The translations under genes were made by a program, and so were the position numbers. The notes beneath the pieces were generated by a model that was not told the origin of the DNA, ran no database searches, and saw only the letters and a program-made list of their open reading frames with translations. A stretch of DNA of 64,000 bases from Candidatus Poribacteria bacterium (GTDB lineage: Bacteria > Poribacteria > WGA-4E > WGA-3G). The stretch is taken from contig CAXXLX010000001.1 of NCBI GenBank assembly GCA_963665235.2, positions 3,488,001 through 3,552,000 of the forward strand, in the 5' to 3' direction. This document shows positions 1 to 64,000 of the stretch, piece after piece. Position 1 is the first letter of the stretch, and every line of letters starts with the position of its first letter.

Positions 1-1
1 C

Positions 2-115
2 ATTGAGTGGGCTGAACGGATGAAAGACGCACTGCCTAAGACATCTATCAATATTCACATAACATGGGAAGACGAAAATATCAGGACTTTTCGCGTCCAC
101 CGGAAACAGACGTGA
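2..115 (+). CDS. tsaE: 3' end of tRNA threonylcarbamoyladenosine biosynthesis ATPase TsaE (partial)
   Basis: Manual translation of frame 2 gives IEWAERMKDALPKTSINIHITWEDENIRTF..., the IEW-x-ER...LP C-terminal signature of TsaE/YjeE; stop at 113-115. Confidence 0.75.
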   Translation: MEWAERMKDALPKTSINIHITWEDENIRTFRVHRKQT

Positions 116-155
116 AAAGGCAGCGATTTGTGTACAAGCAATTTTTGGTGACGTT

Positions 156-1187
156 ATGAACGACGGAGAAAAAGGCAAATTGGTGAGCCCTCCGCAGGGC
201 ATGCAGGTAGGTCAAGGGGCTGCGAATCAGGCATCTCAACTGTTTGGAGAGGGTATCGGCAACACCCGTGAATGGGTAGAAATTCACCGCACCGCGGATG
301 ACTGGGAGGTGAAACTTGTTCAGGCTACGTTGGGCGCGCAGCAGATTAGGTGTCGTCCGGTGCAGCTAAAAAAGGAACGTCAAACCGCACTTTTAGTGGC
401 ACCTGAACATGAGGTCGCTGCTCTGGAATTGGTGAGCCGCATCGACGTTGCTATTGCGGATAATGAGATGACGGCACAATTTGAGGAGGAGGCGGAAGCA
501 CTTAAACAACGCGACCTCGCTGCTGTTGACGCAGCTGATAACCAACAAGCTGTGGATACAGATTCAGGAGAGATGATGCTTGTGGAACAGGAGGATATTG
601 GTAGCGTTGTCTATGTTGCCGGACAGGGATACGAACTTCGCGTCGGGCCGGAACCCTACATCACCGTGGCGGAGAGCGACTGGGAGGAATTCACAGATTT
701 TAGCGCACAACGGCAGGAGTTTTTTATCCTGCTCCGACATGAATACCCGACGCTTTTCGAGTGGCTCCAGCAGGAAAAACTTGTCGCAAAATTCATCCGG
801 CTCATTGAGATGACGTATCAGGATGGGGCTCCTACACCCCCCCGCTCCTACAGTGACGTGTCCGATGCTGAAGAATTGCCGGCAATCCCTTACAACCTGT
901 TTGCACAATTGAGTTTGGCTATTGCGGTTGTTTCGTTTATCGTTGTGCTTTTTCAGGTGTCGTGGTATGTAAATCTTGTGTTGGCTGGGGGTGCTGTGGT
1001 CTTGGCGATTGTTGCCAAATATCAAATCGATGCAAGTGAGGAGGAATCTACCGGGATTCCGATGGCACTGTGCGCGATTGTGTTTGCATGTTTGGTGGTT
1101 GTGTTTGCGTGGTGGCTTGCGCAGCGTCCCCCGCCTGTGGAGGAGCCCCAGAAACCGCCTGTAGGCGAGATGGTTAGGAATCGGTGA
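156..1187 (+). CDS. hypothetical membrane protein (three C-terminal TM helices)
   Basis: 343-aa ORF with an acidic soluble N-terminal part and hydrophobic segments at the C-terminus. Confidence 0.75.
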   Translation: MNDGEKGKLVSPPQGMQVGQGAANQASQLFGEGIGNTREWVEIHRTADDWEVKLVQATLGAQQIRCRPVQLKKERQTALLVAPEHEVAALELVSRIDVAIADNEMTAQFEEEAEALKQRDLAAVDAADNQQAVDTDSGEMMLVEQEDIGSVVYVAGQGYELRVGPEPYITVAESDWEEFTDFSAQRQEFFILLRHEYPTLFEWLQQEKLVAKFIRLIEMTYQDGAPTPPRSYSDVSDAEELPAIPYNLFAQLSLAIAVVSFIVVLFQVSWYVNLVLAGGAVVLAIVAKYQIDASEEESTGIPMALCAIVFACLVVVFAWWLAQRPPPVEEPQKPPVGEMVRNR

Positions 1188-1205
1188 AGGAGCACAACGA
1201 GAAAT

Positions 1206-1410
1206 GTCAATAACCCCCCGCTAAAGCATGGGGGCTTGTGCGAACCGCCTGCCAAGCGGTCACTCCACAAGTTAAACCGTTGACTACAGTAATATATCGG
1301 GTATTCTTAGCGTGGCAGCTAACAAGATGTTTCAGATGCTCCCCAAGTCTGAATCCCCTCTGAATACCTGATCTGGATGGGGAAACATATACCCGAAAGG
1401 AGAAAACAAA
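1206..1410 (+). ncRNA. omegaRNA scaffold (guide read from the left flank, about 1186-1205)
   Basis: ~200-nt structured non-coding region starting GTCAA, with a complementary TTGAC downstream, directly upstream of isrB and conserved in copy 2. Confidence 0.8.
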
Positions 1411-1413
1411 CTT

Positions 1414-2472
1414 ATGTTTGTGCCAGTCAAAACGAAAGAGGGTGAACGATTGAGGTTTCCGATGCATGCTGCACGTGCAAGGAAACTTGTCAAACGCGGT
1501 GAAGCAACGCCTTATTGGAACAACGGTGTCTATTGTGTCCGTCTCAACAAAGAACCGAGTGACCGTGAGAAACAAGACATCGTAGTCGGTGTGGATCCTG
1601 GCTCTAAGAAAGAGGGTTTCACCGTAAAATCTAAGCGTCACACGTATCTGAACGTGCAGGTTTCCGATGCACATAGCAAAGTCGGCAAGAAGGTTGAGAA
1701 AAGACGTGAGTTGAGGCGTAGCCGCAGAGCGCGTAAATGTCCAAATCGGAAGAACCGCAAGAATAAAGGTGCTAACAAAAAGAAGATTCCCGCAGGCACG
1801 CGTGCCCGTTGGGATTGGAAACTGCGGATATTAGATTGGTTGTCTAACCTCTATCCTGTTACACACGTCTGTGTTGAGGATATTAAGGCGCGGACAAAAC
1901 AGTATCAAAAGCGGTGGAATCAGGCCTTTAGTCCTTTGGAAGTCGGAAAGCATTGGTTCTATTCAGAGGTAGAAAAGCGATGGGAACTCCTAACATTACA
2001 AGGGTTTGAAACCAAAGAGATACGCGAGCGTCTTGGTCTCAACAAGTCGTCAAAGAAGTTAGCTGAAACCTTTGAGGCACATTGCGTTGATAGCTGGTGC
2101 TTGGCATATCACACCATTGGCGGTTTAGAGATACCCGACAATACCGATATATTCTGTATCTCACCAATACCGATACGCAGGCGACAACTCCACAGACAAA
2201 ATCCGCAGAAAGGTGGCAATCGGCCGCGATATGGTGGCACCTTATTAGGCGATGGACTTGTTAAAAGCACATTGATAAAGCACGACAAATATGGACTCAC
2301 ACGTCCGAGGTCCCACCGAGGACATCCTATTGCGGGTGTTAATGCGAAAGGCCTATTCTCTGTCTATTCAAAAGATGGACAACGGTTAACAACGGGTGCG
2401 AAACGCACAGATTTTCAAGTGCTAACACGCTTGAACTTTCAATATAGGAGCGGTGTTTCCTCCCCCGCATAA
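1414..2472 (+). CDS. isrB: IsrB RNA-guided nickase (RRXRR/PLMP N-terminus, split RuvC, no HNH)
   Basis: 352 aa; RuvC-I VGVDPG, Arg-rich bridge helix RRELRRSRRARK, RuvC-II VEDI, RuvC-III HCVDS; no HNH or CxxC motifs. Confidence 0.85.
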   Translation: MFVPVKTKEGERLRFPMHAARARKLVKRGEATPYWNNGVYCVRLNKEPSDREKQDIVVGVDPGSKKEGFTVKSKRHTYLNVQVSDAHSKVGKKVEKRRELRRSRRARKCPNRKNRKNKGANKKKIPAGTRARWDWKLRILDWLSNLYPVTHVCVEDIKARTKQYQKRWNQAFSPLEVGKHWFYSEVEKRWELLTLQGFETKEIRERLGLNKSSKKLAETFEAHCVDSWCLAYHTIGGLEIPDNTDIFCISPIPIRRRQLHRQNPQKGGNRPRYGGTLLGDGLVKSTLIKHDKYGLTRPRSHRGHPIAGVNAKGLFSVYSKDGQRLTTGAKRTDFQVLTRLNFQYRSGVSSPA

Positions 2473-2598
2473 ATGCTGGGGGTCTCCACACCGAATATTT
2501 TGATGATAGAGGGAAGGATGGATTTGGCGTGTGTTGTCTGAATCGCGGATTACACAGAGGACACGAAGAACGCGGAAAAAGAGGGGTTTGGGTAAAAT

Positions 2599-2675
2599 CT
2601 ATAAACATATCGCCCCGCTGGGGCTATTTTGTGTTTTGTTTGCGTTTTCTATAAACATTCCGCCCCGCTGGGGCT
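2599..2675. repeat. two copies of dispersed palindromic repeat CTATAAACATwyCGCCCCGCTGGGGCT
   Basis: Copies at 2599 and 2649; others at 23811, 57359 and 57409, and a divergent inverted copy near 53454. Confidence 0.85.
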
Positions 2676-2710
2676 GCGCTTTGGCACATCCTACGGTTAT
2701 TTTCCTAAGC

Positions 2711-2824
2711 TAGGACGGACGCGGCACGTTGATAAACCCTTACGATAATGGGATTTAGAGGGGACTTAGCGGGCGAGGGGACCTCGCCCCTACGGGGGTA
2801 TCGCCTAAATTTGCGTAAGTCCTG
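2711..2824. mobile_element. MITE, CAGGACTTACGCA-TIR family (degenerate left end), with internal GTAG REP
   Basis: Homologous to 4610-4724 and 7659-7787; right TIR TGCGTAAGTCCTG intact. Confidence 0.75.
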
Positions 2825-2868
2825 AGCAGGAAAAAACAAGGGCAGCGTATTGAAAAGGACTTTTGCTG

Positions 2869-3555
2869 ATGTCTACATGTCTCACTGTTTTTGCTAAAAA
2901 TCCGATGCCGAACCGGGTTAAGACACGGCTCACGCCGATGCTTTCACCGGAACAGGCGGCGGCACTATACACTGCGTTCCTCACGGATTGGTGCGAAACA
3001 CTTAGGGAACTCCCCGATGTGACCCTGGTCATTGCATATACGCCACTAGATGCACAACCCGATTTACAAGCACTTATCGGAGAGTACGCTGTTTATATTC
3101 CGCAAATGGGGACGGACCTCGGCGCGAGGCTTGTCTCCGCAACGCAGTGGGCAGCTGAATACGGATATGAAAAGATTCTAATAGTCGGTTCCGATAGTCC
3201 AACACTCCCGCTTGCCTACATTTCTCAGGCGATTGCGGGGCTTGACGCTTGCGATGTTGTCATCGGGCCGAGTGTAGATGGGGGATATTATCTTATCGGT
3301 TTTTCTGCAGCAAACCTCACTCGGGTGGTGCCACACATCTTTGAGGATATTGCATGGAGTACGCCGCAGGTTTTTCAACAGACAATTGCGCGTATCGGTT
3401 CGATAGAGGCATCGTTCGGACTTCTACCGCCTTGGTATGACGTAGATACGCCTGAGGATTTGGTGTTTTTACAGGCGCACCTCTCGGCGATGCAGCTTGC
3501 AGGAGATACGGTACAAGCAGTTAGAACAGAAAAATTATTGACAGAATTGCTATAG
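2869..3555 (+). CDS. DUF2064/TIGR04282-family glycosyltransferase-like protein (CofC-like)
   Basis: Motifs FAKxPxPxRVKTRL, QxGxDLGxRL, IVGSDSPTL, GPSxDGGYYLIG, WYDVDTPEDL. Confidence 0.85.
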   Translation: MSTCLTVFAKNPMPNRVKTRLTPMLSPEQAAALYTAFLTDWCETLRELPDVTLVIAYTPLDAQPDLQALIGEYAVYIPQMGTDLGARLVSATQWAAEYGYEKILIVGSDSPTLPLAYISQAIAGLDACDVVIGPSVDGGYYLIGFSAANLTRVVPHIFEDIAWSTPQVFQQTIARIGSIEASFGLLPPWYDVDTPEDLVFLQAHLSAMQLAGDTVQAVRTEKLLTELL

Positions 3556-3567
3556 GGAGAATTCATA

Positions 3568-4299
3568 ATGGCACAATTAGATGGAAAGGTTGCAATTGTA
3601 ACCGGTGGAAACAGAGGTATCGGGAAAGGAATTGCGAAGGGGCTCGCTGCGGAGGGCGCGAGTTTGACTATCGCCGCACGGGATGCCGAACTACTTACGC
3701 AAACGGCTGATGAACTACGCGAAGCAGGCGCGAAAGTGCTCGCGGTGCCAACCGATGTTACGGATGAGGCACAGATTAAAGCCCTCTTCGAAAAGGCGAT
3801 GGCACAATATAAACGTTTGGATATCCTTGTAAACAATGCCGGGGCGTTCGATGGCGGCCCAATAGATGAACTTTCAACGGAGGCGTGGGACAAGGTTATC
3901 AGTGTAAACCTTCGCGCGCCGTTTCTCTGCTCGCGTGAGGCGATGCGGATTATGAAAGCACAAGGGGAAGGCGGACGTATTATCAATATCGGCAGCATCT
4001 CTGCACACCGTGTTCGTCCGAACAGCGCGCCTTACAGCTCAAGTAAATTCGGAATATGGGGATTGACACACGTGACAGCATTGGAGGGGAGACCCCACGG
4101 TATCACGGCGAGCTGTTTGCAGCCCGGCAATACGTATGTTGAACGGATTCAGAACCGTCCACAGCCTCCATCGGAACCGATGATGGATGTGGACGCGCTT
4201 GCACAAGCCGCGGTGCTCATGGCGACCCTTCCGCCTAATATCAATATGTTGGAGGCGACAGTGCTGCCGGTGGAGCAGCTCTATATCGGGCGTGGTTAG
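3568..4299 (+). CDS. SDR-family oxidoreductase
   Basis: TGGNRGIG, LVNNAG and YSSSK motifs. Confidence 0.95.
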   Translation: MAQLDGKVAIVTGGNRGIGKGIAKGLAAEGASLTIAARDAELLTQTADELREAGAKVLAVPTDVTDEAQIKALFEKAMAQYKRLDILVNNAGAFDGGPIDELSTEAWDKVISVNLRAPFLCSREAMRIMKAQGEGGRIINIGSISAHRVRPNSAPYSSSKFGIWGLTHVTALEGRPHGITASCLQPGNTYVERIQNRPQPPSEPMMDVDALAQAAVLMATLPPNINMLEATVLPVEQLYIGRG

Positions 4300-4575
4300 T
4301 CAATCGCGATGCCTATAATCGCAAGCCTAGCATTCCACTGAGGTAGAAGTGCGCCTCTTCGGTATAACGGGGCAGATTTTCCGGGGCTTCCACCTCTAAC
4401 TCTAAGGTTAGGTCGCCTTGGTAGTCTTTTGTCTCTGTAGGCAACTTCCCTTTTAAAAGTTCTATCAGAGGCAGCACCTAAGCAGCACGGTTTATAGCGT
4501 CAAAATCTAAAATAGTGCAGGAAAAACTAATTTTTTTAGAATCTTGCTAATTTTTTTACAATTTTTAGAAAAAAA

Positions 4576-4604
4576 TTGACAAACATGGGATTCTTGTATA
4601 TAAT
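4576..4604 (+). promoter_or_regulatory. consensus sigma70 promoter
   Basis: TTGACA-N17-TATAAT. Confidence 0.75.
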
Positions 4605-4609
4605 CTATT

Positions 4610-4724
4610 CAGGACTTACGCAGCACGTTGCTAAAGTCCATAGATAATGGGATTTAGAGGTTGACTTAGCGGGCTGGGGGACCCAGCCCCTACGAGCTTA
4701 TGTTCTAAATTTGCGTAAGTCCTG
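4610..4724. mobile_element. MITE, CAGGACTTACGCA-TIR family
   Basis: Perfect 13-bp TIR; 5-bp TSD CTATT; internal hairpin GGGCTGGG-GGA-CCCAGCCC followed by CTAC. Confidence 0.9.
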
Positions 4725-4780
4725 CTATTAAGAAAACGATGTCAACGGCTAAACGTTTTGTATTTTGTCTGCGAAGAAAT

Positions 4781-4809
4781 TTGACATTGTTAGTGATTTA
4801 GGTTATAAT
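4781..4809 (+). promoter_or_regulatory. consensus sigma70 promoter
   Basis: TTGACA-N17-TATAAT. Confidence 0.75.
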
Positions 4810-5251
4810 TGTTGTGTAAGTTTGGTGGCACAATTGAAAAACCCATGCCACCTGGGAATTTTATTGGGAGTTAAGTAATGCGGAATCGACATACGAATGC
4901 TACAATTCAGAAAACGAACGCTTCCGGTGTCTGCCTCCTGAGCAGATTTTCCCTGATGCGATACCCGTGGCCCCGCTTACCCTCTCGGTTCACAGCATTC
5001 ACCCCCCCCCCTTCTATATTTCACATTTGTTAATTATTTTATGTCACAAGACAGTGTCGGAGGCTTTAAAAGCTGCACTGTCTGTGTGCCCGCGTGTGCT
5101 TCGTCTCGTACGGAGTGTTTCATCGCGGGCTTTTGTTGTTGCATTGGGTTTTTTCGCCAATGCATGTTATCCCTATGCCGCCCGCGTACACGTAAATCGC
5201 GTGCGACTTGGCACCTGGACTTCACATAAGTCCAATTGATTTAATTTTTGA

Positions 5252-5281
5252 TTGACAATTTTATAAGGAAAATGGTAGACT
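5252..5281 (+). promoter_or_regulatory. sigma70-like promoter with extended -10
   Basis: TTGACA-N18-TAGACT, with TG upstream of the -10. Confidence 0.5.
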
Positions 5282-5524
5282 TTATGCTAATGTTGCATGC
5301 AACGTGCGCTAACTTGCCTCTAGAAAAACATTGCTAAACACTTGGAGGTCTATGCGCGACCCCCGTTGAAACGCTAGAACGAGGTCCGGCGCGACACATA
5401 GAACAGTTCACGGTAGAACGGCCTGAGGCAAAAAAGAAACTTGCATTTTGGAAAGCATCAGCTACATCGGCATAAAAGAGCATTTTCCTCTCAACTTCCC
5501 TATACGGGGAAAGGAGAAGTAAGA

Positions 5525-6148
5525 ATGTTTTTTCAACCAACGCTAAATTCTCATTGGTTTTTCGTCCGAAAGACAAGCCTATATCTTATGATTGTTTTAG
5601 CGGTTGCTATGGTGTTTATCCCACTAGTATACCTACCCGAGGAAGGCGAAGCCGATCCTGTCTCACTAACACTTATAGGCCTTGGAATTACTGCTGCCGG
5701 AGTTCTCGTTACGTTATGGATATATAACGATGGTGTCTGTGACGAATGCAATGATGGTAGGGAATCAGATCATCTTGAGAAATGTGAGAACTGTGGTATA
5801 AAAGCTTATATATGTCCAGGATATCCCCATGGTCACAAGCAGCAGTGTGGATACTGCAAGGATTGGTATTTTTGTTGTGAATATGGCAATAATAATGAAG
5901 AACTCGCTGCTGAACATGGCCTGGAGCGTTGTACAGTACCAAGTTGTGGAAAACGTTATAGAAAATGTACTGAGAAGGATAAACACGGTCCCGGAAAATG
6001 CGATGATGGTGGTGATAATATTATCATGTGGGGTCCTGGTGATCCTGGTAGTGATGATGAGCACCGCTCCAACAACAGCAGCGGTAACAACAGCAGCGGT
6101 AACAACAGCAGCGGTAACAACAGCAGCGGTAACAACAGCAGCGGCTAA
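5525..6148 (+). CDS. Cys/His-rich exported or membrane protein with C-terminal (NNSSG)x5
   Basis: AAGGAG RBS before ATG 5525; two hydrophobic segments; repeated H-x3-CxxC-x3-Y-x2-C modules. Confidence 0.8.
   Translation: MFFQPTLNSHWFFVRKTSLYLMIVLAVAMVFIPLVYLPEEGEADPVSLTLIGLGITAAGVLVTLWIYNDGVCDECNDGRESDHLEKCENCGIKAYICPGYPHGHKQQCGYCKDWYFCCEYGNNNEELAAEHGLERCTVPSCGKRYRKCTEKDKHGPGKCDDGGDNIIMWGPGDPGSDDEHRSNNSSGNNSSGNNSSGNNSSGNNSSG
6071..6145 (+). repeat. 15-nt tandem repeat AACAACAGCAGCGGT x5 (NNSSG)
   Basis: Read directly; ends at the stop codon. Confidence 0.95.
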
Positions 6149-6226
6149 TGCTTAAGAACTCAACTTATTAGGGGGTACTCATCAGAATGCTCCCTCTGCT
6201 TCACTAAAAGCTCGGAGGTAAGAAGC

Positions 6227-6724
6227 ATGAAAAAGCAGCATAATCCTCTCGCAAGGTTTATCCTGGGGCTCGCAGCACTTTGGTGGCAACAAGCGACCCT
6301 TTTAGTCGAAAGAGTAAGAAATCTGCCCCAGAACAGAGAAGCGATGAGACAGGTCGTGAGTATCTGTATTGCGCTAGTAATTGTATTCGGTGGGGGTGCG
6401 TTTGCTATTAATCTATCGCGTTGTCCTAACTGTAAGGTTGGTTTAGGTGGACCGATACATCGCCATCTACACCAAGACATATGTAAGAACTGTGGTGAAT
6501 CCTATTGGGCATGTCCTTCTAAGCCTTTACCTCACTTAAAACGGTGTGAGTACTGCGGAGACTGGTACTATAATTGCCCCGATGGCTCATCACAAGAATC
6601 TGAGCATGGACCTACGATTTGCAAGTCACTTCATGAACGCTTGTCTCCCCCTGCTGGGCATCGTTTTAAGCCCGTTACAGGAGCACTCCCTCTACGCAGC
6701 AACAACAAGAAGGCAAACAGATAA
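6227..6724 (+). CDS. Cys/His-rich exported protein, paralogous module to 5525-6148
   Basis: GGAGG RBS; hydrophobic segment; CxxC-G-x2-YW-x-C and CEYCGDWYYNC modules. Confidence 0.75.
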   Translation: MKKQHNPLARFILGLAALWWQQATLLVERVRNLPQNREAMRQVVSICIALVIVFGGGAFAINLSRCPNCKVGLGGPIHRHLHQDICKNCGESYWACPSKPLPHLKRCEYCGDWYYNCPDGSSQESEHGPTICKSLHERLSPPAGHRFKPVTGALPLRSNNKKANR

Positions 6725-6958
6725 CATATGAGAGCGAAATACTGGCAATATTGCCTAAGTGATGATATGATGAACATCAGTGTTTGAGAACCTCTGTGTG
6801 TAGTGTTTCGCGTTTCATTGATCGTTGGTGATATTATTATTTGGGCGATATCCTCATTTTTTTATCCCACACTCATGGGTCTAATTGGGCTGCGACCGGG
6901 ACTATAACTATCCCGATGATTCATCACAAGAATCACCTCTAGTAAGGAGTCTATAAAT

Positions 6959-7642
6959 ATGTTTACCACAAAAAGAATGATGTTCCTCTGCGGCTTCCTG
7001 GTATTAGTCGGTGGCGTTGCGTTTTATTTATTTCAACAGAATAAGCTATCCCCGGAACCCATCGCGAGTGACACTGTCCTCAAACTCGTACCCAAGCAGG
7101 AAATTCCTGACGAGACACCACGGGTTCAGGCGGGACTTACCGGGAAGCCCCCAGCTGAAGATCCGCATGCAGGACACAACCATCCACCACATGAACATAG
7201 TCACGACAAGCCTGAAGCGGAAATATCATCTGGTGAAACACCGGATGCCGAGGGGGCAGATACCGTAGCACCTACGAATGAAAACGCCGAAGTGCTTTCA
7301 GAGGAGGCGATTCAAAAATGGGTGACAGAGACTATGAAAGCACTAGATGATTTAAATACTCGATTTATGGAAAAATATCCAGAACTTCTTGAAATCTCAC
7401 AAATGACAAAGGAAGATTTTTTTGAAAAGTATCCAACTGTCGAATCCCGACAGGCACTTTTGGAATACGTACAAAGTGTTCAACCTGAAATGTTTGCAGA
7501 ACTTCGCGCGGTTTTTTCAAATCTACCCATTGAGATTGCAGACGATATTCTCTTGGAGGCAAAAGACCATTTTATCCAGATGTGGGGTCCCGAAACTGCT
7601 GACCAAGTAATGGCCAAACTCCGCGCAGAGTTAGGGTTGTAG
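6959..7642 (+). CDS. membrane-anchored hypothetical protein with His-rich linker
   Basis: AAGGAG RBS; N-terminal TM; HAGHNHPPHEHSHD; acidic helical C-terminus. Confidence 0.8.
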   Translation: MFTTKRMMFLCGFLVLVGGVAFYLFQQNKLSPEPIASDTVLKLVPKQEIPDETPRVQAGLTGKPPAEDPHAGHNHPPHEHSHDKPEAEISSGETPDAEGADTVAPTNENAEVLSEEAIQKWVTETMKALDDLNTRFMEKYPELLEISQMTKEDFFEKYPTVESRQALLEYVQSVQPEMFAELRAVFSNLPIEIADDILLEAKDHFIQMWGPETADQVMAKLRAELGL

Positions 7643-7658
7643 GCATTCTTCTATACAT

Positions 7659-7787
7659 CAGGACTTACGCAGCGCGTTGATAAACCCTAATGATAGTGGG
7701 ATCTTAGCGGGCGGGGAGACCCCGCCCAAAGAGCGGGAAACTGTTTGCCCGAATACTGAGGTTTCTGATAAATTTGCGTAAGTCCTG
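7659..7787. mobile_element. MITE, CAGGACTTACGCA-TIR family
   Basis: Perfect TIR; 5-bp TSD TACAT; internal hairpin GGGCGGGG-AGA-CCCCGCCC. Confidence 0.9.
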
Positions 7788-7806
7788 TACATGTTCAAAA
7801 AAGGAA

Positions 7807-10298
7807 GTGGTATCATTACCCCTTATTCATCTTGTGAAAACTGTAAAAAGTCACCCACTTTTCAAAGACATCAGCATTGGTGTCCTCCTTTTGGGTATCC
7901 TATTCCTTGCCTTCTGGATACGCGTCCAAGGTGTAAAACGTTTTCCTGATGGACAATTTTCCGAAAACGATGCCTACCTCTTCCATTGGCAAGCAAAAGA
8001 GATTGCCGAGCAGGGATATCTCTCGGCACGCGACAGGCACCGCTGGCTGCCTATAGGCAGAGACAATCAGCAGATGCTGTCTCTCTATCCCTACGTTATT
8101 ATGTATACTTATAAAGCGATAGGGTGGATGTCTCCAAAGATCACGCTTTATCGCATCCAACTCTACATGCCTACCATCTGTTTTACCTTGGGGCTTGGCG
8201 TGCTGTTTCTTTTTCTTGCGCATAGCTACGGAATAGTCTTTGCAACTATCAGCACGGTGCTTTTAGCAACACTCCCGGGAAGTATAGAGCGTAGTGCCGC
8301 TGGCTTTGGCGACAGAGACGCATGGTGTTGGCTCTTCGGGGTGCTTGCTGTCACCAGCTATCTCTGGAAAGAGCAAATCCCATTAAACCCCCTGTCAAGG
8401 GCGGTAAAAATTGGCGCAGACACTTTGCAACCGCCGTCGCCGGATTCACCGTTTTTCTCGGCGGGCTCTCTTGGGAAGGTTTTGGATTTTTCGTTCTCAT
8501 CATAGTCGCCGCTGAACTTTGGAAATTCTGTACCACAGACATAGAACATTCCTTAAAGGAGTACGCCCTCTGGATACTCATGTTCGTTCCTGGCCTCTAT
8601 ATCCTTAGTCCTGTCTATCGGGGCGGGTACGGTTTTTCAACGCATGTTGCCGCACTCATGCTACTCCCTCCGCTTACGGTGTTCGTGCTGCGTGGAATGC
8701 GACATCTACTTCTTAAGTACGTTGAAAACCTCCGCCCCCATGCTCGAAAACTTGCCTGGGGATTAACGCTGCTTACCATCATAGCAGGGCTCAGCTATCT
8801 TTTCCTCCAATCTAGCATATTTGAGACAACTGCCTTTGCTTTGCGGGAGAGCCGACTCATGAAAGATGTTGGTGAGTTAGTTGACCCGCATTTCGGATAT
8901 TGGCCGGCACGATACGGTGCGGTCTTTATTTTAGGCGGTATCGGTTTGATAGGAGCGAGTCTCCATTTATGGCGATGGGAAGGATTGCCTTTAACCCTCA
9001 CCCTCGTTCTCTTTACTACAACAACCTTCTTCCGATGGCCTATCAGTAAATGGATAGGTGCTAACGTGTGTGGGACGCTTTTTTTCACTGCGCTCGTCAT
9101 TATACCTATAGCAATTGGTATTGCGTGTCTACGGCAAGAAACTGCTAAAAATGAACTTTTGACGCTCGCTATGCTTGCATGGTTTTTCTTATGGGTAGGT
9201 CTCGCGCGGGGAGGAAAACGCTATGACTTCTTCATCGGCATCCCCCTTGCCTACGGCACTGCGTGGTTGCTCTGGCTTTCCCCCGCACATCTCATACAAA
9301 AACTCAAGGACGCGAAATTTCTTTACCCCCATGTCAAAGCAAGACGTATCGCTGCGACTACTGTCATTGTTGTGTTAATACCTATTCTCTTTTGGAACCC
9401 CCTTGGTGGGCATGCAACTCGCTCTATTCACGCTGCTGCCGAGATGCAGCAACCCTCACCAGGACAAGAAGGCAGCCTTGCCCAGACATTAACGTGGATG
9501 AAAGACACACTCCCCAAAAACGCTGTTGTCGCCGCAAACTGGGGATATGGCACGCAGCTTAACGTCCTCGGAGGTGTTAAAACCATTACAGATTCGGACC
9601 ATTTTCTACCGCATTGGATACATCTCTATTACCGACACGTCTTCTGTGCACAGTCGGAACAAGAAGCTCTCTCTTTTCTCAAAACGCATGGTGCCACACA
9701 CCTCATGTTAACCAAATGGGGCGTGACATCTCAATCCAAAAACTTTTCATTCATTGGCAGCACTGCAAGCAATGATAGGCGTTTTAGACTCTATGAACTT
9801 ACCCGACGAGAGGCACCCGTTGGTGCACCCTACCAAATACGCCCTAAACAGCACGGCACTCCCGTAGCATTCGCTGACATGGTTTCAACGACACCGGTCC
9901 GTAGCCCGGGTGCCCATGCACGCATCGTGCCTGGGACACAACAAAAGCTGGGTGTCACTGCTCATCTGAAAACACATCGGAATATATTCCACGAGATTTC
10001 CATAAACACCGACAGCCCATCTCAACAAGCAGTAGATATTGGAAATGGCGGTGTGGTATTCTACTTTGATTCCAGGGCAATTTTCGACAAAGCCTATTAC
10101 GTCCCACCCATCGGCTGGAACAGTCTTGCGGTCAAACTGTTTCTGAGAGGTAAACACAGAAATGCCTTCATTCCTGTTTACCCTGAAAACGGAGATGCTG
10201 CTGCGGAGGTCAAAGTCTGGGAAATTCACTATCCCTCCTACATCAAAAAGAATTCAAAGTACTTGAGAACAGAACCAAAGCGAACAGATGAAAAATAG
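7807..10298 (+). CDS. STT3/AglB/PglB-like oligosaccharyltransferase, split by one frameshift near 8390 (start uncertain)
   Basis: ENDAY, RSAAGFGDRD (DxD), many TMs, WGYG in the WWDYG position; ORFs 7774-8505 and 8322-10298 join if the C5 run at 8388-8392 is C6. Confidence 0.8.
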
Positions 10299-10468
10299 GG
10301 ATGAAGGCAGCAATACCCAAAGACGCATAAAAATTGCCTACATTTCCCGTAACTTAGACAGTTCGCTCTCTTGCTCCAACATGAATTGATATGCCTCCAG
10401 ATTCATGTTATACTTTTTGCATGATCTAAGGAGGTATGGAAATGTCCAGTGTCTATACACCCACTCGT

Positions 10469-10630
10469 TCAGCTATCTGTGTCAAACGTGTGAACAGCAT
10501 CAACGCTCCAGATAAGCGGTCCATGAATTTCCATAGCGCGGTAGCCGATTTTCGGTGCATATTCCAAGGTTGCGGCTACCTCATCTTCAGCATAACCTCG
10601 GTAGCAGATAGAAGCACAAATAATGTCCAT
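10469..10630 (-). pseudogene. N-terminal fragment of a sugar-phosphate isomerase/epimerase (xylose-isomerase-like TIM barrel)
   Basis: Manual translation MDIICASICYRGYAEDEVAATLEYAPKIGYRAMEIHGP... then stop after 53 aa. Confidence 0.55.
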
Positions 10631-10659
10631 AAAGATAGAAATTGCAAGGAGAAGTTAAA

Positions 10660-11070
10660 ATGATTCGCCAAATTGAGATTGCTTTACCTGAATACCCGCG
10701 CGGTTTTCACCTGATTACAGATAAAATTACGGAATCGCTCGGCGCTTTGCCGGAGGCGGGTATCCTACATCTTTTCATCAAGCACACCTCGGCAGGGTTA
10801 ACTATCAACGAAAACGCCGACCCGACGGTGCGTGAGGATTTTGCCGACAGTTTCGATCAGCTCGTAAAGGAACGTGAGCCCTTCTATCGGCACACGATGG
10901 AGGGGGATGACGATATGCCGGCACATATAAAAGCGTCGCTCGTCGGGTTCACCGTATCCGTGCCGATTACTGACCATCACCTTAATTTAGGCGTATGGCA
11001 GGGCATTTACTTGTGCGAGTTTCGCAATCGGGGTGGCAGGCGAAACCTAACAGCAACGCTTTATTCTTAG
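10660..11070 (+). CDS. yjbQ: YjbQ/UPF0047 secondary thiamine-phosphate synthase
   Basis: HTSAGLTINENADPTV, DMPAHIK and LGxWQGIYLCEFR motifs. Confidence 0.9.
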   Translation: MIRQIEIALPEYPRGFHLITDKITESLGALPEAGILHLFIKHTSAGLTINENADPTVREDFADSFDQLVKEREPFYRHTMEGDDDMPAHIKASLVGFTVSVPITDHHLNLGVWQGIYLCEFRNRGGRRNLTATLYS

Positions 11071-11084
11071 CGCGGTTGCATCGG

Positions 11085-12431
11085 TTATACCCATGCCGAC
11101 TTCAGTTCATGCACCTTCAATGATGTGAGCGTAGCTGTTCCCCCCTCCGCGTAAATTCCGATATCCGCGTTGTCAAGGTCGGGGAGGAAATAGGATGTCA
11201 TTGAGAGTTCACCCGCATTGCCGAACGCCTCGATAGAGATGCGGTCCAGTAGAATCTGTAGCTGAATTTTACCATCTTGGGGTGCAAGCGGTCCGCTCCT
11301 TTCGAGGAACGTCAACTGCTTTTCAGCGGTGCTGTATCGGACATCTTGTCCGCGAATATTGAAACCTACAGCATCGGCATCGTTCAATTCTATCTCCGCT
11401 CGGATATCGAACAGTTCGCCCGTTAACCCTGCCAGCAGGTTTTCGTCGGGCTTAAGTACTAGGTTGCTCCAAGCATGCGTATAGTCGTGGATATTTTCGA
11501 TTTCCACCACCGGTTCACGGTATAAACGGATGCCGGCGGGTGTTGTTCGAAGCGTCAACACACACGGAAAACTCATCTGCTGATTGAAGGGCATTTCTGG
11601 TGGATTGCTGCCGTTCATCCATGCGATTTGGATACGGCGGCCGTCGGATTCCGGCACGTCGCTCCAGGTTTGTGCGGCGTAAAAGTTGCGCCCGAAGTCA
11701 GCTCGCTGCGATTCACCATCGGGTGTGTAGGTGGTCCCATCAAAATCCCCGACATAATATTTTCCACCTGCCCCCCAGAAAACCCATTTGGTATTTTCGG
11801 GGTCACCATCGACGGGGAGTTCAAAGATATCTGGACATTCGCCATCTGGTATCTGAATATCAGAGAGTCGTGTCCACTCCTTTAGGTTGGTTGAGCCGAA
11901 GAAGGCGAAATCGTTTCCGTCGAGGAAAAGTGTCATCACCCATTTTTGCGTGGGTTCGTGCCAAATTACCTTCGGGTCGCGGTTGCTTGCGACAATGTGT
12001 TCAATCACGGGATTGCCTTCATATTTTACCCAACTTCGTCCCCGGTCATTGCTATAAGCGATGCTCTGCGTAAACGGAACTTTTTCGGGAGCATGGCTGC
12101 CTGCGGATGTGTAAAAGTTGACGAGTACCGCCTCGTCGCCTGTCTGAAAACCGCCCGTATTGTTCCAATCCACAACGCCGGAGCCGGAGAAGATTGTGCC
12201 GAGTTCATCCGGATGGATTGCATGCGGGAGTTGTTTCCAATGAACAAGGTCAGGACTTACAGCGTGTCCCCACGTCATGTTGCCCCAGTTGATACCGAAA
12301 GGGTTGTGTTGAAAGAAGAGATGATACTCCCCTTTGTAATAAATTAATCCGTTCGGGTCGTTTGTCCAGTTGGTTTTCGGTGTGAAATGGTACTGCGGAC
12401 GATACGTTTCTTTATAAGCAGTCTGAATCAT
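11085..12431 (-). CDS. glycoside hydrolase family 32 (levanase/beta-fructosidase)
   Basis: WxNDPNG, RDP and ECPD catalytic motifs. Confidence 0.95.
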   Translation of the reverse strand: MIQTAYKETYRPQYHFTPKTNWTNDPNGLIYYKGEYHLFFQHNPFGINWGNMTWGHAVSPDLVHWKQLPHAIHPDELGTIFSGSGVVDWNNTGGFQTGDEAVLVNFYTSAGSHAPEKVPFTQSIAYSNDRGRSWVKYEGNPVIEHIVASNRDPKVIWHEPTQKWVMTLFLDGNDFAFFGSTNLKEWTRLSDIQIPDGECPDIFELPVDGDPENTKWVFWGAGGKYYVGDFDGTTYTPDGESQRADFGRNFYAAQTWSDVPESDGRRIQIAWMNGSNPPEMPFNQQMSFPCVLTLRTTPAGIRLYREPVVEIENIHDYTHAWSNLVLKPDENLLAGLTGELFDIRAEIELNDADAVGFNIRGQDVRYSTAEKQLTFLERSGPLAPQDGKIQLQILLDRISIEAFGNAGELSMTSYFLPDLDNADIGIYAEGGTATLTSLKVHELKSAWV

Positions 12432-12560
12432 TGCCTCTCCTTTTGTAAAAGTGCGCTATAAGCGCGTCCAACTTCGTTTCGTAGCCTCAAACGCCTGCTC
12501 CAAATTTGCAGCAGGGCAGGATATGGATGTCCTATCTCAATTGCGTCGATTTTTATGAGA

Positions 12561-12589
12561 ATTCTATACCTATTCCGCTATTTTGTCAA
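12561..12589 (-). promoter_or_regulatory. sigma70-like promoter for the GH32 gene
   Basis: Minus strand TTGACA-N17-TAGAAT. Confidence 0.55.
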
Positions 12590-12623
12590 GAACGTTTTTT
12601 TTCTGAAATAAAATTTTTTGCGA

Positions 12624-12660
12624 AATTATGCACCCATTTTGCCGTAATTCGCGTCACCGT
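12624..12660 (+). promoter_or_regulatory. putative ECF-type promoter motif
   Basis: AATTATGCACC...TTTT...GCGTCAC, conserved upstream of all four ECF fusion genes. Confidence 0.6.
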
Positions 12661-12700
12661 ATGTTAAATATAGATTGCTGAATTCTTCCGGAGGCTTCCC

Positions 12701-15700
12701 ATGAAAAATAACGATGTTGACCTGATAGAACGCGTCCTCTCAGGCGATGAAACGGCGTTTACCGAATTGGTGAAAAAATATCAGAAACCTGTGCATGCCC
12801 TCGCTTGGCGAAAAATAGGCGATTTTCACATCGCTGAAGAGATTACACAGGATACTTTTCTTAAAGCGTATCAACGTCTCCACACCCTCAAAGACCCGCA
12901 TCGGTTTGCGGGATGGTTATATGTCATCGCAACCCGAAGATGCCTTGCATGGTTCCGAAAAGAACGGATACAGGTCCAACCGTTAGAGAATATGGACAAT
13001 GTCCTGATACAGAGAGATGCTTATTCACAGCATGTTGCCACGGAACGCGCGAAAACTGCGAATCAGGTGCAACAGGATGTCGTCAAAAACCTACTCATGG
13101 ACCTGAAGGAGAGCGACCGAACTATCATCACCCTGCACTACTTCGGGGAGATGACGTGTGAAGAGATGAGTGAGTTCTTAGGGGTTTCTGTGAATACGGT
13201 TAAGAGTCGGCTCCGGCGTGCGCGGAACCGCTTGAAGAAGGAGGAAACGGTGATTCGCGAAGCACTTGACACCTTCAAAATCTCACCGAACCTTACCGAT
13301 ACCATTATACAAGAGGTTGCGCGACTCAAACCTGGGGCACCTGCTAGCAGCAAACCGCTGGTGCCGTGGATGCTAGCTGCCACTAGTGCTGTTTTGATTG
13401 TGTTAGTGCTCGGTATAGGCAGCCAACATCTATCGCGCTTCCAGCGACCTTATAGTCTAGACGCACAGTCTGAAATGAAGGTGGACATTATTGATGCACC
13501 TATTGTTCACGATTTTGAGGCGGAGCCGGATGCTCGACATCAGCCGGGCAAACGTTCCGATACCCCCGGCAGAGACGATGGTAATGGTGAAAAATCGAAT
13601 CAGGTTTTCGTCTCGGAGGGGGATTATACTCGGTGGAATCTACCGGAAGGCGCGAAACGGCGACTCGGCAAAGGGGTGGTGAATGATATGCAGCTATCAC
13701 CCGATGGCAAAAAGTTGGCGATTGCAAGCTCCACCGGTATCTGGTTATACGATGTTAGCACAGGTAAAGAGTCCGCGCTTCGGACAAAAAGCAGCGATTT
13801 TGCTAGATTAGTGGTCTTCTCACCGGATAGCAAAGTGCTTGTGAGTGCCGGGAGTGGCAACAAAATCCAGAGTTGGGACGTTGACAGTGGAAAACCTCTA
13901 CTAACCCTCACTGTTCCTAGGGAGCCGCTCTTCTCTCTGAAATTCTTAGCCGATGGTAAAACCCTCATGGGTCTAAATTGGCCAGACAGCGTCGATATAT
14001 ATCGGGAAGCCAATATTTGGTTTTGGGATATTACCACTGGTGCACATCTTAAAAGTTTCAATCCGGAGGCCCCCATCGTCAAAATCGCGGGGGGAATTTT
14101 GACGGGTGGACTAGGGGTGTTTGTTGACAAAATCGGGGTCGTTACTTATGCTATCGGAAATAAGAACGGCACAATTAGCATACAAAATGGGCAAACCGAT
14201 AGGGAGATTATTACGCTTGTCCCGCAGACAGATGAAACCGATTTTTTTACACTACGTCCAGCCGAAAATGTTTTTAATGTAAGAAAACCGAGAGTCCACG
14301 GTGATGATAAAACGTCTTCTCTAACATATCGTAAGGATAATCGGACACCGTTCCCTATCCAATATCAATTGGGGCCCCAAAGCCGGACAAAACATACTCT
14401 AGAGGCGCAGCCGATGCGATGGATAACAGCGCTAGATTTCGCACCAGATGGCAAAACTCTCGTGAACAGATGCGACTACATGATTGCTCAAAACGGAGGT
14501 TTGCTCAAAATCGAAGGCCCGATTGAAATTTGGGATGTTGACACCGGGGAACAACTCGCAGCACTGGACCTGGAACGTGTGTCGGATGTAAAGTGCTCTA
14601 GCGATGGGAAAACTCTCGCTATCATAGGTTATGACGGATGTGTGCTATGGGATATCCCGACCCGACAGAAAATTGGCACGTTTCCGCAGAGTATAGACGT
14701 AAGGTTTTCTGGGGATGGCAAAACTGTTTGCATTCTAAGCCAGGCTCGCTATATGATGTGGAATATCGCAGCGCGAAAAGAGCTTGCAGTGCTCAACTAC
14801 TTTGAACCTTTTCCTGAACGTTTTGTGTTATCCCATGATGGCGCAATTCTTACCACACTGGATGCAATTGGCACAGTGAATGTGTGGGAGACAGAAACGG
14901 GTAAACAGCTGCGCATTCTTACCACAGGTTGGACAAAAGAGTTCACGGCGTTGGCGTTCGCACCCGATGGCAAAACCCTCGCGAGTGGAGATAATGCCGG
15001 TAATATTCAGCTGTGGAGGACAGATACTCACACCAAACGGATGACGATTAAAGCTGGAAATAATCGCATCGACGGATTAGCTTTCGCCCCGGATAACAGG
15101 ACGCTAACCACTATGAGCAGAAATGTGCTCAAAGTATGGGATGCCGCTGTTGGGAAACAACGTGAGGTTTTCACTATACCAAACGCTACAAGTGGCGGTG
15201 GGTTTGCTACATTTATTGATGGGACAAGACTGCGGGGCAAGAGCCTCGCGCTCACGTCTAACAGTGAAAGGCTTGCTATTACGGCTATTAGAAATCCTAG
15301 AAACAATTTTATTGAGGTGTGGGATATCGCAACCGGCAAACCGCCACAACGTCTGATGAGGGTTAGAGCTGCTACACCTGGCCTACAGACCATAGCACTT
15401 ACCTCTGATGGAAATATGCTTGCGCACTATGAGGGGAATACCGTATCCTTGTGGAATGCAAACACAGGTACGCAGTTTACAAAACTTGAATTGTCAAATG
15501 ACGGTCATGCAATAGGATTCTCACCGGATGGAAAAACATTGGGAGTCGGATTAGACCGGGGAATCCAATTGTATGACGTTAAAACCCACCGACACATTGG
15601 GACGCTTGCGGCACATGAACATACCGTCTGCAAATTGGCATTTTCTCCGGATGGCACAATTCTCGCGACTGGTGATACGGGTGGCAAAATTCACTTATGG

Positions 15701-15871
15701 GACATTCCTACCCGCCGCCACCTAACTATCTATGATGGACATGGGAGTTTTATCAGTGCTTTAGCGTTTACACCTGATAGTAAAATGCTTGCAAGCATAA
15801 GCGGCGGCAGCTATTGTTACTACAATATACAGGATGGAACTATCCTCCTCTGGAACGTCCCATCTAAGTAA
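12701..15871 (+). CDS. ECF sigma-70 factor fused to TM helix and WD40 beta-propellers
   Basis: sigma2 (AEEITQDTFLKAY, FAGWLY) and sigma4 (VKSRLRRAR), one TM, many FSPDG...LWD repeats. Confidence 0.92.
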   Translation: MKNNDVDLIERVLSGDETAFTELVKKYQKPVHALAWRKIGDFHIAEEITQDTFLKAYQRLHTLKDPHRFAGWLYVIATRRCLAWFRKERIQVQPLENMDNVLIQRDAYSQHVATERAKTANQVQQDVVKNLLMDLKESDRTIITLHYFGEMTCEEMSEFLGVSVNTVKSRLRRARNRLKKEETVIREALDTFKISPNLTDTIIQEVARLKPGAPASSKPLVPWMLAATSAVLIVLVLGIGSQHLSRFQRPYSLDAQSEMKVDIIDAPIVHDFEAEPDARHQPGKRSDTPGRDDGNGEKSNQVFVSEGDYTRWNLPEGAKRRLGKGVVNDMQLSPDGKKLAIASSTGIWLYDVSTGKESALRTKSSDFARLVVFSPDSKVLVSAGSGNKIQSWDVDSGKPLLTLTVPREPLFSLKFLADGKTLMGLNWPDSVDIYREANIWFWDITTGAHLKSFNPEAPIVKIAGGILTGGLGVFVDKIGVVTYAIGNKNGTISIQNGQTDREIITLVPQTDETDFFTLRPAENVFNVRKPRVHGDDKTSSLTYRKDNRTPFPIQYQLGPQSRTKHTLEAQPMRWITALDFAPDGKTLVNRCDYMIAQNGGLLKIEGPIEIWDVDTGEQLAALDLERVSDVKCSSDGKTLAIIGYDGCVLWDIPTRQKIGTFPQSIDVRFSGDGKTVCILSQARYMMWNIAARKELAVLNYFEPFPERFVLSHDGAILTTLDAIGTVNVWETETGKQLRILTTGWTKEFTALAFAPDGKTLASGDNAGNIQLWRTDTHTKRMTIKAGNNRIDGLAFAPDNRTLTTMSRNVLKVWDAAVGKQREVFTIPNATSGGGFATFIDGTRLRGKSLALTSNSERLAITAIRNPRNNFIEVWDIATGKPPQRLMRVRAATPGLQTIALTSDGNMLAHYEGNTVSLWNANTGTQFTKLELSNDGHAIGFSPDGKTLGVGLDRGIQLYDVKTHRHIGTLAAHEHTVCKLAFSPDGTILATGDTGGKIHLWDIPTRRHLTIYDGHGSFISALAFTPDSKMLASISGGSYCYYNIQDGTILLWNVPSK

Positions 15872-15999
15872 GCACAGCCGTTAGCTCGTCTAGTCTATAT
15901 GCATTTACCTCCTACAAAAAACCTAAAATCTTGACAAACGTCCTAAATCTGATAGAATAATATCCTATCCTCCTAACCATGCAATTTGAAAAAATGCGG

Positions 16000-16036
16000 A
16001 ATTAAGCAACCGTTTTGCTGCTAACTCGCGTCACTA
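16000..16036 (+). promoter_or_regulatory. putative ECF-type promoter motif
   Basis: AATTAAGCAACC...GCGTCACTA. Confidence 0.6.
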
Positions 16037-16063
16037 TGTGTTGAAATAAATTATTGGAGGCAC

Positions 16064-19000
16064 TTGATGAAAAACAGTGATGTTGAACTGATAGAACGCG
16101 TCCTCACAGGCGATGAAGCGGCGTTTACCGCATTGGTAAAAAGATATCAGAAACCTGTGCACACGCTCGCTTGGCGGAAGGTAGGCGATTTTCATATCGC
16201 TGAAGAGATTACGCAGGATACTTTTCTCAAGGCGTATCAAAAACTACATACCTTGAAAGACCCGCATCGGTTTGCGGGATGGTTGTATGTCATCGCAACC
16301 CGCAGATGCCTCGCCTGGCAACGCAAGAAACGGATACAGACACAACCGTTGGCAGATGCCGAGACGACTCTGATTAAGCGAGATGCTTATTCTCAACATG
16401 TTGTGCAAGAACGCGCTAATATTGCGGCGCAGACACAACGTGAAACGGTCGAGAAGTTGCTCGCGAAGTTGAAAGAGAGCGAACGCACGGTGATGACGCT
16501 CCATTACCTCGGCGAAATGACTTGTGAGGAAATTAGCCGATTTTTAGGCGTATCGACAAGTACGATAAAAAGTCGACTTCGGCGTGCGCGACAACGTTTG
16601 CAAAAGGAGGAGACAATGATTAGAGAGGCACTTGAACATTTTCAGATTTCACCGACCCTGACCGATACGATAATGTGTGAGGTTGCACGCCTCAAACCGG
16701 GGGCACCTTCCGGGAGCAAGCCTTTGATGCCGTGGGCGATAACTGCTGCAAGTGCTGTTTTGCTTGTGTTTATGCTTGGCATCGGGAGTCAAAACTTACT
16801 AAGATTTCAGACCCCTTACAGTCTAGATGTGCAGGCTGATATGACAGTAGATATTATCGAGGCACCTGTTGTGCTGAACCTTGAAGTGAAACCGGATGTT
16901 CGGCGTCAGTTTGGCAATCTGAATGCGCTGGGTGAAAGCGATAATAGTGGTCAGAAACCGGATGACGTTTTATTGGCTGCTGCGCAGGCGGAAGGGGAGG
17001 ACGTTTCTGTTCCCAAACAGCAGTGGATTCAGTCAAAGCCTACTGCGGGAACTATGGTAGAAGGTTTGCTTGCAACTTCAGAGGGTGGAGCTTTACGCTC
17101 TTGCTGATAGGACATATCTACAAATTGGAAGACTGATAGTGCAAAAGAGTGGCAACACGTTTTTGATACTACTTTATTGGATACTGACTATGAAGATTGG
17201 CTGATTGGCAGTCCTATGGAAAAAGTGGGACAATACACTCTATATTGATTCCATCTAAGACCTCTTCGCTTCAAAAGATGATGGCAAAACGTGGAACTTA
17301 GTTCACTCAATGGCCGAGAGATCTTTGGTATCGCTTTATGAATTGGTGCTAACAAAACAAGCTTTTTATATCATCTTTTATATAGGTAGCGATATTTTTC
17401 GTTCTGAAGATTCTGGCAAGACATGGGAGGTCATAAATAATCCGATAGGATAGAATTTCCCAGCGAACCTAATCATATTGTCAACGGCCCAGAGACACAG
17501 TATTTGCTTTAGCAAGGACAAGATATGCCCTCTACCGCTTTACCGATGACAGTTGGCAACGTTTGGAATTTCCGGTGTCTGTTGGAAAAATCCGTTCAGT
17601 TGCAGCGGCTAAAGAGAAACTATATGTTGTGGCAGAGGCGAGTGATGATGTGTTAGATTCCGGTAAAGTATCTCAAGGGCAGGAACGTGGTTGGTGGATA
17701 TTTCGCTCGACTGACCTTGGCGATTCGTGGGATGATATAACACCAACAAACGCCTGGCCCGTAAAGGGGTTGCCGCCCCGTCTCCAACTTCTTGCAGTTG
17801 GTGATACACTTCTTGCGATGGAACATGGCATGGTTAGCTCTCCTGATAGTGGAAACACGTGGTTTACATCACAATTATCAAGGGGCCTACTCCTTTAATC
17901 CATCCTGATATAGGTCTTTAAGGCAGCAGCAGTAAACGAAGGTGTTTTTTATGTTAGTGGGAGAAACGGACTGCATCGTTCCACTGATAGTGGTAAATCA
18001 TGGAATCAGATTAATATCACTACGGATAAGAGCAAAGTAGAGACTTTAATCGCGTATAAAAGGCATGATATACCTCCAACGCTCTATGCAAGATATGAAG
18101 GACGGCTCGCAAAAACTTCCGATGAAGGCAAGTCTTGGGATGCTGTTCAAATAGAAATTCCGATGACGGACCCCGATAGAGAAAAACCACCAGATATTAC
18201 GCATATCATCAAATCTGATGGTGTTCTCTACGCAAAAGGGGGTGGCTCTTTTCACAGAAGCAAAACACACGTATATATCGCGTATCTACAGATGGTAATA
18301 TGCTTGTGCCGATTCAAGGCATGCCCATCTTCGACTCACTGGAATCATATATTAAGTCGGACGAAATATTGGATAACCGATTTAACGTGTTAGATAAATC
18401 GGTGCTTGAACAGATGCAAGAGGAGATTCCTGGCGCAACCGACCTCTTCAAACAGCTGATACAAACAGACCAGGAAAATCAGTTTAAACTTTTTAGAACA
18501 GCCCAGCGTGGTCCGTTTGCTATCAGTGGTAACACATTCTATATGGAATACAACTTATAACTATTCCGATGGACTCCCGGAGATACCGAATGGTCAGACA
18601 CCGGTATGGAGGAAACCGGTGAATTGACTCTGGACGTGGCAAGGAAAGAGCCCAAACTATCAGTGTCAGGAAACACCGTCTACATCGGCAAACGGGATGG
18701 CACCCTCCATCAATCTTTTGATAGTGGGCATACTTGGAAAGATATTCCTTTGGATTTTATGTTTGCTAAGCCTGTTGAGATTTTCAAAGCACTTGTGTTT
18801 GCGGGGCCCAAGGTATATGTAGCAACGGACATAGGTGTCGCCGCGTCAGATGATGGTAGACATTGGTATCCTCTAACCGATGCAGCAGGGACAAATCTTA
18901 CCATGGAGCACTTGGCAGTTGATGGGAACAACGGTTTATGGTGTTACCAAAGGATACAGGTATCTATCGCTTGGAAAGCGGGACTTGGGAACAGGTTGTT

Positions 19001-19102
19001 TCAGAGGTGCCTGATGACGTGACTTCTCTTGCTGTTGATGGTGACACGTTATACGTAGGCACACAAAGCAACGGTATGCTTCATTTCAATTTTGAAAAAT
19101 AG
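16064..19102 (+). pseudogene. ECF sigma-TM-BNR/Asp-box propeller fusion with multiple frameshifts (paralog of 24773-27790)
   Basis: Intact sigma and TM to ~17090, then fragments in alternating frames colinear with 24773-27790; near-identical 3' end. Confidence 0.8.
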
Positions 19103-19170
19103 CATGTTTTGTCTGGGCGGAGCGATGGGTTTCCGCCCATGTCCCTCCATAAAAATATCTCTTTTTTCGG

Positions 19171-19207
19171 AATTATGCACCACTTTTGCTGCTAACTCGC
19201 GTCACTA
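19171..19207 (+). promoter_or_regulatory. putative ECF-type promoter motif
   Basis: AATTATGCACC...GCGTCACTA. Confidence 0.6.
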
Positions 19208-19255
19208 TAGGTTGAAATAAAATTATTGGGATTATCCCTTTTCTGGAGGCACTTG

Positions 19256-20839
19256 ATGAAAAACAGTGATGTTCAACTGATAGAACGCGTCCTCTCAGGC
19301 GATGAAACGGCGTTTACCGAATTGGTGGAAAAATATCAGAAACCGGTGCACACGCTCGCCTGGCGGAAAATAGGTGATTTTCATATCGCTGAAGAGATTA
19401 CGCAGGATACTTTTCTCAAGGTGTATCAAAAACTACATACCTTGAAAGACCCGCACCGGTTTGCGGGCTGGCTGTATGTCATCGCAACCCGCAGATGCCT
19501 CGCCTGGCAACGCAGAAAACGGATACAGACACAACCGTTGGCAGATGCCGAGACAACCCCGATTAAGCGAGATGCTTATTCCCAACATATTGTGGAACAA
19601 CGCGCGGAGACAACTGCCGAGGTGCAGCGCGAAGTTGTGAAAAAGCTGCTGGTAAAACTCCCGGAGAGTGAGCGCACAGTCCTTATGCTCCGTTACTTCA
19701 GCGAGATGTCTAGTGCAGAAATCGGGGAGTTCTTAGGCGTATCCGCAAATACGATTAGAAGCCGGCTCCGCAGGGCACAGCAACGTTTACAAAAAGAGGA
19801 GACAATGATTAGAGAGGCACTCGACCATTTCCAAATTTCACCGACCCTCACCGATACCATAATGCGGGAGGTTGCACGCCTGAAACCGGGGGCACCTTCT
19901 GGGAGTAAACCCCTTGTGCCGTGGGCGATTGCTGCTGCAAGTGCTATTTTGCTTGTGTTGATGCTTGGGATAGACAACCAATATTTAGCGCGTTTTCAGC
20001 AACCCTATAGTTTAGATGCGCAATCCGAAAGAGTAATTGAACTTGTTGACGCGCCTATTGCCCAAAATGTTAAGGCAAAACCGGACGTACGAAACCAACC
20101 GGGGAAACTTTCTGATACAGATGATAGAAATAATGGTGATGGAGAAAAAGCGAATCAGGTTTTAGGTGATGAAGGGGGCTATACTCGGTGGAATTTACCG
20201 GTAGATGCGAAACGGAGGCTAGGGAAAGGGGTATTGAACAATATGCAATTATCACCTGATGGCACACGTCTGGCTGTAGCAAGTTCAATTGGGATATGGC
20301 TCTATGATGCAGACAGTGGAAAAGAACTGGCCCTGTTAACAGGGCATACGGCCGAGGTCTTGAGCGTGGCGTTCAGTCCAGATGGAAAAACACTCGCAAG
20401 TGGGAGTTTCGATTCTACTATTCGTTTATGGGATGTGCAGACAGGAGAACTCCTCAAAACCCTTATAGAACATACAAATGTTGTCTTTAGCCTGGCTTTC
20501 AACCCGGATGGCAAAACACTTGCAAGTGGGAGTCATGATGGTCTCATCCACCTGTCGGATGTGCAGACAGGTCGGATCCTTAAAACCACAGAACATACAG
20601 ATTGGGTTATGAGTGTGGCATTCAGTCCAGATGGAAAGACACTCGCAAGTGGGAGTAAGGATAGCACCATTCAACTATGGGATACAGAGACAAATAGAGT
20701 CCAACAAATTTCCGTGGGTCATACGAGCTGGGTTACAAGCGTGGCGTTCAGTCCAGATGGAAAAACGCTCGTAAGCGGGAGTAGAGATGGCACGCTACTG
20801 TTATGGGAAATTACGCTTGACGCAACCCAACTTAAGTAA
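19256..20839 (+). CDS. ECF sigma-70 factor fused to TM helix and a single WD40 propeller
   Basis: Sigma domains; GHT...SVAFSPDGKTLASGS...LWD repeats; GGAGG RBS. Confidence 0.92.
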   Translation: MKNSDVQLIERVLSGDETAFTELVEKYQKPVHTLAWRKIGDFHIAEEITQDTFLKVYQKLHTLKDPHRFAGWLYVIATRRCLAWQRRKRIQTQPLADAETTPIKRDAYSQHIVEQRAETTAEVQREVVKKLLVKLPESERTVLMLRYFSEMSSAEIGEFLGVSANTIRSRLRRAQQRLQKEETMIREALDHFQISPTLTDTIMREVARLKPGAPSGSKPLVPWAIAAASAILLVLMLGIDNQYLARFQQPYSLDAQSERVIELVDAPIAQNVKAKPDVRNQPGKLSDTDDRNNGDGEKANQVLGDEGGYTRWNLPVDAKRRLGKGVLNNMQLSPDGTRLAVASSIGIWLYDADSGKELALLTGHTAEVLSVAFSPDGKTLASGSFDSTIRLWDVQTGELLKTLIEHTNVVFSLAFNPDGKTLASGSHDGLIHLSDVQTGRILKTTEHTDWVMSVAFSPDGKTLASGSKDSTIQLWDTETNRVQQISVGHTSWVTSVAFSPDGKTLVSGSRDGTLLLWEITLDATQLK

Positions 20840-20868
20840 AGGAGAATTATTCTAGAACGATAATCTAA

Positions 20869-21625
20869 TACCATTTCTAATTGAAAATGTCTCTTGATTG
20901 TAGCATAAACTTCCAGTTTGTGCGCTTTATCGTAGCATAAACTTCCAGTTTGTGCGCTTTATCGTAGCATAAACTTCCAGTTTGTGCTTTATCGTAGCAT
21001 AAACTTCCAGTTTGTGCGCTTTATCGTAGCATAAACTTCCAGTTTGTGCTTTATTGTAGCATAAACTTCCAGTTTGTGCTTTATTGTAGCATAAACTTCC
21101 AGTTTGTGCGCTTTATCGTAGCATAAACTTTTAGTTTGTGCGCTTTATCGTAGCATAAACTTTTAGTTTGTGCGCTTTATCGTAGCATAAACTTTTAGTT
21201 TGTGCGCTTTATCGTAGCATAAACTTTTAGTTTGTGCGCTTTATCGTAGCATAAACTTTTAGTTTGTGCGCTTTATCGTAGCATAAACTTTTAGTTTGTG
21301 CGCTTTATCGTAGCATAAACTTTTAGTTTGTGCGCTTTATCGTAGCATAAACTTTTAGTTTGTGCGCTTTATCGTAGCATAAACTTCCAGTTATCGTGCT
21401 TTTAGTTTGTGCGCTTTATCGTAGCATAAACTTTTAGTTTGTGCGCTTTATTAGCATAAACTTTTAGTTTGTGCTTTATTGTAGCATAAACTTCCAGTTT
21501 GTGCTTTATTGTAGCATAAACTTCCAGTTTGTGCTTTATTGTAGCATAAACTTCCAGTTTGGGTCCTCCGTTCTCCGTTTCATTTCTAACAACCGGTAAT
21601 GATAGAATAATTAATAAAAATGGTA
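20869..21625. mobile_element. MITE family A (TIR TACCATTT) with ~21 tandem GTAG-REP units
   Basis: Ends shared with 50700, 53971 and 59208 elements; 30-32-nt unit GTAGCATAAACTTCCAGTTTGTGC(GC)TTTATY; flanks TAA/TTA do not match. Confidence 0.9.
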
Positions 21626-22147
21626 TTAGATATCGGCTGCTATACCGCGTCGATGTCCCGCAAAGTGGCGGGTGCCGCTGCGAATAAACTGTTTTTGAAT
21701 CCGATTTCGGTAAAAGCAAACGGAAAAATCGGGCCTACGGGGGTAGACCACATCGCTGCGGCAACGCTCAAATTTGAGAACGACATCGTTGCAGAAATAA
21801 GCACCGCCGTGGAATGTAATATCGGAAGTGGTGTCACTATCTTCGGGTCTGGCGGGACTATCACGATGCCATCGCCGTGGGTGCCATCTTCGCGTTGCAG
21901 AGGGGCGCGGACTCCCCTGCCGTTAGATGCGACTTTTCCGCCGAACCAGATTGTACTTCACTCCTATCAACGGGGAGAATCCTCCGAGATAACCGTTGAA
22001 GTGGACCGTGACCTTTTCACTTACGAAGCCGATATGGTCGCCAATCATATTGCTGACCGACAAGCCCCGGCTATGTCCTGGGATGATACGTTGGGGAATA
22101 TGCAGCTGTTAGACGCTTGGCGTGAAGAGATAGGCGTTGTTTATTGA
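21626..22147 (+). pseudogene. C-terminal half of a Gfo/Idh/MocA oxidoreductase, truncated by the MITE
   Basis: Begins at LDIGCY motif right at the MITE end; NAD-binding N-terminal half absent. Confidence 0.75.
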
Positions 22148-22172
22148 CGTTAAGGAAGAAGATGAGAAGCAC

Positions 22173-22365
22173 TATGTTAGCAATCTGTTACGACTCATAT
22201 TCTGGAACATTAGGCAAATTTAGTCGTGCCGAGATTTTTGAACTTGTCGCCGAAGCAGGTTACGAAGGTATTAACATTCCCGTGAATTCCGCTTTTCTTG
22301 GTGACCTTTTTCGCAAGGGGCTTAAAGGCGATAGGTTTTTCGGGCCCGCTTGTCGTTCAATATAG
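22173..22365 (+). pseudogene. truncated sugar-phosphate isomerase/epimerase N-terminus
   Basis: IFELVAEAGYEGINI pattern; similarity lost at a short palindrome near 22305. Confidence 0.5.
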
Positions 22366-22532
22366 GATGGAAGATGTGGCGAGTATAAAACGGAGTTGTG
22401 AATTTACGCGGAAGTTTCGAGAGATGATACAGATGTAACCGTGCTATACATCAAGAGGAGACATTACCAAATACAATCCCCTTTTATCCTATAAATCCTG
22501 GTTCAAACAATGAACAAACAAAGGAGCATTTT

Positions 22533-23630
22533 ATGAAAAAATATTTTCATCTATTATCAATAGTTATGCTTGTCAGCTGTCTTGCGATTGCCTTCAGTGG
22601 TTGTGGTGAGACAGAAGGAACGGTGTCGTTTACCAAAGCAATTCCTGCAGATGGCAGCACTATCCAAACAGATACGGAGATTATCGTTACTTTTGATGGC
22701 ACCCCCACAGGACTGAAAGCGAATAACGGTAATTTATCCCTCTCTGGTGTAAAGGCGACAATAAAAGGTCCTTTTACTACAGGCACGTTGGAGCTTGTCC
22801 TCACGTGGGATGATGGTACTACTTCACTTACCTACACTGTTGCAGCATCCGAACCCGAGGAACCTGATATTCCGCCACCCCCCGAGGGTATGGTCCTCAT
22901 CCCTGCCGGTGAATTTCGGATGGGAGGGAGTGAGCACAATGAGAAACCTGTCCATTCTGTCTATGTAGATGCGTTTTACATGGATAAGTACGAGATCACC
23001 AACGCACAATATGCTGAGTTTCTCAATGCTAAAGGTAAACATGCTGAGGGGGATATCACTTGGTCTCTTGGTGAGCCTCCTTCTCGAATTGAGTTCGTAT
23101 CCGATAAGTATCGTGCGAAAGCAGGGTATGGGAATCACCCTGTGACATACGTGAGTTGGTATGGTGCGATGGCTTACGCGGAGTGGGCGGAGAAACGGCT
23201 GCCGACAGAAGCGGAGTGGGAGAAGGCTGCACGTGGTGGTTTGATCGGTCTAACCTACCCGTGGGGCAACACCATAGATTCTACTAACGCGAACTACAAT
23301 AGGCATATTGACGATACCACGGCAGTCGGTAAATATACTGCCAATGGGTACGGTTTATTCGATATGGCGGGTAACGTTTGGGAGTGGTGCTTGGATGAGT
23401 ATAACGCCAATTTCTATTCGGTTTCTCCTGCTCGGAATCCGTTGTCGGGTGCGAATAGTATCGAAGAATTAATAAATAATTATCAAAATGTGAAAAACCC
23501 CCGCGTTTTGCGTAGTGGCTCCTGGTTCGATACGGAGCAAGTCGTGCGGAGTGCCTTTCGCTACGGCCTTACGCCTACGTACTTGCACTTCCCCAACGGT
23601 TTTCGTTGTGTGAGGGCTGTAACGCCTTAA
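22533..23630 (+). CDS. lipoprotein with FGE-sulfatase (SUMF1/C-lectin-fold) domain
   Basis: Lipobox FSGC; MVLIPAGEFxMG, RLPTEAEWEKAARG, NGYGLFDMAGNVWEW, GFRC. Confidence 0.93.
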   Translation: MKKYFHLLSIVMLVSCLAIAFSGCGETEGTVSFTKAIPADGSTIQTDTEIIVTFDGTPTGLKANNGNLSLSGVKATIKGPFTTGTLELVLTWDDGTTSLTYTVAASEPEEPDIPPPPEGMVLIPAGEFRMGGSEHNEKPVHSVYVDAFYMDKYEITNAQYAEFLNAKGKHAEGDITWSLGEPPSRIEFVSDKYRAKAGYGNHPVTYVSWYGAMAYAEWAEKRLPTEAEWEKAARGGLIGLTYPWGNTIDSTNANYNRHIDDTTAVGKYTANGYGLFDMAGNVWEWCLDEYNANFYSVSPARNPLSGANSIEELINNYQNVKNPRVLRSGSWFDTEQVVRSAFRYGLTPTYLHFPNGFRCVRAVTP

Positions 23631-23701
23631 ATGTTTACTTCTTAACCTCTTATGTCTCCAATCTGCTAAAGCAGTTGTTGGTTTAAGGGTGTTTTTGTTT
23701 A

Positions 23702-23732
23702 TAGGCGGGGTTTTGGTGCCTCGCCTTTTTTT
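23702..23732 (+). terminator. probable Rho-independent terminator
   Basis: AGGCGGGG...CCTCGCCT stem followed by a T-run. Confidence 0.6.
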
Positions 23733-24074
23733 ATGCTGCTGGTGGAGGGGCCATGCCTGACCTGTTTGGAAAAAATGGAAATTGCCAACTCCAAAACGAC
23801 TTATGGCGTTCTATAAACATATCGCCCCGCTGGGGCTGCGGTTTTGCCTGAAAAGCGGGCTGCTCCCCCAAATACTGTGCCTATTTTCTACAAGTTGTCC
23901 TTGTGTGAGAAACAGTGAGAAAAATGGGAAATGCTTTGGAAATCTGGCATCAGTCTCACAGATAGTGTCCAAACTATAGTATAAAATTAGCAGATTTTGT
24001 CGGGCAGTGTTAATGCTGCTCTTCCTACCTCTATGCTCTTTTTCCTCCAAAAATTTCTGTTTTTTGCAGAATTA

Positions 24075-24690
24075 ACCCAAGTTGCTACTTATAAGTTTTT
24101 AGACCTGGAAACACCGTCTTTAATGAAAATATGCTGATAATTAGGTAATATTTGTAGCGTCCACTTTTAGTTTGCACACAAATATGCACAATCTGGAAGA
24201 TTATGCTACTATGTGCACAATCTGGAAGATTATGCTACTATGTGCACAATCCGGAAGATTATGCTACTATGTGCACAATCCGGAAGATTATGCTACTATG
24301 TGCACAATCCGGAAGATTATGCTACTATGTGCACAATCTGGAAGATTATGCTACTATGTGCACAATCCGGAAGATTATGCTACTATGTGCACAATCCGGA
24401 AGATTATGCTACTATGTGCACAATCCGGAAGATTATGCTACTATGTGCACAATCCGGAAGATTATGCTACTATGTGCACAATCCGGAAGATTATGCTACT
24501 ATGTGCACAATCTGGAAGATTATGCTACTATGTGCACAATCCGGAAGATTATGCTACTATGTGCACAATCTGGAAGATTATGCTACTATGTGCACAATCC
24601 GGAAGATTATGCTACTATGTGCACAATCCGGAAGATTATGCTACTATGTGCACAATCCGGAAGATTATGCTACTATGTGGCAACTTAGGT
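24075..24690. mobile_element. MITE family B (IS982-like ACCC end) with 17 tandem 29-nt REP units
   Basis: TIR ACCCAAGTTGC/GCAACTTAGGT; 7-bp TSD AGAATTA; unit GCACAATCYGGAAGATTATGCTACTATGT. Confidence 0.9.
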
Positions 24691-24692
24691 AG

Positions 24693-24729
24693 AATTATGA
24701 GACTTTTTTACTTGAAGTAGCGTCACTAT
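24693..24729 (+). promoter_or_regulatory. putative ECF-type promoter motif (divergent)
   Basis: AATTATGAGAC...TTTT...GCGTCACTA. Confidence 0.5.
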
Positions 24730-24772
24730 ATGTTGATGCGAAATGATAAATTCCCTTTTTCGGAGGTATCCG

Positions 24773-27700
24773 ATGAAAAATGTTGATGCTGACCTGATTC
24801 AACGTGTCCTGGATGGGGACGATACTGCGTTTTCTGTGCTTGTCCAAAAATATCAGAAGTCTGTTCACGCGCTGGCGTGGCGGAAGATTGGAGATTTCCA
24901 CATCGCTGAGGACATCACACAGGAAACATTCCTAAAGGCATATCAGAACCTTTCAACACTGAAAGAATCACAGTCTTTTGCGAGTTGGCTTTATGTGATA
25001 GCAGCGAACCACTGCAACTCGTGGCTTCGTAAGAAACGTTTGCGTACGCAGTCGTTGGAAGAGACAAGCAGTGCGGAGTTGGAAAAAGCAACGTATTCCA
25101 GCTATATAATTGCAGAAAACGAACGTGCATCGGCAGAAGCACAACGTGAAGTTGTCAAGAGGTTGCTTGCGAAGTTATCAGAGAGTGACCGCACGGTCAT
25201 CACGCTTTACTACCTCGGGGGAATGACGTATGAAGAGATAAGTAAGTTTTTAGGAGTATCGGTAAGTTCGATTAAGAATCGGCTTTACCGTGCACGCCAG
25301 CAGTTAAAAAAGGAGGAACCCATGATTAGAGAGGCTTTAGAGAATTTCCAAATTTCACCGGCCCTCACCGATACGATAATGGGGGAGGTGGCACGCCTGA
25401 AACCTGCTGCGCCTTCCGGGAGTAAACCACTTGTGCCGTGGGCGATTGCTGCTGCAAGTGCCGTTTTGCTTGTGTTCATGCTTGGTATAGGCAGCCAACA
25501 TCTATCGCGCTTCCAGCGACCTTATAGTTTGAACGCGCAGGCTGATATGACTGTAGACATTATCGAGGCACCCGTTGTGCTAAACCTTGAAGTGAAACCG
25601 GATGTTCGGCATCAGTTTGGAAATCCGAATGCACTTGGTGAAAGCGATAACAGTGGTCAGAAACCTGATGACGTTTTATTGCCTGCCGCGCAGGCGGATG
25701 GAGAAGACGTTTCAGTTCCCAAACAGCAGTGGATTCAGGCTGAACCTATCAAAGGCAGCCCAGTCATGAGTATCATGGGAACACCTGAAGGCGATGTATA
25801 CGCCCTTGGTGAGGAACTAAGTTTCTATAAATTACCTGCCGATGGAAAGCAGTGGCAACATATCTCTGACCTGGGTCCCCTGGATACTTGGTGGACAACA
25901 AACCCGCCTATTGCAAAGTGGAAAAATACCCTTTACATGGTACCATCTAACGAACTCTATGCTTCAATGGATGATGGGAAGACCTGGGATGTAGTCCACT
26001 TTTGGCCGGAAGAAGAATATTGGAATCCGATTGAATTGGTGCTAACAGAGGATGTGTTTTATGTTGCTTTTACAAGCGGGATTTTGCGTTCTGAGGATGA
26101 AGGTAAAACATGGAGCGCAATGAATAAAGAATTGGGAAGAATTAGCTCCTTAGCCAAGATTCAGCATGTTCTTTTTACTGCAACAGACACTGGACTCTAC
26201 CGCTTCAATCCAGCTCTTGAGATTTGGGAACGCTTAGAGTTTCCTACCCCTACAATAGGGAAGATTCTTTCAGTCACAGCGGCCGAAGGTAAGTTGTATG
26301 TTGCGGCAGAGTTTAATTGGGATGGACCGGTAGAGCCTCGTAAAATAGAACAGGGACTGGAACGGGGTTGGTGGATATTCCGCTCAACTGACCTTGGAGA
26401 CTCCTGGGTAGATATAACGCCGACACATGCTTGGCCCGTAAAGGGGTGGCCACCCGAAATCAAACTTATTGCTGTAGGTGAAACACTCCTGGCGATGGAA
26501 AATGGTATGATTCGTTCTACTGATGGGGGAGATACATGGATGCCTCCACAGACACCCGGCACCTCCCCTTCAACGCTTAATTGGTCGCCTGTTGTGGTGT
26601 TAAACGAGCGGACTTTTTATGTACGTAGCCGAAACGGTCTCCATCTTTCTACTGATGGAGGCAAATCATGGGACAAGGTAAATATACCCGGGGAGAAGCC
26701 GGAGCCAATAGACAATTTAATCGTCCATCACGGAGGGGATAAAGAGCAAAAAACGCCTTCGACCCTCTACGCGACATTTGGGACGATATTTGGGACGACA
26801 TTTGGACTTGGACAGGGAGAAATTGCAGAAACGACCGACAAGGGCAAATCTTGGAAAACTATTCAGATGGATATACCAATGGGAACACCTAAAAGAGCAG
26901 CACAACCAGGTATTAGTCAGATAGCCAAATCTGGTAGTGTCCTTTATGCCAAAGGTAAAATTCCAGGTAACATAAATAACGGTTTCTATCGTGTATCTGA
27001 TGACAATAGGCTTGTACCGCTTCAAGAAATACCTATCTTTGACACAAGGTCATTAAAAAATCAGTTGCTATTTATGGAAAATCTTTCTCTTGAACAGTGG
27101 CAGGAACATTTTTCTGGCGCAACCCAATTCTTCAAACAGTTAGCACAAGGAGATGTTCAGCAAGATAGAGTACGTCTCGAAAAACTTATCCGTCTGGGGT
27201 TTCGAGGGCCTTTTGCTGTTAGTGATGGGACATTCTATGTGGAATATCGTTTTAAACTCTTCCGATGGAAGCCGGGTGAGACAGAATGGTACGACACCGG
27301 ACAGGAAGAAACTGTTGAATTGACTCCGTACATAATAAGGCAAGAGCTTAAACTTGCCGCTTCAGGGGACACTGTCTACGTTGGAAAACGGGATGGACAT
27401 CTCGTCGTATCGTTTGATAGGGGAACCAATTGGATGCGTCTTACGTCAGCACTGCCGTTTTCATTTCGAACTTTCAAAGAGATTGTATTTGCAGGGGGCA
27501 CGGTGTATGTAGCGACAGACACGGGAGTTGCTACATCAAAGGATGGAAAGAATTGGCATCCCGTCACTGATGCACAGGGCAGAAATCTCGGCATGGAGCA
27601 TTTGGCTGTTGATGGTGAAACGGTTTATGGCGCACCGGTGAGGACAGGTGTCTATCGTTTAGAAAACGACATTTGGGAACAGGTCGTTTCAGAGATTCCT

Positions 27701-27790
27701 GATGACGTGACTTCTCTTGCTGTTGATGGGGACACGTTATATGTAGGCACAAGAAAAAGCGGTATGCTTCATTTTAACCTTGAAAAATAA
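24773..27790 (+). CDS. ECF sigma-70 factor fused to TM helix and BNR/Asp-box beta-propellers
   Basis: Sigma domains; repeated SxDxGxTW Asp-boxes; GGAGG RBS. Confidence 0.9.
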   Translation: MKNVDADLIQRVLDGDDTAFSVLVQKYQKSVHALAWRKIGDFHIAEDITQETFLKAYQNLSTLKESQSFASWLYVIAANHCNSWLRKKRLRTQSLEETSSAELEKATYSSYIIAENERASAEAQREVVKRLLAKLSESDRTVITLYYLGGMTYEEISKFLGVSVSSIKNRLYRARQQLKKEEPMIREALENFQISPALTDTIMGEVARLKPAAPSGSKPLVPWAIAAASAVLLVFMLGIGSQHLSRFQRPYSLNAQADMTVDIIEAPVVLNLEVKPDVRHQFGNPNALGESDNSGQKPDDVLLPAAQADGEDVSVPKQQWIQAEPIKGSPVMSIMGTPEGDVYALGEELSFYKLPADGKQWQHISDLGPLDTWWTTNPPIAKWKNTLYMVPSNELYASMDDGKTWDVVHFWPEEEYWNPIELVLTEDVFYVAFTSGILRSEDEGKTWSAMNKELGRISSLAKIQHVLFTATDTGLYRFNPALEIWERLEFPTPTIGKILSVTAAEGKLYVAAEFNWDGPVEPRKIEQGLERGWWIFRSTDLGDSWVDITPTHAWPVKGWPPEIKLIAVGETLLAMENGMIRSTDGGDTWMPPQTPGTSPSTLNWSPVVVLNERTFYVRSRNGLHLSTDGGKSWDKVNIPGEKPEPIDNLIVHHGGDKEQKTPSTLYATFGTIFGTTFGLGQGEIAETTDKGKSWKTIQMDIPMGTPKRAAQPGISQIAKSGSVLYAKGKIPGNINNGFYRVSDDNRLVPLQEIPIFDTRSLKNQLLFMENLSLEQWQEHFSGATQFFKQLAQGDVQQDRVRLEKLIRLGFRGPFAVSDGTFYVEYRFKLFRWKPGETEWYDTGQEETVELTPYIIRQELKLAASGDTVYVGKRDGHLVVSFDRGTNWMRLTSALPFSFRTFKEIVFAGGTVYVATDTGVATSKDGKNWHPVTDAQGRNLGMEHLAVDGETVYGAPVRTGVYRLENDIWEQVVSEIPDDVTSLAVDGDTLYVGTRKSGMLHFNLEK

Positions 27791-27804
27791 TATATCTCGA
27801 TTGT

Positions 27805-30800
27805 TTATAGCTCTGCACTCACCGTCATCTCTAACCGATGCTCAGGTTTGCGCTGCTTTGTTGAAAGCAGGCGGTAATTGAGCCTAAACAGCAAATCGGT
27901 AAATTTGCGTAATCTATAATCCGCATTGGCGCGCACTTCATGGCTAATGCCTTCGTAAAAATAGTATTGTGCAAAAGGGATACCGCCATCGCTTTTGCCG
28001 GAACCGAGGGTGTGGTGAACCTCTATACGTCCTTTACCAAAAATACCGTAAGTGATACTATTTTTAAAAGAGAGGGTACGCGTCTTTGCATCAGGTTCAT
28101 CGTCAAGTTGTTCTATGTCGGTTGTGCGTTTGTATCCGCCGGTTCCGCTCCATCGGAGCGCGCGACTCAGTTCATACTGAAGTTTCAATTCCGTTGTCTG
28201 CTCAAATTGATGTAAATCGGAAATGGGTGTTGATGAAAACAGCTCGGAGTCAGAAACGACATCTGTTCCCGCTGTTTCAGATTCAGGAAAATGGAGTTGA
28301 CTGTATCTCTCAGTTTCGCGGCGTTGCTCCCAGTTTGCACCGACTGAGAACCGCTGCGTTGGATTGACTGAAAATGCCGCATCCCATGTTCGATAATTCC
28401 TATACCGTTCCTGTGTGTTAATCCGCCGATTGAGGGTACGTCCATTTCGAAAATTGACCTCAAAGCGGAACTGAGGTGAGGGTGAAAAATCGAGGCGATG
28501 GTGTTGGTTAACGCGTCCAAAGAGCGTTTGTGAACCTTGTAGACTTTGAAGCAGATAGAGGGATATAGCGTCTTCCGCTTCCTGCTCCTCGGTGAGCCAC
28601 AATCGCGTTTGGACTCCGAGGGCGTTTAAGAACCACGTGAATGGTTGTCGTCTTTCAGTCTTCGTAGCGGCGAGGTCGCCTCGCTCGTTCCTCGGGGGGA
28701 GAGCACTTCGCCGCATGGAATCTGTTGCGGTCGAATTGCGTTGACTTCGAGCACGCCGGGCAAAGAACTGACGGGGTTGGAGCCGGAGTCGGAACGCTGC
28801 GTCTACTGCTGTTGTCGGTTTATCTCCCACGTTTTGGTAAATTTTGATGTATGTGCCCTCTTGTGCATCTTCCACATAGCGGAGGTCGTCTAATCTGACG
28901 TAGAACCCTTCCCCGGGTTGGAGTCGATGTCCTGTGTGCGGGTGGATATCGGTATAGATTTCGCGGCGTTGGGTGGTCAATTTTTTATCCAACTCATAGG
29001 TGAGTTCAATATCAATAGCTCGGCTGAGCGGGGTTAGTTGAAGTGTCACGTCTGCTAGCTGCGTTGTCAGCTCTGGGCCGAGGTCGGTGTGTGATTTTAC
29101 TATCCGCCGTGTGAGGTTTGTCCGCACTGATGCCCACTGTCCCTGCTGCGAAAAGAGTCCGACGCGCCACGTTCGCGCAGTGTTTTGTTGCATCCAATCG
29201 GAGACACCTAACGTTTCGCCATCTACCGTTAGCAGTGGTGTCTTGGCAAAACCTGTCTCAATTTCATAGCTTGTATTGATAGATGCCCACTTGAACTTAA
29301 CGAGATTGACGCGTCCGGCACTGCGGTTCCGTTTGCGGTTCAACGCGGCGGTGTAATCATCAAGGGCGGTGAAACGTTCATACGTGCCGATGAATTCAAA
29401 TGGAGAAAGCAGATAGGAGAGACTCCCCTCGTGTCGAGATTTATGGAGATTTTCCGCCACCTCCGTGCTGTGCCCGTTTTCTGTATGGGACGCACTGCGG
29501 TAGGCGTTCCAGCGAAGACTCGGCAATTTTTCTAGGAAAGATTTTTTAACGTTTTGTGCTGGACCGCCGGTTTCGTCTGTGCGGGTTCGCGTGTCCGATA
29601 CATCCCGCTCCCCCGAAGGTAGCGGTTCATATATTCCGCTATTGAAATGCCCTCTCCCCTGAGAAGGAGGGTAGGGGGGTTGGAGAGAGCCGCCTCTGAA
29701 CGAACGCCGATTGAAATGAATTCCCCAGTTGAGATTATTGCGCAGCAAGATAGCAGTTGCGGCGGCTTCTTGGGCTCCGACCTCCCTTTCAACAGTTCGA
29801 CCTGCCCCTAAATTCAGCTGTATCCACGGATAGGGCAGTGCCTGGAGGTCAAGAGTTAGTGTCCGCTCGTCACGCAAAGGTTTGAAAGACACTGCCCCTG
29901 TGTCCCCAAATAGGAGAGCATCCTCAAACCCCTCTGTGGCGTATTGCGTTTCATAACGTGCGCGGGTCCGGTTGCTGTGTGAGGCACCGACCGGTACAAA
30001 GTCGGCATCGTAGGAGCGGATATCTAGGTTACCGCTGAATTTATCCCATCCTGCATGCCCGATAAGTTTCCATGCCTGACTTGCTCGTTTCCGGTCTACG
30101 GTGGAGTAGGTATTGTTATCGATGGCACTAAAGGATAGTTGTCCATCAATCCACGCCTGTTCTGTAAGATTGAGGCGGCTCTCTAATCCCCACACGGTAT
30201 GTTTCTGTGGGGGGGTGAGGAGAAAGCCATCGCCATCTGGGTCAAGTATGTTTTGGCGAAGTGCTGCCAAGTCGTCTTCATCAATCAGGATAAGTGCTTG
30301 GTCAGGTTGATTCAGGTCGGATTCCACTGCGTAGGCGGCACCGAACGTCAGTTTTTCCCCTGGCAATATGAAGACGCTGCTGATGCCGTAAACATTTTGC
30401 TGATACGCTCGGTCTTCTGGAATATATTCGAAATCGACCCGAATTACGTCGTTGCTTGTTATGAGATGCTTGCTATTGAATTCAACAATCGGGTCGCCGT
30501 ATTCACGGACGACGTAATCGTTGTTTTCGCCGCGGCGCATCTTCTCACCGTTCAACCAGACAATTTCGCTCCCTGCTTTTACAATGACGAACTGCCCATT
30601 GACATCGAGGCGATATTCACTGCGTCCCTCCTGCCCCTGAATGACCTTGCTGGTGGATAAACCTTTCGGGATGGCACTCGGAATGAGGTGGAATCTGCCC
30701 CATGAAAAATCTCCCGCGACCTTCACTCCCTCTAATGCGCGTGGAAAAAAGATGAACTCGGATGGGCCAAGTGTCCCCTGCAAATCGCCCAGTGTGCCTG

Positions 30801-31557
30801 TCACGTTGGGGTGCATGATGAGCACCTGCTTCTCGTCGATGTCCTGAATATCCTCTGTCATTCCCTCTGGTTGGATAGGTAAATCTTGGTCGGAGAGCGT
30901 TGCAAGCACTTTGATGTTGTCCGAGACGTTTCCTTTTACATTGATTCGGAGTTCATGGTTCGGTGAGAATGTCCGTCCACTGCCGACCGAAATTCCAAAC
31001 GTCTGGCTCCCGGAATACTCTAATTGCGATTCTGGCTGCAAAGTGGCGGTACCGGGCTGCGGACTTTGCAAATCGGGACGCGAAATCTCCGCTATAGGTG
31101 TTGAATCGAGTGCTGCATCGGGCTCTTGTGTTCCGTAGAGCTCCCGTCGATATACCTTTTGGAATCTAAACGGCAGTGTATGATACGTTAGCGTCCACGT
31201 TACGTCTTTCTGTGTTACCACTGCGTCTTCAAAGGTAATTGTGCCGGTTAAGAAATCGATGTGATAATGTTTTCCACGTCCCAGAACTTCGCCATCAGCC
31301 CCGGTTATCCGTTCAGTGTTCAGAAGAATGGGGGGATACCTGACTGTCCAAGTTGTCTCGCCTGCTTTGAGCTGAAACCGCTCCGACTTTTGAATGAGGG
31401 AGAAGGTAGGAAGTTTGAGCGGGGGGATGTGTTCTTGTGCAGGGGCAGGTAGGACACACAAAAGGAGAAAAGCAATACGGAAGAACGGCAGGCACGTTTC
31501 CTTTATCCACGCTACGTTCCTTTGACCTTTCTGTCGTTCAACGGTAGGTGTTATCAT
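27805..31557 (-). CDS. large outer-membrane beta-barrel-like hypothetical protein
   Basis: Signal peptide; SDQDLPIQPEG and GSExVWLNG..RG..DY motifs seen in SprA-like proteins; amphipathic beta-strand C-terminus. Confidence 0.7.
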   Translation of the reverse strand: MITPTVERQKGQRNVAWIKETCLPFFRIAFLLLCVLPAPAQEHIPPLKLPTFSLIQKSERFQLKAGETTWTVRYPPILLNTERITGADGEVLGRGKHYHIDFLTGTITFEDAVVTQKDVTWTLTYHTLPFRFQKVYRRELYGTQEPDAALDSTPIAEISRPDLQSPQPGTATLQPESQLEYSGSQTFGISVGSGRTFSPNHELRINVKGNVSDNIKVLATLSDQDLPIQPEGMTEDIQDIDEKQVLIMHPNVTGTLGDLQGTLGPSEFIFFPRALEGVKVAGDFSWGRFHLIPSAIPKGLSTSKVIQGQEGRSEYRLDVNGQFVIVKAGSEIVWLNGEKMRRGENNDYVVREYGDPIVEFNSKHLITSNDVIRVDFEYIPEDRAYQQNVYGISSVFILPGEKLTFGAAYAVESDLNQPDQALILIDEDDLAALRQNILDPDGDGFLLTPPQKHTVWGLESRLNLTEQAWIDGQLSFSAIDNNTYSTVDRKRASQAWKLIGHAGWDKFSGNLDIRSYDADFVPVGASHSNRTRARYETQYATEGFEDALLFGDTGAVSFKPLRDERTLTLDLQALPYPWIQLNLGAGRTVEREVGAQEAAATAILLRNNLNWGIHFNRRSFRGGSLQPPYPPSQGRGHFNSGIYEPLPSGERDVSDTRTRTDETGGPAQNVKKSFLEKLPSLRWNAYRSASHTENGHSTEVAENLHKSRHEGSLSYLLSPFEFIGTYERFTALDDYTAALNRKRNRSAGRVNLVKFKWASINTSYEIETGFAKTPLLTVDGETLGVSDWMQQNTARTWRVGLFSQQGQWASVRTNLTRRIVKSHTDLGPELTTQLADVTLQLTPLSRAIDIELTYELDKKLTTQRREIYTDIHPHTGHRLQPGEGFYVRLDDLRYVEDAQEGTYIKIYQNVGDKPTTAVDAAFRLRLQPRQFFARRARSQRNSTATDSMRRSALPPRNERGDLAATKTERRQPFTWFLNALGVQTRLWLTEEQEAEDAISLYLLQSLQGSQTLFGRVNQHHRLDFSPSPQFRFEVNFRNGRTLNRRINTQERYRNYRTWDAAFSVNPTQRFSVGANWEQRRETERYSQLHFPESETAGTDVVSDSELFSSTPISDLHQFEQTTELKLQYELSRALRWSGTGGYKRTTDIEQLDDEPDAKTRTLSFKNSITYGIFGKGRIEVHHTLGSGKSDGGIPFAQYYFYEGISHEVRANADYRLRKFTDLLFRLNYRLLSTKQRKPEHRLEMTVSAEL

Positions 31558-32630
31558 TCTGTTTTTGAGGGGTCTGATGTCGAATTGACTTTAAATATCA
31601 CCCGAAAGACCTTAATATCATTGGCTTCCGCGTCGCTCACGAAGACGAGCCCTTCCGCTGAAACGGCGATGCCGTTCGGGTGCAGCAAGGTGTTTGTGCT
31701 GAATTCTGTAACGGCGTGTCCTTCAGGTGTAAAGATTTGAATACGGCGGTTACCGCTGTCGGTGACGTAAACATTGTTCCATGCATCTAAAGCGAGCCGC
31801 TTCGGTTGTTGAAATTGCCCGAGTGCTTCGCCTTCCGTTCCCCAGGTCATGACAGGATTTCCGCTGAAATCGTAGCACTGAATGCGATGGTTGCCTGTAT
31901 CCACGACGTATACAGTGCCGTGTGCATCAACGGTGAGGTCGGTAGGGTGCCAAAACTGCTCTCTGCCGCTTCCGAAACTGCCGAGTGTGCTAACAGGTGC
32001 CCGGTCGCTGCTGAATTGGAGCCAGCGATGATTGCGGGTGTCCACTACGGACACCTCGCCGTTCCGCCCGATACCGATGCCTTCTGGGGCATCTAACTGA
32101 AACGAAACGGGTGCAGTTGTTGTGAGCAGGTAAAAGATGCGGTTCACTATATTGCAGAACTGCACGCGATTGTTGCCTGTATCTGCCACGTAGAGCAGGT
32201 AGTTCCGTTCAAAGCTGAGTGCTACGTCGGTAGGGAAATCGAATTGTCCTTCACGCCACCCGCGGCTTCCGAATTCGGTGACGAAGTGTCCATCGCTGTC
32301 GATAACTTGCACGCGGTTGTTTCCAGCGTCCGCGATGTAAAGTTGTCCGTGGTCATCAACGACTAGCCCGGCAGGTTTGTGGAATTCTCCTGCGCCTTGT
32401 CCCGCTCTGCCGAGCGTTTTGACGTAGTTGATGCCCAATATAGGTGGCGATTTCCGTTCCCGAATTGAGGGCACGATATCTACAGTCGGAATCCCTTGGG
32501 ATGGCGATGTGCCTGCATCGTTTGGAGTAGGCACGGTGCAGCTCAGCCAGCAGAGAAAGGACATCGTTATGAGGACAAGATTAACCGCGCTGTACCCTGA
32601 ATTTGAAGACGAATGTCGTTTGCTGGTCAT
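31554..32630 (-). CDS. NHL-repeat (6-blade propeller) lipoprotein
   Basis: Repeated GxFxxPxG...YVADxGNxRVQ motifs; lipobox-like WLSC. Confidence 0.9.
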   Translation of the reverse strand: MTSKRHSSSNSGYSAVNLVLITMSFLCWLSCTVPTPNDAGTSPSQGIPTVDIVPSIRERKSPPILGINYVKTLGRAGQGAGEFHKPAGLVVDDHGQLYIADAGNNRVQVIDSDGHFVTEFGSRGWREGQFDFPTDVALSFERNYLLYVADTGNNRVQFCNIVNRIFYLLTTTAPVSFQLDAPEGIGIGRNGEVSVVDTRNHRWLQFSSDRAPVSTLGSFGSGREQFWHPTDLTVDAHGTVYVVDTGNHRIQCYDFSGNPVMTWGTEGEALGQFQQPKRLALDAWNNVYVTDSGNRRIQIFTPEGHAVTEFSTNTLLHPNGIAVSAEGLVFVSDAEANDIKVFRVIFKVNSTSDPSKTE

Positions 32631-33240
32631 TGAATTCACTCGTTACGCCGGGGATAATAATCCGCAAATTCTTGGACTTGGTGCTCCGTTTTCGGAAATA
32701 GAGGTAAAATGTTGCCTGTCTCATCGGCATAACGGTCGTTTTCTCCGAATCCGCCGTCGGAAGGGCAGCTGCGTCGCCCTGGACCCGGATTGTTTTGTCC
32801 CATCGAAAGACATCCGCAGCGAATTCTGGTGGCAATTTCGGTTTATAGTTCTTCTTGAAGTAGAAGGATTCCTGCGATTTATCTAACGGCTTTATGATGT
32901 TTTTCGCCTGATCAAGCATCCGGCATTCGTTCTTTTTGAAGGATATCCAGTGGGCCGTTTTGTTGTGAAGCAGGATAGCGAACGCGTCCACATTTTTCTC
33001 ATCGTTGAGAGGGACCGCCATGGCGACTATGCCGTTTTTCACATAGATAACGGTGCCTGTTCGTGGCATAATGGTGGCATCCGGATCGAAAACGGGCACT
33101 ATCAGCTCCGGTTTGAGCACATCTGTAACCACATTCTTAACCTTCGTACACCCGGTCAGAAATAGGGTTAAAGCTAAAATCAGTGAAAGTAGTTTGTAGG
33201 TCGGGTTAGCCGACATTTGAAAAGTTAGTAAGTTTTTCAT
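32581..33240 (-). CDS. hypothetical lipoprotein
   Basis: Hydrophobic signal with LTGC lipobox; in operon context. Confidence 0.7.
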   Translation of the reverse strand: MKNLLTFQMSANPTYKLLSLILALTLFLTGCTKVKNVVTDVLKPELIVPVFDPDATIMPRTGTVIYVKNGIVAMAVPLNDEKNVDAFAILLHNKTAHWISFKKNECRMLDQAKNIIKPLDKSQESFYFKKNYKPKLPPEFAADVFRWDKTIRVQGDAAALPTADSEKTTVMPMRQATFYLYFRKRSTKSKNLRIIIPGVTSEFNDQQTTFVFKFRVQRG

Positions 33241-33280
33241 AATATTTCGTAGGTCAGGTTGCTGGCAGTTAAACCGGACA

Positions 33281-34240
33281 TCAGTTGAACTGTGCGAGCG
33301 TCGCTGCTCCAACAAATCCGGCATCTGTGCCCAATTGTGCTGGAACAATCTCCATAGTGCCCGGTATATCTATTGCGCGTTTTCTAAACTCGGCGCGAAT
33401 ATGTTGAAAGAGCAGGTCTTCCCCTGCGGCGGCGATGCCGCCGCCAATAATGGCAATTTGTGGGTTAAGAATATGTGCAATTGATGTTAGTGCAATCCCG
33501 ATGTATCTCCCTGTTTCTGCAAAGATGTCCCGTGCAAGTTTGTCCCCTGCAGTAGCGGCTTCCGCTATCTGCTTCGGTGTCAAGTTTTCTGAATTTAAAG
33601 AGGTTTGTAGGTTTTCTTCTGTTATTTTTTGTAACGTTCGTTCAACGATATGCTGTGCGCCGGCGTAAGCTTCAAGGCATCCCTGGTTTCCACAACCGCA
33701 CTGCCGTCCGGTGGGTTCAACGATGGCGTGTCCAACTTCACCGGCTGCGTGCCTGCTGCCGTGGTAGACCTCCCTGTTTATGACAATGCCGCCGCCGACC
33801 CCTGTTCCAAGCGTGAGGGTGACAAGGTTTTCGTAGCCTCTCCCCGCGCCGTGATGAAGTTCGCCTAACGCCATGACATTTACATCGTTGTCAATAAAGA
33901 GTGGCACCCCCTCTAAATCGGTAAGTGCTGAAGAGAGATATGCTAGAAGCGGAATTTCGTGCCACCCGGGAAAATTCGGTGAAAAATGGACGATACCGTC
34001 CTCCGGAATGACAAGCCCCGGGGCTCCTAGGCCGATTCCGATAAGCTTCGCCTGAATTTCTTCACCGCCTGCCTCCGTGATGATTTGGCGAATAATCTTT
34101 GCAATACGTGTCGCAACCGCCTTCGGGCCTTCATTTGCACGGGTTGAAGACTGCAAACGGGACACAAGTGTCCCATCTGTTGAGACTAATCCCGCTTTGA
34201 TGTCGGTTCCACCGAGGTCTATCCCAATACTATATTTCAT
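33281..34240 (-). CDS. ROK-family sugar kinase (glucokinase)
   Basis: GIDLGGT, DNDVN, GTGVGGG, GEVGH, CGCGNQGCLE. Confidence 0.95.
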   Translation of the reverse strand: MKYSIGIDLGGTDIKAGLVSTDGTLVSRLQSSTRANEGPKAVATRIAKIIRQIITEAGGEEIQAKLIGIGLGAPGLVIPEDGIVHFSPNFPGWHEIPLLAYLSSALTDLEGVPLFIDNDVNVMALGELHHGAGRGYENLVTLTLGTGVGGGIVINREVYHGSRHAAGEVGHAIVEPTGRQCGCGNQGCLEAYAGAQHIVERTLQKITEENLQTSLNSENLTPKQIAEAATAGDKLARDIFAETGRYIGIALTSIAHILNPQIAIIGGGIAAAGEDLLFQHIRAEFRKRAIDIPGTMEIVPAQLGTDAGFVGAATLAQFN

Positions 34241-34244
34241 CGCC

Positions 34245-35483
34245 TTACCATTGAATACGTGCGCCGTCCCCAACGTTACAGAAATAGATGTCGGGTTTGA
34301 TGCCTGTGTTTTGTGTGTATTCTGTCGTAATCTGTTCACGAAACGGCTCTGTTGCCGCTTCACGGACGATGTTGACTGTACATCCCCCGAACCCTGCCCC
34401 GGTCATTCGCGCACCGATGACTCCATCGATGCTTTGGGCAATATCGGTTAGCAGGTTGAGTTCGTCACAACTGACTTCGTAAGCGTCGCGTAAACCTATA
34501 TGTGAGGCATTCATAAGCCTGCCAAATGTTTCAATGTCCCCTGATGTGAGGGCATGAACTGCGTTTTGGACCCGTTCATTCTCTTCAATCACGTACCTAC
34601 ACCTCTTTTGTGTATTCTCAGGCAGTTTTTCTTCATATTTTTTGAAGTCGGTTATTGCGACATCCCGAAGTGAGGTGATAGCGGGTATCTGTTTTTTGAG
34701 AATCTCAACGCCGTTTTCGCATTCGGCACGACGCTGATTATAGGCTGAAGCGGCAAGTTCACGTTTGACGTTGGTGTTGCAGATAACGAGCTGGGCATCG
34801 CCTAACTCAAGGGGGACATGCTTGTACTCCAGAGAACGACAATCCAAAAATAGGGCGTGGTTCGCCTTTCCTAACAACGATATGGTCTGATCCATTATGC
34901 CGCAGTTGACTCCAACATATTCGCTTTCTACCCGTTGGCATAACAGTGCGACCTCTATGGGGGGCAGGTCGATTACCGCAGCCCCGGAGGCGGGGTTTCT
35001 ACTAGGTAACCTCGCTATCTCTAAATCACATGTACCTAAAAAGGCAAGGGTGGCAGCGACGGAAAGTGCCGCTGAAGAACTGAGTCCAGCACCGAGTGGG
35101 ACGTTACCGGTAATGACCGCAGACATGCCGCCTAATGTGTAACCCGCTGGTTGCAACACCTGCTCCTGCAAGAGGTGTGAAACCCCTTTCAGATACCTGC
35201 TCCACGCGGGCAATCCGTTATCGTGTGTGTCCAAGCTGAAAGTGCACGATTCATTTAGGTCTAAGGCGTGAAGATGGACTTGCCGGTCGGTACGCTTACT
35301 TGCGGCGATGCGGATATATCTATCAATTGCGGCGGGGAACACATATCCTTCGTTGTAGTCGGTGTGTTCGCCGATGAGGTTGACTCTGCCGGGCGCGGAA
35401 ACGGTGAACGTTGGCGGATGACCGAAACGGTCACGAAATTCCTGTGCCAATTCATTGCTATAGGTGCGTTCGTTCTGTTTCAT
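34245..35483 (-). CDS. galK: galactokinase
   Basis: APGRVNLIGEHTDYNEG, PLGAGLSSSAA, GARMTGAGFGGC. Confidence 0.97.
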   Translation of the reverse strand: MKQNERTYSNELAQEFRDRFGHPPTFTVSAPGRVNLIGEHTDYNEGYVFPAAIDRYIRIAASKRTDRQVHLHALDLNESCTFSLDTHDNGLPAWSRYLKGVSHLLQEQVLQPAGYTLGGMSAVITGNVPLGAGLSSSAALSVAATLAFLGTCDLEIARLPSRNPASGAAVIDLPPIEVALLCQRVESEYVGVNCGIMDQTISLLGKANHALFLDCRSLEYKHVPLELGDAQLVICNTNVKRELAASAYNQRRAECENGVEILKKQIPAITSLRDVAITDFKKYEEKLPENTQKRCRYVIEENERVQNAVHALTSGDIETFGRLMNASHIGLRDAYEVSCDELNLLTDIAQSIDGVIGARMTGAGFGGCTVNIVREAATEPFREQITTEYTQNTGIKPDIYFCNVGDGARIQW

Positions 35484-35509
35484 CCGATTACCTCTCCTGC
35501 GTTGTTTAT

Positions 35510-36289
35510 TCAGGTGGGTGCAAAGAATTTTAGCAGCGTCTCCAGTGTGGTACGGAGTTCCATTCGTGGGATATAGCAATCAACGTTAATATCCGGAAGG
35601 TGCAGGGTGTTGTCGTCGTGCTTCTCTTGTAGAATTTGCTCCTCCGGGGCATGCGGTGCAGGTTGCAGGTGTTGTCGGGGCGGTTTTTCCGGAGGTGCTG
35701 CGCACTCAACGATAACTATTTCGCCTATGGGAAACCACCGATGCACGGTAAGCGGTGCCCCTTCTGCCTCTGTCAAAACGGTCAGGTACGGGAGCGATGC
35801 TGCTGCCAATTGTTCCAACTGCAAAAGCATCTTTGTGATTTCAGAAAAACGGGGTTTCTGAGTTTCCTCCGTAGGACGTGCAGCAAAAATAGACAGTAAC
35901 GGCCTTGATTGTTCCAACGCATCCGCTATTGCTGCGGAAAAAACAGACTCAGCTAGCTGGCACAGTGAGGTGTCTGCTGCCTGAGAAAAATCGGGAGCGA
36001 CGATAAATAGACTGACCGGGTACCCAGAAATTTTCGAGTGAACAGCGATAGCCGTACTTACCCCGTGTTCGCTTTGGCTTCTAGCTAATATTAACGGGTC
36101 ATCTTCGGCGGTATCCGTAAGGAGTTTCAGCCGGTTTTCGACCGATAACGGGAACAGTGCGCCACAGTGTGGACAAATATGCCCGTTGCGTTCTAGTTCT
36201 CCCTGGAAAGCTACTTCGTTGCAGTGCTCACATTTGTGCCATAAGTTGATGCTTTGCTCAGCGATTTCGGTGTGTGGCAGGGTACGCAT
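35510..36289 (-). CDS. AccD-like protein (zinc ribbon plus degenerate carboxyltransferase-beta fold)
   Basis: LWHKCEHC-x15-CPHC zinc finger and colinear AccD-like segments; catalytic motifs missing. Confidence 0.6.
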   Translation of the reverse strand: MRTLPHTEIAEQSINLWHKCEHCNEVAFQGELERNGHICPHCGALFPLSVENRLKLLTDTAEDDPLILARSQSEHGVSTAIAVHSKISGYPVSLFIVAPDFSQAADTSLCQLAESVFSAAIADALEQSRPLLSIFAARPTEETQKPRFSEITKMLLQLEQLAAASLPYLTVLTEAEGAPLTVHRWFPIGEIVIVECAAPPEKPPRQHLQPAPHAPEEQILQEKHDDNTLHLPDINVDCYIPRMELRTTLETLLKFFAPT

Positions 36290-36315
36290 AATCTGATTTC
36301 CTATTAATACCGTTA

Positions 36316-36660
36316 TTAGAGAAAGCTGGCTATTGCGTCTGCCTCAGTCTCGTATCGGTCAAATATCGTCACGAGTTTTGCCATAACGATGAGACTTCTG
36401 ATGTTTCCACCAATATTGAGGAGAACGACCCTTCCATTCGTGCGTTGGATAGAGGTATAGGCGGCGACGACAACGCCTAAGCCGGAACTATCCATCACTT
36501 GGACCCGTTCCATGTTTAGAACCATGAAGACGGGTTTGCCTTCTGCTGCCTCAACGTGTTCATCAATAATCTCTTTCAGCTTTATTGCATTACGTCCAAT
36601 CAGATTCCCCTCAATATCTAAAATCGTAACGCTTCCTTTGTGTCTTAGGTTGACTTGCAT
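36316..36660 (-). CDS. STAS-domain anti-sigma-factor antagonist
   Basis: MDSSGLG phosphorylation motif. Confidence 0.92.
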   Translation of the reverse strand: MQVNLRHKGSVTILDIEGNLIGRNAIKLKEIIDEHVEAAEGKPVFMVLNMERVQVMDSSGLGVVVAAYTSIQRTNGRVVLLNIGGNIRSLIVMAKLVTIFDRYETEADAIASFL

Positions 36661-37030
36661 AGATACTATTATTACTCCTTTAAAGCTGTGCATTTCTAGG
36701 AAGCTCTCTAGAAATCTAGCTTCTGAATTCTTGTTTGCGCTACCTTTGCTGCCAAGCTGCCGTGGCTTTACAAGGTATGCCTTAGGTGTTCCATCTCTGT
36801 CTTGCTTAACCTACCTGGTTAGGAAACCGCATTTGCATGCGGGTGCCAAATCTTCGCCAGGCGTTAGTACAAGTGTACCATATAACGATTGGAACGTCAA
36901 GAAAAGTCCGCATAATTGACTGATTTGCGAAGCAGAATGAAAGTTAAAACGCTAAAGTGGGCATAAAACACAAGTCTTTAGAGTTCGTTGACACAATAAG
37001 TCCCGACTTAAAGACATAGCGTAAGCTGCT

Positions 37031-37333
37031 TCAGTCCTGTCTGCTCCGTTTTGCAGGGGGTGGAGGCAGATCTATATATACCCTACCTTGGGCTCTACGC
37101 TCTTTCTCTCTTGCCTTCACATAGTCGTAAAGTTCCTCTATAGAATTAAATTGGGCAGCAAACTCTGCTTTCATTCGATAGCATTCTTCAAGGATAGGAT
37201 CTGTCTGCGGTTCAACGTGCTCTTTCATGTGTATCTCCTCAATTAACACCGTGGGTGTACAGAGAGTTGTCGGTTGGTATCCAGCGGCTAGGCAAACGTC
37301 AGTGATATGCTGCCGCTTGGTTTCATTAACAAT
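37031..37333 (-). pseudogene. remnant of PIN-like toxin C-terminus running into a small antitoxin-like ORF (ATG 37228)
   Basis: IVNETKRQHITDVCLAAGYQPTTLCTP in frame with MKEH..TDPILEECYRMK; no upstream start for the first part. Confidence 0.45.
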
Positions 37334-37405
37334 AAAACAGAGGCCTCAGAAGAACAGCGCATGTGCTCCTAGTAGAAGTGCTAACGTCTTCTATCTATAG
37401 GTGGT

Positions 37406-37834
37406 TTACACATCTGGACTTTGCTTATATTTCACCATTTTGACGACGGTGCCCCCTTCTTCGTATGTCACTGAGTCCATACAGTTTTCCATTAGGAAAA
37501 GGCCCCTGCCGCTGTCTTTGAGCAGATTTTCAGGTTCAAGCGGATCGGCGACATCTTCGCGTCGGAACCCGGGCCCCTCATCCTTAATAACGATAGTGAG
37601 TTTCTCCTCATCAATAAAAAACTCAATTGTGGCGGTCTTTGTAGGGTCCTCTTTATTTCCGTGTTTAATTGCGTTTGTCCCCGCTTCAATGACAGCCAAG
37701 TTCACTTGTTCCTGTGTTTCATCATCAAAATTCATCTGTTCCAAAAGATCATTGATGATGGTATCAATTAGAAATATGAACTGCATTGAGCTTGGGAGAG
37801 AAAGGGAAATTCTCCATTGCATTTTCTCGCCCAC
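37406..37834 (-). CDS. RsbW/SpoIIAB-like anti-sigma factor Ser kinase
   Basis: EAGTNAIKHG, DEGPGF, GRGLFLM. Confidence 0.92.
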   Translation of the reverse strand: MGEKMQWRISLSLPSSMQFIFLIDTIINDLLEQMNFDDETQEQVNLAVIEAGTNAIKHGNKEDPTKTATIEFFIDEEKLTIVIKDEGPGFRREDVADPLEPENLLKDSGRGLFLMENCMDSVTYEEGGTVVKMVKYKQSPDV

Positions 37835-37931
37835 GTGTTAAGCTCCTTCCTTTTACAAGTTGTTAGACAGACGTGGATTCCGGGGGAGCAATATAAGATG
37901 CGTTATTCCGTTGCTCCGGTTTTTCTGTTAA

Positions 37932-39167
37932 CTATTCCAGGTCTGTGCGCTTAATTACAACTATTGCGCGGTCATCGTTTAGCTGTGCTTTTCCGCTAAA
38001 TTCTATGAGTTCTGCTTCGAGATTATCACAGAAGGTTTCCGCTGGCCGCGTTAGATTTCTTAAGAGGCAGTCAATCAGGCGTTCTTCACCGTAGAAGTCT
38101 CCGGGGGTTTGCCTCTCTGTTTCGGTCACGCCATCAGTATAAAGTAAAAGCATATCTCCTGGGGCGAGTTGAGAGGTTCCCGTAGAAAAGGTTGCGCTAT
38201 CAAACGCGCCTAGCAACATGCCCCCTATTTGAAGTAATTCGATCTGTGTAGTGTTTTCAGCGGTTGTAGTCTCTTCAGAATTCGCTGGTGTTTTTATGTA
38301 GTGAATCGGTGGACAGTGTCCCCCGTTAGCATAAGTAAACATTCCTGTATCTATTGACAGGATACCGTATACCATTGTAGCAAATTGTTCGGGGTCGGTG
38401 TTGTGGAAAAGTAGGGTGTTAATGCTTTTTAGGACTGTCGCGGGGCATTCAGTGTCCTCGTTGCTGAGTAGTCGGGAGGCTGTCTGTATCATGACCATCA
38501 AAAGGGCTGCAGGAATGCCGTGTCCCCTTACGTCTCCGAGTACAATGCCAAGTTGTGTGTCACTGAGGGGAATAAAATCGTAGAAATCGCCAGAGACGGC
38601 TGTTGAACTTCGGAATCTTGTTGCAAACTCGTACCCTGGGAGTCTCGGCGAAGTTTCTGGTAGCAGTTTGCGTTGGATCGTTGCAGCCGCTTGGAGGTCT
38701 GACCCCAGTTCAGCGACCCCTTCTTCACTGAACCCGTCTCCCATGGCGTTGATTAGCGGGTTAATGTATTTCACTATCCGGGTACGGCCGAGGACTGCGT
38801 TAATTCTCGCTGTCACCTCTCTTAAGTCAAAAGGTTTGGTAATATAATCGTCCCCGCCACTTGCTAATCCGTGGAGTTTGTCCTCTGTCTGTGAACGTGC
38901 TGTTAGCCATAGTACCGGAATCGCCTGCGTTTCGGTGTCCGCCTTCAGATGCTTGATGACCTCTAAACCGTCCATGTGTGGCATCATGACATCAAGTAGA
39001 ATCAGGTCAGGTTGTTCTGCATTGGCGCGTTTAAGCCCGCTGAGTCCATCTTCAGCAGTGATTACATGGAATCCATCCGCTGTGAGGCTCATTTCAAGCA
39101 GTGCCAGGATATCAAGGTCATCATCAATGACTAAGATAGTTTCAGTTTCTGAAATAGTTTCATGCAT
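37932..39167 (-). CDS. response-regulator receiver fused to SpoIIE/PP2C phosphatase (RsbU/RsbY-like)
   Basis: REC (DLILLDVMMP, KPF) plus SGDFYD, GDVRGHG, YTDGVTE, DD. Confidence 0.93.
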   Translation of the reverse strand: MHETISETETILVIDDDLDILALLEMSLTADGFHVITAEDGLSGLKRANAEQPDLILLDVMMPHMDGLEVIKHLKADTETQAIPVLWLTARSQTEDKLHGLASGGDDYITKPFDLREVTARINAVLGRTRIVKYINPLINAMGDGFSEEGVAELGSDLQAAATIQRKLLPETSPRLPGYEFATRFRSSTAVSGDFYDFIPLSDTQLGIVLGDVRGHGIPAALLMVMIQTASRLLSNEDTECPATVLKSINTLLFHNTDPEQFATMVYGILSIDTGMFTYANGGHCPPIHYIKTPANSEETTTAENTTQIELLQIGGMLLGAFDSATFSTGTSQLAPGDMLLLYTDGVTETERQTPGDFYGEERLIDCLLRNLTRPAETFCDNLEAELIEFSGKAQLNDDRAIVVIKRTDLE

Positions 39168-39191
39168 ATCTTCTGTTCAACCTTTTCTCTG

Positions 39192-41702
39192 TTATTCGTC
39201 AGTCAAGTTATACGGGAGCCAGATTTGAAAGTTACACCCTTTCCCATTTTCACCAGCGTCGACCCATATTTTTCCGTGATGTGCCTCAACAAATCCCCTG
39301 GCAATTGAGAGTCCCAATCCGGTGCCCCCTTGTTGCCGAGTTTGCACATTACTGAGCTGCTTAAATTTGTCAAAGACCATCTCACGTTCTTGGATGGGAA
39401 TACCGGGTCCCGTGTCGATCACTTCGGTATAGATGCCCTCCGCTCCGTTCATCGTGTCAGCCGGTGTATCGCCTATCGGCCAACGCCTCCTAGACAGTCG
39501 GACAATGACTTCCCCGTTAGGCGGGGTGAATTTGATAGCATTTCCGAGCAGGTTCGTAAAAACCTGCCCAAGATGTTCTGCATCTCCCGTGAGAGATGGT
39601 AAATCGGTTTGAACGTCCAGTACTAATTTAATCTCTTTTTCATCGGCAGGTGGCCGGAGTTCCTCTAAGCGTTGTTGCGCGATGTCAACAAGATTTACCT
39701 GTTGTAGTTTCATCTGAATGCGTCCGGCTTCAATACGGGAAACGTCAAGCAGGTCATTAATCAGTTCAGCGAGCCGTTGAGACTGCCGGTGTGCACGTGT
39801 CAGGCTTTTTTGCTGTCCATCGTTAAGTGGGCCGGTTTTGCCTTCAAGTACTAACGAGATAAACCCGATGATTGATGTCAACGGTGTGCGCAATTCGTGG
39901 GAAACGAGTGAGACAAAGTCCGATTTCATTCTGTCTATTTCATGTTCGCGCGTTATATCGTCAAAAACGTAGACCGTGCCCCCTATGTGTTCATCGGTTT
40001 CTGATGCGGTATTACCCTTTACCGAGGAAAATTGACTTGCTACAACCCGAAGGACGCGGTTAGCTCCATCTTGGTCAAAATTGAGTTCAACGGTAACGCG
40101 TGCGTCTTTTCCTTGTGCGTCCGCTAAAACGGTCAGGTTTGTAGCACTCACCAACTCCGTAAAACGGGTTGGAAACGGTGACGTTGGGCTGTAGTTAAGC
40201 AGCCGTTTCGCGACAGGGTTGACATAAAGCAGGTTATCGTGAGTGTCAACGACAATCAGTCCTTCGCCAAGGTTGTCAACGATAGCTGTCATCTGTTGTT
40301 CCGCGTCGATGAGTTTTTCTACAGCGGTTTTCAGATTTTGCTGCATGTCGTTGAACTCTTGTGCCAGCATTCCGACTTCGTTTTTGCTGTTGACAGCAAT
40401 CTGCCCTCCGAATTTTTCGTCCACGGCCCTGTTTCGGAGAGATCGCATGTCCACTTTCTGGCTGCTTCCTGCTTCGGAATCAACCTGAATAACCTCTTTC
40501 GCTTCTCTCCCGATACGTTTGGCTGCATGTGTGAGTTGCATAATCGGCTGTGTAATTCGCTGGGCAACTATGTAGGCGAACGGCACAACGATAATACATG
40601 AAATAATGGTAACCCAAATAACGAACTGATTCAGTTTTGCGACCCCGGCGTACACCTGAGCGGTTGGGTACGCGATGAGAGCTATCCAATTGCTGAAGTT
40701 CTGTTCTGCTTTCCAAGGTTTAGGACGTTTGGTGCGTGCCCATCCATACACCCAGGTTGCCTCTCGGATACCGGTTTCGCCATGCGATTCATAACCGTGA
40801 TATTTTCCGGTTCGTCCGCGTTTTGCTTCAACAATTGCCGACATGGCAGCATTGCTCTTGACAATATCGTCGCCGATGCTATATCCACTTTTTGGCGATG
40901 CAGCTATGATTTTCCCTGAACCGCTCATTAAAACGATGCGGATATCAGATACGTCGGGTACCACTAAATCTGAAAGTTCCGGCAGATATACAACTGTCCT
41001 CAGGACACCGATAGCCTTTCGAGGCGATTCTATATCAAAAATCGGAATTGCAACCGGCAATAGGTGCCGCCTCCGTTTGGGATCGTACCGGATATCTTCA
41101 AGAACATCATACCCGAGCCCGCTGTTATATGCGTTTTGCCACCATGCCCTCTGCTTAACATTGTGTGGTCTAGCATTGTACGTATTGTAATCCAGTGCAA
41201 AAATATTTGAGCGAAGCACCTCCCCTTTCGCATTGGCAATTGTCACAACTCCTGCATACCTCTCAATCGCTCTGATGCTCGCTGCGAGGTCTCCCCAAAC
41301 CTGCATAAAAACAACTTTGCTGTTCTCAGCACTATGGGAACGTGCGACAGCGTAGCGGAGTCCGGGTACGTTGAGTTCAGTGCGAATTTGTGCTAATTTT
41401 CTCTCAATTGCCATGTCCGCGAGGTGCACTTTATCCTTTGCGGCGAGTACCCAGCTTTCAGCGATACTGTCTTTCAGGACGTTCTCGCTCAAGGTTTTCA
41501 GTATCATGGAGATGACAAATAATGGCACGAGCGAAACGGCCAGGAAGATAAGCACGTGTTGTGCCCGTAGACCCAATCTCATCCGAAATTTCGGGGTAGA
41601 TTTCTCGTCACGTTCGTTCTGTGCAGGCGCGGTTTGTTTGCGCGGGTCATCAGAATCATTTTGAATCTCTTGCTGAGAGGGGTTAGCTCTGTCAGGATGC
41701 AT
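39192..41702 (-). CDS. sensor histidine kinase (Cache-like, HAMP, PAS, HisKA, HATPase)
   Basis: Two TMs; VSHELRTPL, NLLGNAIKF, DTGPGI, GTGLGL. Confidence 0.95.
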   Translation of the reverse strand: MHPDRANPSQQEIQNDSDDPRKQTAPAQNERDEKSTPKFRMRLGLRAQHVLIFLAVSLVPLFVISMILKTLSENVLKDSIAESWVLAAKDKVHLADMAIERKLAQIRTELNVPGLRYAVARSHSAENSKVVFMQVWGDLAASIRAIERYAGVVTIANAKGEVLRSNIFALDYNTYNARPHNVKQRAWWQNAYNSGLGYDVLEDIRYDPKRRRHLLPVAIPIFDIESPRKAIGVLRTVVYLPELSDLVVPDVSDIRIVLMSGSGKIIAASPKSGYSIGDDIVKSNAAMSAIVEAKRGRTGKYHGYESHGETGIREATWVYGWARTKRPKPWKAEQNFSNWIALIAYPTAQVYAGVAKLNQFVIWVTIISCIIVVPFAYIVAQRITQPIMQLTHAAKRIGREAKEVIQVDSEAGSSQKVDMRSLRNRAVDEKFGGQIAVNSKNEVGMLAQEFNDMQQNLKTAVEKLIDAEQQMTAIVDNLGEGLIVVDTHDNLLYVNPVAKRLLNYSPTSPFPTRFTELVSATNLTVLADAQGKDARVTVELNFDQDGANRVLRVVASQFSSVKGNTASETDEHIGGTVYVFDDITREHEIDRMKSDFVSLVSHELRTPLTSIIGFISLVLEGKTGPLNDGQQKSLTRAHRQSQRLAELINDLLDVSRIEAGRIQMKLQQVNLVDIAQQRLEELRPPADEKEIKLVLDVQTDLPSLTGDAEHLGQVFTNLLGNAIKFTPPNGEVIVRLSRRRWPIGDTPADTMNGAEGIYTEVIDTGPGIPIQEREMVFDKFKQLSNVQTRQQGGTGLGLSIARGFVEAHHGKIWVDAGENGKGCNFQIWLPYNLTDE

Positions 41703-41710
41703 CGCTTTTC

Positions 41711-42043
41711 CTAAAAGGCGTTTTGCGCATCCTCTTCGGTATCATATACCTCTAGAATTGTTGCAAGACGCGTAACTTCCAGTATGTTGCTGACCGCTTC
41801 TTGCGGGTTCAGCAAAACCAATTTCCCATCCGATTCTTGCAAAATTTGCATAGTTAGAATAATAACACCGAGTGCAGTACTGTCAACTAGCGGAACCCTC
41901 TTTAAATCGATAATGAGTTTGTGATTCCCATTTTGCAGTTGCTGTTCCATTTCCTCTCGGAACTGTGTCACGGTGTTTCCTATAATCTTTCCTTGCACGC
42001 GAACAATGGCGGTGTTTCGGGCACCTGGGGTAATATCAAACAT
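41711..42043 (-). CDS. STAS-domain anti-sigma-factor antagonist
   Basis: VDSTALG motif; 110 aa. Confidence 0.88.
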   Translation of the reverse strand: MFDITPGARNTAIVRVQGKIIGNTVTQFREEMEQQLQNGNHKLIIDLKRVPLVDSTALGVIILTMQILQESDGKLVLLNPQEAVSNILEVTRLATILEVYDTEEDAQNAF

Positions 42044-42120
42044 TTCATAAATCTCCTTAGCCGGGCGTATCGCGCGTTCAAACGGGTATCTGCAAGTAGC
42101 AGGTAAACGTCACCGCTCCT

Positions 42121-42819
42121 TTAATTTTCACTACTATCAACACGACTGATAACCACATAAGTGCGATTCAATTCGGGTATACGGCTGACATGCACCACAT
42201 CAATTTTGCCGCCGAGTTGATGAATTCTTTTCTCACTCTGGCGGATTTCAGCAGCGTTTTGACCAGATTTGTAGGCTATCCATCTTCCTGTGGTTTTAAG
42301 CAGTGGCAGACAATATGCTGCTGACTCTGCTAGAGAGGCAACGTAACGTGTTAATACCCAATCGTAAGTGTTCACAAATTCAGCAGCTTCCGCACAAGTT
42401 TCCGCGCGTACATCTAGCACTTCAACTGACCCAGCCAAACCGAGCTGATAAATCACATATTTGAGAAATGCTGCCTTTTTGTGAGAAGCCTCAACGAGGG
42501 TTAACCGGATATCTGGAATGTAAATTTTAAGCACAATCCCTGGAAACCCTGCTCCGGTTCCAATATCGACAACGGTTTGTCCTCCCTTCATATTGACGTG
42601 TTCCAGCACGCTGACCGAGTCAAGAAAATGTTTATAGCGTACCTCTGCCTCATTTCTAAGTGCCGTTAGGTTAATATGGGCATTCCATCGCTTCAATGCC
42701 GAAAAATACCGGGTTAACTGTTCAACCTGTTGTGGTGTAAGCGGAAATCCGTACCGGTCGAAGTCCGCTTTAAGTTGATGCTGGAATTGCGTCTCCATGT
42801 TTTTTTGTAATAACGGCAT
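42121..42819 (-). CDS. rsmG: 16S rRNA m7G527 methyltransferase
   Basis: NLTA, HFLDS, DIGTGAGFPG; follows mnmG. Confidence 0.95.
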   Translation of the reverse strand: MPLLQKNMETQFQHQLKADFDRYGFPLTPQQVEQLTRYFSALKRWNAHINLTALRNEAEVRYKHFLDSVSVLEHVNMKGGQTVVDIGTGAGFPGIVLKIYIPDIRLTLVEASHKKAAFLKYVIYQLGLAGSVEVLDVRAETCAEAAEFVNTYDWVLTRYVASLAESAAYCLPLLKTTGRWIAYKSGQNAAEIRQSEKRIHQLGGKIDVVHVSRIPELNRTYVVISRVDSSEN

Positions 42820-43099
42820 ACAAAGAATGCCTATTAGGTGGTCCCATGGTTTGTATCTATGTTATTAGACTTCACATTTTTATAATAACATAATTCTATT
42901 TCTAAAGTCAACTTTTTTTAGATTTATTATGATGGACTGTGGGGATTCAGGTTTGCGCGGTGAGCTGTTGGGAAAAATGTAGCGGATTGTAACACTTTTT
43001 AATGATGTGAGTTCAATGGACAAACCTATAAGCGTTAATCCCCTTTGACAAAATATTTACACACGCCTTCTGTGTCGAAAATACCAAGAAAACGTTGGA

Positions 43100-44977
43100 C
43101 TATCGGTTTTGCTGATGCAGCATGACCATCAAGATTGAAACGTCCGCTGGGGATACCCCAGGCAGACGGGACGCTTGACCGATAGACGTAGGCCGAATCT
43201 TTGCAAGCTTCTCGCGTGCCTCCGTTTTTAAACCGCGCACCTCCGTGTAATTAAAGGTATCAGGGATACGAAGGTGCTCTAATTTTTTGAACTGATGAAT
43301 CTGCTGTTGTTGCCGTTGGATATAACCATCATATTTAATCTGAATTTCAACCTGTTCTGTAACGGCTGAATCGAGTGTCCCCGGGGGCGGCACTAGCCGT
43401 GCTATGTCTGCATAGCGGAGTTCTGGACGTTTGAGCAGGTCTGCCAATAGGGTCGGTTGCTTGAGCTCCCCGGTTTTGGCGATATTTGCTAATTTTTCAA
43501 TAGTTGCCGCGTTCGGGGTGAGTCGTGTTTCTGATAGCCGCTTCAGTTCTGTTTCGATAGCACTCGCTTTGCGCTGAAATCTACTGTAGGTGTCATCATC
43601 AACGAGCCCAATTTGTCTGCCGATTTCAGTAAGCCGCAGGTCAGCGTTGTCCTCGCGTAATGTCAATCTATATTCCGCGCGAGATGTGAACATTCGGTAA
43701 GGTTCACGAATATCTAAGGTCACCAAATCGTCAATGAGAACAGCTATGTATGCCTGTGCTCTGTCAAGGATAAGAGGCTCTTTGCCTTTCACTTTCAAGG
43801 CGGCATTGATGCCAGCCATTAATCCTTGCGCGGCGGCTTCCTCATAACCGGTTGTGCCGTTGAGCTGACCGGCAAAATAGAGTCCAGGCACCTGTTTTGT
43901 TTCCAATGTCGGTTGCAGTTGCGTAGCAGGGGCAAAGTCATATTCGACAGCGTAACCGAAACGCATAATCTCGGCATTCTCTAATCCTTTGATGCTATGC
44001 ACCATCTCCACTTGTACATCTTCGGGCAAACTTGCAGAAATGCCGTTAAGGTAAATCTCGTCTGTATCCAACCCCTCCGGTTCGACAAAAACCTGATGTT
44101 CCGTTTTTTCAGCAAACCGCACCACTTTATCCTCAATAGAGGGACAATAGCGGGGACCGATACCGACGATGCGTCCGCTATACATTGCTGAACGGTGCAG
44201 GTTTTGACGAATAACCTCGTGTGTTTTTTCATTGGTATAGGTGAGATAGCACGGCACTTGCGGTTGTGTAATTCGCTCTGTTGAAAACGAGAACGGCATC
44301 GGCTCTTCATCGCCCGGTTGCATCTCCATCTGACTAACGTCGATAGAGTGTGCATTCACACGCGGGGGGGTGCCTGTTTTAAGTCTGCCGATTTCAAAAC
44401 CGAGGTTCAGAAAACTTTCAGAGAGTTTTTCGGCAGAAGATTCACCTGCCCTGCCAGCACTATACGACACATCTCCGATATGAATTAGGCCTCTTAAGAA
44501 GGTCCCTGTCGTTAGAATTACGGCATCTCCGTAATAAGCGGTTTGGGTTTGGCTTTTAATTCCGATGCACCGCCCATCTTCGACGAGCAATTCTTCCACT
44601 AACACCTGTTTGGTGTCGAGGCGTTCCTGTTTTTCCAGTACACACTTCATTTCATCCTGATACGCCTTTTTGTCCGCCTGCGCGCGGCTGGAACGCACCG
44701 CCGGTCCCTTTTTGGTGTTCAAACGGCGGAATTGGATGCCGGTTTTGTCAATGTTCTTCGCCATCTCCCCGCCCAGAGCGTCTATCTCTTTTACAAGATG
44801 CCCCTTGGCAAGTCCCCCGATAGCAGGATTGCAAGACATCTTGCCAATCGTATCCAGATTGATGGTTACGATGAGCACTTCGCAGCCCATGCGCGCGGCA
44901 GCAAGTGCTGCTTCGCAGCCTGCATGTCCCGCGCCGACAACGATAACATCGTAATGTTTGTGATAGGTGTTCATCAT
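43100..44977 (-). CDS. mnmG: tRNA uridine-5-carboxymethylaminomethyl(34) synthesis enzyme
   Basis: GAGHAGCEAA, MSCNPAIGG, GPRYCPSIEDK, GTTGYEEAAAQG. Confidence 0.99.
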   Translation of the reverse strand: MMNTYHKHYDVIVVGAGHAGCEAALAAARMGCEVLIVTINLDTIGKMSCNPAIGGLAKGHLVKEIDALGGEMAKNIDKTGIQFRRLNTKKGPAVRSSRAQADKKAYQDEMKCVLEKQERLDTKQVLVEELLVEDGRCIGIKSQTQTAYYGDAVILTTGTFLRGLIHIGDVSYSAGRAGESSAEKLSESFLNLGFEIGRLKTGTPPRVNAHSIDVSQMEMQPGDEEPMPFSFSTERITQPQVPCYLTYTNEKTHEVIRQNLHRSAMYSGRIVGIGPRYCPSIEDKVVRFAEKTEHQVFVEPEGLDTDEIYLNGISASLPEDVQVEMVHSIKGLENAEIMRFGYAVEYDFAPATQLQPTLETKQVPGLYFAGQLNGTTGYEEAAAQGLMAGINAALKVKGKEPLILDRAQAYIAVLIDDLVTLDIREPYRMFTSRAEYRLTLREDNADLRLTEIGRQIGLVDDDTYSRFQRKASAIETELKRLSETRLTPNAATIEKLANIAKTGELKQPTLLADLLKRPELRYADIARLVPPPGTLDSAVTEQVEIQIKYDGYIQRQQQQIHQFKKLEHLRIPDTFNYTEVRGLKTEAREKLAKIRPTSIGQASRLPGVSPADVSILMVMLHQQNR

Positions 44978-45051
44978 CTTTTTCCGTTGTGTAGGATTTA
45001 CTAAAGTTTGGGCAATTTTAGAGTTTGCATTTGCCGTCGGTTTCCAGATGC

Positions 45052-45954
45052 CTATTGCCTGCTATTTCCGTTGAGATCAATATCCTCGAAGGTTTTAGCG
45101 TTGAGTATCTGATCGAAGAGTGTATCAAGTTGTGAGAATTCCGTGATTCCCCGGATTTCCTCTACAACGGTATCAGAGATTTCAGGGAATTGGTGCGTTA
45201 GCAACTTGATAACATACTCTTGTTTAGTGCGGAATTCACCTTGTTCGAGACCGCGCTCATAACCTTGTTCATCACCGCGTTTCATGACCTGTTCGTAAAA
45301 AGGAGATTCTTGCATGATTGCCTCCAATCTAGGTTTTTGAAAAAGTTCGTTTGGATGGACTAAACTCCCGAAAACCGAGAGCGCAAATAGAAGGTTCGCC
45401 CGCATTTCTCGGCTGACATCTGCTGCTTGGGTCGTCTCTATACACTTCTCAACCCAGGCTTCAGGGGTCATATCCGCTGGCGGTTCCATCAAAGCCGTGA
45501 AAGGGAGCAAGCCTACAGCTGCAGGGTCTAAAAACGCTTCCCCCGGCAACTCATAAACACGGATGACGTTATACTGGAAGTACCCACCGCCCCGCTGTTC
45601 GTTTCCATACCTATAGACACCGGTGTCATTTTTCCCCGCAGGGGGACGGATATAGAACACCGTTGAATAGACGTTCTTGCCGTGTTCAAGGGCAAGGAGA
45701 CTTGAATATGCCAGCATCCGGAGGTGCATCGGTTTATGGGTGCTGTCGTCGGTTTGTGCCTCTATATGTAGGATAGCCTTCTCATCAGGCAGTTGGACGT
45801 GAAACGTCATATCGCTATGATGCACCCGAAGCGTGACGTGTGCGGTGTTCAGCTGCTCTAAAATTTTTACTTCTGATGTCCCGAGTGCTAACGCTGCTAA
45901 AGCATCCGGGAACCACTCCGTAATGCGTTTAAAGATTTTATCAAAAAATGCCAT
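45052..45954 (-). CDS. Rpn/YhgA-like PD-(D/E)XK protein with DUF4351-like C-terminus
   Basis: D...HIEAQ, RMLAY, MQESPFY...GxExG pattern. Confidence 0.8.
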   Translation of the reverse strand: MAFFDKIFKRITEWFPDALAALALGTSEVKILEQLNTAHVTLRVHHSDMTFHVQLPDEKAILHIEAQTDDSTHKPMHLRMLAYSSLLALEHGKNVYSTVFYIRPPAGKNDTGVYRYGNEQRGGGYFQYNVIRVYELPGEAFLDPAAVGLLPFTALMEPPADMTPEAWVEKCIETTQAADVSREMRANLLFALSVFGSLVHPNELFQKPRLEAIMQESPFYEQVMKRGDEQGYERGLEQGEFRTKQEYVIKLLTHQFPEISDTVVEEIRGITEFSQLDTLFDQILNAKTFEDIDLNGNSRQ

Positions 45955-45977
45955 AATGAATATTATACCTTATATTA

Positions 45978-46330
45978 ACCCAAGTTGCTACTTATAAGTT
46001 TTTAGACCTGGAAACACCGTCTTTAATGAAAATATGCTGATAATTAGCTAATATTTGTCCCGTTCACTTCCAATTCGCACACAAATATGCACAATCTGGA
46101 AGATTATGCTACTACAAATATGCACAATCTGGAAGATTATGCTACTACAAATATGCACAATCTGGAAGATTATGCTACTACAAATATGCACAATCTGGAA
46201 GATTATGCTACAAATACAAATATGCACAATCTGGAAGATTATGCTACTACAAATATGCACAATCTGGAAGATTATGCTACTACAAATATGCACGATCTGG
46301 AAGATTATGCTACTATGTGGCAACTTAGGT
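45978..46330. mobile_element. MITE family B with 7 tandem 33-nt REP units
   Basis: Same ends as 24075-24690; 7-bp TSD TATATTA. Confidence 0.9.
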
Positions 46331-46418
46331 TATATTATAGAGATATGTCAATATGTTTAATCTGACCCGTTAAGTTTTTATAGATATTTCCTAACTGCAA
46401 CTAACCCTATTGGCGAGC

Positions 46419-47360
46419 CTAAAGCCCCTCATAAATAATATTGAGAACGAGTGTGCCGACAATCTCTAAACTTTTCGGGCTGCATTTATCCACTGTGTCT
46501 TCAAGCGTGTGCCAGTGTGGATAATCGAAGTCAATGATATTGACCATCGGTATGCCTGCCCTGATTAACGGCACATGGTCATCCATCACTGCGGGCCCTA
46601 ATTTGCGTTGAAATGGAGCTAAACCGAGCTTCTCTGCACGTTGCCAGATTGCTGACGCAAGTTGACTGTTTGCCTGCCAAGAGAATTTTTCTATCGGTAT
46701 TTGTAAATCTTTATCACCTATCATGTCCAAAAGGATGCCGTAGTCCGGTCTCCATTTTCCCATGTTTTTCGCGAAATATCGAGAACCGAGGAACATTTGG
46801 TCGGTTGTTTTTCCGTAATCTTCACCGTCAAATAGGATAATAACAATTCTACGTGGCGGGGGTTTCTCTTTTAGCATTCGTGCGATTTCGAGTAAAACTG
46901 CTACCCCTGACGCGCCATCATTCGCGCCGAGGATGGGTTCGCGTTGCTTCTCAAGATTCGGGTCTCTATCTGCACAGGGGCGCGTGTCCCAATGTGCAGC
47001 GAGCAGCAGTGTCTCGCGATGGTCCCCGCCAAATTCCGCGATGATGTTGTTCATGTGCAACGTTATCCGTTGCGGCGGAACACTGTTGCTATCTACCTCC
47101 GATGTGTAGGGTTGAAGCACCACGGTATCAGCATATTTCTTGAGTTCCGTGAAAAGGTACGCTTGGGTTTTCTGGTGTGCGTCTGACCCCGGGGGGCGCG
47201 GGCCAAATTCACACTGCTTTTCCAAGAAAACAAACGCGCGTTGTCCATCGAAGCGAGGGTGTTCCCCCTCAATAGGCGCGCTATTTGATTCAACACATGT
47301 GGAGGCGATACCACAGTAACAGAGAATAGTAATGATGGCAGTAAATTGTATAAATTTCAT
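46419..47360 (-). CDS. M28-family peptidase (glutaminyl-cyclase-like), exported
   Basis: AHWDTR, GANDGASG, FDGED, LDMIG, DDH, WHT. Confidence 0.92.
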   Translation of the reverse strand: MKFIQFTAIITILCYCGIASTCVESNSAPIEGEHPRFDGQRAFVFLEKQCEFGPRPPGSDAHQKTQAYLFTELKKYADTVVLQPYTSEVDSNSVPPQRITLHMNNIIAEFGGDHRETLLLAAHWDTRPCADRDPNLEKQREPILGANDGASGVAVLLEIARMLKEKPPPRRIVIILFDGEDYGKTTDQMFLGSRYFAKNMGKWRPDYGILLDMIGDKDLQIPIEKFSWQANSQLASAIWQRAEKLGLAPFQRKLGPAVMDDHVPLIRAGIPMVNIIDFDYPHWHTLEDTVDKCSPKSLEIVGTLVLNIIYEGL

Positions 47361-47381
47361 CGGTCAACCCGGTCTAGGAAA

Positions 47382-47981
47382 TTAGACTGTGCGCCTCCCT
47401 TCCAATGCTTTCGCGAGCGTTACCTCGTCAATGTACTCCAAATCTCCCCCGACAGGGATACCGTGGGCGATTCGGGTGACGGTTACCTGAAACGGTTCCA
47501 ATTGTTGCGTAAGGTAGAGGGCTGTCGCTTGTCCCTCTGTGTTCCAATTCGTAGCAAGGATAATCTCTTTAACGGTGCCGTTGTGTACGCGCCCGAGGAG
47601 GGACTCCATTCTCAGGGAGTCCGGGCCGATACCGTCTAAAGGGGATAGAACGCCCCCGAGGACATGATAGAGTCCGTTATGACTTTCGGTGCGTTCGATT
47701 GCCCAGAGGTCATCGGATTCTTCGACGACACATATAACTTGTTGGTTCCGTCTTGGGTTTGAACAGATTTTACACGGATTGATGTCCGTGATAGTGCCAC
47801 ATATTTTGCAATCCGACAAGTTTTTTTTAACTTCCAAAATCGCTTCAGCGATTTGGGTGGTCTCATTCTCCGGGAGCTTTAGCATAAAAAATGCCAAACG
47901 TTGCGCGGTTTTTGGACCGACTGTCGGAAGTTTTTGGAGCTGTAGGATGAGCCGCTCCAACGGTTGCGGATAGCCTTGCAT
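47382..47981 (-). CDS. recR: recombination protein RecR
   Basis: HhH, C4 zinc finger, YHVLGG and TOPRIM motifs. Confidence 0.98.
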   Translation of the reverse strand: MQGYPQPLERLILQLQKLPTVGPKTAQRLAFFMLKLPENETTQIAEAILEVKKNLSDCKICGTITDINPCKICSNPRRNQQVICVVEESDDLWAIERTESHNGLYHVLGGVLSPLDGIGPDSLRMESLLGRVHNGTVKEIILATNWNTEGQATALYLTQQLEPFQVTVTRIAHGIPVGGDLEYIDEVTLAKALEGRRTV

Positions 47982-48129
47982 GTTTTCGCCAATTCTTTAG
48001 TTTGAAGGGTTGTCGGTTTATCTCAGATGCGTCCGTTGCTAAGTGCCAATGGAGCTGCTGAAGTCGGCACCGTGTCCGTTTAGAAATCGAACCTTGCGGT
48101 TCCAGTTCCGGCAGTTGAGATGTGAACCC

Positions 48130-48438
48130 TTACGGCAGTCCAGGAAGTTTGAGCCCACCGGTCAGTTTGCTCATCTCCTCAGACATCAATTCTTGGGATC
48201 GTTGCAACGCTTCATTGACAGCGGCGACGACTAAATCTTCAAGCATTTCGGTGTCGTCTGGGTCGACCACTTCTGGTGTAATACGAAGTGAGACAAGCTC
48301 TTGCTGCCCGTTGACGACTGCTGTGACCATCCCACCGCCGACGTTTGCCTCGATAGTCTGGTTAGCGAGTTCTTCTCGAATTTCAAGCATGCGCTTTTGC
48401 ATCTGCTGTGCCTGTTTCATCAAGTCATTCATTTTCAT
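48130..48438 (-). CDS. ybaB: YbaB/EbfC nucleoid-associated protein
   Basis: KQAQQMQ, GGGMV, LEDLVVAAVNEA; lies between dnaX and recR. Confidence 0.97.
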   Translation of the reverse strand: MKMNDLMKQAQQMQKRMLEIREELANQTIEANVGGGMVTAVVNGQQELVSLRITPEVVDPDDTEMLEDLVVAAVNEALQRSQELMSEEMSKLTGGLKLPGLP

Positions 48439-48486
48439 AATAATAAAATAGGTTCCGGTTCTGAAAAAAGGACCGGATGTTTCTCC

Positions 48487-50256
48487 TTATTGGGTTTCTA
48501 CAATTGTTGCGTCAAAGAGTGCAAGCACCGGTCTCAGCTGTTCATCCTCCGCGGCTTGCCGTCTACGCATCATTGGGGTTGTTCTCATCTCTTTTTCAGA
48601 TGTTTCGGAGCTCTCCTTGGTTTGTGCAATGCCTTCCTGTTTAACAAGTTTAACGTCTATCGTTTCGCCAACGATTTTTGTAAAAGCGGTATTGATAATT
48701 TGTTTCGCTTCATCGTTCGCCAATTCGTCAAACATTGTTGGGGAGCACGCGATTTTAATCTGATTGTGGCCGTTTAGCACTGGCACTGCATCCTTAAACA
48801 GTACATAGTTTAGCTTTGCCGGGAGTTGCGGTCTCACCTCTTTTTCCCAAATAGACTCCAACTCGGTCGTTAAATCCCGGACGCTTTGGGGCTCGGATGC
48901 GACCGTGTTTGGGACAGCCTCATTCGGTTCCGGCACGGCTTGCTGGTCGGAATGAGACACAGTGCCTGAGGTGGATGGCTCCCGGGGGGTGTATGCGATT
49001 TCGCTAGGAGGTACCACCGTTTCCCGCGTGTAGGGCTCCGGGAGTGTAGCCTGCGCCACCGATTCTGATGCTACAGCGGCACTGTCAATTTTCTGCTCTA
49101 AGGCCACCAATTTATTGACAATTTCCTCAAGTTGAATTCCCTCTTTAAGTGAGTTGAGCTGAATCAGTGCGTTTTCAAGTTGCAGTTGCGGGTACCCGTA
49201 CTGTTTGATGTCACTGTTAGTGTGCATCAAGATTTTGATAATTCGGGAGAGCCGGTCTACTGAAATCTGTTGTGCTTTCTGCTTGAGCGCGGGTAGCTCA
49301 GATTTTGGGCTCTGGATAAGGTCATCTAGCGTATTGTCAATTGTGAGGAGCCGGATGTCCCGAAAATAGGCAATCAGTTGATGAAGGCATTGGACTAAAT
49401 TGGTGCCCTGTTTAGAAAGTTTGTTTAAGGTTACCAGCCCGTTAGTGAGGTTCCGCTCGCCAATTGCTTCGGTCAGTTCGTGAAGGAGAAAGCTGGAGCT
49501 GAGCCCGAGCGTTTCTTCAACAGCGGACACCGTCAAATTTTTTCCAGCGGAGGCAACCAATCGTTCTAGGAGGTTTTCGGCATCCCGAAGGCAGCCTTCA
49601 GATTGGCGAGCGATGAGTGAGAAAACCTCACCTTCTGCTGAAATATCTTCATCGTCGGATATGAGTTGTAAACGTGCGGTTATCTGCTCAGGAGTTAGGT
49701 GCCGGAAGTCAAAATCTTGACAACGCGAGGTGATGGTTTTCGGAATTTTTCCGTGCTCGGTAGTCGCCATAATGAAAATGACATGCGGGGGAGGCTCTTC
49801 AAGTGTTTTTAAAAGCGCGTTGAACCCATCGGTCGTCAACATGTGAACTTCATCGATGATATAAACCTTATACTTACAAGCTGCGGGGGAGAGTTTGACG
49901 TTTTCACGGAGGTCACGGATTGTGTCAATTCCGCGATTGGAAGCAGCGTCCATCTCTATTACATCAAACGAGGTCCCATCTGAAATGTCCTTACAGAAGA
50001 CGCACGCGTTGCACGGTTCTGCAACGGTGACAGGCCCTAAGTCGGTGTCTTGTGTGCGATTCGGACAGTTGACAGCTTTGGCAAAGAGCCGCGCGACTGT
50101 CGTTTTCCCAGTGCCTCTCGGTCCCCAGAAAAGGTAGGCGTGGCCGAGGCGTTCGGACCGAATTTGGTTTTGTAGCGTGGTAGTCACGTGTGCTTGTCCA
50201 ACAACATCGCGGAAGTATTGAGGGCGCCATTTTTGGGCAAAGACTTCATAAGACAT
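48487..50256 (-). CDS. dnaX: DNA polymerase III subunit gamma/tau
   Basis: KWRP, GPRGTGKTT, DAASNRG, IIDEVHML, SRC. Confidence 0.98.
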   Translation of the reverse strand: MSYEVFAQKWRPQYFRDVVGQAHVTTTLQNQIRSERLGHAYLFWGPRGTGKTTVARLFAKAVNCPNRTQDTDLGPVTVAEPCNACVFCKDISDGTSFDVIEMDAASNRGIDTIRDLRENVKLSPAACKYKVYIIDEVHMLTTDGFNALLKTLEEPPPHVIFIMATTEHGKIPKTITSRCQDFDFRHLTPEQITARLQLISDDEDISAEGEVFSLIARQSEGCLRDAENLLERLVASAGKNLTVSAVEETLGLSSSFLLHELTEAIGERNLTNGLVTLNKLSKQGTNLVQCLHQLIAYFRDIRLLTIDNTLDDLIQSPKSELPALKQKAQQISVDRLSRIIKILMHTNSDIKQYGYPQLQLENALIQLNSLKEGIQLEEIVNKLVALEQKIDSAAVASESVAQATLPEPYTRETVVPPSEIAYTPREPSTSGTVSHSDQQAVPEPNEAVPNTVASEPQSVRDLTTELESIWEKEVRPQLPAKLNYVLFKDAVPVLNGHNQIKIACSPTMFDELANDEAKQIINTAFTKIVGETIDVKLVKQEGIAQTKESSETSEKEMRTTPMMRRRQAAEDEQLRPVLALFDATIVETQ

Positions 50257-50398
50257 GCGAAAACCTTAGAGGGACAGAGATAGAAATTTACTCTCACTAC
50301 GATGGCGAGGTAGTATGAACGTTCCAATCCAAATATTACCTATATTAAATAGGCAGGACGTACCACAACACCCCACCTCTACACTCAGGCAGTGGATA

Positions 50399-50671
50399 CT
50401 GGCTATGCACCCGGGGTTGACAAGCCTTTCCAAGCGTTGCCCATGTCGTTGGCTCCGGCCAGGCTACCTTGCGTCACACTATAAAACTTATCTGCCGCTG
50501 CTTCTTTCCAGACCTGACGGGGTTCAACAAGCTATAGTTGCTCAAGACCCAGCCTTCAACGCTACGTGCATGGGACAGTCCTTACAAAGACAGGCCGCAT
50601 ACCGGGAATTCAGTCCTGCTATAGCGGATTGCAGGTGCAGGGCACCGCTACCTCCCCACCTAGCATAACCA
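50399..50671 (-). ncRNA. ffs: signal recognition particle RNA, large (Alu-domain) type
   Basis: Minus strand GGGGAGGTAGCGGTGCCCTG..CCTGCAATCCGCT Alu domain; CCCCGTCAGGTCTGGAAAGAAGCAGCGG helix 8; 5'/3' end pairing; upstream of dnaX. Confidence 0.93.
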
Positions 50672-50699
50672 AGCTGTTAAATGTATTTATCGGATGTTA

Positions 50700-51135
50700 T
50701 ACCATTTTTATTAATTATTCTATCATTACCGGTTGTTAGAAATGAAACAAAGAACGGAAGACCCAAACTGGAAGTTTATGCTACAATAAAGCACACAAAC
50801 TGGAAGTTTATGCTACAATAAAGCACACAAACTGGAAGTTTATGCTACAATAAAGCACACAAACTGGAAGTTTATGCTACAATAAAGCACACAAACTGGA
50901 AGTTTATGCTACAATAAAGCACACAAACTGGAAGTTTATGCTACAATAAAGCACACAAACTGGAAGTTTATGCTACAATAAAGCACACAAACTGGAAGTT
51001 TATGCTACAATAAAGCACACAAACTGGAAGTTTATGCTACAATAAAGCACACAAACTGGAAGTTTATGCTACAATAAAGCACACAAACTAAAAGTTTATG
51101 CTACAATAAAGAGACATTTTCAATTAGAAATGGTA
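50700..51135. mobile_element. MITE family A (inverted) with 11 tandem 32-nt REP units
   Basis: TACCATTT TIRs; TSD TTA. Confidence 0.92.
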
Positions 51136-51186
51136 TTAGATAGTTCCGACAATAGGCGGTACGGCTGGCGTACCGCAACAAAAAAA

Positions 51187-51278
51187 TGGCGGAGAGAGTG
51201 GGATTCGAACCCACGGTACTGCTTAACAGCACACATGATTTCCAGTCATGCCAGTTCAACCAACTCCTGCATCTCTCC
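51187..51278 (-). tRNA. tRNA-Ser(GGA)
   Basis: Cloverleaf with long variable arm; anticodon loop CT-GGA-AA; CCA encoded. Confidence 0.95.
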
Positions 51279-51341
51279 GATACGCTCCGGTAGGGAGCAC
51301 ATACTGCGCATCACCCTACAAATATCTCTAAGAAAATGGAA

Positions 51342-51414
51342 TGGAGCAGACGGGAGTTGAACCCGTGACCTCATCCGTGCGAGGGATGCGCTCTCCCAAC
51401 TGAGCTACTGCCCC
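51342..51414 (-). tRNA. tRNA-Ala(CGC)
   Basis: GGGGCAG acceptor with G3:U70; loop CT-CGC-AC. Confidence 0.95.
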
Positions 51415-51448
51415 AAAAACTTCGAAAACGGACGCTAGAAAAATTCAA

Positions 51449-51533
51449 CGGAGAGAGTGGGATTCGAACCCACGGTGACTTGCGCCACAACAGTTTTCGA
51501 GACTGTCCAGTTCAACCACTCCTGCATCTCTCC
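51449..51533 (-). tRNA. tRNA-Ser(CGA)
   Basis: Loop CT-CGA-AA; long variable arm. Confidence 0.95.
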
Positions 51534-51567
51534 CTAGTGTTATAGAAGACTTTGGATTTTTTAGGTA

Positions 51568-52017
51568 TTAACGTCGTTCCATAAAAAAAGATTTCAATAA
51601 CGTGCTGCTCTCTTCTGCTAAAATACCGCTTACCAATTCGACTTGATGGTTCAATCGTTCATCTTGAAGGATGTTGTAGAGGCTGCCTGCGGCTCCCGAT
51701 TTCGGATCGGATGTAGCATAAACAACCCGCGGAATACGGGCAAGAACTATCGCCCCTGCACACATTGGACACGGCTCCAAGGTGACATATAGGGTCGTAT
51801 CGCTCAAACGCCAGTCGCCAATTTTTTGGGAAGCAGTCTGTATCGCCAGTATTTCGGCGTGTGCAATAGGATTGCCGGAATGCTCCCGCAGATTATGGGC
51901 AGCAGCGAGTTGCATATCTGCTTTCACAATGACTGCACCGACAGGCACTTCACCCTTCTTCCCTGCTTGTTGTGCTAATTCGAGGGCTTGCCCCATCCAA
52001 AAGGAATCGATGTCCAA
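51568..52017 (-). CDS. tadA: tRNA adenosine(34) deaminase
   Basis: EVPVGAV, HAE, TLEPCPMC, LNH. Confidence 0.97.
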   Translation of the reverse strand: MDIDSFWMGQALELAQQAGKKGEVPVGAVIVKADMQLAAAHNLREHSGNPIAHAEILAIQTASQKIGDWRLSDTTLYVTLEPCPMCAGAIVLARIPRVVYATSDPKSGAAGSLYNILQDERLNHQVELVSGILAEESSTLLKSFFMERR

Positions 52018-52082
52018 TTTTTCTGCCTTTGTCCATACCCATGCAAAATGTGCATGGGTGCCAACCCGGGTGTAATTGAGAA

Positions 52083-52156
52083 AGCGCCTGAGAGGATTCG
52101 AACCCCCGCCCTTCTGATCCGTAGTCAGATGCTCTAATCCACTGAGCTACAGGCGC
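52083..52156 (-). tRNA. tRNA-Arg(ACG)
   Basis: Loop CT-ACG-GA; canonical cloverleaf. Confidence 0.95.
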
Positions 52157-52168
52157 GCCTTCAAAAAA

Positions 52169-52253
52169 CGGAGAGGGTGGGATTCGAACCCACGATGACT
52201 TACGCCATAACTGCTTAGCAGGCAGTCCAGTTCAACCACTCCTGCACCTCTCC
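52169..52253 (-). tRNA. tRNA-Ser(GCT)
   Basis: Loop CT-GCT-AA; long variable arm. Confidence 0.95.
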
Positions 52254-52270
52254 CTATTTAATTTAAACGA

Positions 52271-52358
52271 TGGCGGTGGGAGTAGGATTCGAACCCACGG
52301 TGACTTGCGCCACAACGGTTTTCAAGACCGCCGCTTTCGTCCACTCAGCCATCCCACC
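52271..52358 (-). tRNA. tRNA-Ser(TGA)
   Basis: Loop CT-TGA-AA; CCA encoded. Confidence 0.95.
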
Positions 52359-52382
52359 AATCTTTTCCATTTACTGCTTTTA

Positions 52383-52411
52383 ATTATAACACAAATTAAA
52401 CGGTTTGTCAA
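52383..52411 (-). promoter_or_regulatory. consensus sigma70 promoter of the tRNA-tadA operon
   Basis: Minus strand TTGACA-N17-TATAAT, 25 nt upstream of the first tRNA. Confidence 0.85.
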
Positions 52412-52563
52412 GCAAATCGACGCAAATATTTAAAAAAATTCGGGACAGACGCAAATTGATAGTGCAAACGTTTGTGGTAAGAGGTTTGGACTTTGTGTTA
52501 CGGAGACCTTCGGAAAATACCCACCTCTATGTTTGCAATTTTCAGGGTGTACGGCCCAAAAAA

Positions 52564-53223
52564 TTAAGTTTCGCTATCCCATTCCAAGGGCTGGTTTTCC
52601 AAATAGGGACGTAGCAGAATTCGGAGCCGACGGTGCGCATGATGTAGATGCGTTTTAACCGTTCCCTCCGAGCGGTCTAAGAGGGAAGCAATCTCTTTAA
52701 TTTGCATCTCACGTCCGTAGCGAAGTCTGAAAACCCGCTGCTGCTTCGGTGGCAACTGCTCGATGGCTTTACAGATAATATGCCCCAGCTCCTTCTGGAC
52801 AATTAGTTCTGAAGGGGATGGTTGCGTATCCGGGATCGGTAACTCATCATCGCCATCCGGGGTTAACTCCTCAAATGCTACCGTTTTATGTTTTTTCTGC
52901 TGGCGTAAAAAATCGATACAGCAATTTACCGCGATACGGTAAAGCCAGCTATAGAAGGCCGACTCACGTTTGAAGTTCGGCAATGCCTTGAAGGCTTTTA
53001 GGAAAACCTCTTGGCAAAGGTCTTTTGTCGTTTCCGCGTCATGTATATGTTTGTAAACGAGATTCGCAATCCGCTTCTGATATTTAAGCATGAGGGTGTT
53101 AAACGCCTGTTTATCGCCATTCTGGAACCGGGTTAACACCTCCTGCTCGTCGATAAACTCAAGTTCATCAGCAGATGGAAAATCTATGAGGTATGTTGTA
53201 TCTGACATGCTAATTTTCTCCAT
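52564..53223 (-). CDS. ECF sigma-70 factor (RpoE-like, standalone)
   Basis: QEVFLKAF, FYSWLYRIAVN, EIA...GTVKTHLH. Confidence 0.93.
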   Translation of the reverse strand: MEKISMSDTTYLIDFPSADELEFIDEQEVLTRFQNGDKQAFNTLMLKYQKRIANLVYKHIHDAETTKDLCQEVFLKAFKALPNFKRESAFYSWLYRIAVNCCIDFLRQQKKHKTVAFEELTPDGDDELPIPDTQPSPSELIVQKELGHIICKAIEQLPPKQQRVFRLRYGREMQIKEIASLLDRSEGTVKTHLHHAHRRLRILLRPYLENQPLEWDSET

Positions 53224-53378
53224 TATGCAGCGCGAACGCCGTTTTAAGTGAAGGGGCTGTCCAAAAAAACTTTAATTTAAATTTATACACCTTTCGGCAG
53301 AAAAAGTTCCATTTTTATATTGTTAGACATGTTTATCCGTTTTTTGTTCATTTTTTTCCCCTTTTCCCCCCTTTCCAC

Positions 53379-53865
53379 GGGTGTGTAAAGTTTTTGTACA
53401 AGTAGGACTTACGCATTCCCCTCCGCTCCTCTACTAGCGGGATATCGGTATTAGTCCCATAGGGACGATATATTTATAGAAACTGCTGCTTCTTTACGCC
53501 CGAATGCCCGTAAATATTTTGTACTTATGTGTCAATAATGCAGAAAACACGCTAAACCTCCAATCACAAAACTTCGATTGTTACGCAGATTAAAATCCGC
53601 GTAATCCGATAAATCCGCGATAATCCGAGATTCTGACAAAAAACGCAATACCCATAATCACAAAACTTTGATTGTTACACATGGGACAATCCGCGAAATC
53701 TGTGTAATCCCCGATAATTTGTGATTTGCGGCGTACTCGCCCAAATGCGCCGTGCCTTCAGACAACATACACGCTAAATCCCCTCTTCCATTCTTCTTCT
53801 CTTCCACCCTTCCAATCTTCCATCCTTCCACCTATCCCTTGGTCCTCCAAAAACTTTACGCCCCC
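53379..53865. mobile_element. composite MITE with IS256-like ends
   Basis: 18-bp imperfect TIR GGGTGTGTAAAGTTTTTG / CAAAAACTTTACGCCCCC; 9-bp TSD CCTTTCCAC; no ORF. Confidence 0.8.
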
Positions 53866-53970
53866 CCTTTCCACGCGATTTGCGAAAATCCGGTATTTCT
53901 GATAAAATAGACAGTAGGTCAAAAGTCAGGCGGCATTATTTTCATCGTTTTTTCAACCGTTCTCTTCTAA

Positions 53971-54182
53971 TACCATTTCTAATTGGAAATGTCTCTTTAT
54001 TGTAGCATAAACTTCCAGTTTGTGCACTTTCTTGTAGCATAAACTTCCAGTTTGGGCACTTTATTGTAGCATAAACTTCCAGTTTGGGCACTTTATTGTA
54101 GCATAAACTTCCAGTTTGTGTCTTCCGTTCTCCGTTTGATTTCTAACAACCGGTAATGATAGAATAATTAATAAAAATGGTA
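53971..54182. mobile_element. MITE family A with 4 REP units
   Basis: TACCATTT TIRs; TSD TAA. Confidence 0.92.
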
Positions 54183-54270
54183 TAATATAGAGAGCGGGCT
54201 GTGTTCGCGCCTGGCGGTTCAAATTAGGTAAAATTAGATGGAAGAAAACGGAACGAACTCCACAAACGAA

Positions 54271-54475
54271 GTCAATAACCCCCCGCTAAAGCATGGGGGC
54301 TTGTGCGAACCGCCTGCCAAGCGGTCACTCCACAAGTTAAACCGTTGACTACAGTAATATATCGGGTATTCTTAGCGTGGCAGCTAACAAGATGTTTCAG
54401 ATGCTCCCCAAGTCTGAATCCCCTCTGAATACCTGATCTGGATGGGGAAACATATACCCGAAAGGAGAAAACAAA
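54271..54475 (+). ncRNA. omegaRNA scaffold (guide about 54251-54270)
   Basis: Matches the scaffold of copy 1. Confidence 0.8.
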
Positions 54476-54478
54476 CTT

Positions 54479-55531
54479 ATGTTTGTGCCAGTCAAAACGA
54501 AAGAGGGTGAACGATTGATGCCGATGCATGCTGCACGTGCAAGGAAACTTGTCAAACGCGGTGAAGCAACGCCTTATTGGAACAACGGTGTCTATTGTGT
54601 CCGTCTCAACAAAGAACCGAGTGACCGTGAGAAACAAGACATCGTAGTCGGTGTGGATCCTGGCTCTAAGAAAGAGGGTTTCACCGTAAAATCTAAGCGT
54701 CACACGTATCTGAACGTGCAAGCCGATGCACATAGCAAAGTCGGCAAGAAGGTTGAGAAAAGACGTGAGTTGAGGCGTAGCCGCAGAGCGCGTAAATGTC
54801 CAAATCGGAAGAACCGCAAGAATAAAGGTGCTAACAAAAAGAAGATTCCCGCAGGCACGCGTGCCCGTTGGGATTGGAAACTGCGGATATTAGATTGGTT
54901 GTCTAACCTCTATCCTGTTACACACGTCTGTGTTGAGGATATTAAGGCGCGGACAAAACAGTATCAAAAGCGGTGGAATCAGGCCTTTAGTCCTTTGGAA
55001 GTGGGAAAGCATTGGTTCTATTCAGAGGTAGAAAAGCGATGGGAACTCCTAACATTACAAGGGTTTGAAACCAAAGAGATACGCGAGCGGCTTGGTCTCA
55101 ACAAGTCGTCAAAGAAGTTAGCTGAAACCTTTGAGGCACATTGCGTTGATAGCTGGTGCTTGGCCTATCACACCATTGGCGGTTTAGAGATACCCGACAA
55201 TACCGATATATTCTGTATCTCACCAATACCGATACGCAGGCGACAACTCCACAGACAAAATCCGCAGAAAGGTGGCAATCGGCCGCGATATGGTGGCACC
55301 TTATTAGGCGATGGACTTGTTAAAAGCACATTGATAAAGCACGACAAATATGGACTCACACGTCCGAGGTCCCACCGAGGACATCCTATTGCGGGTGTTA
55401 ATGCGAAAGGCCTATTCTCTGTCTATTCAAAAGATGGACAACGGTTAACAACGGGTGCGAAACGCACAGATTTTCAAGTGCTAACACGCTTGAACTTTCA
55501 ATATAGGAGCGGTGTTTCCTCCCCCGCATAA
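54479..55531 (+). CDS. isrB: IsrB RNA-guided nickase
   Basis: 350 aa; RLMP (PLMP-like) motif; RuvC D/E/H/D residues intact; no HNH. Confidence 0.88.
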   Translation: MFVPVKTKEGERLMPMHAARARKLVKRGEATPYWNNGVYCVRLNKEPSDREKQDIVVGVDPGSKKEGFTVKSKRHTYLNVQADAHSKVGKKVEKRRELRRSRRARKCPNRKNRKNKGANKKKIPAGTRARWDWKLRILDWLSNLYPVTHVCVEDIKARTKQYQKRWNQAFSPLEVGKHWFYSEVEKRWELLTLQGFETKEIRERLGLNKSSKKLAETFEAHCVDSWCLAYHTIGGLEIPDNTDIFCISPIPIRRRQLHRQNPQKGGNRPRYGGTLLGDGLVKSTLIKHDKYGLTRPRSHRGHPIAGVNAKGLFSVYSKDGQRLTTGAKRTDFQVLTRLNFQYRSGVSSPA

Positions 55532-55561
55532 ATGCTGGGGGTCTCCACACCGAATATTTTG

Positions 55562-57175
55562 ATGAATCAAAGTGTGACCCGGGCAGCTGGGGTTGTAAGT
55601 CTTGCAGTGATGGGGTCACGGGTGTTAGGGCTTGCCCGAGAGGTCGCCATCCTGTATTATTTTCAGACGAAGTTCGGGGCAGCCGCCTACCATCTCGCGT
55701 TTCGCATCCCGAATTTCCTGCGCGACCTGTTCGGTGAGGGTATCTTGAGCAAGGCGTTTATTACGACATTCCTTGCGGCGGAAGCAGAAGAGGGGGAGGC
55801 GGCGGCATGGAATCTTGCAAACCGCATCTTTAATCTGATAGCCCTTATCCTAGTAGGTGTGGTGGGGCTCGGTATCGTTTTCGCACCCGCTATCGTTGAT
55901 GTCCTGGCCCGTGAGGATTTCGACGAGCAATTAAATAACGTTGAACATTACGGATTTGACAGTAAAGTTGAATTGACAATCTATTTGACGCAACTGATGT
56001 TTCCGTACCTATTCCTCGTTTCGCTTGCAGCGATAGCGATGGGATTATTGAACAGTAAAGGTAAATTCGGTATCCCCGCGTGTGCTTCCTCCTTCTTTAA
56101 TCTGTGCTCGCTTGTCGTTGGTATCAGCGGTTATTACGTCTGTCGATGGCTCGGAATTCATCCGACAACAGGAATGGCAGTAGGGGTCATTGTGGGAGGT
56201 ATTGCTCAATTTGGAATTCAGGTGCCCTCCATGTACCGAGTCGGTTTTCGGTATCGTCCACTCTTGAGCCTACGGCATCCGAGGGTACGCCAAATGCTGC
56301 AATTGCTTGGGCCTTCGGTGTTAGGTGTGGCAGCGGTGCAGGTGAATCAACTGACAAATACGTGGTTTATTACCTCAGGCGATGAATGGTTACCGTGGAT
56401 TAACAGTGCCTATCGTATAATGCACCTGCCGTTGGGTATATTTGGCGTGGCGATTTCGACGGTGGCACTGCCGCAACTTGTGAAATTCGCTACTGTGGGT
56501 GATACGGACAACTTTCGCGCCGCTTTCTCTTACGCCCTCCGTTTAATGTTAACTGTAATCCTTCCCGCATCAATTGGATTGATGGTATTGGCAGAACCGA
56601 TTTGTCGGTTGCTTTATGAGCACGGGGCATTCACGGAGGGGGATACAATTGCAGCCGCTGGTGCTCTGTTCGTTTACGCCTTCGGGTTGTGCGGTTTCGC
56701 GGCTCTCAAGCTTGTGACGGATGGATTTTATGCATATAAAGATATCCGTGCGCCAGTTATCGTCAGCATTTGTGCGGTAGTCCTCAACATCGGTTTGAAC
56801 TATCTGTTTATCTATCGCGGGCTCCTGTTCGAACATTGGGCAATTGTGCTTTCAACTGTTTTTACCGTGACGCTGAACTTTTTAGTTTTGCTCCTGCTGC
56901 TCCGACGTAAGGTTGGACGGTTGAATTTGCGACCGCTCCTTCCGATGGCATTCAAGGTTTTGATGGCTTCGATTGTGATGGGATTTATCTGCTGGATAAC
57001 AAATGGAGTCGTTGAAAAGGATTGGCTCGGCACAGAAGGTATTCTACCACGCGCCCTAGGTGTATTCACCCCCATCGGATTCGGTCTGCTGACATTGGCG
57101 GGGATGTATAAGTTCTTGAGAATCACTGAGTTTGACGATATTTTGGAAATGTTTAAGCGGCGATTTCGGAATTGA
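55562..57175 (+). CDS. murJ: lipid II flippase MurJ (MviN); alternative start 55532 inside the element end
   Basis: SRVLGLARE, AFRIPNFLRDLFGEG, LPLGIFGVAISTVALP. Confidence 0.96.
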   Translation: MNQSVTRAAGVVSLAVMGSRVLGLAREVAILYYFQTKFGAAAYHLAFRIPNFLRDLFGEGILSKAFITTFLAAEAEEGEAAAWNLANRIFNLIALILVGVVGLGIVFAPAIVDVLAREDFDEQLNNVEHYGFDSKVELTIYLTQLMFPYLFLVSLAAIAMGLLNSKGKFGIPACASSFFNLCSLVVGISGYYVCRWLGIHPTTGMAVGVIVGGIAQFGIQVPSMYRVGFRYRPLLSLRHPRVRQMLQLLGPSVLGVAAVQVNQLTNTWFITSGDEWLPWINSAYRIMHLPLGIFGVAISTVALPQLVKFATVGDTDNFRAAFSYALRLMLTVILPASIGLMVLAEPICRLLYEHGAFTEGDTIAAAGALFVYAFGLCGFAALKLVTDGFYAYKDIRAPVIVSICAVVLNIGLNYLFIYRGLLFEHWAIVLSTVFTVTLNFLVLLLLLRRKVGRLNLRPLLPMAFKVLMASIVMGFICWITNGVVEKDWLGTEGILPRALGVFTPIGFGLLTLAGMYKFLRITEFDDILEMFKRRFRN

Positions 57176-57195
57176 TGACCTGTTAGAGACAAGTA

Positions 57196-57564
57196 CTAAA
57201 CTTTGGACAATTTTAGGGAGACACAATGTTCTTGTCAAACGGATAGGTGGAAGGGTGGAAGAATGGAAGGGTGGAAGCGGGGAAGCGGGTTTTGACGCGC
57301 GGCAGAGATAGGCTTAGCCTCACAATCCTCTTGCTAACTGCTAATGGTTTCCAACATTCTATAAACATTCCGCCCCGCTGGGGCTAGTTTGTGTTTTGTT
57401 TGTGTTTTCTATAAACATTCCGCCCCGCTGGGGAAACCGCACTTTGAAAAACCCATCGGCGGAAACCATTTTTCTCTTCTTTGTCCTTGTGTGAGGCACT
57501 TAGAGAAAAATCAGAGAGGCTTTGAAAGCGGGTATCCGGCTCACGGATATTGTCCAAACTATAG
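57196..57564. mobile_element. composite MITE (TIR CTAWASTTTGGACAAT)
   Basis: Imperfect 16-bp TIR; direct repeat AGACAAGTA on both flanks; related partial ends at ~23895-23978 and 45001. Confidence 0.75.
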
Positions 57565-57605
57565 AAGACAAGTACAGCAGGCAGGTTTTAAAAAGAGAGG
57601 AAAAT

Positions 57606-58385
57606 ATGCTAACCAAACGGGTAATTCCATGTTTAGACGTACGGGCGGGAAAAGTCACCAAAGGCATCGCTTTCAAAGGCAATGTTGATGTGGGTGACCC
57701 TGTCGAAATGGCACGGTTTTATTATGAAAGCGGTGCCGATGAACTTGTCTTTTACGACATCACCGCAAGCAACGAACGGAGAGATATTATGATTGATGTT
57801 GTCTCCGCTGTCGCTGCTGAAATTTTTATTCCGTTTTCTGTCGGCGGCGGGTTGCGGACGCTTGAGGATATGCGCCGCGTGCTACTTGCTGGCGCGGAGA
57901 AGGTGAGCATAGACTCCGGGGCAGTACGAAATCCTGATATTATTGCAGAAGGGGCACACGCCTTCGGTAGTCAATGTGTTGTCCTGAGCATGCAGGTCAA
58001 ACGCGTACCGAAAAGTGAACAGATTCCAAGCGGTTATGAAATCTATATCGACGGGGGACGGACACCGGTCGGTTGGGATGCACTGGCATGGTCCAAACGC
58101 GGCGTTGATTTAGGAGCAGGCGAGATTGTCGTCAATAGCATTGATGCTGATGGCACTAAAGCAGGGTATGAGTTGGCACTGACAGGCGCAATCGCTGAAT
58201 TGGTCTCGGTGCCAGTAATTGCCTCCGGGGGTGCAGGACATCCTCAACACCTATGCGATGTTTTTGTCCAAAGCAACGCGGATGCAGCGATTGTCGCCTC
58301 TATTACACACTACGGCGAATTTACGATTGAAAATATCAAAACCTATCTCGTGGATGAAGGTGTGAGTGTGCGCGATACCTGGTAG
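57606..58385 (+). CDS. hisF: imidazole glycerol phosphate synthase subunit HisF
   Basis: [42 protein letters not shown]. Confidence 0.98.
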
Positions 58386-58410
58386 GGGCAGTAGACACGT
58401 AAGTATCAAA

Positions 58411-58962
58411 TCATTGAAGGGATGATAACACCTTACCCCTGAGTGTTTCTACTTCTTCAGTAAGTGCGCTAATCATCTCATTTTGTTTGTGTATAAGTGC
58501 CGCAATCTGTTTCTCTGACGCGCTATCCTTCACTCTGAGTGTTTCTACTTCTTCGGTGAGTGCGCTAATTATCTCATTTTGTTTGTGTATAAGTGTCGCA
58601 ATCTGTTTCTCTGACGCGCTATTCTTCCTACTACGCCATGCCAGGATAATCTGTGGTATACCTACGGCTAAGACTATGAGAGCTATCAGAGCGAATACAA
58701 AGTTCGCGACCATTACGATTTGTTTTTCGACACCTGCGATCTGTTTTTCGACACCGGTTAAACGTCCATCTAATCGCGCAAAACCCGTTTTTAAAGACAC
58801 AATATCGGCTTTTATAGGTGTGAGTTCCTTGTCAATTATTTTTTCGACTTCCTCTTTGACAACCGTGCGAATTTCTTTGAGGTCTTGAGGTGTCAACTGT
58901 GCGAGAGATGGCAGTGTAAACATACACAAACAGACCGATAAACAGAAAATAGATTTCAACAT
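58411..58962 (-). CDS. exported/membrane coiled-coil hypothetical protein with a 32-aa tandem duplication
   Basis: Signal peptide, coiled coil, TM; 96-nt direct repeat. Confidence 0.8.
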   Translation of the reverse strand: MLKSIFCLSVCLCMFTLPSLAQLTPQDLKEIRTVVKEEVEKIIDKELTPIKADIVSLKTGFARLDGRLTGVEKQIAGVEKQIVMVANFVFALIALIVLAVGIPQIILAWRSRKNSASEKQIATLIHKQNEIISALTEEVETLRVKDSASEKQIAALIHKQNEMISALTEEVETLRGKVLSSLQ

Positions 58963-59207
58963 GGTTTACTCCTTTCAGGAAACCCGTTATTTTTTTCTAA
59001 AGCAATTATACAGAATTTTTCTGATTAATGCAACATCAATTTTTTCCAAATTAATTTTTGATATTTCGCAGAACTCTTTTTTCATTGACTATTTTTTCGC
59101 AGCAGGTTATCATGTTTTCATATATTTTTGAGCCAGCATGGGTGGGATATATCACTATCCTGCTCGTGCAACTATTTATGTGAAACGTACACAAAAGCGG
59201 GAACTAA

Positions 59208-60602
59208 TACCATTTTTATTAATTATTCTATCCTTACTAAAGTTTTATTCTAGATTTCAGGCAGCCTTGTCAAAAGGCAGGGCGTTATCTTGCGTTTCCT
59301 CGGGCAGAATATTCTGCGAGTTTGTTTTATCTTCGGAACTCGCAGAAAATCGGCGGCACAAAATCTGTGCTTGAAGATAAGCGACCCGCAGTCCTTGTGT
59401 GACTTAGGTTTATACCAATGAATGCCTAGTTTTTCACAGACCTGCTCAACACTGATAAGTTTTTGTGTCGTTTCCGGAATAGAAAAGATTAGCTTTGTTA
59501 GAGATGCAACGAAACTCAGTTGTAGGAAGCGATTGATGCTTTTTCGGGACTTGACCTGATTGAAACCGAAGTGTTGCTTTGCGTCGCGAAAGGCGGCATC
59601 TGGTATTGTGTGGTATGTCAAGCGTCAAATCACGGTAAGGTTTTGACTGTCTGTTTCTCGGATGACAACTATTTATTTTTGTTGCTATCTGTGATGCCAC
59701 TTGATACACAAATGGAGACGAAAAGCGGCGGATGTTTAACGGACGGCCGGGGCCTCGACGTTTCGGGACCATTTTCGCCCGACACAAGATATTGTTTGAA
59801 TGCCAAAACCGTCTCAAACATCGACGGGCGAACCCTCTATCAAAGATGATTAGCCCCGCAGGTATCTTGGAGACGATAAATCAAGACGGACTGTCTTCGG
59901 CACAACAAGCCTGACCCACACAGGAAAAGCCATTGCCAAACGCAGCAAACTATGAAGTTGATATGCTACTAAAAAAATGCACATAACGGTTTTCAAAGCA
60001 GACGTGTGGTCATAAACATAAACCCAATCCAGAAATAGTTTATTGCTCAATTTTGCCGCAAAGCGTCAATGCACAAACCGGGACAGTTTACTTCGTTCCG
60101 AAGACACTTGATTGATAAAAAACCCTGGGTATGGCAGCAATAAACCCAAACATCGCTTGGAAAAGCGAAGTTTTGTTGGTTTAAACAACTAAAATGTGAT
60201 AGAATATAAGCAAAAAAGAAGGTTCTCCAAGAAAATTTAATTTATTTTAAAATGAGAGACATTGTCCATCTTAATTCTTAAAATTGTTCAACTTTAGAAA
60301 TGGAGAATAACATGACAATGCTACTACAAAAACCAAACCTGGAAGTTTATGCTACTACAAAAATGCACAAACTGGAGTTTATGCTACTACAAAAATGCAC
60401 AAACTGGAAGTTTATGCTACTACAAAAATCGCTACTACAAAAATGCACAAACTGGAGTTTATGCTACTACAAAAATGCACAAACTGGAAGTTTATGCTAC
60501 TACAAAAATGCACAAACTGGAAGGTTCTGGAAGTTTATGCTACTACAAAAATGCACAAACTGGAAGTTTATGCTACAAGAAAGAGTTCAATTAGAAATGG
60601 TA
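59208..60602 (-). mobile_element. decayed IS (IS701/IS4-like DDE transposase remnant), probable parent of MITE family A
   Basis: Same TACCATTT ends and TAA TSD; fragments WVYVYDH, PKRRGPGRP, AFRDAKQHFG; REP array at 60320-60577. Confidence 0.8.
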
Positions 60603-60698
60603 TAACATGACAAACCAACCCCTGTCTATCTCCTTGCCGATCAGGTTCGTGCCTGTTCTCTGCCTGGGGAGGAACAGATTGAAAGGGGAGAAAAAATT

Positions 60699-61376
60699 AT
60701 GACTCAAAATAGCCAATTTACCGATGAACTCAGAAAATACGCTGCGCCTATCTGGGAGGCAGACCTCAAGCACCCGTTCGTTCGCGGAATTGCTGATGGA
60801 AGTCTACCCATCGAGAAGTTTAAGTTTTACCTGATTCAGGATTATCTGTTCCTGTTGGATTATAGCCGTGTCTTTGCGTACGGTGTTATCAAAGCTGCTG
60901 ATGAAGCGACGATGGCGATGTTTTCGCAATTGCTCAACGAAACGTTGAATACCGAGATGGATTTGCATCGGGGGTATTGTGAGAAATTTGGTATTTCCGC
61001 TGCGGAAATGGAAGCCGCACTGATGACACCTACAACCCACGCCTACACACGTCACCTGCTCCATGTCGCGCAAATTGGGACGCTGGCAGACCTTATCGCA
61101 GGCGTACTACCGTGTCAGTGGGGTTACGCCGAAATCGGCACGACACTTGCGGAACAGGGGGGCTCACCTGAACCGCTTTATCAGGAGTGGATAGATATGT
61201 ACGCCTCGCCTGAATTTCTGGCTTTAGGGGAGTGGTTGCGTTCCCAGCTAAACAACTTAACTGCTGAGAGCAGTACTGCCGAAAAACAGCGCATCCAGCA
61301 GCATTTCCTTCTCAGCAGTCGTTATGAATATCTCTTTTGGGAGATGGCGTGGACGGAACAAGAATGGCAAATTTAA
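60699..61376 (+). CDS. tenA: thiaminase II
   Basis: HPFV, FYLIQDYLFL, LPCQWGY (catalytic Cys), YQEWIDMY, EYLFWEMA. Confidence 0.95.
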   Translation: MTQNSQFTDELRKYAAPIWEADLKHPFVRGIADGSLPIEKFKFYLIQDYLFLLDYSRVFAYGVIKAADEATMAMFSQLLNETLNTEMDLHRGYCEKFGISAAEMEAALMTPTTHAYTRHLLHVAQIGTLADLIAGVLPCQWGYAEIGTTLAEQGGSPEPLYQEWIDMYASPEFLALGEWLRSQLNNLTAESSTAEKQRIQQHFLLSSRYEYLFWEMAWTEQEWQI

Positions 61377-63196
61377 GAATCCGGCTTCCCAATTGGCAGC
61401 ACAAAATAGACAACTGTGCCTTGTCCCAATTCACTTTCTAACCCTATCCGACCGTTGTGGCACAGCAGGATATGTTTGGCAATTGCCAAGCCTAAGCCTG
61501 TCCCTCCCATTGCGCGCGCACGTCCGCTGTCTACCCGATAAAACCTTTCAAACACGCGGGATTGTGCTTCTAATGGGATGCCGATGCCTGTGTCGGCTAT
61601 CCGGACGATGATTTCAGTCTGCGCCTCATCACTGTCCTGCGCCTGCTGCCCTTCGTTGGATGGGGCAGTCCCGATTTCAGCGGAGACAGTAATCGTCCCG
61701 CCATCAGGTGTATACTTAATCGCATTATCGATGAGGTTCACGAAAATCTGTGTGAAGAGCTGTCTATCCACATGAACCTGCGGTAAATTCTCAGGGATGT
61801 CCCACATCAAAACAATATTTGATTCCTCTAATGCCGGTTCAAACAGGTCCAAAATCGGTTTGTGGAAAACATCAAGGTGACAAGGGGTGTGTTTCAATTG
61901 GACATCGCCTGATTCAAGCCGCGCGAGTTCGAGCAAATCGGAGACGAGACGTGAGAGCCGCGCGGCATGATTTAGGATTTTGACAATAAACTGCTCATGT
62001 GTCTTGCTGTCAGCAAGCTCACTATTCAACAAAGTTTCGGCGTACCCCTGGATTGAGGTCAAAGGGGTTCGCAGTTCATGTGAGACGTTGGCCACGAAAT
62101 CTGCGCGTATCCGCTCCAATTGCCGTACCCGACTCACATCGTGGATAGCAATAACGTACTCCCGTCCAGCAGATACAGGCACAACGGTAACCTCTGCCTC
62201 CGGCTCTCCTAGATTTCCGAGTCGAATTTCTGCAAAAGCGACTGAATCGGTCTGTTCCGCTTGCTTGAGCAGTGCTTGTAGTTCAGGGATGCGGTTGATT
62301 TCAATCAGCGGGCTGCCGATATATGCCTCCGGGAGCGTCAGCATAGCAATCGCGGCGGGATTAGCGTAGGTAATTTCGGATGCTCCGTTCACCAGCAGTA
62401 AGCCTTCACTCATATTGGTCAAAATCGTTTCCAAACGTTGATGTTCTTGGGATATCTTGTGAAGCTGCCCCTGAATTCTGTCCGCCATCCGATTGAAATT
62501 CTGTGAGAGTTGCCCCAATTCGTTGTTAGAATTGACTGGTGCCCGCGAGGTAATTTTCCCGGCAGCAAGCGATTGCGTTGTCTGCGTCAAGTTCCCAATC
62601 GGTTTGACAATAGCCCCCGTGGTGAAAATGCTAACCAAAATTGCAAGAATTAAGCCTGCAATACTTGCAAATAGGAGCATCTGCCGGAGATTCCCAATTG
62701 CTGTATTAACAGCCTCCTTCGGCAGTGCAACGCGGCAAACACCTATTAGTGTGTCGTTTCGTTTTATCGGCAGTGCGAAGTAGTGGAACTCGGTTTGGGT
62801 TGTTGTACTGTAGCGGTCGCGCATGCCGGTTCCGAGTGCTATTGCGTCACGCACCTCAGGACGATTCCGATGATTGTCCATCAGACGGAGTGCCTGCCCA
62901 TTGCGTTCTGTATCTCCCCAGACAACGCCATCTTCGCCTATGAACGTCAAACGTGCTTTACCTGTCTTTCCAAGTCTATCAATAAGCGGGTCTATCGTTT
63001 CATAAGCGAATGCATCTACTTCAGAAAGTTTTTCAATCAGAAATTCTCGCGCTAATTTCGCCTGAATTTCCAATTCGCTTGTAATCCGGCTATTCAGTGA
63101 GTCGTTGAGCGTTTGCCCAAGATAGAGGTACATCGCGAATAACACCAAAAGCACGATACCTATATAACTGAGCGTCAGTTGTGTCCGAATATTCAT
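61373..63196 (-). CDS. PhoR-like sensor histidine kinase
   Basis: MDNHxxRPEV sCache-like domain, HAMP, PAS, DFVANVSHELRTPL, FERFYRVD. Confidence 0.9.
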   Translation of the reverse strand: MNIRTQLTLSYIGIVLLVLFAMYLYLGQTLNDSLNSRITSELEIQAKLAREFLIEKLSEVDAFAYETIDPLIDRLGKTGKARLTFIGEDGVVWGDTERNGQALRLMDNHRNRPEVRDAIALGTGMRDRYSTTTQTEFHYFALPIKRNDTLIGVCRVALPKEAVNTAIGNLRQMLLFASIAGLILAILVSIFTTGAIVKPIGNLTQTTQSLAAGKITSRAPVNSNNELGQLSQNFNRMADRIQGQLHKISQEHQRLETILTNMSEGLLLVNGASEITYANPAAIAMLTLPEAYIGSPLIEINRIPELQALLKQAEQTDSVAFAEIRLGNLGEPEAEVTVVPVSAGREYVIAIHDVSRVRQLERIRADFVANVSHELRTPLTSIQGYAETLLNSELADSKTHEQFIVKILNHAARLSRLVSDLLELARLESGDVQLKHTPCHLDVFHKPILDLFEPALEESNIVLMWDIPENLPQVHVDRQLFTQIFVNLIDNAIKYTPDGGTITVSAEIGTAPSNEGQQAQDSDEAQTEIIVRIADTGIGIPLEAQSRVFERFYRVDSGRARAMGGTGLGLAIAKHILLCHNGRIGLESELGQGTVVYFVLPIGKPDS

Positions 63197-63322
63197 TAAG
63201 TCTCCTCTTGAAAATCGGTTTTGCTGCCGGTGAAAAAATAGGCAGATAACTTGAGAATTACCTGCCTTCTGTGTTACGGTCGACATTTCCTGAAGCTTTC
63301 GTTACCTGAGGAGGGGCCCCAC

Positions 63323-64000
63323 TCAATCTGTTCGCTTGAGGTGACCCCACCGAACGGTAAGTTTCTCCAATGGAGACACAGCGAGAGACCCTGCTACCCA
63401 ATGTGGATAGAGAGCGTTGCCCTTCGGGAGGTTTGTCAGATTTGTCAACTGACGACTACCTAAGTCATAACGATAGATGTCATAATTGGCATCGGGGGCA
63501 TGCACGTCGAATTGGATATATAAAAGCACCGTGCTATCGTCTTCCATCCAACATCCCACGCCGACTAGCGAATCTACAGGAAAATCGTGTATCTCTCTCT
63601 TGCCTGTCAGCACGTTCTGAACAATGAGACGTTCCGCGAATTTTTTCCAATCAAGCGTGCCCTCTAATTCACTGTACATGATGTATTTACCAGAGGGGGA
63701 CCAGCTTACCTCATGTCGCCAAAGAATGGTTCCGCCATGGTGAGCTGGGCTGAGCTGTTTTCTGTCGCCTCTGCCATCCGCATTGACAATCCAAATGTTT
63801 TCACCTTTAGGCCCCTCATGTTCGTAGGCGAGCTGTTTGCTATTCGGAGACCAGGCCAAATCTTAGCGGACCACCCCTTGTGATTGAAGTTATCTGTTAC
63901 CTGTCCCAGTCTTCCGCTTTCTAAATGTAGTGTGTAGATATCATAGTGCCCCGAGCGGTCACTCTTAAATGCAATCTGTTTACCATCCGGTGATACTCTC
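63323..64000 (-). CDS. TolB-like PD40 beta-propeller protein (partial; apparent frameshift near 63865)
   Basis: SPDGKQIAFKSDRSG upstream in a different frame from WSPNSKQLAY; C-terminal LAVSP..KL...WG.LK tail. Confidence 0.75.

What the first reader, a model, noticed from the sequence alone, without database searches (positions are those of the whole stretch)
1186..2506. Two recently transposed IsrB OMEGA elements with different guides and a readable ATGA TAM
Seen: two 1.3-kb copies (1206-2502, 54271-55561) differ by a few synonymous SNPs and two +3 edits. Left flanks differ right up to GTCAA, and both right ends are followed by ATGA. Established: IscB/IsrB omegaRNAs take their 5' guide from the flank and need a 3' TAM, and NTGA/ATGA TAMs are known. 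Inference: the guides are ...GAAGGAGCACAACGAGAAAT and ...GAACGAACTCCACAAACGAA, each targeting its own empty site, and mobilisation depends on a trans TnpA.
Basis: partly seen in the sequence, partly recalled or inferred. Interest (0 to 1): 0.75.

Follow-up and report, generated by a model that had tools for sequence, protein, structure and literature searches.

The report
IsrB transposons parked on start codons
Two near-identical copies of a small RNA-guided-nickase (IsrB) transposon of an already described type sit in a sponge-symbiont (Poribacteria) genome, and this family is unusual in that many copies lie exactly in front of the ATG start codon of intact host genes.

Summary
Window 1206-2502 and 54271-55561 are two copies of one 1.3-kb element. 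The flanks differ right up to the first base, and both copies are followed by ATGA.

- The 350/352-aa protein is an IsrB. Its best sequence and fold match is DtIsrB 8dmb, it has Pfam RRXRR and it has no HNH domain.
- The 208 nt upstream of the gene is a HEARO-like omegaRNA scaffold that starts at the element's first base and shows covariation.
- The element carries no transposase. Three resident IS605-like tnpA-tnpB elements have almost the same end hairpins.

This kind of element is already in print. ISC1 elements with very similar termini (5'-GTCA, GATGA-3') and an N|ATGA target verified on empty sites were described in 2016 (PMC4810608). I therefore class it as a new member of a known kind.

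- The family has at least 27 complete copies here, and the 80 best of 299 related loci elsewhere are nearly all (79) in Poribacteria MAGs.
- In 11 of 27 copies the ATG of the ATGA target follows a Shine-Dalgarno motif and opens an ORF of 80 aa or more. Random ATGA sites do this 3.6% of the time.
- Copy B lies inside murJ after codon 11. Copy A has an altered PLMP motif.

No empty site and no RNA ends were obtained.

The parts
1186..1205 (+). Predicted guide of copy A: the 20 nt of host flank immediately 5' of the omegaRNA scaffold. It lies 18 nt after the stop codon of upstream ORF 156-1187.
   Evidence: The flanks of A and B diverge right up to 1205/54270. The scaffold starts at 1206. The 20-nt guide length is assumed from DtIsrB (PMC9581776) and was not measured.
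1206..2502 (+). Copy A of the non-autonomous ISC1/IsrB element (1297 bp), made of omegaRNA scaffold, isrB and right-end hairpin.
   Evidence: The boundary before ATGA is set by analogy with the empty-site-verified ISC1-1_MA (PMC4810608) and by the variation of the preceding bases among families.
1206..1413 (+). omegaRNA scaffold (HEARO-like). It contains the left-end subterminal hairpin (1214-1234) and a terminal hairpin holding the isrB Shine-Dalgarno.
   Evidence: HEARO RF02033 aligns to 1206-1409, model 1-211, 30.8 bits. 22 of 32 consensus pairs show compensatory changes in 33 sequences. The helix formed by the element's first 7 nt pairs at 6.06 of 7 positions, against 2.8 of 7 for flank letters.
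1414..2472 (+). isrB of copy A (352 aa). The RuvC residues are intact. The PLMP motif reads LRFP instead of LMP, and there is a second one-residue insertion (QVSD instead of QAD).
2451..2502 (+). Right-end imperfect hairpin (outer arms 2451-2456/2488-2493, inner arms 2462-2466/2478-2482) plus a 9-nt tail. On the opposite strand this is the transposon left end (LE). The isrB stop codon TAA (2470-2472) lies in the loop.
   Evidence: Read from the sequence. It is conserved in 31 of 33 right ends and aligns with the LE of the resident IS605-like elements.
2503..2506 (+). ATGA, the target site / TAM of copy A. Here it opens only a 12-codon ORF.
54238..54270 (+). The first 11 codons of the original murJ reading frame, now cut off from the gene. 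The last 20 nt (54251-54270) are the predicted guide of copy B.
   Evidence: murJ in seven relatives starts 10-11 codons upstream of the homologous position.
54271..55561 (+). Copy B of the element (1291 bp): omegaRNA scaffold 54271-54478 and isrB 54479-55531 (350 aa, with the canonical LMP motif).
55562..55565 (+). ATGA, the target site / TAM of copy B. Its ATG is an in-frame Met codon of murJ and now heads the 537-aa murJ ORF (55562-57175).
   Evidence: The MurJ profile TIGR01695 positions 2-505 align to residues 5-528 of this ORF. murJ is single-copy in the assembly.

Best explanation
**What it is.** Both loci are copies of one non-autonomous IS200/IS605-superfamily element of the ISC1 (IsrB) type in a Candidatus Poribacteria genome.

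**Anatomy (shown).** On the isrB strand the element reads as follows. The first base (GT...) is the first base of a ~208-nt HEARO-like omegaRNA scaffold. Then comes isrB (350 aa), which has a PLMP domain, an Arg-rich bridge helix, a continuous RuvC domain, no HNH domain and a C-terminal TAM-interacting domain. Last is a subterminal hairpin. The element sits immediately 5' of the tetranucleotide ATGA, with no target duplication.

**How it most likely works (inferred from the published family).**
1. A Y1 transposase made elsewhere excises and inserts the single-stranded element. The most likely source is the three resident IS605-like tnpA-tnpB elements, whose end hairpins are nearly the same.
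2. Transcription entering from the host flank produces an omegaRNA whose 5' ~20 nt are the flank.
3. IsrB loaded with this RNA recognises the scar-less donor joint (flank + ATGA) and nicks it. Repair from a sister copy then restores the element.

**History.** Copies A and B are the product of a recent transposition. They differ by 3 isolated synonymous substitutions and two complex in-frame changes.

**Position in the host genome (shown as a statistic, cause inferred).** The guide has to be transcribed from outside the element, and the target contains ATG. Copies therefore accumulate exactly at translation starts. There the host promoter supplies the guide-bearing transcript, no coding sequence is lost, and the ATG of the target remains the host gene's start codon. 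The host gene is then probably translated by re-initiation after the isrB stop codon, which lies 24-30 nt upstream of the terminal ATGA.
For: **Identity of the protein**
- Searches agree on IsrB. D60, E153, H221 and D224 are invariant in 34 sequences.

**RNA**
-.
- HEARO gives 13 sub-threshold full-length hits in the genome. All that coincide with the ends mapped start at the element's first base.
- 7 of 20 Poribacteria loci give hits that start 206-212 nt before the ORF.

**Ends and target**
- 31 of 33 right ends read TTGATGA. Among other Poribacteria families the bases before ATGA vary (TTG, GTG, TAG, GAG).
- The published ISC1-1_MA has very similar termini (5'-GTCA, CGATGA-3') and an empty-site-verified N|ATGA target.

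**Trans transposase**
- There are 13 Y1_Tnp matches.
- Three tnpA (137 aa, PF01797) + tnpB (PF01385/PF07282) elements have a right-end (RE) hairpin that shares 24 of 25 nt with the IsrB element's left-end hairpin (reverse complement). Their left end (LE) is preceded by TTATCA(A), against TCATCAA for the IsrB element.
- This parallels one TnpA serving TTTAT and TTCAT elements in Geobacillus.

**Start-site association**
- Own genome: 16 of 27 complete copies have an ORF of 80 aa or more starting at the target ATG, 12 of 27 have a Shine-Dalgarno core 3-11 nt before the junction, and 11 of 27 have both.
- The matching fractions for 8000 random ATGA sites are 21%, 8.8% and 3.55%. The binomial p for 'both' is 9e-10.
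- Other Poribacteria genomes: 16 of 51 loci have both.
- Profiles of LeuC, ArgJ, an N-terminal double-TM domain, MTHFS and MurJ begin at residues 1-10 of these ORFs. That is 5 of the 6 ORFs that had any NCBIfam hit, out of 10 scanned.
- leuC, argJ, murJ and MTHFS are single-copy.

**Other**
- No terminator-like site lies at the right end.
- A promoter-like site lies about 105 nt upstream of copy B.
Against: - No empty site was found for either copy. The nearest genomes held are other genera at 70-77% identity, and the contigs laid showed no joint across the element. The exact boundary therefore rests on analogy and on family comparison.
- The HEARO score is far below Rfam's gathering score (30.8 against 83).
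- No RNA 5' or 3' ends are available. RNA-library contigs cover the element but not the flanks, and DNA carry-over cannot be excluded.
- Copy A's IsrB carries a change in the otherwise nearly invariant LMP motif and may be inactive.
- 11 of 27 copies are at neither a long ORF nor a Shine-Dalgarno motif, so start sites are a preference and not a rule.
- No Shine-Dalgarno motif is visible in the element's last 12 nt, so how the host genes are translated is unproven.
- The isrB stop and the target ATG are not in a fixed frame: across families the distance from the stop codon to the terminal ATGA is 24-30 nt (the large GTGATGA family measures 24 to GTGA).
Confidence: 0.88

Rival explanations
1. 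The elements are immobile relics. The family expanded in the past, copies A and B are simply the least diverged pair, and IsrB/omegaRNA no longer act.
For: No empty site or excision joint was seen. Copy A has a disrupted PLMP motif. Several family members are truncated or frameshifted, for example ORFs of 181, 265 and 73 aa.
Against: A and B are 99% identical, with different flanks. Their 3 isolated substitutions are all synonymous. At least 17 copies keep ORFs of 342-397 aa, and the RuvC residues are invariant. Intact tnpA genes with matching ends are present.
Confidence: 0.1
2. The pile-up at start codons is an active target choice by the transposase. For example it might recognise an extended motif such as ATGAAA, or prefer single-stranded DNA at open promoters or initiation regions. 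On this view it is not a result of retention or selection.
For: The base after ATGA is A in about half of the 31 right ends, and many downstream ORFs start MK. IS200/IS605 transposases read only the sequence on the target side.
Against: Roughly half of the sites do not have A after ATGA, and the following bases vary widely. Copy B sits at an internal Met codon and copy A at no gene start. A simple count argues for retention: among ATGA sites that are transcribed in sense orientation and are not inside coding sequence, start codons should be the largest class. That count is an inference and was not run.
Confidence: 0.2
3. The two copies arose by segmental duplication or gene conversion between older insertions, not by transposition.
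For: Gene conversion among about 30 related copies is plausible. The patchy distribution of a 24-nt insert among sub-families hints at exchange between copies.
Against: Similarity stops exactly at the element ends on both sides, with no duplicated flank. No third copy closer than 86% exists to serve as a donor. Conversion would still need two earlier insertions of the same sub-family.
Confidence: 0.05

Closest known systems
ISC1-1_MA and other ISC1 (IscB1 = IsrB) transposons of Kapitonov, Makarova and Koonin 2016 (PMC4810608; passages read)
   Same: It is a non-autonomous ~1.3-kb element encoding only the HNH-less Cas9 homologue. The published termini are 5'-GTCA ... CGATGA-3'; here they are GTCAA ... 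TTGATGA. It has subterminal imperfect hairpins and inserts 5' of ATGA without target duplication. The termini are shared with IS605-type elements whose tnpB lies on the opposite strand.
   Different: The host is Poribacteria rather than Cyanobacteria. Copy number is far higher (at least 27 complete copies plus mini-derivatives, against 4). The paper does not mention start codons (0 occurrences of 'start codon' in its text). Its supplementary figures were not seen.
Desulfovirgula thermocuniculi IsrB with its omegaRNA (PDB 8DMB; PMC9581776, passages)
   Same: The Foldseek alignment spans both proteins (346 columns): about 30% identity in the Foldseek alignment, E 9e-36 by sequence and E 5.8e-22 by fold. 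The size is about 350 aa, with PLMP, RuvC I-III and a bridge helix. The omegaRNA lies upstream with the Shine-Dalgarno in its terminal hairpin. The TAM is NTGA, and DtIsrB is active on ATGA.
   Different: The scaffold before the ORF is 208 nt here, against 262 nt in DtIsrB. The TAM-reading residues (R323, Q326 in DtIsrB) could not be aligned by sequence: the alignment ends at residue 323, and one search gave nothing. No biochemistry was done here.
Geobacillus stearothermophilus ISGst IscB/TnpB network (Meers et al., preprint 10.1101/2023.03.14.532601; passages)
   Same: One resident TnpA serves several non-autonomous families. The IscB TAM TTCAT equals ATGAA on the guide strand, and the TnpB TAM is TTTAT, which parallels TCAT against TTAT here. 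IscB elements are oriented like the upstream gene. The model proposed is donor-joint cleavage and homing.
   Different: That nuclease is IscB (with HNH, making double-strand cuts), whereas IsrB only nicks. The insertion-at-start-codon pattern is not described in the passages read.
Rfam HEARO RNA (RF02033)
   Same: The full-length alignment starts at the element's first base. The RNA lies directly upstream of the nuclease gene.
   Different: The score is 25-40 bits in all Poribacteria copies tested, against a gathering score of 83. The Rfam model was built on IscB-associated RNAs.

Membership tests
IsrB (HNH-less IscB, OMEGA nickase) | Continuous RuvC domain with catalytic acidic residues in motifs I, II and III | tested here: met
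   D60, E153, H221 and D224 (copy B numbering) are invariant in 34 aligned family members. These motifs align with the DtIsrB motifs. Their catalytic role is inferred from the family and was not assayed.
IsrB (HNH-less IscB, OMEGA nickase) | No HNH nuclease domain between RuvC II and III; size about 350 aa | tested here: met
   Pfam at E<=1 gives only RRXRR. NCBIfam IscB matches residues 5-163 only, at 80 bits against a cut-off of 175. IscB structures match only the N-terminal ~120 residues. Length is 350/352 aa.
IsrB (HNH-less IscB, OMEGA nickase) | N-terminal PLMP domain with its motif | tested here: met
   Copy B and all 17 other aligned own-genome copies that cover the motif (one further row, a 265-aa truncated ORF, lacks it) read LMP. 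L13 and P15 are invariant and M14 is at least 90% conserved in 34 sequences. Copy A is the exception (LRFP), so the feature is met for the family and for copy B but altered in copy A.
IsrB (HNH-less IscB, OMEGA nickase) | Overall fold like solved IsrB, including the C-terminal TAM-interacting domain | tested here: met
   The AlphaFold2 model has mean pLDDT 61 and pTM 0.50. The Foldseek top hit is 8dmb_P, E 5.8e-22, TM 0.55/0.58, 346 columns. Model quality is moderate, so residue-level TAM readers were not assigned.
IsrB (HNH-less IscB, OMEGA nickase) | omegaRNA encoded upstream, with its scaffold starting at the transposon end and its guide from the flank | tested here: inconclusive
   The structured, covarying RNA starting at the first base is shown. 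The RNA's real 5' end and guide length are not. The RNA-library contigs cannot show ends.
IsrB (HNH-less IscB, OMEGA nickase) | Guide- and TAM-dependent nicking of the non-target strand | not testable with these tools
   This needs biochemistry.
ISC1 / IS200-IS605 superfamily transposon | Subterminal imperfect hairpins at both ends, no terminal inverted repeats, no target-site duplication | tested here: met
   The hairpins are at 1214-1234 and 2451-2493. The flanks of 27 copies show no duplication.
ISC1 / IS200-IS605 superfamily transposon | Insertion next to a specific 4-5-nt target (here N|ATGA) | tested here: met
   31 of 33 right ends are followed by or end in ATGA. ATGA stays constant while the preceding bases vary among Poribacteria families. 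That ATGA lies outside the element is taken from the empty-site proof for ISC1-1_MA, since no empty site was found here.
ISC1 / IS200-IS605 superfamily transposon | Mobilisation by a Y1 (HUH) TnpA, here in trans | tested here: inconclusive
   tnpA genes with matching end hairpins exist. Activity on these ends is not testable here.
Rfam HEARO RF02033 | Score at or above the curated gathering score (83 bits) | tested here: not met
   The score is 30.8 bits for both window copies. The best in the genome is 35 bits, and the best in 20 Poribacteria loci is 40.2 bits. It works like a HEARO/omegaRNA but is not a member by Rfam's threshold.

The most novel reading that the evidence does not exclude
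This Poribacteria IsrB family has become specialised for translation start sites. The ATG of its ATGA target/TAM doubles as the host gene's start codon. The host promoter and 5' UTR supply the transcript and the guide. The element's conserved 3' end lets ribosomes re-initiate at that ATG after terminating at the isrB stop 24-30 nt upstream. Single-copy housekeeping genes (leuC, argJ, murJ) would therefore stay expressed, but coupled to the transposon's own expression. If so, host gene starts would serve as safe harbours for an RNA-guided transposon, and the transposon might impose a layer of control on them.
Probability: 0.3. Interest if true: 0.7.

Novelty: new member of a known kind. Interest (0 to 1): 0.45.

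Why it matters
The element itself adds little. IsrB/ISC1 elements, their omegaRNA, the ATGA target and trans mobilisation are all in print.

Its value lies in three points:
- **A large natural collection.** The loci found come almost entirely from Poribacteria MAGs: 299 related loci, of which the best 80 were looked at and 79 are labelled Poribacteria. They offer natural IsrB/omegaRNA pairs with visible covariation, which is useful for comparative and engineering work.
- **A position effect.** About a third to two fifths of copies lie exactly between a ribosome-binding site and the start codon of intact, often essential, genes. This makes concrete and testable the published idea that IscB-type guides depend on outside transcription. 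It also raises a question I did not find addressed in the searches made: how are genes translated when a 1.3-kb transposon separates them from their ribosome-binding site?
- **Annotation.** Gene callers will tend to mis-set the starts of these host genes. The 11 orphaned codons of murJ are an example.

Tried and rejected
1. **Empty sites in related genomes.** Two searches of 30 relatives returned only other genera at 64-77% identity. The intergenic sequence is not alignable. They did show that murJ starts further upstream.
2. **Empty sites or excision joints in public runs.** All four runs are kept as short contigs. None of the 15 joints listed spans 1205 to 2503, and 7 more joints were not shown. 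This is no evidence against polymorphism. Contigs of X5 and X6 stop at or leave the stretch at 1205, but their loose letters were not listed.
3. **Expression.** RNA-library run X7 has contigs on the element, with higher depth on the RNA part, and none on the flanks. Depth of contigs from a multi-copy family, with possible DNA carry-over, is not usable as evidence.
4. **Support for copy A's odd 3-nt changes.** One X1 contig (1543-1818, no gaps) carries the second change. At the first site the only contig laid comes from another family member. The result is inconclusive.
5. **A donor for the shared 14-mer of copy A.** Two other genomic places share 13 nt but nothing more. They were rejected as chance.
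6. **Trans targets.** No guide seed (12-16 nt) followed by NTGA occurs elsewhere in the genome, for any of the 30 left ends. A regulator-like reading therefore has no visible target.
7. **Replication-strand bias.** The GC skew of contig C1 is weak and element orientation shows no pattern. This was not pursued.
8. **TAM-reading residues.** A search with the C-terminal 80 aa found no IsrB alignment.
9. **A read-through fusion of IsrB with the host protein.** This was rejected because the stop-to-ATG distance is not in a constant frame.
10. **Literature.**
   - The searches 'HEARO + ATGA', 'IsrB/omegaRNA/start codon', 'IS605 + ATGA + start codon' and 'Poribacteria/transposase/IS200/TnpB' found no description of start-codon insertion or of Poribacteria IsrB.
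   - The 2009 HEARO paper and Altae-Tran 2021 are not held, so a statement there cannot be excluded.
Full report
**1. The observation**

In the pairwise alignment, similarity begins at 1206/54271 with GTCAA and ends at 2506/55565 with TTGATGA. Outside these points the sequences are unrelated. Inside them 11 columns differ:
- Three isolated substitutions (1944, 2031, 2106), all third-position and synonymous.
- Two in-frame 3-nt length differences, each with one neighbouring substitution.

The non-coding left 208 nt and the last 34 nt are identical.

A search of the whole assembly found 67 matching pieces. The assembly has 5.3 Mb in 4 contigs, and the window is C1:3488001-3552000. The next best copy is 86% identical, so A and B are by far the youngest pair. 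A 2493-nt contig of a public run bridges window 1-1235 without a difference.

**2. What it encodes**

The only long ORF (352 aa in A, 350 aa in B) was checked in five ways:
- It matches Pfam RRXRR and nothing else at E<=1.
- By sequence it matches DtIsrB (8dmb) at E 9e-36 over residues 3-323. IscB structures match only the first ~120 residues.
- The NCBIfam IscB model covers residues 5-163 only and stays below its cut-off.
- An AlphaFold2 model built on 34 family members is of moderate quality (pLDDT 61). Its best structural match is again 8dmb, at E 5.8e-22 over 346 columns, ahead of the IscBs.
- In the 34-sequence alignment the RuvC residues D60, E153, H221 and D224 never vary.

This is an IsrB: RuvC without HNH, about 350 aa, with a PLMP domain.

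**3. The RNA**

Rfam's HEARO model is the RNA later recognised as the IscB omegaRNA (review PMC13565253; preprint). It aligns over its full length to 1206-1409, starting at the element's first base. The score is only 30.8 bits, against a gathering score of 83.

The same kind of sub-threshold full-length hit appears elsewhere:
- At 13 places in the genome.
- In 7 of 20 Poribacteria loci, always 206-212 nt before the ORF.

Independent support comes from covariation:
- In an alignment of 33 diverged copies, RNAalifold found 32 pairs, of which 22 show compensatory changes.
- The first seven bases of the element pair with the seven bases before a conserved TACAG block at 6.06 of 7 positions on average. 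The seven flank bases just upstream pair at 2.8 of 7.
- The alternative arm pairs are GTCAA/TTGAC, TTCAG/CTGAA and GTAAAGA/TCTTTAC.

The structured RNA therefore begins at the transposon end, and a guide can only come from the flank. This is the architecture solved for DtIsrB (passages of PMC9581776). The last hairpin holds the isrB Shine-Dalgarno, also as in DtIsrB. Real RNA ends were not obtained.

**4. Ends, target and transposase**

*Ends.* Both ends carry imperfect hairpins (1214-1234; 2451-2493). Of 33 right ends in the genome, 31 read TTGATGA. In other Poribacteria families the three bases before ATGA differ (GTG, TAG, GAG, TTG) while ATGA stays.

[quoted passage not shown] They showed on empty orthologous loci that GT belongs to the element and ATGA is the target (N|ATGA). 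They also found that ISC elements share termini with IS605-type elements whose tnpB lies on the other strand.

*The same holds here.*
- The genome has 13 Y1_Tnp matches.
- Three copies of a tnpA (137 aa) + tnpB element (Pfam confirmed) have a right-end hairpin identical in 24 of 25 bases to the reverse complement of the IsrB element's left hairpin.
- Their left end aligns with the IsrB element's right end. It is preceded by TTATCA(A), where the IsrB elements have TCATCAA.
- This mirrors the Geobacillus network, in which one TnpA serves TnpB elements with TAM TTTAT and IscB elements with TAM TTCAT, which reads ATGAA on the guide strand.
- DtIsrB's TAM is NTGA, and it cuts ATGA targets.

The thing is a member of a published kind.

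**5.

(a) **The organism and the size of the family.**
- The organism is a Candidatus Poribacteria. Of the 80 best of 299 related loci, 79 lie in MAGs labelled Poribacteria and one in an 'uncultured bacterium' MAG.
- The genome holds at least 27 complete elements of several sub-families.
- It also holds ORF-less derivatives of 454-571 bp that keep the RNA part and the right end.

(b) **The position of the copies is far from random.**

| Feature | Own genome, 27 complete copies | 8000 random ATGA sites |
|---|---|---|
| ORF of 80 aa or more starts at the ATG of the terminal ATGA | 16 of 27 | 21% |
| Shine-Dalgarno core 3-11 nt before the junction | 12 of 27 | 8.8% |
| Both | 11 of 27 | 3.55% |

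- The binomial p for 'both' is 9e-10. Counting all right ends, 19 of 31 have such an ORF.
- In other Poribacteria genomes, 16 of the 51 loci with both ends recognisable have both features. 67 loci with an intact ORF were examined.
- The ORFs are real genes that start there. Ten were scanned and six had NCBIfam hits. In five of the six the profile begins at residue 1-10: LeuC 1-465 on profile 1-466, ArgJ, an N-terminal double-TM domain, MTHFS and MurJ. The sixth is a TPR protein.
- leuC, argJ, murJ and MTHFS have no second copy in the assembly.

(c) **Copy B is a special case.**
- In seven relatives murJ starts 10-11 codons further upstream.
- In this genome those 11 codons (54238-54270) are still there, in frame. 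The element follows them, and the ATG of the target is an internal Met codon that now heads a MurJ ORF with the complete profile.

(d) **Copy A sits at no gene start.**
- It lies 18 nt after the stop of the co-oriented ORF 156-1187.
- Its ATGA opens only 12 codons.

**6. Mechanism of the position effect (inference)**

The guide lies outside the element, so it has to be transcribed from a host promoter. Meers et al. noted that IscB elements are oriented like the upstream gene.

Consider the ATGA sites that are transcribed in sense and do not interrupt coding sequence. The ATG-A of start codons should be the largest class among them. Copies there would be both harmless and able to make a working guide. 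They would therefore be restored after excision and would persist. This explains the pattern without any special targeting. An active preference of the transposase is the rival and can be told apart by a de novo insertion profile.

How the host genes are translated is open:
- No Shine-Dalgarno is visible in the last 12 nt of the element.
- No terminator-like site lies at the right end.
- The isrB stop codon lies 24-30 nt before the terminal ATGA in all families, which makes termination-reinitiation coupling the most economical guess.
- The frame between the stop codon and the ATG is not constant, so a fusion by read-through is rejected.

**7. Oddities**

*Copy A's IsrB.* It differs from copy B and from the other aligned own-genome copies that cover these sites at two places. 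The nearly invariant LMP of the PLMP motif reads LRFP, and QAD reads QVSD. At the DNA level both changes produce the same 14-mer. No donor sequence was found. One public contig supports the second change, and the first could not be checked. This remains unexplained. PLMP-domain deletion abolishes DtIsrB activity, so copy A's protein may be impaired. Its RNA, identical to B's, could still be served by B's protein.

*A 24-nt insert.* It lies in frame in copies A and B and in at least seven other aligned copies, where it encodes PRSHRGHP. It lies in reverse orientation at another place of one copy, and at eight places outside the usual in-frame isrB site, including a short tandem array.

**8. What is missing**

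- There is no empty site for either copy: relatives are too distant and contigs are uninformative.
- There are no RNA ends and no activity data.
- The start-site counts use ORFs and a simple Shine-Dalgarno rule, not curated gene calls.
- The random control comes from this genome only.
- The literature searches cover an open-access library. The original HEARO paper and Altae-Tran et al. 2021 could not be read, and the supplementary figures of PMC4810608 were not seen.

**9. Verdict**

This is a new member of a known kind (ISC1/IsrB with an N|ATGA target) in a new host phylum, with an unreported and testable preference for translation start sites. Interest is moderate.

Noticed in passing
window 1453-1466 and 1658-1671 (copy A) versus 54517-54527 and 54719-54729 (copy B): Copy A's two in-frame 3-nt differences from copy B both create the same 14-mer, AGGTTTCCGATGCA. 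This turns the conserved LMP of the PLMP motif into LRFP, and QAD into QVSD. Copy B and the other aligned own-genome copies that cover these sites have the copy B state. No donor sequence was found in the genome.
   Followed up: partly
window 2305-2328 and 55364-55387; also G000 C1:727689, 2373744, 3342105, 546732, 1653893, 893122, C2:317266 and, in reverse orientation, C1:2521645: A 24-nt insert containing CCGAGGTCCCACCGAGGACATCC lies in frame in isrB of some sub-families (PRSHRGHP) and is absent from others. It occurs in reverse orientation at another site of one isrB copy (GCPRWDLG). It is also found at eight places outside the usual in-frame isrB site, once as a short tandem array. It looks like a tiny mobile or recombining motif.
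   Followed up: partly
G000 C1:337433-337905, 504553-505006, 532866-533436, 681345-680873, 1154421-1154882, 1888563-1888070: These are ORF-less derivatives of 454-571 bp that keep the omegaRNA-like left part and the right end. Some right ends are 98% identical to those of copies A and B. Four of the six also sit on an ATG that opens an ORF of 205-307 aa. They are candidate stand-alone omegaRNAs served in trans.
   Followed up: partly
window 2598-2680: Just downstream of copy A are two copies of a short repeat with a GC hairpin (GCCCCGCTGGGGC). Bins 2506-2839 have by far the highest contig depth in all three DNA runs laid, so this is a very abundant small repeat in these metagenomes.
   Followed up: no
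window 54050-54125: Two and a half tandem copies of a ~37-nt unit (GTTTGGGCACTTTATTGTAGCATAAACTTCCA) lie upstream of the murJ promoter region and copy B.
   Followed up: no
window 50403-52358, minus strand: A large-type bacterial SRP RNA (177.8 bits) lies next to a cluster of six tRNA genes.
   Followed up: no
window 54271-54381: The severed 11 N-terminal codons of murJ remain in frame with the first 25 codons of the omegaRNA scaffold, which gives a 36-codon ORF ending at a TGA. Ribosomes starting at the old murJ start would therefore run into the guide-scaffold junction.
   Followed up: no
G000 C1:545730, 538926, 733800 and C2:795353: A second IS605-like family (tnpA 137 aa + tnpB 416-422 aa) has different end hairpins. 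A further tnpA-only gene lies at C1:1178437. The genome therefore carries several Y1-transposase systems.
   Followed up: no

Follow-up and report, generated by a model that had tools for sequence, protein, structure and literature searches.

The small dispersed repeats SDR1-8 of Nostoc and its relatives, reportedly described by Elhai et al. in 2008, are 21–27 bases long and able to fold into a conserved hairpin. Complex changes of several bases in one step are said to be explained as quasi-palindrome or template-switch mutations, both in Ripley's model and in the treatment by Loytynoja and Goldman of 2017. DNA uptake sequences are hyper-abundant short words that are kept by a repair or drive process. 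The HIP1 word of cyanobacteria (GCGATCGC) is over-represented 15- to 300-fold (PMC5861425). IsrB, the OMEGA nickase of IS200/605 elements, has been described by Hirano et al. 2022 (PMC9581776).

Here, the window, a stretch of 64,000 nucleotides from a genome of Candidatus Poribacteria (assembly GCA_963665235.2, contig CAXXLX010000001.1, positions 3,488,001 to 3,552,000), was found to contain a 1.3-kb IsrB element (IS200/605 type, OMEGA) in two copies, one of which has GGTTT in place of a dinucleotide at two sites. We lean towards the reading that these edits are two instances of a recurrent, lineage-specific micro-replacement in which the dinucleotide 5′ of CC becomes GGTTT. That a real, recurrent and sequence-specific process underlies them we hold with high confidence; that this process is a dedicated templated writer we propose tentatively.

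The two IsrB elements and their differences

The features of the window used below are the following:

1206..2504, plus strand: IsrB element copy 1 (edited), delimited by its identity with copy 2 in the global alignment
1206..1409, plus strand: putative HEARO/omega-RNA scaffold of copy 1 (Rfam RF02033, full model length)
1414..2472, plus strand: isrB reading frame of copy 1, 352 aa, open (translation)
1454..1458, plus strand: edit 1, TG to GGTTT, RLMP to RLRFP in the PLMP motif strand (alignment, translation, paralogues)
1659..1663, plus strand: edit 2, AG to GGTTT, QADAH to QVSDAH (alignment, translation, paralogues, X4 contig)
54271..55564, plus strand: IsrB element copy 2 (unedited; global alignment)
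54479..55531, plus strand: isrB reading frame of copy 2, 350 aa (translation)
54519..54520, plus strand: unedited TG before CCGATGCA, counterpart of edit 1 (alignment)
54721..54722, plus strand: unedited AG before CCGATGCA, counterpart of edit 2 (alignment)
57432-57438 and 57461-57467, minus strand: two further GGTTTCC in a small intergenic repeat (genome sites C1_3545432_m and C1_3545461_m)

The protein encoded by copy 1 matches the Pfam family RRXRR (PF14239) over residues 3–166 (E 3e-26), and this match identifies the N-terminal arrangement of PLMP strand, RuvC-I and arginine-rich bridge helix. RRXRR is the sole Pfam match in the 352 residues, and because there is no HNH domain the protein is an IsrB rather than an IscB. 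Directly upstream of the gene lies a HEARO-like region, which RF02033 matches at 1206–1409 with 30.8 bits (E 4.4e-4), a score that does not reach the gathering score of 83. The end of the element, TTTTGATGA, would be compatible with target-adjacent motifs of the TGA type, which have been reported for IsrB (PMC9581776).

Several other small sequences are found in and around these elements (coordinates outside the window are given as contig and position). Both copies have a 34-base insertion in the C-terminal part of isrB (window 2304–2337 and 55364–55397), which is also present in the paralogues at C1:121374, 1403173, 1442575 and 2521004. At C2:382693, which keeps the empty form, a single base stands in its place, and the 28-base core of the insertion occurs with 100% identity at the unrelated positions C1:546754, 2373740, 2521641 and 3342101; the insertion resembles a very small mobile repeat, lengthening the protein in frame by about 11 residues. 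In the isrB paralogue at C1:3598982-3599030, a 47-base hairpin takes the place of the CGAA loop that tops a small stem between the omega-RNA region and the isrB start codon. Just before copy 2, at window 53990–54120, lies a tandem array of a GTAG-tagged REP-like unit (GTAGCATAAACTTCCAGTTTGTGC) that is also found at C1:1853470, C4:10438 and C2:852876, and one IS630-type family inserts into the hairpin loop of this unit.

The original prediction had described two complex changes in copy 1, from TG and from AG to GGTTT before the same CCGATGCA, and global alignment confirms both. AGGTTTCCGATGCA is present at 1453–1466 and at 1658–1671 of copy 1, while copy 2 reads A-TG-CCGATGCA from 54518 and A-AG-CCGATGCA from 54720. 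The two copies differ at five places only, the two replacements and three substitutions (positions 1944, 2031 and 2106). The 13-mer GGTTTCCGATGCA occurs twice in the window against an expectation of 0.14, a count reached in 0 of 100 shuffles. Each replacement has a net gain of three bases and, as had been foreseen, both keep the frame and one breaks the RLMP motif, so that the two genes are open over 352 aa (copy 1) and 350 aa (copy 2).

Copy 1 is the derived form, since the extra bases are missing from the 21 other paralogues and from the homologues in other organisms. Among the 22 paralogues of the genome with an intact N-terminus, copy 1 alone has the extra bases, and the other 21 keep both LMP and QADAH. 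A tblastn search of relatives and metagenomes returned 110 matches in 110 loci, in which the homologues retain LMP and Q[AST][DE]A. No sequence but copy 1 shows an extra residue at the second site, and the same holds at the first site among the 107 matches whose variants were listed. At each of the three substitutions between the copies the paralogues are split and give no polarity. The metagenome and genome scans contained no IsrB with more than 78% amino-acid identity, and the DNA of relatives is at most 79% identical.

The consequences for the protein are probably severe. The PLMP motif strand is no longer intact in copy 1, whereas copy 2 and the other 20 paralogues have LMP, and edit 2 falls where RuvC-I ends and the arginine-rich helix starts. 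DtIsrB no longer nicks once its PLMP domain has been deleted (PMC9581776), and the copy 1 protein is therefore probably disabled. Judged from its sequence, it has probably been crippled by both hits, the one in the PLMP strand and the one at the junction of RuvC-I and bridge helix, and isrB copy 1 is then probably a casualty of edits that have no function.

Recurrence of GGTTTCC in the genome and the lineage

The source genome, which we take to be that of a sponge symbiont, was assembled from a metagenome (5.3 Mb, 4 contigs). Comparison of the genome with itself yielded 1001 repeat pairs of at least 93% identity, and the same replacement is seen in unrelated repeats. GGTTTCC or its complement is present in the long form of 16 of the 128 isolated 3-base indel clusters between such copies. 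All 1675 GGTTTCC sites were then taken together with 70 bases on each side. For 199 of them there is a partner that is exactly three bases shorter, and 139 of the 546 sites with a spanning repeat partner are clean 5-for-2 replacements, with matching flanks and, in the partner, two bases where the site has GGTTT in front of CC. The repeat at 57432..57467 of the window behaves likewise, its other copies being three bases shorter at both GGTTTCC sites.

The 139 clean sites fall into 35 sequence contexts, in which the replaced pair is AG (14 contexts), TG (11), AA (4), TT (2) or one of GC, TA, AT and CG (1 each). The base before the replaced pair is A or T in 26 of the 35, and CC is followed by C, A or G in 34. 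The recurring unit is thus GGTTTCC, made from NN+CC (mostly AGCC or TGCC), and not the 8-mer CCGATGCA to which the original prediction had attached the edits: CCGATG follows the patch in the two isrB contexts only, and GGTTTCCGATG has a genome count of just 14, with none of the other sites sharing any further flank with those in isrB. Nor does the CATCGG-TTT-CCGATG hairpin survive to which the process had been suggested to be related, as there are 0 matches in the genome for either palindrome, and its supposed near copy at 39991–40005 reads CATCGGTTTCTGATG, without the motif. What does hold is that independent random mutation is implausible and that a sequence-directed micro-insertion is the best reading.

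The same pipeline gave only 0–15 sites for each of 17 control 7-mers, including 1 for the reversed word CCTTTGG and 0 for GGATACC, GGTTTCA and GGTTTCG. The maximum of 15 belongs to AGTTTCC and comes almost entirely from places where other copies have GGTTTCC (or AG); these sites could have had a two-step origin instead of a single patch. The replacement occurs in both orientations and with exact boundaries, and its hosts are many unrelated repeats, including TnpB and IsrB genes. Events are visible in repeated DNA only and all rates refer to repeats, among which the rate of clean replacement does not differ between sites inside OMEGA elements (13 of 43) and outside them (122 of 465); transposons are therefore where the change shows and not where it is aimed.

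The direction of the change rests on the 17 of 35 context groups that are singletons, with the long form in one copy only, as both forms are abundant in the large families and direction is unreadable there. Short forms at one and the same site vary among the copies (e.g., CG in 5, TG in 3 and CA in 1), and varied dinucleotides overwritten by one word fit this pattern, which the reverse direction does not. The hits are also clustered. In addition to the two in isrB copy 1, there are two in a 412-aa TnpB-like frame (C1:75255 and 75388), and a 422-aa TnpB frame has two inside and one just outside (C1:666393, 666548 and 667511). These sets of two or three hits are unique to single TnpB copies, and all the frames remain open, as is expected of a gain of three bases. 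In one intergenic element with several hits, every unit of a short tandem array has been converted. An intergenic element of about 170 bases at C1:2433140-2433240, with relatives at C1:1419200, 3109320 and 4028650, carries GGTTTCC three times in one arm and GGAAACC three times in the opposite one, each with a spacing of 10 bases; other copies have TGCC, AGCC or GGCC at those positions, at 7-base spacing.

The highest-order Markov excess of GGTTTCC is only 1.13 (rank 487 of 7-mers), and the process is therefore not flooding the genome. In non-coding DNA the word has a density of 0.68 per kb, against 0.075–0.37 for 12 control words, while its density in coding DNA (0.25 per kb) is like that of the controls, and an excess in non-coding DNA alone fits a mutational input that is purged from genes by selection. 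The same restriction to non-coding DNA can be turned in favour of another explanation, in which GGTTTCC is a functional word of intergenic repeats, such as a protein-binding site or an RNA loop, that biased gene conversion or selection spreads to other sequences, with the hundreds of copies already present as its source; some intergenic elements with three to six GGTTTCC at 10-base spacing in both arms are of the kind it would produce. We consider it improbable, as the patch has exact borders and no co-converted flanks in the high-identity events, no donor has flanks that match the isrB sites, and the coding hits in isrB and TnpB break conserved residues and so were not selected there.

The genome is also strongly depleted of GGCC, which occurs 14,586 times on both strands, compared to 27,758–55,328 times for AGCC, CGCC and TGCC (TGCC alone 55,328) and 40,080 times for CCGG. 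This suggests a GGCC-specific restriction system in the history of the lineage.

A polishing artefact, named beforehand as the outcome that would dispose of the edits, is unlikely for site 2, the site that the read-level check covers. A 276-base contig from run X4 extends over 1543–1818 with 0 gaps and a single other letter (1716, G to A), and GGTTT is therefore present at site 2. Runs X6 and X8 gave a 283-base contig with site 2 unedited, such contigs showing the presence of a form and not its absence. At 1454–1458, the four runs compared show neither a differing letter nor a contig that bridges site 1. At 1716, both window copies and run X1 read G, while X4, X6 and X8 read A, so none of the latter three merely reproduces the sequence of the assembly. 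On the 1716-A background, site 2 is found both edited and unedited, which implies that copies have recombined, that the event has recurred or that strains differ.

The generality of the change speaks more strongly against an artefact. In 185 loci from other genomes and metagenomes, the motif is present at 5 of 38 isolated 3-base indel sites, the motif-bearing loci come from SPAdes as well as MEGAHIT assemblies, and the same change is found in Illumina-built Poribacteria assemblies. For instance, a JGI contig (L034) shows the long form at a position where TG or the like stands in L017, L037 and L041, and one site is common to L184 and L188, from different assemblies (SPAdes and MEGAHIT), with L189 being short. 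Within the genome under study, the long form at C1:1018484 is matched by the short form in the approximately 99% identical contig C3, which makes the change polymorphic at this one locus. Both small contigs, C3 and C4, are approximately 99% identical variants of C1:1002322-1032654 and C1:3774884-3794300, and are probably the haplotype of a second strain and not separate replicons; several small insertions of 17–25 bases are among their differences from C1. An error of assembly or polishing in this genome might still be argued from its origin as a metagenome assembly in 4 contigs, whose repeats are hard to polish, from a read-level check limited to site 2 and from the G of the window at 1716 where X4, X6 and X8 have A. 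It is hardly credible, however, in view of the X4 contig, the haplotig-like polymorphism and the recurrence in other assemblies from other assemblers, and because copy 2 is unaffected despite identical flanks.

The range of the phenomenon was followed with the ratio of GGTTTCC to the reversed control word in each genome. This ratio is 3.3 in the present genome, about 1.3–4.6 in its family (99 genomes), 1.2–2.0 in two sister families, 0.8–1.1 in family f4 and 0.3–0.8 in other classes of the phylum.

A proposed fixed-template writer and competing mechanisms

A fixed product with exact borders, made from varied inputs at target sites with a short consensus, in bursts and in one lineage, argues for a trans-acting writer with a fixed template, and chance, conversion and end-joining fit this combination poorly. 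Two features suggest that not only the TTT but all seven bases of the 7-mer are specified: the product is symmetrical (GG, three T, CC), and the first base is converted to G. The target would be about (A/T)(A/T)GCC, the dinucleotide removed usually being A or T followed by G. A trans-acting enzyme or ribonucleoprotein may open the DNA at or next to the G-C step of WGCC, after which a short patch would be filled in from the fixed template to give GGTTTCC, with a net gain of three bases; the patch would then act like a "mobile" sequence of the smallest size imaginable. The sites struck in isrB copy 1 would be the only two with a common GCCGATGCA, reached either both at once or with the second copied from the first. 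This would fit a burst in which local sequence beyond GCC matters, or a second edit that was copied from the first.

How much of the pattern could be due to copying over short distances is best judged from the surroundings of the events. The 1294-bp element has 30 NGCC sites on both strands, and the edited pair, one of 435 possible pairs, is the only one with a common 8-mer after the dinucleotide. Tandem CCAAC-TG-CCAAC-TG units have all been converted together in some copies, and a direct GGTTTC lies within 60 bases of 5 of the 17 singletons, including site 2, against a random expectation of 5.3%; local copying therefore contributes to some events. These observations speak for a single primary event followed by template switching or short-patch conversion through the 8-base repeat CCGATGCA, with the other isrB edit or the GGTTTC 40 bases upstream of site 2 as donor. 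We nevertheless think such an account of the two edits rather unlikely. It still requires a first event and so adds to the main reading without replacing it, the upstream homology is one base only, and local donors fail as a general source, as an inverted GAAACC is near 1 of the 17 singletons and neither word is near the remaining 11.

Excision footprints of transposons, too, look like one fixed short sequence that recurs at many sites and has a weak target consensus. A cut-and-paste element that sat beside CC might on its exit remove two bases and leave five, and the genome has 16 IS630-type DDE_3 matches in three families. The ends of these families, however, start with TATAGTAG, CTAGTG and ATGAAGATT, unlike GG...TTT, and among 73 insertion polymorphisms there is no case of GG at one end combined with TTT before CC at the opposite end. 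Furthermore, a footprint normally adds to the target duplication and replaces no bases, and Ku (PF02735) was found in 0 of 41 genomes, in a search whose control was positive in Bacillus subtilis, a result that also speaks against a Ku/LigD end-joining scar. An excision footprint is thus distinctly improbable.

Other candidates for the agent or for its targeting were rejected as well. Targeting of hairpin tips was discarded, as only 4 of the 35 target dinucleotides lie in a predicted hairpin loop, and so was a bias of replication strand, with 845 forward and 830 reverse sites and no switch along contig C1. IsrB is not needed, because genome G001 has no RRXRR match and yet the highest GGTTTCC ratio, and a Y1 transposase is rejected as driver since Y1_Tnp has no match in the enriched genomes G010 (86% complete), G008 and G015. 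A template supplied by reverse transcriptase was set aside too, the genome having a single such gene, which is of group II intron type and shows no link to the motif. This gene (C2:259913-260929; locus L197 1303–2739, minus strand) matches the family model in two stretches, residues 19–183 and about 325–415, as though the protein had gained about 140 residues in its middle.

The templated writer thus continues to be our tentative proposal for the process behind the micro-replacement. If it exists, which is possible but open to considerable doubt, this family of Poribacteria would have a novel DNA-writing activity with a target of about four bases, (A/T)GCC, a fixed pentanucleotide as its product and bursts on single segments. 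Such an activity might have no counterpart among the described transposases, recombinases, retroelements and repair pathways, and might be regarded as a site-directed templated mutator or, equivalently, as the smallest self-spreading sequence known.

Comparison with known systems

An enzyme or ribonucleoprotein that writes a 5-base patch at a 4-base target would, if true, represent a new class of natural DNA editor and a new source of in-frame insertions in bacterial genes; here, one residue has been added and a neighbour changed at two conserved positions of an RNA-guided nickase, and likewise in TnpB. The step from NN+CC to GGTTTCC is a countable mutational signature that can be traced in many complete Poribacteria genomes, so that the responsible gene can be sought by a manageable comparison of genomes. 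The 3-base differences that it leaves between otherwise identical repeats can also be mistaken for assembly errors. No description of a GGTTT 5-for-2 pattern was found in the main texts of the literature on Poribacteria repeats or on small dispersed repeats.

The likeness to cyanobacterial small dispersed repeats drawn in the original prediction proved a useful lead as far as presence and absence within repeats are concerned, and breaks down at the size of the unit, which is just 5 bases. As with the SDRs, a very short sequence without coding capacity occurs within some copies of larger repeats and is missing, with precise borders, from other copies, here at 139 sites in 35 contexts and between the alleles at C1:1018484 and in C3. 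Unlike an SDR, the GGTTT patch writes five bases and removes two, has neither the size nor the hairpin of those repeats and, being only five bases long, cannot carry its own recognition structure; its target of about WGCC is moreover part of the final word. Insertions closer to the SDRs do exist in this genome, with 26–47 bases that replace 0–4 target bases. A 30-base hairpin insertion, for example, is present in most copies of one IS630-type element (C1:737699, 1687281, 2925741, 3591729 and 9266; C2:855110; C4:11441) and absent from the copy at C2:104073.

Template-switch mutations resemble the present changes in that they make complex replacements of several bases in a single step and convert neighbouring repeats together. 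They differ in copying nearby sequence, with products that vary, whereas the GGTTT product is always the same and most singletons (11 of 17) have no such template close by. HIP1 and the DNA uptake sequences are, like GGTTTCC, lineage-specific short words in excess of expectation. HIP1, however, arises by substitutions and GGTTTCC by a replacement with a net gain of three bases, and the excess of GGTTTCC is far lower, at 3.3-fold relative to the reversed control and 1.13 in the Markov comparison, and limited to non-coding DNA. The struck gene itself conforms to the described IsrB nickases of IS200/605 elements in its RRXRR/PLMP-RuvC N-terminus, its length of about 350 aa and, putatively, the HEARO-like RNA upstream, and in this comparison IsrB is the victim of the replacement and not its agent.

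What the first reader, a model, noticed from the sequence alone, without database searches (positions are those of the whole stretch)
54238..55600. IsrB element inserted inside murJ supplies a translationally coupled in-frame restart
Removing 54271-55561 restores a continuous frame: ATG(54238) GAA GAA AAC GGA ACG AAC TCC ACA AAC GAA | ATG AAT CAA... (MEENGTNSTNE-MNQSVT). So the element split murJ after codon 11, which also fixes the boundary at ATGA. In the element, the isrB stop TAA (55529-31) is immediately followed by ATG and ten stop-free codons (MLGVSTPNIL) in frame with the TAM's ATG. Because the TAM contains ATG, any insertion at an in-frame Met gets a built-in restart coupled to isrB translation. 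This would be a splicing-free way of sparing host genes (MurJ is normally essential) and of tying host fitness to isrB expression. I know of no description of this.
Basis: partly seen in the sequence, partly recalled or inferred. Interest (0 to 1): 0.85.

Follow-up and report, generated by a model that had tools for sequence, protein, structure and literature searches.

The report
IsrB transposon parked at gene starts
A small RNA-guided transposon sits inside the start of the cell-wall gene murJ next to an in-frame ATG, and its relatives in these sponge-symbiont genomes habitually sit exactly between a host gene's ribosome-binding site and its start codon, even at essential ribosomal genes, which suggests the element's own end restarts host translation.

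Summary
A 1,291-bp IsrB/omega-RNA element (54271-55561) lies inside murJ after codon 11, directly 5' of an in-frame ATGA. All 19 orthologous murJ genes examined keep the 8-11-residue N-terminal extension and have no Met at that codon. Public-run contigs carry the empty site joined exactly 54270|55562.

The stop-adjacent in-frame ATG is subfamily-specific: 11 of 16 unique right ends in this genome have it, but only 13 of 53 in related genomes, and 15 of those 53 have an in-frame stop 0-1 codons before the ATGA.

The wider pattern is stronger than proposed. Of 122 distinct insertion sites, 63 open a frame of 100 aa or more at the target ATG/GTG, against 17.7% of random ATGA sites. The host Shine-Dalgarno usually lies just left of the junction. 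In one related genome, single-copy rpsJ and rpmJ carry such insertions.

What is conserved at the right end is an SD-like GGAG, a covarying two-tier hairpin and a 6-10-nt spacer before the ATG. My best reading is that this end acts as a portable translation start. This is inferred, not shown. The ATGA target and the sense-orientation bias were already published.

The parts
54136..54165 (+). Promoter-like site upstream of murJ (TTGATT, 18-nt spacer, TAGAAT, TG before the -10). Presumed source of the transcript that carries guide, omega-RNA, isrB and murJ.
   Evidence: Consensus scan only; function inferred.
54238..54270 (+). Severed first 11 codons of murJ (MEENGTNSTNE). The last ~16-20 nt are also the predicted guide segment of the omega-RNA.
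   Evidence: Orthologues keep this extension. The empty-site joint is at 54270|55562. The guide role is inferred from the published IscB/IsrB architecture (Meers 2023 preprint, passages).
54271..55561 (+). Non-autonomous IS200/IS605-superfamily IsrB (ISC1-type) element, 1,291 bp, with no terminal inverted repeats and no target duplication.
   Evidence: Copies in the genome; the exact skipped stretch in public-run contigs.
54271..54478 (+). Omega-RNA scaffold, including the left subterminal hairpin CCCCCCGC-TAAA-GCATGGGGG.
   Evidence: HEARO RF02033 matched over model positions 1-211 at 54271-54474, but weakly (30.8 bits, E 0.0012, gathering score 83). Contig depth in RNA libraries X6/X8 is 10-20 times that of the ORF, summed over all copies and relatives.
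54479..55531 (+). isrB, 350 aa plus TAA; its own SD GGAG lies at 54464-54467.
   Evidence: Pfam RRXRR PF14239, E 1.3e-28. Best solved relative is DtIsrB 8DMB, E 9.2e-36 over residues 3-323. D60, E153 and D224 are invariant in 13 homologues.
55506..55509 (+). SD-like GGAG abutting the 5' foot of the right-end hairpin; the candidate Shine-Dalgarno of a split ribosome-binding site.
   Evidence: A purine-rich SD-like motif is at this place in all 32 aligned right ends, including 7 sister-family ends where it lies after the isrB stop. 68 of 74 sites in the wider scan have it. Function inferred.
55510..55552 (+). Two-tier right-end hairpin. Outer stem is CGGTGT/ACACCG (55510-15 with 55547-52). Inner stem is CCCCCGCA/TGCTGGGGG (55521-28 with 55533-41). 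The isrB TAA lies in the loop.
   Evidence: MFE fold. Covariation: 12 of 13 pairs have changes on both sides and 94% of cells are paired, against 67% in shuffles; the outer helix is 6 of 6.
55532..55561 (+).
   Evidence: Sequence. Subfamily-specific, not conserved.
55553..55561 (+). 9-nt A/U-rich spacer (AATATTTTG) between the hairpin foot and the TAM ATG; last bases of the element.
   Evidence: Spacer length is 6-10 nt in 74 of 74 distinct sites.
55562..55565 (+). ATGA target/TAM. It is host sequence and codon 12 of the ancestral murJ.
   Evidence: Retained in the empty-site contigs. 31 of 33 right ends in the genome have it. In the wider scan 70 sites have ATGA and 4 have GTGA, of 74.
55562..57175 (+). 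Remaining murJ ORF: 537 aa plus stop, with the whole MurJ domain intact.
   Evidence: Pfam MurJ PF03023, E 5.6e-100. 47-78% identity to orthologues from residue 1-5 onward, with no stops.

Best explanation
This is a recent, still polymorphic insertion of a non-autonomous IsrB/omega-RNA transposon (ISC1 type, IS200/IS605 superfamily). It lies 5' of an ATGA that a lineage-specific substitution had created at codon 12 of murJ.

The family targets (A/G)TGA, which is also the commonest start-codon context. It is found mostly in sense orientation exactly between a host gene's Shine-Dalgarno and its start codon. murJ is the variant case in which the ATG is an early internal Met.

Shown:
- the anatomy and the boundaries;
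- the empty allele;
- the start-codon enrichment;
- the displaced host SD;
- occupancy of single-copy rpsJ and rpmJ in a relative;
- a conserved right-end module of GGAG, a covarying hairpin, a 6-10-nt spacer and the ATG.

Inferred:
1. The host promoter transcribes guide, omega-RNA, isrB and the host ORF as one RNA. This gives the element the external transcription that its 5' guide needs.
2. The host ORF is translated from the TAM ATG because the right end acts as a portable initiation region. The GGAG would be brought to about 6-10 nt from the ATG by the intervening hairpin, as in the split ribosome-binding sites of T4 genes 38 and 25. Termination-reinitiation after isrB would contribute in those subfamilies where the stop lies in the hairpin loop.
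3. In this copy MurJ would start at M12 (55562), or at 55532 with MLGVSTPNIL replacing a poorly conserved N-terminal tail.

Rough odds: the insertion anatomy 0.97; real start-codon residency 0.9; the element end supplies initiation 0.7; the split SD is the main device 0.4.
For: Anatomy. Orthologues with the N-terminal extension: 19 of 19. Empty site joined at 54270|55562 in X1, X5 and X6.

Enrichment at gene starts:
- In this genome 20 of 31 right ends open an ORF of 60 aa or more at the TAM ATG, against 25% of 5,000 random ATGA sites.
- 14 of 28 paired elements are 'start-like' (ORF of 100 aa or more, at most 20 open codons upstream), against 4.4% of all 39,677 ATGA sites (p 2e-12). Against a survivorship null of 25%, p is 0.004.
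- In the union of 122 distinct sites from this and related genomes, 63 have an ORF of 100 aa or more (p 2e-17 against 17.7%).

Host SD just left of the junction:
- 21 of 30 ORF-bearing sites against 2 of 25 other sites in the wider scan; 10 of 18 against 3 of 10 in this genome.
- The genome norm is 48% at first ATGs of long ORFs and 8% at random positions, and the 16S 3' end carries CCTCC.

Essential genes: elements sit immediately before rpsJ (followed by an L3 gene) and rpmJ (followed by an S13 gene) in G067. Each is the only copy in that one-contig genome.

Right-end module. No terminator-like site was found in the element end.

Precedents and context, from passages read:
- split SD in T4 genes 38 and 25 (PMC3014915);
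- N|ATGA target of ISC1/ISC2 (PMC4810608);
- NTGA/NTG TAMs of IsrB, with ATGA active (PMC9581776);
- the IscB guide needs outside transcription, and upstream genes are biased to the same orientation (10.1101/2023.03.14.532601).
Against: - No expression data exist for the occupied allele. The RNA-library contigs break at the repeat, and the only junction-spanning RNA-library contig (X6) is the empty form.
- The hairpin covaries almost only through Watson-Crick changes (2 G-U cells of 414). That fits a DNA hairpin read by TnpA. The spacer length may likewise be fixed by transposition chemistry, so the RNA role may be incidental.
- In the main family the GGAG lies inside the isrB frame (NY-RSG), and one subfamily here has only AAGG. 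The sequences are related, so conservation partly reflects descent.
- Not all copies are at gene starts. 10 of 28 here are in other frames, antisense or intergenic, and only 9 of 24 in G067 are at starts, counting rpmJ.
- The survivorship control is only moderately significant (p 0.004) and uses crude ORF-based gene calls.
- The murJ insertion is polymorphic: X5 carries only the empty allele. It could therefore be mildly harmful.
Confidence: 0.65

Rival explanations
1. One reading: the ATG placed right after the isrB stop, in frame with the TAM ATG, is a selected, built-in restart. MurJ, and host genes in general, would be made by termination-reinitiation coupled to isrB translation.
For: - UAAAUG adjacency and ten open in-frame codons in this copy.
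- The same arrangement in 20 of 31 right ends of this genome.
- A different in-frame ATG (TAA AGG ATG) in the prolific G067 family.
- In the main family a ribosome finishing isrB would have melted the hairpin 30 nt from the TAM.
Against: - The ATG is absent from 5 of 16 unique ends here and 40 of 53 elsewhere, and 15 of 53 have an in-frame stop 0-1 codons before the TAM.
- In sister-family elements isrB ends about 58 nt upstream and out of frame.
- The ATG is explained by hairpin stem sequence.
- Copies that lack isrB still sit at the starts of ORFs of 205-453 aa.
- IsrB contacts its own SD in the omega-RNA and may limit its own translation (PMC9581776 passage). That would suit rpsJ poorly.
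Confidence: 0.2
2. Nothing special is going on. The element just tolerates or survives at ATGA sites outside coding sequence. Host genes behind it are expressed weakly by chance initiation on read-through RNA, or are impaired. The murJ insertion is a transient, slightly harmful polymorphism.
For: - The empty allele coexists: it is the only form in X5 and a minor form in X1.
- 10 of 28 copies are not at gene starts.
- The survivorship null already predicts 25% at starts.
- The hairpin looks DNA-level.
Against: - Single-copy rpsJ and rpmJ, with S13 and L3 genes downstream, carry insertions that displace their SD by 1.27 kb. This organism uses SD.
- Start occupancy is above the survivorship null and recurs in at least three diverged lineages.
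- An SD-like motif is kept next to the hairpin even where it is non-coding.
Confidence: 0.15

Closest known systems
ISC1 / IsrB elements of the IS200/IS605 superfamily (Kapitonov 2016, PMC4810608; Hirano 2022, PMC9581776; passages read)
   Same: - A ~350-aa RuvC-only IsrB with an N-terminal PLMP-type region.
- An omega-RNA 5' of the ORF.
- GT... 5' terminus, subterminal hairpins and no target duplication.
- Insertion at N|ATGA, and an NTGA-type TAM.
   Different: The passages I read say nothing about the ATGA being a start codon: 'start codon' occurs 0 times in both papers. Here most copies sit between the SD and the ATG of host genes, and the right end carries an SD-like motif plus hairpin at initiation distance.
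Orientation bias of IscB elements relative to upstream genes (Meers et al. 2023 preprint, 10.1101/2023.03.14.532601; passages read)
   Same: The guide lies outside the element, so omega-RNA synthesis depends on outside transcription. Elements are retained in the sense orientation of host transcription.
   Different: That work describes the orientation of the upstream gene. In the passages found it does not describe nucleotide-exact residency at start codons, effects on the downstream gene, or a translation-restoring end.
Split ribosome-binding sites of phage T4 genes 38 and 25 (review PMC3014915; passage read)
   Same: The SD is too far from the AUG in sequence (52 nt here; 22 and 27 nt in T4). 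An intervening hairpin would bring it to 5-11 nt.
   Different: In T4 this was shown by mutation and probing. Here it is only a sequence and structure resemblance, and the hairpin has a primary role as a transposon end.
IStrons (group I intron plus IS605; PMC4227781, abstract in a search listing only)
   Same: An IS200/IS605-type element that is made harmless to the host gene it interrupts.
   Different: IStrons remove themselves from the RNA by splicing. No intron or ribozyme family was found here. Sparing would act at translation initiation.

Membership tests
IsrB (ISC1) element, IS200/IS605 superfamily | RuvC-only Cas9-like protein of ~350 aa without an HNH insert | tested here: met
   Pfam RRXRR only, with no HNH hit. 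8DMB DtIsrB, E 9.2e-36 over residues 3-323; IscB chains match only the N-terminal ~115 aa. D60, E153 and D224 are invariant; calling them the catalytic triad rests on recall.
IsrB (ISC1) element, IS200/IS605 superfamily | Structured omega-RNA directly 5' of the ORF, starting at the element end | tested here: inconclusive
   HEARO RF02033 spans the whole model at 54271-54474 but scores 30.8 bits against a gathering score of 83. The region is conserved among copies. No covariance model of IsrB-type omega-RNA was built.
IsrB (ISC1) element, IS200/IS605 superfamily | Subterminal hairpins, no terminal inverted repeats, no target-site duplication, insertion 5' of a 4-nt motif (N|ATGA) | tested here: met
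   Hairpins at both ends. The empty site is restored exactly by removing 1,291 bp. 31 of 33 right ends are followed by ATGA.
IsrB (ISC1) element, IS200/IS605 superfamily | Mobilised in trans by a Y1 (TnpA) transposase | tested here: inconclusive
   13 matches to Y1_Tnp PF01797 in the genome, 12 over the cut-off and none inside the element. Which one, if any, recognises these ends was not tested.
IsrB (ISC1) element, IS200/IS605 superfamily | RNA-guided nicking of the empty donor joint next to the TAM | not testable with these tools
   Needs biochemistry. Only the required parts (guide flank, TAM, intact ORF) are seen.
MurJ lipid II flippase | Full MurJ domain, orthologous to murJ of relatives | tested here: met
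   PF03023, E 5.6e-100. A match in 41 of 41 genomes (this one included), best matches 47-78% identical. The only other hit in this genome is 25% identical.
Translational coupling by termination-reinitiation | Stop of the upstream ORF adjacent to or overlapping the start of the downstream ORF, kept across relatives | tested here: not met
   Present in this copy (TAAATG). Conserved in only 11 of 16 unique ends here and 13 of 53 elsewhere. Activity itself is not testable here.
Split (hairpin-bridged) Shine-Dalgarno site | An SD, then a stable hairpin, then a short single-stranded spacer to the AUG; translation depends on the hairpin | tested here: inconclusive
   The sequence features are met: an SD-like motif at the hairpin foot in 32 of 32 aligned ends (a literal GGAG in most, weaker AAGG/AGAG/AGGA/GGAA/GAGG/GGGA in the rest), a 6-10-nt spacer, and a predicted fold that leaves the GGAG free. 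Dependence of translation on the hairpin is not testable here.
IStron / self-splicing mobile intron | Group I (or II) intron ribozyme within the element | tested here: not met
   An Rfam scan of 53000-58000 at E up to 0.1 found only HEARO.

The most novel reading that the evidence does not exclude
IsrB/ISC1 elements with an (A/G)TGA TAM are natural 'start-codon traps'. By choosing the commonest start context they land, in sense, between the SD and the ATG of host genes. There the host promoter makes their externally encoded guide plus omega-RNA. They pay for the seat with a portable initiation region at their 3' end, in which the TnpA hairpin doubles as the bridge of a split Shine-Dalgarno. 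This lets even essential genes (rpsJ, rpmJ, murJ) carry them and ties host-gene output to the element.
Probability: 0.35. Interest if true: 0.8.

Novelty: new variant of a known kind. Interest (0 to 1): 0.66.

Why it matters
**Transposon biology.** If the reading holds, it shows how an RNA-guided transposon can live inside transcription units, essential ones included, without splicing and without killing the host gene. It also explains two known facts together: the ATGA target of ISC elements, and their sense-orientation bias.

**Annotation.** Genes behind such elements are probably still functional and should not be called pseudogenes or truncated.

**Engineering.** The right-end module would be a compact natural part for inserting a cargo between a promoter/5'UTR and a gene while keeping the gene translated.

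**Testability.** The claim can be tested directly with simple reporters in E. coli.

Tried and rejected
**RNA evidence for the occupied allele.** I laid runs X1, X5, X6 and X8. All are assembled contigs that break at the repeat. No RNA-library contig bridges 55561/55562 or 54270/54271 in the occupied form. This says nothing either way.

**Terminator idea.** I asked whether the right-end hairpin plus U-tract is an intrinsic terminator. The scan did not flag it, and the G067 family has no U-tract (AAGAGTG). Rejected as the general role.

**Protein constraint on GGAG.** I asked whether the GGAG is kept only because it encodes the IsrB tail. Rejected: sister-family IsrB ends before it (LNFNYI*) and the motif persists.

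**murJ redundancy.** The only other MOP-family hit in the genome is 25% identical. I did not test other flippase families.

**Literature.**
- Searches found no paper describing IsrB/IscB residency at start codons or a translation-restoring end.
- The original HEARO paper (PMC4140389) is not held, and supplements are closed. The supplementary target-site figures of PMC4810608 and the HEARO supplement may bear on priority.
- One fold (L060) used wrong coordinates and is disregarded.
- Regex parsing missed some loci. 5 of 80 were dropped (3 with no structure found, 2 mis-parsed). 15 relatives' loci were not parsed, of which 14 are sister-family loci; ORF lengths for those 14 are listed (11 of 14 at 60 aa or more).
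- The 122 sites come from related genomes. Old shared insertions with diverged flanks may be counted more than once.
Full report
**What is there.**
- The window lies at C1:3488001-3552000 of a 5.3-Mb, four-contig genome.
- At 54271-55561 sits a 1,291-bp element with two parts. The first is a 208-nt structured leader that matches the HEARO/omega-RNA model over its full length, but weakly (30.8 bits, E 0.0012, gathering score 83). The second is a 350-aa ORF (54479-55531).
- That ORF hits Pfam RRXRR (E 1.3e-28). Its best solved relative is the IsrB nickase of Desulfovirgula thermocuniculi (8DMB, E 9.2e-36 over residues 3-323). IscB chains match only its first ~115 residues. It is therefore an IsrB (ISC1-type) element of the IS200/IS605 superfamily.
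- It carries no transposase. The genome has 13 matches to the Y1 transposase family elsewhere.
- Directly downstream, from ATG 55562, runs a 537-aa MurJ (PF03023, E 5.6e-100).

**Check of the observation.**
ATG 54238 is preceded by an in-frame TAG and opens 11 codons. The element follows. TAA 55529-31 is followed at once by ATG 55532 and nine further open codons in frame with ATG 55562.
- The claim that the element sits inside murJ, rather than upstream of its start, needed outside evidence, and that evidence supports it. I fetched murJ from 19 relatives. All 19 have an ATG-led extension of 8-11 codons (ME[EN]..T.S..) and then Q, N, I, L, E or A, never Met, at the position of 55562. None carries an element there. 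The Met at codon 12 is thus a lineage-specific change that created a new ATGA.
- Contigs of public runs contain the empty allele joined exactly at 54270|55562. In X5 its depth (5.2) equals the flank depth, with 111 and 233 nt on the two sides and one mismatch. X1 holds it at depth 2 beside flanks at 6-9. The RNA library X6 holds it at depth 4.3.
- The insertion is therefore recent and polymorphic. The ATGA is host sequence, and nothing is duplicated or lost.

**The family in this genome.**
- BLAST finds about 20 full-length and several short (450-570 bp) isrB-less copies. Of 33 right ends, 31 are followed by ATGA.
- Of those 31, 20 open a frame of 60 aa or more exactly at that ATG, against 25% of 5,000 random ATGA sites.
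- I paired 28 left and right ends and rebuilt the empty sites in a script. 18 have the ATG in frame at or near the start of a sense ORF. 10 lie in other frames, antisense or between genes.
- By a stricter rule (ORF of 100 aa or more and at most 20 open codons upstream), 14 of 28 are start-like. Of all 39,677 ATGA sites, 4.4% are start-like (p 2e-12). Under a null in which only start-like and non-coding ATGA sites survive, 25% would be (p 0.004; crude ORF-based gene calls).
- Many left flanks end in a classical Shine-Dalgarno 5-11 nt before the junction. An SD-like motif lies at -17..-4 in 10 of 18 ORF-bearing sites against 3 of 10 others.
- The organism uses SD. Its 16S rRNA ends in CCTCC. 48% of first ATGs of long ORFs have an SD-like motif, against 8% of random positions.

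**The family elsewhere.**
- The IsrB protein is found in 14 of 61 genomes sampled from the same order, this one included. One single-contig genome, G067, has 28 matches.
- A scan of one genome per species returned 517 relatives. The best 80 are all from records titled Candidatus Poribacteria or uncultured bacterium. The window's organism is very likely a poribacterium (inference).
- In that scan, 75 of 80 loci could be parsed, giving 74 distinct sites. The TAM is ATGA in 70 and GTGA in 4. 41 sites open an ORF of 60 aa or more and 36 one of 100 aa or more.
- Some GTGA cases open long frames at the GTG (346 and 415 aa). By recall they look like native N-termini of TrpD-like and isocitrate-dehydrogenase-like proteins.
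- The host SD lies just left of the junction in 21 of 30 ORF-bearing sites, against 2 of 25 others. In 19 sites no left end was found.
- Pooling all sets by distinct flank gives 122 sites. Of these, 69 have an ORF of 60 aa or more and 63 one of 100 aa or more (p 2e-17 against 17.7%). The sites are not fully independent, and 15 relatives' loci were not parsed. 14 of those 15 are sister-family loci listed, and 11 of the 14 have an ORF of 60 aa or more.
- In G067 one element sits immediately before an S10 gene that is followed by an L3 gene. Another sits before an L36 gene followed by an S13 gene. Each is the only copy in that genome.
- These genes must be translated although their own SD is now 1.27 kb away. 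This is the main reason to think that the element end supplies initiation.

- The stop-adjacent ATG is the first three bases of 'ATGCTGGGGG'. The TG belongs to the 3' arm of a hairpin whose loop holds the TAA. In the second subfamily the arm begins GC (TAAAGC) and there is no ATG.
- I counted ends that have an in-frame ATG between the nearest in-frame stop and the TAM. There were 11 of 16 unique ends (20 of 31 sites) in this genome. In the wider scan there were 13 of 53 unique ends (30 of 75 sites, mostly one prolific family).
- The in-frame stop lies 0 to 37 codons from the TAM, and in 15 of 53 ends only 0-1 codons before it.
- In the sister family IsrB ends at LNFNYI*, about 58 nt upstream and out of frame.
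- isrB-less copies also sit at gene starts.
- The specific restart is therefore real in this copy and may well be used here. It is not a conserved design.

**What is conserved.**
- An alignment of 32 diverse right ends shows four parts: a purine-rich SD-like motif (mostly GGAG); a two-tier hairpin directly after it; a 6-10-nt A/U-rich spacer (74 of 74 sites); and the ATG.
- 12 of 13 stem pairs show changes on both sides, including all 6 in the outer stem. 94% of cells are paired, against 67% in shuffles and 29-43% when the partners are slid.
- In the predicted RNA fold of the murJ junction the hairpin forms and the GGAG is left free at its foot.
- This is the geometry of the split ribosome-binding sites of T4 genes 38 and 25. 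There a hairpin shortens 22 and 27 nt to 5 and 11 nt (review PMC3014915, passage).
- The motif persists where it is non-coding (7 sister-family ends). It is GGAG or GGAGG in most isrB-less copies.
- Cautions: almost no G-U pairs occur (2 cells of 414). The hairpin is thus first of all a DNA structure for the transposase, and the spacer length may be fixed for the same reason. The sequences are kin. One subfamily has only AAGG. No functional data exist.

**How it most likely works.**
- Shown: the anatomy, the polymorphism, the target, the start-codon residency, the displaced host SD, the occupancy of essential genes and the conserved right-end module.
- Inferred: the host promoter (a promoter-like site at 54136-54165) drives one RNA carrying the guide (the last bases before 54271), the omega-RNA, isrB and murJ.
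- Published work already states that IscB guides lie outside the element, so transcription must start outside it, and that upstream genes are biased to the same orientation (Meers 2023 preprint, passages).
- A TAM that doubles as the usual start context would place the element in transcribed 5' leaders in sense.
- The host ORF would then be translated from the TAM ATG through the right-end module, with reinitiation after isrB as a helper where the stop lies in the loop.
- In the murJ copy the severed start should also translate a short peptide into the omega-RNA leader. I estimated about 36 aa by reading; this was not computed by a tool.
- MurJ would lose, or swap, a short N-terminal tail that varies in length and sequence among orthologues.

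**Comparison with what is known.**
- The N|ATGA target of ISC1/ISC2 elements was described in 2016 (PMC4810608, passages).
- NTGA/NTG TAMs of IsrB, with ATGA active, were described in 2022 (PMC9581776, passages). That paper also notes that IsrB contacts the SD of its own gene within the omega-RNA. This argues against relying on isrB translation for a highly expressed host gene.
- Neither paper contains the words 'start codon'. Six searches found no description of start-codon residency or of a translation-restoring end.
- The HEARO paper and all supplements could not be read, so priority cannot be excluded.

**Verdict.** The finding is best filed as a new variant of a known kind. It is a known transposon family with a known target, shown here to live at start codons (essential genes included) with a plausible but unproven built-in translation start.

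Noticed in passing
window 53985-54125: Tandem 37-bp repeat just upstream of the murJ promoter-like site. Its 21-nt core occurs 894 times in 169 clusters across the genome, in arrays of up to 24 units. Contig depth in runs X1/X5 is very high.
   Followed up: partly
window 53800-53835 and 57245-57280: Inverted pair of a GGAAGGGTGGAAG-type repeat bracketing the murJ locus. The motif occurs 153 times in the genome.
   Followed up: partly
window 1206-2506: Second IsrB element, 99% identical to the murJ copy. An SD-like AGGAG lies in its left flank, but only a 12-aa frame opens at its TAM ATG. A long antisense frame spans the site.
   Followed up: partly
G000 C2:342217; L174; L183: An ArgJ-like gene start (MK[QE]IDGGITAV; the name is recalled, not tested) carries an IsrB element in this genome and in two other genomes, with different right-end subfamilies. 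This is either an old shared insertion or repeated hits at one site.
   Followed up: no
G000 C1:19462-19939 and similar short copies: isrB-less derivatives of 450-570 bp keep both ends and also sit at gene starts. Two of them have a stronger SD-like motif (AGGAGG) than the full-length subfamily with the same outer stem.
   Followed up: partly
window 54344-54491: In the two RNA libraries the omega-RNA scaffold has 10-20 times the contig depth of the isrB ORF. The depth is summed over all copies and relatives, so it is only a hint of a stable RNA.
   Followed up: no
L127, L120, L122, L123, L126 right ends: Some right-end hairpins carry a nested extra hairpin in the loop (for example ...GCTGCTTAGTCCCGATTTATCGGGGAC...), with the rest of the module unchanged.
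   Followed up: no
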